Shown here: one piece after another, positions 1 through 14,119 of the stretch
Layout of the letters: each line of letters starts with the position of its first letter
Numbering within the stretch: position 1 is the stretch's first letter
Source: Methanobacterium sp.
GTDB taxonomy: Archaea; Methanobacteriota; Methanobacteria; Methanobacteriales; Methanobacteriaceae
Assembly: GCA_003166335.1 (NCBI GenBank)
Contig: PMWA01000066.1
Location: 2,553-16,671 of the forward strand
Reading direction: 5' to 3'
Length of the DNA stretch: 14,119 bases
The notes under the pieces: model-generated
What the model was told of the DNA's origin: nothing
The model's database searches: none
What the model saw: only the letters and a program-made list of their open reading frames with translations
Made by a program: the position numbers and the translations under genes

Positions 1-1289
1 TGGTCTATTTTTTTTGAATCGGATGCCTTTTTTACTGATTTTTCTTTTTTTATTATTTTTGATCGAACTGTTTTAGGTTTTTTTATCTTCCGAGACCTAA
101 ATAACTTAATTTCATCACTCTCTAATCTGAAATACTCCGCTAATTCCCAAGCTAACTCGTTATCCTGAAACATTATCTCCAGATAGGGGAACTGTTTCTT
201 AGCTACTTTATGGGATGTGTGAGTTTTCTCACCAATCTTCTCAGCTACTCGATCTTGTAAATCCCGTTTAGCTCGACTTTTAGAGAGCATAATATAAACC
301 GTTGAATTTGTATAGCGGGCGAATTTTTTATAAGTCTCATCCTTGGATAAGGCTACTCCCAGACTCATTAGATCATAGGAATACTTCCAGTAACCATAAT
401 TTCTGGTTTGGAAGGCTCTTCCCAAATAAATATCTGCTTGGGAGATCATTTCATAAGCGTCTTGGATTTCATGTTTTTTTTCGTATTCCCGTGGGATATT
501 CTCGGTTATTAACTCTAACATGAAGGCAGGGTCCGCTTCTACTCTCATTGCTTCTTTTATTCTCTGAGGATTTTTGCTTTTAAGCACTGTTCTTACAGAA
601 TCAAATATATTATTTATATCATCTTTCTGGGAAATTATTTCAAGGTCTTCAGTGGTTATAGATTCCTTTCCTCGAGCAATAATTTCCAAGTCATTAATAG
701 CTGACCTTAAATCACCCTTGGATCTCTTAGCTAAGGTTCTTAAAACATATTCTTCAAATTCAACCCCTTCTTTTGTACAGATTCTCTTGAGAAGAGCTAC
801 AATAGAGTTAGTGTGGACTTTTCTAATGTTTATAACTTCACACTTACTTTTGAGACTTTTTATTCTTTTGCTGTAAGGGTCATTAGCCATCATGACTAGG
901 GGATGGTGACTTTCCTTTATGATTTTGGTAATAGCTCTTATTCCTCCTCGATCATCGGTTCCGTGGATTCCATCCACCTCATCTAATATTATGAGTTTTA
1001 AACCTTGATTGAAGAGGGATCCTGTAGCTGATGCTTCGCCTACGGTTCCAAGTAGTATATCATAGGATCTTTTATCACTTGCATTAAGCTCTATATAGTC
1101 AGCAAATTCATGAGCTGCCAGGTGTGCCAGAGTAGTTTTACCGGTTCCTGGTGGACCTACGAGTAATAATGGTTTCTGGGGTTTATTATTCAGCCAGTTG
1201 TCAATCCATTCTGAGATCTCATCTTTGGCCTTATTATTTCCTAAAACTTCTTTAAAGTTTTTAGGGCTGTATTTATTTGTCCATAACAT
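1..1289 (-). CDS. rfcL: Replication factor C large subunit (clamp loader), partial; 3' end is outside the window
   Basis: Not in the ORF track; translated by hand from ATG at 1289: [56 protein letters not shown]. Has an RFC box II-like W..KY.P, Walker [15 protein letters not shown] and Walker B DEVDG. The same frame gives a Lys-rich tail ([19 protein letters not shown]) at the window edge. Lies directly downstream of rfcS. Confidence 0.95.
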
Positions 1290-1329
1290 TATTTTCGGAC
1301 CTTTATTTTCCAATCATTTAATTATTATT

Positions 1330-2295
1330 TTATTTTGCATTTGCTTTAAATAGAAATTTAGTTAAAAGAGCTTCTAATTGAATCCTTGGATTTGATCCTT
1401 CTCTTATACGATAATCATATGTTCCAATGTTTTCAATTAGATCCACATATACTTCCTTTCCAAGGAGGCCTTCTCTGGCCATTCGAGATACTTCTTGATA
1501 GATTTGAGTTACCAAATCTTCCCCACTGATGCCCTGAACTACCATGACTTCTCGTAGAAGATCTCTGGCATCTAAAAAATCCCCATCTAGTGCTTTGTTA
1601 ATTATTTTCCTGACATCTTGGGGTTTAGCTTTAGATACAACCTCTTGCACGTTTTCTTCAGTGATTTCTTCTCCTACTGATGAAGATGTCTGTAAAATGT
1701 TTACGGCTCTTCTCATATCTCCTTCTGCAAAGTATACTATACTTTCTAAGGCATTGAGTGTGACTTTAATTTTTTCTGCTTCAGCTATTACTTCCAGTCT
1801 CTTTATAATTTGATGTCCTTTTACTGGTGTGAATCTGAAAATAGCACATCTAGATTGGATGGGATCGATGATTTTGGAGGAGTAGTTACAGGAGAGTATG
1901 AATGAAGCTGTTTTAGTATACATTTCCATCTCCCTTCTTAGGGCGTGTTGAGCGTCTTTTGTCATGTTATCAACTTCATCTAAGAATACTATCCGGAAAG
2001 GTGATCCTACAGCTTTTAAACGACAGAAATTTTTAATATTATGTCTTACCGTGTCTATTCCTCTAGCATCAGACGCGTTTAATTCTAAAAAGTTTTGTCT
2101 CCAGTATTCTCCTAAAAGAGCTTTACCTAGAGCTAGGGCAGTGGTAGTTTTACCAACCCCTGCAGGGCCTGTGAACATTAAATTAGGCATGCTACCTTCT
2201 TTAATATATCTCTTAAGTCTTTGAATAATATGATCTTGACCTACTACATCATCAAGATTCTGTGGTCGGTATTTTTCAACCCATGGTCCATTCAT
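1330..2295 (-). CDS. rfcS: Replication factor C small subunit, intein-free
   Basis: 321 aa with PWVEKYRP, Walker [19 protein letters not shown], Walker B DEVD and the SRC arginine-finger motif. GGTGAT RBS just upstream. Confidence 0.97.
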
Positions 2296-2514
2296 TTATC
2301 ATCACCGTTTCTTATTTATTTGATATTGATTTCTACAATTTTATTGTAATTTTTCTTTTTAAAAGTGAGTAATAATAATATAAAAATTATGATTTATTCT
2401 TTAAAAATTATTTTTTTTCAAAATAATGAAATTTTAATTAAATTTTATCCAAAAAATAAAGAGTTTTAATCTAGAATTATTTCGTTAATTTATATTAAAT
2501 AATATTGTTTTCAG

Positions 2515-3603
2515 TCAAAATAAATCAAGTAGTTCCGGGTGTATTTTATCCTTGATTTTTAGTTCAGCTATAACGATACCATATGATTCCTTTATAATTT
2601 TAAATTCAGGTCGCACCATGCCACGAAATGCAGAATAACCCATAACTTTTCCATAGTTTTCAGTGATGATTGCTATAATTTTAGTGAAGTTATCTATGAA
2701 GCTGGTTTCTCTTTCAGATAAAGGTATTTTCTCAGCGTTTTCTCTTATTTTATCGAAATCTATTGTAGAATTGTTTTTAACATCAACCCCGTATAAGAGC
2801 TTTTTACATTCCTTTGTAGGTAGAAATTTACGGGTTAGTCCTCGAGCTGGTGCTACACCCATTATTTTACTAGCTCCAATGGACATTGCTTTCAAAATGG
2901 ATTCATAAATTGTTAAGATAAGTTCAGACCGTTCAAACTCATTTTCAGGTACTTTGCTTACTTTTTCCAGTTTGGGAAAGGCTATAGGTGGCTTTATAAT
3001 AGGTATACTAGTTTTTACTGCAACTATTGATGCATCTAATATTTCTGTCACTTGATTTTCAATTTCTGATTGGTTTTTTGATTTTTTTGGTGAGATTTCC
3101 GTCGTCTGCACATATTCTGCAGTGTAAGTTTCAGACGTCTTTTCAGATACTTGCCCTAATAATGATGTTTCCCCTATTTTTTCTCCAGTTGATATTTCTA
3201 ATTTTTGTTCCTCCAGCTGTATCGGAGTTAGATTTTGAGTGAGTTCTATGATATTCTCAGCGGCGTTTTTAGAGGAGATCATCACCATTCCCACATTTGC
3301 CTTCGTGTTCATGAGCACTATGAAATTAACATTTACCAGATGTAAGAAAAGCGCCTTACCCCATCTAGATTCAATTAATACTCTTTCTAATTCTCCCTGA
3401 TTTGTAAAATTAATTAATCTCTTAGATGAACTAGTGATTACATGTGCCATTGGACCGAATAGATCTGTATCTACATCATGGATTAAGTTGTGGGATAATA
3501 TTTCACCATTCCCATCCACAATTAGACTTCCATCCACACCGCCTATTTTGGCCAGATTGTTAATAATATTATCCAGCTGCACCTTTAATTCTGATTCATT
3601 CAT
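2515..3603 (-). CDS. Roadblock/LC7 (MglB-like) domain protein with a low-complexity linker and an uncharacterised C-terminal helical domain
   Basis: The first ~120 aa match the Roadblock pattern (LAKIGGVDGSLIVDGNGEIL...GELERVLIESRWGKALF...ANVGMV). An E/T/S/K-rich linker and a ~140 aa C-terminal domain follow. GTGAT RBS-like sequence upstream. Confidence 0.8.
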   Translation of the reverse strand: MNESELKVQLDNIINNLAKIGGVDGSLIVDGNGEILSHNLIHDVDTDLFGPMAHVITSSSKRLINFTNQGELERVLIESRWGKALFLHLVNVNFIVLMNTKANVGMVMISSKNAAENIIELTQNLTPIQLEEQKLEISTGEKIGETSLLGQVSEKTSETYTAEYVQTTEISPKKSKNQSEIENQVTEILDASIVAVKTSIPIIKPPIAFPKLEKVSKVPENEFERSELILTIYESILKAMSIGASKIMGVAPARGLTRKFLPTKECKKLLYGVDVKNNSTIDFDKIRENAEKIPLSERETSFIDNFTKIIAIITENYGKVMGYSAFRGMVRPEFKIIKESYGIVIAELKIKDKIHPELLDLF

Positions 3604-3658
3604 TTAATCACATTAAATATGGCTGAGTATTATTTTTTCTGCAATCTTTTCTCTTATC

Positions 3659-3703
3659 ATCTATTTTACTTAAATTGATCTATTTATATAATTACATCTA
3701 TTT
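3659..3703. repeat. Three direct copies of ATCTATTT around a TATA-like box upstream of the Roadblock gene
   Basis: ATCTATTT at 3659-3666, 3678-3685 and 3696-3703. The minus strand reads TTATATAAA over about 3683-3691. Confidence 0.45.
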
Positions 3704-3775
3704 TTTTGAATTAAAGTATAATTTTATTTTATTTAAAATAAGCTAACAATGTTTGTTTAAAAAATATCATTTCTC

Positions 3776-3832
3776 AAAAAAAAGAGAATTTATGAATAAA
3801 GGAAATTTAAAAATATCCTCTAAAAATATCCT
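3776..3832 (-). terminator. Putative oligo-T terminator region of the hydrogenase cluster
   Basis: On the minus strand, AGGATATTTTTA occurs twice (3808-3819, 3821-3832) right at the stop codon, followed by a T8 run (3776-3783). Archaeal terminators are typically oligo-U tracts. Confidence 0.4.
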
Positions 3833-5280
3833 TATAATATGTGTCTCTTGATAAACACACCGTCACTATCATGGATATCTACGGTTAAAGGTGATTCTCC
3901 ATTTATCATATGAGTAGCACAGGAAAGACAAGGATCATAAGCCCTAATAATCATCTCTAACTGATTTTTAAGTCCTTCTGAAACTTCTTCGCCGTGAATC
4001 ATTGCTTTAGCTGTTTCCCTTACACCAATATCCATGGAAAGATTATTCTGGCCCGTAGAAACTATGAGATTAGCCCGAGTTATAATTCCAGCACCGTCTG
4101 TTTCATAATCATGAATCAGAATTCCACGGGGTGCTTCAATCATTCCCACACCTCGCTTAGTTTCATTGGATTCATTTGCCTCCTCTTTACTCATTAGAGG
4201 TTCAGTAAGACCCTGCCTAATATCAGATCCAGTTATAGAATCATCTTCTAAGAGTTGTACTGCTCTTTCAGCAGCGTACATCAATTCAATTAAACGTGCA
4301 TAGTGATATAATAAAGTGTTCTGCGCTACTCCATAATTATCTCGATATTCACCAAATAATTGCTCCGCTTTTTCGGTTGATAGATTGTTTGCGATGTTCA
4401 TACGGGCTAGTGGTCCAACCCGATAGTTTCCTTCAGGAAATCCTATCTGTTTAAGATAGGGGAATTTCAGATAGGACCAGGGCTGTACCTTTTCTTCAAT
4501 GTAATCTAAATAATCAGTTGCAGGGAATTCATGAATTAATTTACCGTCTTTATCTACGATTTTCGCTGGGCCATCATATAATTCCACATTCCCAGAGTTA
4601 GATAGGGCGCCGAAATAGGTTTCAACTGGCCCCAGTGTTTCGATTGCTTCACTGTATTGGGCAAAAAATGGTTTGGCTACATTCACTCCTTTATCTATGA
4701 GCTCAACTGCAACTTTAGCTTCATTTAAAAGTCTATTTTGTTCATCTACTGTTATACCTTTGGATTGGCCACCCGGTATGGCTGTAACTGGACTTATAGG
4801 TTTACCTCCAACTACACCCGTTATTTTCTGACCAATTTTCCTAGTTTTTATAGCCATTTTCACTAGTTCAGGATCTTTTTTAAGGATTCCCAGCACATTT
4901 CTGAGAGCAGGATCGGATTCAGGACCCATTACTAAGTCTGGTGCACCTAAAAAATAGAAATGCAGGGAATGTGAATGTATGTATTGGCCAATAAGCATTA
5001 ATTCCCTTAATTTCTGGGCTGTTTCTGGTGTTTGTAATCCAAATACCTGATCAGTGGCTTTAGCTGCGGTTAAATGGTGTGCGGTTTGACATATACCACA
5101 TATCCTAGGGGTGATGCGTGGAGCTTCCTCAACAGCAGCTCCCTCCAAAAATTTTTCAAACCCTCTTATCTCCATTACGTGAAGATGAGCATCGTAAACA
5201 TTTCCAGAATCATCTAATTGAACAGTGATCTTGGCATGTCCTTCAATTCGAGTTACAGGGCTTATTTCGATATTTTTCAT
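3832..5280 (-). CDS. mvhA: [NiFe]-hydrogenase large subunit, group 3c-like (MvhA/VhcA type, F420-non-reducing); probably a paralog of the main MvhA
   Basis: 482 aa with PVTRIEGH, L1 motif [41 protein letters not shown] and L2 motif [12 protein letters not shown], followed by a 25-aa C-terminal extension. AGGTGAT RBS. Confidence 0.92.
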
Positions 5281-5296
5281 ATTTTATCACCTATTG

Positions 5297-6208
5297 TTAT
5301 TTCTTGACCAACTGTTGGATCAATGAAACCTGCTTTTCCTCCATTATAGTGCTTCCAATAACAAATCCGTATATCACATGCCCAATATCGTAGAGTTGTT
5401 TTTCAACATCCTTCTCTGGCATCTTGGAAATGTGAGCAATCCTTTTTATCACTCCATTATAAATATCATGACTGGGTTCCCGTATTACATCAAGAGATGG
5501 ACCTCCACAACCATGACATTCTACACCAGCTGCTGTACATAATGCACCACACCTTCCCAGTGTAACGGATCCTAAACATACATATCCCTGACTGAGGAAA
5601 CATTTTTCAGGATCAGGATCTCCTTCAAGCCGTCTGTGTATCTTATCAAATTCTACATGTTCCATATGACGCTGGCAATCAGCGCAAACACTTTTTTTAG
5701 GAACTTCTGGTGCTCTGTCATTAACTAAAGGAATTAAAATATCCCCCACAAGTCTTTCTTTAGGTGGACATCCTGGTATGTAACCATCTACATCGGTAAT
5801 ATCACTTGCGGGATGAACTATTGGTAATAATTTGGGAACAACTTCTGATGGAAGTTCAGCAGATACTGTGCTGGGGTTGTCAGTGTAGGTTCGGGAAGTT
5901 ACTTCTTCAGGAGTGTAAAGGTCTGCCATCCCCGTTATACCACCGTAACAAGCACAGGTTCCGTACGCAATTAGTATCTTTGATTTTTCTCTTAATTCTT
6001 CAAGTTTTTCCTTATTTTCAATATTCCGCACAGATCCAGATACAATGGCAATATCTATATTATCAGGGAGTTCCTTTGAATCCATTAAAACAGGAGCATA
6101 AACTATTTCAGCTTTATCCAATAATTGTAATATTTCTTCATGTAAATCAAGAATAGATATCTCACAACCAGAACAACTAGCCAATGTTTCTAAAGCAAGA
6201 GTAACCAT
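5297..6208 (-). CDS. mvhG: [NiFe]-hydrogenase small Fe-S subunit (MvhG/VhcG type), cytoplasmic
   Basis: 303 aa with proximal-cluster motifs [12 protein letters not shown] and PGCPP, and C-terminal Cys motifs [21 protein letters not shown] and CHGCGGP. No twin-arginine signal peptide. Confidence 0.9.
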
Positions 6209-6762
6209 TATTTACCACCCCAGTTAATGGTTAGTGTTTTAAGACAGGCGTTAGGTCCTACATGATCAATGTCCAGTTTTCCTTTGATGTCCATCACTTC
6301 TTCCACTGCACCCACCATGTAACCATAGAGGAGGTAACATAAAGGCCCTTTTTGAGGTAATCCTGTTCTCCTCAGAGTTTGTCTTACCACACAATCCCGG
6401 AATAATAGTTTCACTTCAGTTTCACCACTTCTTTCAATAGTGAAACTTTCTTGACTTGATGGTTTCCACATTTCAAAGAAGAATTCTTTACCCAAGATCT
6501 GGCTAAGTTCCTGCATTGCGTTTTCTAAGTTATCGGTTTTTTCCATAAGTTTACCTGCATCATGCCCCATTCTTTTCCCTGCTTGGTATACTATGGCGTT
6601 AGCACCTCTGCCAGAAACTTGTTCAAGTGCACTAGCCATGGATCCGACAAATTTCATCAGGACATGTAAAGCTTCTTCGTAGTCATCTATCTCCCCCCCA
6701 CATTCAGGAGGAATTAATTCTGGCTTAAATGTGCCCCTTATTTCTTCTAACTCCATTTCCAT
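6208..6762 (-). CDS. V4R (4-vinyl reductase)-like small-ligand-binding domain protein
   Basis: 184 aa showing the V4R-type pattern [22 protein letters not shown]...FRDCVVR...[15 protein letters not shown]...AC. Its TAA overlaps the ATG of the small subunit (TAATG, 6210-6206). AGGGGG RBS. Confidence 0.72.
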
Positions 6763-6775
6763 CTGATTACCCCCT

Positions 6776-7027
6776 TTATATTATTTTATTTATGGCATTA
6801 CTCACTTTACGGTCTATGTAAAGTCTTTTAGCTACGTGTATATCCTGATGTTCCATGGCTTGTGCAGGGCAGATTTCATGGCATGAAAGACATGCCATAC
6901 AATCTTCTTCCTTTACTACTCTAGTTTTATTTTTGGCTTCATCCATTTCATAGACGTCGTTTGGACAGTCTTCCACACAAGATCCACATCCAACACACGC
7001 GTCTTCGTCTATTTCTATTTTCACCAT
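6776..7027 (-). CDS. 2[4Fe-4S] dicluster ferredoxin
   Basis: 83 aa with two CxxCxxCxxxCP motifs ([24 protein letters not shown]). AGAGGGG RBS at 7034-7040. Confidence 0.93.
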
Positions 7028-7052
7028 TTAATACCCCTCTATTTTTTTTTTA

Positions 7053-7108
7053 AATCATAAAAAAAATTCAGTTTTAACCTCATTATCTGAATTAAAATTT
7101 TTATGATT
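7053..7108. promoter_or_regulatory. Extended imperfect inverted repeat in the presumed leader of the hydrogenase cluster
   Basis: Outer arms AATCATAAAAA (7053-7063) and TTTTTATGATT (7098-7108); inner arms AATTCAG (7065-7071) and CTGAATT (7087-7093). Confidence 0.5.
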
Positions 7109-7172
7109 ATATTATTTTTTTGTAAAAAATATTTAAAATATTCAATTTGGATATATTTATGAATTATTTCTC

Positions 7173-7190
7173 TTATATAATATTTAACTT
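7173..7190 (-). promoter_or_regulatory. Candidate archaeal TATA box for the ferredoxin-V4R-hydrogenase cluster
   Basis: Minus strand reads AAGTTAAATA-TTATATAA, about 145 nt upstream of the ferredoxin start. The region is very AT-rich, so specificity is low. Confidence 0.3.
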
Positions 7191-7273
7191 ATTTTTACAA
7201 GTTCCTGTTAAGTTCAGAAACAAAAATTATATATTTTCAATAAATATCATTCAAAAATTAGTTTTATATTACC

Positions 7274-7294
7274 ATCTGCTGTATCAAAGCAGAT
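7274..7294. promoter_or_regulatory. Perfect 7-bp inverted repeat, ATCTGCT-N7-AGCAGAT
   Basis: Directly visible; comparatively GC-rich within an AT-rich spacer between mscS and the ferredoxin gene. Confidence 0.4.
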
Positions 7295-7420
7295 ATTCAC
7301 TTAAAAGAAATTTATAATTGGTTTTACGGCTAAACTTCAATTTTTCATAGTTTTTATCTTTATGAAGAATATATAAAAAATTTAAAGATTTCATTTAACC
7401 TGTTGAAAATAAATTATTTT

Positions 7421-7429
7421 AAAAAAAAA
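7421..7429 (-). terminator. Putative oligo-T terminator of rnz-mscS
   Basis: T9 run on the minus strand, 8 nt after the mscS stop codon. Confidence 0.45.
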
Positions 7430-7437
7430 TTGATGAA

Positions 7438-8178
7438 TTAATCGTTTTTATTCACTAGAAGTCTCTTTATTTCTCTAGCAAGTTCAGATCGGTATGTTTC
7501 CACATTCCATGGATTATTAGTCCACACATTCAATGTAACCTTTACACCTAAATCTGATAATTCTTTTACAATAACTTTAGGTTCAGTTTCACTTGAAACC
7601 CAGTTTAACGTTGATGCTCTTTCTTCCAAAGATTTTATTATATCTTCCAAGTTTAATTCATATGGAATATTAATTTCCAGTTCTACTATACGCTTATCCA
7701 AAGCTGTATAGTTTATGAAAGGATCTGTTGAAAAAATAGAATTAGGAATTGTAATAGCCTTATTATCGATAGTTACCATGTTAGTAATTCTGAAACCCAT
7801 TTTAGTAACAGTACCCATCTGCCCAGATACCTCGATAAAATCTCCCACTTTAAAACTTTTAGTACCTAAAACAAATAATCCAGATATAAAATTGGATAAA
7901 GTATCCCTTGCTGCAAAACCTACAGCAATACCTAGAATACCTAAACTTAAAACCAAACCAGTTATATTAATTCCGAGAAAATTAAGAATTATTATCACAG
8001 CAATTGTAATTATAGAGTATTGCACTATCTCTTGAAGTACCTGAGTCACAGTAATTTCTAAATCAAACTTTTCACTAGTTTTTTTGATTAAATAATTTAT
8101 AACATTTATGACAACATAAGCAGCAATTAAAATAACCCCGACGTTTACAATATCAAGTATAATGGGATCAATTACCAA
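7438..8178 (-). CDS. mscS: Small-conductance mechanosensitive channel family protein
   Basis: 246 aa with three N-terminal hydrophobic helices, [38 protein letters not shown] and IPNS. TTG start with AGGTGA RBS; overlaps the end of rnz by 11 nt. Confidence 0.93.
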
Positions 8179-9076
8179 ATAACTTCACCTTTATTCGCAT
8201 TAAATCCTCAGCTAGTATAGGATTTTCAAATATTTTTAAAGCTTCTTTCTCTAGTAAATCTGTATCCCTATACCTAGTACTGATATGTGTTAGAATCAAT
8301 TTCCTGACCTGTGCACTTTTAGCTATCTGAGACGCTTCAGATGCTGTTGAATGTCCATTTTCCAATGCCTTATCCTGATGACTATCATCAAAGGTTGATT
8401 CATGTATAAGCACATCAGCACGGAATGAAAAATTAATCATATTCGAGCAGGGTCTAGTGTCTCCAGAATAAACTATACGACGTCCTTTTCTCTCTTCCCC
8501 TAATACTTGTTCAGGCAGCACTGTCTCACCATTTAAATTTATGGGAATACCGGCCTGAAGCTTACCGAAATCAGGACCCGGTTTCACACCTAAGGCTATA
8601 GCTTTATCTAGTAAAAATTTAGGAGATCGTTTTTCTTCTATAGAATAGGCTAAATTAGGGACGGTATGTTTTGTGGGACAACAGGAAACCCGATAATCCT
8701 CATTCTCTATAACTAAACCTGAATCCAATTCATAAGTATGTATTGGAAAAGATAAATTAAAATATCCCAAATTCTTAATGCAATCCATTATTTGAGAAGT
8801 TCCTACAGGTCCAAATATATGTAATGGATTTTTTCGTCCCCTAAACGCCATAGATTGAACTAATCCTGGCAAACCGAGGAAATGATCACCATGAAAGTGA
8901 GTTAATAATATTTTATTAATTTTCATAGGACTCAACCTAGCTCGAGTCATTTGACGCTGTGTTCCTTCTCCACAATCCAAAAGAATTATCTCTCCAAAAG
9001 CTTTTAATGCTACGGCTGAATGATTCCTATCTTTAGTGGGAAGAGCTGAAGATGTTCCCAGGAAAATGAGTTCCAT
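8168..9076 (-). CDS. rnz: Ribonuclease Z (tRNA 3' endonuclease)
   Basis: 302 aa with [16 protein letters not shown], metallo-beta-lactamase motif THFHGDH, exosite GVKPGP, YSGDTRP, HEST, GHST and LTHISTRY. Confidence 0.97.
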
Positions 9077-9371
9077 GATGTTTATACCTACTTAATATTA
9101 TTTAGCTTAAAATTTTTAGTATCTTATTGTTTGTTTTTTTTATTTAATGTTTCTAATAAATATTCTGGCAGTTGAGCATCCGTTATTAAATTGCCTAACA
9201 AAAGGGATGAATTTGGTAATTAAGGAAGAAGAGTTCATGTTCTATTTCTAGTATTACAATATTAATTATTAGAAATAGCTAATTTTAGCCGTCAAAGGAT
9301 CAAAAATATAATAAATAATAATTTTTTTTGAACTAAATTTTTAGGGTCGTATTTCTTTCTTATTTAATTAA

Positions 9372-11024
9372 TTATTCTGTGTAAAGACCGTTTTGTTTAA
9401 TATCCTTTGGTAATTGGGGTGAGAATGATTTTAAATTTTCAATTAATTCAGTTTCGTACTGTGGGGAAGTTGCATAAAATGATACCGTATCATTTCCAAG
9501 GATCACATCATGCGGAGTTGTCCATTCTCCAACTTTAATCCAATTTGAAGGTATATCTCCGACCCACCATTCTTCATAGATTATAGCTATTTGAACGTGG
9601 TGTTGGTTAGCTAAATTATTCAGTTCCTGTGCGTTAAAAGTATTGTTTTCATGGGCTTGTGCCACATCATTACTACTTAAACCCACTAAATCTAAACATT
9701 CGATATTTGTGAAATAATTAATAGCTCCAATATCATTAGCTGCAATCGAACCATTTGGATAATATTCACTTAAAAATGAAGCCATCTGATATTGTTGCTC
9801 ATAAATGTTATTAGTGGATTGGGGTATTATTGTTAAATAATACGTTTTAAATGCAAATGGAGATAATAAAAGGATTACTATTAAAGAAATTCCTAAGTAT
9901 TTCGGAATTGATTTCTTATTAAATTTAAAAGAAAATTTCTTTGGTAAGTAATCATACACTCCTAAAATTAACGCTATCAATCCCATAACAATCAAGTAAG
10001 ATGTGTATCTTAAAATCCAATCATTATTAATAAAAATAAGCTGTATGATGATCAGTAATCCACTGAGGATTAGCCAGATGGTAGGAACTTCCCATATTGT
10101 TTTACTCTTCTTAAAACGAAATGTAGCGATTGATAATAATATAAGAGCAAAAATCATTGCTAATAAATAAGTTATAATGGTGGAGATTGTATCAGGTAAA
10201 ATAGAGTAAAAGTAGGATAAGTAATTTATAGAAGTAGTAGTTATGGTGTTCGTAAAATAGGATTTAAGTATTACGGAGTTGGGGAGAAAAGACCATCCAT
10301 TTAGAACTGAAATTACCCCGTATACTGCTAAAGGAATAATTGCCAATGCTATAATCGGAAAAGAATACGTAAACTTTTTCTTTAAAATAAATAAAAATGC
10401 TATAAAAAAAATTAAAATTAAACTTTCATAACGAACCATTGCCAAAGGAACAGTTAAAATTAATAACAAATAATAATTCAGCGGTCTAATGCTTGAACTC
10501 GTTAAAATTTGAACTGAAAGAAAAACAAACGAAATAACAAGAATTATCTGCAAAATATGCTCCATTCCAATAAAAATAAGATAAGGAATCGGAGCAAAAA
10601 ATATAACGCCAAATAACACCATTAAATTATAAATAGGAATAATTCTATAAAATCTAAGAATATAATAAACCAAAAAAATAGTGATAGTACCCAAAATAAT
10701 ATTCAATATAAACGGAACAAACACATTCACCCCAATAATATAATAAATAAACGATAATAAGAGAGTCCACAGAAGAGATGATGAGGAAGAACTGAATCCA
10801 TATGGCGTCACACCCCATACACCATGCAATGCGAAATTTTTCGCAATCGACATATGAATATACGCATCATCAAGACCATAAACAAAATGACCCTGATTCA
10901 ACTTAAGCGAAACAACCAGAAATAATAAAGTAATTACCCAAAGTATAGACAAAGCTGTAACTAAAGGCCAATGCCGATGAAACATAGTATTCAGTTTACT
11001 CATTGTTTCTGTATAAATGTTCAT
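9372..11024 (-). CDS. Polytopic membrane protein, putative GT-C-fold glycosyltransferase (DDAYI type)
   Basis: 550 aa with about 11-12 hydrophobic segments. DDAYI follows TM1; also SSSSLLW, GME, RYE, LPNS..K and a C-terminal soluble domain with DIGAINYF...LDLVGL. This layout resembles lipid-linked-donor glycosyltransferases. The start could be the second Met (MSKL). Confidence 0.65.
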   Translation of the reverse strand: MNIYTETMSKLNTMFHRHWPLVTALSILWVITLLFLVVSLKLNQGHFVYGLDDAYIHMSIAKNFALHGVWGVTPYGFSSSSSSLLWTLLLSFIYYIIGVNVFVPFILNIILGTITIFLVYYILRFYRIIPIYNLMVLFGVIFFAPIPYLIFIGMEHILQIILVISFVFLSVQILTSSSIRPLNYYLLLILTVPLAMVRYESLILIFFIAFLFILKKKFTYSFPIIALAIIPLAVYGVISVLNGWSFLPNSVILKSYFTNTITTTSINYLSYFYSILPDTISTIITYLLAMIFALILLSIATFRFKKSKTIWEVPTIWLILSGLLIIIQLIFINNDWILRYTSYLIVMGLIALILGVYDYLPKKFSFKFNKKSIPKYLGISLIVILLLSPFAFKTYYLTIIPQSTNNIYEQQYQMASFLSEYYPNGSIAANDIGAINYFTNIECLDLVGLSSNDVAQAHENNTFNAQELNNLANQHHVQIAIIYEEWWVGDIPSNWIKVGEWTTPHDVILGNDTVSFYATSPQYETELIENLKSFSPQLPKDIKQNGLYTE

Positions 11025-11230
11025 AGTTTTTTATATGGGGAGCTTTAATGTATTTAAATGGTATGGAATAAATTGTTTATCAAGTCCGATTTCATATGTT
11101 TCTATTTAACTTAAAAAAAATTATTTTGTCTTGAGAATAATATTTTTTTTAACATAAACATAAATGTTTTTTAATTAAATCATATATCTTGTTTAACTAT
11201 ACATAATATTTTAATCTAATTTGTGATGTA

Positions 11231-12817
11231 ATGAAAATTAATAAAAATCAATTGAAAAGTCTAATTTGGGTTATACCGGCTATAATAGCCTTTTTTTTAA
11301 TCTTAATTCCAACTCTAAAATATCAGTGGCCATTAAGCTGGGATGCAATTTATCAAGTACAATATTCCCAGGTTTATGCGAAATATGGATTTGTATTAAT
11401 AAATCCACTTTTGAATGCACCATTTGGTCAAAGTATTAGTTATCCCCCACTTTTCGACTTTTTAATAGCTTTTTTAGGTATCGTAAGCAAAGTTAATTTA
11501 TTCCAAATTGCTCGGTTTCTTCAGCCTTTCTTAGGCATGTTCCTGATACTATCTGTTTCTTATGTAAGCCGCAAGTTTTATGGAACCATTGCAGGAGTAG
11601 CTACGGGTTTTTTAATCTTATCCAGTTTGTTGTTAGGTAATCGTATAATTTTTCCATTGCCCGAAAATCTGGCTTTAATATTTTTTCCTTTATCAGTTTA
11701 TTTCTATTATTATTCTCTAAAAGAAAAATCACTCAAATACGCCATTATAGCCGGATCTTTACTTATACTTATCCTTTTAATCCATCAAACTGCTCCTTTA
11801 ATCTTATTTTTAGTAATATCCATATTTACATTAATCGAATTGATTGTTTACAGGAATATTCGTGTTTTTAAAAATTACGGTGCGTTCCTTCTCTTACCCA
11901 TAGCATTACTTATATTAATAATAGGGTTATTAACGGGGTTGCCAAATATTTTTTCCAACGTTATACACCACGCAATTCAAGAAGCATTTGCCACTACTTC
12001 GATTATATCTAAGCCTTTAGATATATTGAGTTATGGAAATCTTGGTGTTTTAACTTTGATATTTGGCTTAATTGGGGTTATTACTGCAGTTAAAAGAAGG
12101 CAAAAAGAAGATATATTTATACTCAGTTGGATTATCGTGATTATTTTATTGATCAATGCCTACTTGTTTGGTTTAAACGGTATAAACAGTATATCTTATC
12201 GTTTGCTGGTTTATCTTTTAATACCCGTCTCCATTTTAGGAGGGTTTGGTGTTGCCACAGCCTACCATGAACTCAAGGATTATAAAAATTTCTCTTCAAA
12301 AAAATTCAGAAATGCATTTTTAATATCACTATTTGCATTAGCTACATTTTTCGGATTTTTAACGGTAGAAAATCCGTTAATAGCTTCTTTTGAAGTTACT
12401 AATCAATATGGAGCATTTCAAATCGCACCACCATCTCCTTCAGAGATGGATCTGGCGATCTGGTTCAATGAAAATGGCAATAAAAGTAAATCTATACTCT
12501 CCAATGATCTTTTTCCACTCACTTTTGTGACTACACAGACAGGAATGCCTCTTGCTAGTGATTCAGATTTCGAACATTTCAATAAAAACGTTTCTAAATC
12601 ATTCTTTGAAAAAAATAATATTGGTTACGTTGTATTAGATAAAAGATTATCATTCAATTCAAATAATGAAACGCTCTATAAAGTGGAATATGAAGGAGAA
12701 TTTTATAACCTATTTTATTACAGTGAAGACATTCCATCTAATCTTAATATAATACTCCCAAGCTACATGAAAGTTGTATATGAAAATAATGATTTTATAG
12801 TTTGCGAAGTCCAATAA
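11231..12817 (+). CDS. Polytopic membrane protein, putative GT-C-fold (STT3/PMT-like) glycosyltransferase
   Basis: 528 aa with about 12-13 TM-like segments. PLSWDAIYQ follows TM1; also YPPLF, LPENLAL, SYRLL and a C-terminal extracellular domain (ILSND...NIGYVV...[14 protein letters not shown]). Confidence 0.6.
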
Positions 12818-12935
12818 CTTATTAAGTTTGGAAAATCCTATTAATTTTTTAAAAAAAAATATAATAAATAAATATACTATGGATATTATTAGGAGTTTTT
12901 TTTTAGCTATCAAATTGAAATTTAGTGGGATTATT

Positions 12936-13775
12936 ATGAAGAATATGATTAATGATATAATTCAAATGTTAGACCAAGATATTGGATTCGAAGATCTAAC
13001 CACCAAAGCCCTCATACCTCCTGATTTAGAGATAAAAGCAAGAATAATATCTAAGGATGATGGAATTGCTGCTGGAGTAGGTCTAGTTTCAACTCTTCTA
13101 AAAGAATTTTCGTTAACTGTAGAAGTGGAAAAAGAAGACGGTGAAGATTTAAAGGCAGGAGATACTGTCATGAAGCTAAAGGGCAATGCATGCTCAATTC
13201 TAACTCTGGAAAGAACTGTTTTAAATATTCTAATGAGAATGAGTGGTATAGCCACTCTAACTTCGATGATGGTTAATGAAGCCCGGAAAGTAAATTCTAA
13301 GGTTATAGTAGCGGGGACTCGTAAAACTACTCCAGGATTACAATTTATGGAGAAGGATGCCATTCGTTTGGGTGGTGGAGATACTCATCGTTATCGTTTG
13401 GATGATTGTGTTCTTATAAAAGATAATCATCTTGCTTTGGTGGGTGATGTTAAAGTTGCGGTGGAAAAAGCTAAAGAGTATGTTAGCTTCACTAAAAAAA
13501 TTGAAGTAGAAGTTGAAAATCTCGATGATGCTATTATTGCAGCTAATTCTGGTGTTGATATCATTATGTTGGATAACATGGATTTTAACGATATAAAACT
13601 TGTTATAACCACTCTGGAAGCTGAAGGATGCAGAGATAAAGTGTTAATTGAGGTTTCAGGTGGAATAAATCTTAATAACATCGCAGAATATGCAAAAACC
13701 CGTGTTGATATTATTTCATCCGGTTATATTACACATTCAGCCCGTGCTTTAGATATGAGTCTTGAAATAGCTTGA
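12936..13775 (+). CDS. nadC: Nicotinate-nucleotide pyrophosphorylase (quinolinate phosphoribosyltransferase)
   Basis: Motifs [47 protein letters not shown] and SGGI. Start reassigned to ATG 12936 (GTGGGA upstream; 279 aa) instead of the TTG at 12828. Confidence 0.96.
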
Positions 13776-13782
13776 GATTGAA

Positions 13783-13792
13783 TTTATTTTTT
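13783..13792 (+). terminator. Putative oligo-T terminator after nadC
   Basis: TTTATTTTTT a few nt after the TGA stop. Confidence 0.35.
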
Positions 13793-13993
13793 ATAAATTT
13801 ATTGATCTAAATAAAAGATGTAAATCTTTAAAAGTTTTTGATTATAGAATTTTAATTTCAGCTTTAATTATTAGTGGATAAGATGATTCAAGTGTTGGAA
13901 ATCTTATAAGAAAATTCATTTTAAGGAATATTTTAAATACTTTCTACAATAAATCATTATTAAATTAGAAATAATACATGGAGGTTCATTTTA

Positions 13994-14119
13994 ATGGATG
14001 AATTTACAGATCAAGTAACTGAATCTGAAGAAGAATTAAAAGAAGACGTTGAATCAGTCCAAGAGGAATCTGAAGAAATTGAATCAATCGAAGAGGAATC
14101 TGAAGAAGAAATTGAAGAG
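13994..14119 (+). CDS. 5' part of a protein with a highly acidic, repetitive N-terminus (partial, function unknown)
   Basis: GGAGGT RBS at 13980-13985 and ATG at 13994; open to the window end: MDEFTDQVTESEEELKEDVESVQEESEEIESIEEESEEEIEE. Confidence 0.8.
   Translation, partial: MDEFTDQVTESEEELKEDVESVQEESEEIESIEEESEEEIEE
14048..14107 (+). repeat. 30-nt in-frame tandem repeat, 2 copies with degenerate flanks
   Basis: GTTGAATCAGTCCAAGAGGAATCTGAAGAA followed by ATTGAATCAATCGAAGAGGAATCTGAAGAA (3 mismatches), encoding VESVQEESEE and IESIEEESEE. Confidence 0.8.

Follow-up and report, generated by a model that had tools for sequence, protein, structure and literature searches.

An Mvh-like [NiFe]-hydrogenase encoded with a ferredoxin and a V4R-fold protein in many methanogens: a candidate H2 or redox signaling system

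The closest described systems to the locus analyzed here are the group 3c hydrogenases MvhAGD(B)/VhuAGD, the H2 donors of HdrABC. Group 2b sensors have a large subunit without the C-terminal extension and differ from catalytic-type subunits with all clusters. HydDB lists group 2b as histidine-kinase-linked H2 sensors (PMC5037454), and the model Methanothermobacter genomes yielded no sensory hydrogenase (PMC3087415). Methanocella "Mvh1" and Methanoculleus marisnigri "Mvh" have been treated in print as ordinary Hdr-linked Mvh, with the V4R gene entered as hypothetical, and we found nothing in those publications that sets them apart by role, clade or partners. A search of full-text, mostly open-access literature returned no description of a hydrogenase with V4R, ferredoxin and Roadblock partners.

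Gene layout and conservation of the cassette

The window, by which we mean the whole 14,119-nucleotide stretch of Methanobacterium sp. DNA analyzed here, contains the following genes:

6776-7027, minus strand: ferredoxin, 83 aa (ORF; Pfam Fer4)
6208-6762, minus strand: V4R-fold protein, 184 aa (ORF; predicted structure)
5297-6208, minus strand: MvhG-like small subunit, 303 aa (ORF; Pfam Oxidored_q6)
3832-5280, minus strand: MvhA-like [NiFe] large subunit, 482 aa (ORF; Pfam NiFeSe_Hases)
2515-3603, minus strand: Roadblock fusion, 362 aa (ORF; Pfam Robl_LC7)

A sequence-only reading of the window had described four linked genes with a co-directional Roadblock gene 228 nt downstream, and this spacing was confirmed: from ferredoxin to Roadblock fusion the gaps are 13, -1 (TAATG), 16 and 228 nt. 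Its claim that each of the four linked genes has a ribosome-binding site holds, their starts being preceded by Shine-Dalgarno-like purine-rich stretches (GAGGGG, AGGGGGT, GGGGTGGT and AGGTGAT), while the stretch before the Roadblock fusion start is weak. The absence of mvhD, mvhB and hdr from the window, also claimed there, was borne out by sequence and Pfam scan. Among the 11 window proteins scanned, the Fer4, Oxidored_q6, NiFeSe_Hases and Robl_LC7 matches were all above cut-off, and neither a histidine kinase nor an MglA-like small GTPase was found; a MinD-type ATPase recurs in related loci. Compared with MvhAGD(B)/VhuAGD, the G-then-A order is the same, but ferredoxin and V4R genes replace mvhD and there is no mvhB. 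A sigma-70 promoter/terminator scan of the window gave 22 predictions against 23.3 expected, a chance-level result from a model that is wrong for archaea. Part of the stretch is contained in 20 peat metatranscriptomes, and in the 4 of these that were examined, contigs span all five genes; these contigs span the flanks too, carry no strand or level, have no silent control and are not counted as evidence of transcription or co-transcription.

The four-gene cassette was detected in 106 of 301 Methanobacteria genomes. Its presence is almost universal among Methanobacterium-like genera, and it also occurs in Methanocella, Methanoculleus, Methanofollis and Methanogenium. The V4R gene and the window-type large subunit are present together in 106 of 107 genomes, counted after removal of one weak V4R match (G189, E 3.6e-4). 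Gene order ferredoxin-V4R-G-A held in 79/79, 76/77 and 74/74 Methanobacteriaceae loci and, between different flanks, in 65/66, 68/69 and 55/55 Methanocella/Methanomicrobiales-type loci, with the ferredoxin gene immediately 5' of the V4R gene in 79/79 and 65/66, respectively. Conservation of this order across two archaeal phyla exceeds chance (74/74 plus 55/55 informative loci), and the linkage of ferredoxin and V4R genes on which the sequence-only reading had remarked is kept in both. No cassette was found in 15 genomes of three other families searched, which could explain its having been missed.

Cassette proteins and their relatives

Both hydrogenase subunits have their best solved relatives in Mvh (large subunit, MvhA 5ODC_F, E 2.8e-139; small subunit, MvhG 5ODC_E, E 3.4e-90), and the closest solved chains of the large subunit belong to group 3. 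The large-subunit motifs RICGIC (C61, C64) and DPCLSCATH (C451, C454, H457) are intact and are kept in the full-length homologs among those listed, and a 25-residue C-terminal extension follows H457. The small subunit has 13 invariant cysteines, retains all Fe-S cysteines and aligns over 249-288 profile positions with MvhG, compared to about 170 with HoxY-type subunits. The NiFe and Fe-S ligands are the same as in MvhAGD(B)/VhuAGD, but the C-terminal region of the small subunit carries its own conserved, clade-specific motif, unlike that of canonical MvhG. Retention of the C-terminal extension and of all clusters is as in catalytic enzymes and counts against a sensor.

The suggestion that this is a second Mvh-like enzyme was upheld by a separate canonical mvhDGAB in the same genome (contig C56), to whose MvhA and MvhG the window subunits are 47% and 38% identical. 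Against NCBIfam VhuA the large subunit scored 463 bits with a cut-off of 800, a comparison in which no canonical MvhA was scored as control. Window-type large subunits formed a separate clade in three trees (support 98/91, 97 and 89 [mixture model]), which contain no named rows for methanococcal VhcA/VhuA or Methanocella MvhA-2. The expectation of a distinct lineage thus stood insofar as the large subunit has its own clade in these trees and is not nested in Methanobacteria MvhA, but AU tests leave an alternative, rejecting neither a grouping of the Methanobacteriales paralog with canonical MvhA (p 0.087) nor one of the whole window-type group with MvhA (p 0.26). A single intact MvhD is encoded in the genome; the sole further MvhD-like domain, part of a fusion with HdrA, lacks the cysteines. 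This fusion (C107) was considered as a dedicated partner and rejected on that ground and on its distribution, which differs from that of the cassette (232/301 genomes, including 84/92 in a genus with 0/92 cassettes).

The ferredoxin is of the 2[4Fe-4S] type, with two CxxCxxCxxxCP motifs (C11/14/17/21 and C43/46/49/53) and a conserved C-terminal tail of ~25 residues. Both motifs, together with H60, R68, Y70 and V75 of the tail, are invariant among 31 sequences from both phyla.

Assignment of the 184-aa protein to V4R was supported by fold and not by profile. It did not match Pfam V4R (PF02830) at E 0.01; its sole Pfam match was ATC_hydrolase (E 7e-5, under cut-off), and PF02830 matched 8 of 17 family members weakly, with a best E of 0.056. 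A search of the V4R alignment against solved-structure sequences gave three chance-level matches only. The AlphaFold2 model (pLDDT 74) has a V4R/Bet3/H-NOX fold, for which the top Foldseek matches were the PoxR/MopR sensory domains and Bet3 (E about 4e-5 [3.9e-5]; TM about 0.57 to PoxR), and VIA gave Z scores of 13.1 for Bet3, 12.9 for PoxR (rmsd 3.8 across 149 residues) and 11.0 for MJ1460. The gene is present in one copy in the genome, and bacteria also carry V4R-fold homologs. C124, C142 and C173 are invariant and H167 is near-invariant, bacterial homologs included; this Cys3-His set is predicted to be a metal or thiol redox site, and the protein resembles a cysteine/metal redox module more closely than a demonstrated small-ligand sensor. 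With the PoxR/MopR/DmpR sensory domains, MJ1460 and MetOD1 it has in common the fold and three conserved cysteines; it differs from V4R-fold sensors in standing alone, without a DNA-binding or ATPase domain, in falling under Pfam cut-offs and in being bound to a hydrogenase operon. MsvR and CorQ are further members of this set of V4R-fold sensors and methanogen domains with cysteines. The fold held in common with known sensory domains speaks for signaling, and the inclusion of enzymes and scaffolds (ATC hydrolase, Bet3, BcsD) in the same fold speaks against it. MetOD1, a similar methanogen domain with three cysteines, has been proposed to be possibly enzymatic (PMC5847659).

Roadblock and MinD genes and expression in Methanocella

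The Roadblock gene, which the sequence-only reading had counted as part of the system, is a loosely associated and non-obligatory part: the window-type fusion follows the cassette in 62/67 loci, but it lies 228 nt off in the window, is missing beside the cassette in 5/67 loci, is present in 22 genomes without a cassette and is ~300 kb away in one complete genome. In Methanobacteriaceae this neighbor is conserved no better than an unrelated flank (62/67 versus 68/69 for MscS). PF03259 (Robl_LC7) matches the fusion at residues 12-83 with 37.2 bits against a cut-off of 23 (26-54 bits for Roadblocks of homologous loci), and a profile of 59 sequences divides it into Roadblock/LC7 (~1-122), a variable linker and a conserved C-domain (198-362). 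The C-domain model is all-helical (pLDDT 93), with no Pfam family, atlas matches under 0.9, no Foldseek match at E 0.001 and a best VIA Z of 5.6; its HMM had no match in Methanocella/Methanomicrobiales loci.

In loci of the Methanocella/Methanomicrobiales type, two Roadblock-domain genes come right after the cassette (45/45 informative loci, gap -23 to 50 nt), and minD lies within the locus in 17/24; in the window's genome the Roadblock/MinD module is about 14 kb from the cassette. Orthology of the window fusion with the Methanocella Roadblock fusion was rejected (19% identity over the Roadblock domain, different domain order), and the window fusion is likewise not an ortholog of the short Roadblock 3' of the large subunit in these loci. 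Roadblock and MinD genes are frequent in pilus loci according to passages of PMC4858521 that mention neither hydrogenase nor V4R.

Methanocella conradii Mtc_0112 is a member of the window V4R family. Mtc_0109/0111 stand beside it, with two Roadblock genes and minD-1; therefore, Methanocella "Mvh1" (Mtc_0109/0111) is the window system, and M. marisnigri "Mvh" (Memar_1007-1008) likely is as well. In published M. conradii RNA data, Mtc_0112, mvhG-1, mvhA-1, both Roadblocks and minD-1 share a single expression level of log2 FPKM 8.9-9.4, with Hdr-linked mvhG-2/mvhA-2 at 12.6-12.8 and hdr-1 at 3-4 (PMC6046458). The cassette, at about 9 still well expressed, is 8- to 14-fold lower than Mvh2; it is also lower than Hdr2 but much higher than Hdr1. 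In syntrophic coculture its log2 change was 0.29-0.78, compared to 0.41-0.56 for canonical mvh (PMC6046458), a small change like that of the canonical genes, which counts against signaling.

Proposed role and alternative explanations

We propose, with about even confidence, that the cassette encodes a second Mvh-like hydrogenase that is Hdr-independent and low-flux and likely serves H2/redox signaling. More tentatively, it could be a putative H2 sensor of free-living hydrogenotrophic methanogens and an unrecognized group 3 subgroup, in which the ferredoxin and a Cys3-His V4R redox switch would translate H2 pressure into control of Roadblock-MinD; "Mvh1" and the Methanomicrobiales "Mvh" may then have been misfiled and would not be Hdr donors. 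We speculate that the NiFe site would oxidize H2 and that the small subunit would relay the electrons, via its three clusters, to the dedicated 2[4Fe-4S] ferredoxin, which would set the redox state at the Cys3-His site. Roadblock proteins could read this state and act on a MinD-type ATPase, with cell division, shape or surface structures as candidate final outputs. The likeness to group 2b (HoxBC of Cupriavidus/Ralstonia, HupUV) is no more than a working analogy, in that electrons from a hydrogenase present at low level would determine how a signaling partner is set; the window system differs in its group 3 lineage, its C-terminal extension and its ferredoxin, V4R and Roadblock partners. Methanogens adjust to H2 supply, and if the sensor proposal is true, the cassette would supply an archaeal hydrogen sensor of the kind long sought. 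The genera that carry it are major methanogens in peat, paddies and digesters. Some carriers are in culture (M. conradii, Methanobacterium oryzae and M. ferruginis), which makes the idea directly testable. Whatever its role, metabolic models and metagenome surveys would miscount Hdr donors if each mvhA is scored as one, which affects the question of the HdrABC electron donor in Methanomicrobiales.

A somewhat unlikely alternative is that the cassette is an Hdr-independent metabolic enzyme serving a reaction of biosynthesis or repair at low flux. The V4R protein would then be a catalytic or electron-accepting subunit (a reductase of thiols or small molecules, or a connector carrying a cluster), the hydrogenase would reduce its own ferredoxin, and the Roadblock/MinD genes would be neighbors or regulators and not the output. 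Ferredoxin-V4R-G-A is a tight, invariant unit that some genomes keep separate from the Roadblock fusion, and its catalytic anatomy is complete; in Pfam the V4R protein comes closest to an enzyme family, MetOD1 may be enzymatic, and a divergent V4R-G-A version (L193) exists alongside the bacterial V4R homologs. However, no metabolic enzyme gene recurs beside the cassette across lineages, the Roadblocks are at operon distance in every informative Methanocella/Methanomicrobiales-type locus, and those of M. conradii are transcribed at cassette level.

That the enzyme is an Mvh isoenzyme docking on MvhD-HdrABC in some conditions (e.g., low H2), with ferredoxin and V4R protein serving only regulation or assembly, we regard as unlikely. 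Among solved structures its subunits come nearest to MvhA and MvhG, sisterhood with MvhA is not rejected by the AU tests, both Methanocella Mvh sets were taken as Hdr partners by Sakai et al. 2011, and MvhD-type connectors take different donor modules (PMC12350162). M. marisnigri, reported to have one Mvh pair with mvhD beside hdr (PMC2686161), fits an Hdr donor and goes against a sensor. Yet mvhD was found in 0/160 cassette loci (0/80 plus 0/80, some of them short contigs), 93 of 106 genomes with a window-type large subunit show a second match at canonical level, M. conradii expression follows neither Mvh2 nor either Hdr, the small-subunit C-terminal motif is not that of MvhG, and Hdr works without MvhAG in other Methanomicrobiales. 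It is very improbable that the arrangement is a gene-order relic in which hydrogenase, ferredoxin and V4R protein are functionally unlinked. Methanobacteriaceae flanks are indeed broadly conserved, unrelated genes included (MscS 68/69, RNase Z 68/69, RFC small subunit 54/63), but in the second phylum, between different flanks, the four genes keep their order and their overlapping or near-abutting codons; they relocate as a unit in some genomes and are present or absent together.

The cassette and its large-subunit clade

Re-examination of the sequence agreed with the sequence-only reading on the five open reading frames and their shared strand, as well as on the intervening gaps of 13, -1, 16, and 228 nt. 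The ribosome-binding sites assigned to the four linked genes also stood, as Shine-Dalgarno-like stretches ahead of the first four starts; the Roadblock start has a weak one. Pfam confirmed the ferredoxin, the hydrogenase small and large subunits, and the N-terminal Roadblock domain.

6776-7027, minus strand, ferredoxin
6208-6762, minus strand, V4R protein (184 aa)
5297-6208, minus strand, MvhG-like small subunit, G (303 aa)
3832-5280, minus strand, MvhA-like large subunit, A (482 aa)
2515-3603, minus strand, Roadblock fusion (362 aa)
2515-3012, minus strand, C-terminal domain of the Roadblock fusion, 165 residues, all-helical (model pLDDT 93)

Past the large-subunit stop, the coding strand of region 3604-3831 holds a T8 run (3776-3783) and a TATA-like TTATATAA (3684-3691), the latter ~80 nt ahead of the Roadblock start. 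Together they suggest a separate promoter for the fusion, in DNA so AT-rich that chance may account for both.

All four NiFe cysteines are present in the large subunit, which extends 25 residues beyond H457, and the host genome (Methanobacteriaceae, 99.4% complete) encodes two HycI-family proteases. Thirteen cysteines are invariant in the small subunit. Both clusters of the ferredoxin are complete, and its tail is conserved; the gene is tandemly duplicated in Methanobacterium loci L051, L055, L056, L061, L064, L091, L112, and L113 (~6900-8000 in most). The 184-aa protein was not matched by Pfam V4R, but its earlier assignment as V4R held at the level of predicted structure: an AlphaFold2 model (pLDDT 74, from 27 sequences) gave Foldseek matches to PoxR/MopR sensory domains and Bet3, with VIA-align Z scores of 13.1 for Bet3, 12.9 for PoxR, and 11.0 for MJ1460. 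Residues C124, C142, and C173 are invariant and H167 near-invariant, bacterial homologues included.

A distinct large-subunit clade, which the sequence-only reading had named as a result that would favour it, was recovered in three trees, spanning three orders and standing apart from Methanobacteria MvhA. Support was 97 in FastTree (86 rows, 45 of them unnamed representatives selected on length and motifs among the 71 best of 150), 98/91 in IQ-TREE under LG+G4 (37 rows), and an unstarred SH-aLRT of 89 under a mixture model (24 rows). The named rows exclude VhcA, VhuA, and Methanocella MvhA-2, and AU tests did not reject placing with MvhA either the Methanobacteriales paralogue (p = 0.087) or the whole group (p = 0.26).

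Distribution and gene order

V4R-protein matches occur in 108 of 301 Methanobacteria genomes (107 without one match at E 3.6e-4), and the 106 genomes with the window-type large subunit all fall inside those 107; 93 of the 106 have a second, canonical-level large-subunit match (E 1e-90). The cassette is near-universal in some Methanobacteria genera (26/26, 28/29, 20/21) and was not found in three other families (0/15) or in other genera (0/92, 0/23, 0/20), which are probably Methanobrevibacter-, Methanosphaera-, and Methanothermobacter-type groups. Among the best 80 of 177 GTDB loci from Methanobacteria, the V4R gene is accompanied by ferredoxin (79/79), G (76/77), and A (74/74), mvhD or mvhB was found in none (0/80), and the Roadblock fusion is present in 62 of 67 loci. 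Because unrelated flanks are about equally kept in these loci (MscS 68/69, RNase Z 68/69, RFC 54/63), Methanobacteria synteny by itself is not very informative on the Roadblock gene. Between RNase Z and nadC, the window has a pair of divergent multi-pass membrane proteins with no Pfam match (9372-11024 and 11231-12817), an insertion confined to close relatives.

Methanocella, Methanoculleus, and Methanogenium are named sources of V4R homologues with 45 to 57% identity, and Methanofollis of a large subunit belonging to the clade. In this second phylum, counted over the 80 best of 82 metagenome loci, whose unlabelled contigs were placed here for their similarity to these named proteins, the cassette again comprises ferredoxin (65/66), G (68/69), and A (55/55), with mvhD in 0/80 and a HycI-family protease nearby in 17 of the 80. 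A Roadblock gene directly follows A in 52/52 loci; A is followed by two Roadblock-domain genes in 45/45, the first at -23 to 50 nt. Of the 24 long loci, 17 also contain minD. Since the flanks differ from those of Methanobacteriaceae, this order is not background synteny, and the proposed ferredoxin-V4R-G-A order is conserved in both groups. In one divergent locus, L193 (36%), the order is V4R-G-A, and named relatives of its V4R protein come from Fermentibacteria and Desulforegula. Upstream of ferredoxin on the opposite strand, many Methanomicrobiales-type loci (L119, L137, L175, L181, and others) carry a membrane protein (cluster c13), which we take to resemble archaeal prepilin/preflagellin peptidase. 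One Methanocella-type contig (L118:885-4299) has a divergent group 4-like hydrogenase large subunit and ferredoxin-like gene just upstream of the cassette.

The Roadblock-MinD neighbourhood

In the Roadblock fusion, a variable linker joins the Roadblock domain to a well-conserved helical domain (2515-3012), for which searches returned no family or fold match and in which what looks like an internal two-fold repeat can be seen by eye. This helical domain occurs in 127 of 301 Methanobacteria genomes, including 22 that lack the cassette. Of the five genes grouped by the sequence-only reading, the four-gene cassette is kept, and the fusion is less tightly tied to it. Seven stretches gave the context of the fusion, six of them informative (four from genomes lacking the cassette, two from genomes that carry it elsewhere; the seventh contig stops at the gene). 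In all six, the fusion directly follows MscS and a 200-aa protein. It lies there within an old locus, to which a short Roadblock and DUF1611 also belong; DUF2226-like and minD genes could be seen in two of the six. On the window's own contig, ~14 kb from the hydrogenase, a conserved Methanobacteria locus (L002:6442-11308, G000:C102) holds the same short Roadblock and DUF1611 genes together with SepF-like, DUF2226, and two minD-like genes, and is possibly the output module. The Methanobacteria cassette therefore sits in a Roadblock-DUF2226-MinD neighbourhood that is independent of it. In Methanocella/Methanomicrobiales, a similar module lies within the cassette operon; between the two phyla, short Roadblocks share 29 to 36% identity. 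In one Methanomicrobiales subgroup (L135:3909-5798 and similar), the second Roadblock fusion has a ~400-residue low-complexity linker, reminiscent of the variable linker in the fusion of the window.

Expression, mechanism, and alternatives

In the PMC6046458 supplement, which lists M. conradii Mvh1 and Mvh2, monoculture log2 FPKM was 9.37 for Mtc_0112 (same V4R family), 9.39 for mvhG-1 (Mtc_0111), 9.07 for mvhA-1 (Mtc_0109), 9.00 and 9.09 for two Roadblock ("bithoraxoid") genes, 8.93 for minD-1, and 8.67 for Mtc_0113, presumably the ferredoxin by gene order. The second pair, mvhG-2/mvhA-2, next to an fwd-hdr-mvhD cluster, reached 12.62 and 12.84, 8- to 14-fold above the cassette in both conditions; hdr-2 stood at 10.9 to 11.2 and hdr-1 at 3.0 to 4.2. 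Log2 changes in syntrophic coculture were 0.29 to 0.78 for the cassette, 0.41 to 0.56 for canonical mvh, and 1.2 to 1.4 for the Roadblocks. These values fit a single transcription level for the cassette and Roadblock-MinD genes and a minor-flux enzyme, and are no demonstration of sensing.

PMC6019823 describes M. conradii MvhGA as remote from the hdr unit, with the H2 donor unknown; the PMC6046458 supplement has a second Mvh pair beside that unit. Two Mvh sets in M. paludicola were taken as Hdr isozymes (PMC3146512), Mvh was reported in M. marisnigri only of three Methanomicrobiales (PMC2686161), and no H2 sensor was found in Methanothermobacter (PMC3087415). Related literature covers MetOD1 (PMC5847659) and includes PMC5563889, PMC12350162, PMC13580544, PMC9012536, PMC5037454, and PMC4858521. 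No description of a hydrogenase with a ferredoxin-V4R-Roadblock partner set was found in the openly accessible literature searched.

The system is thus a real and conserved one that is distinct in phylogeny and has yet to be characterised: a group 3 Mvh-like hydrogenase with a new partner set, and plausibly a sensory one. The genes with their motifs and order, the clade, and the level of expression are established; for the mechanism, we infer as the likeliest reading, at about even odds, a chain of electron-transfer and binding steps. H2 would be oxidized at the NiFe site of the large subunit, and electrons would pass through the small-subunit clusters to the dedicated ferredoxin, then to the Cys3-His site of the V4R protein, which would signal to the Roadblock/MinD module. 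The narrower claim of a dedicated module that does not use MvhD is probable.

An alternative hypothesis is that the cassette encodes an Hdr-independent metabolic reductase. We consider this rather unlikely. That the genes have no functional link is highly improbable given the order conserved between differing flanks. An Mvh isoenzyme that borrows MvhD is also doubtful. The host genome has one intact MvhD, and tblastn located the separate canonical operon that the sequence-only reading had said to check for, mvhD-G-A-B on contig C56, with A 47% and G 38% identical to the window proteins. The small-subunit C-terminal region, a putative MvhD-docking face, carries a motif of its own type, with many fixed positions unlike canonical MvhG; L193 shares it, scoring 85 to 116 against the new type versus 37 to 51 against the canonical.

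The host also has an hdrC-hdrB-hdrA cluster (L234, G000:C107:37171-39558) in which an MvhD-like domain lacking the [2Fe-2S] cysteines forms the end of HdrA. This fusion is present in 232 of 301 Methanobacteria genomes, irrespective of the cassette, and was not found in 15 genomes of three other families (E 1e-35). Elsewhere in the host genome, an FrhA-like large-subunit gene (L003, G000:C90:19732-20839) appears in the assembly as two open frames of 152 and 235 aa.
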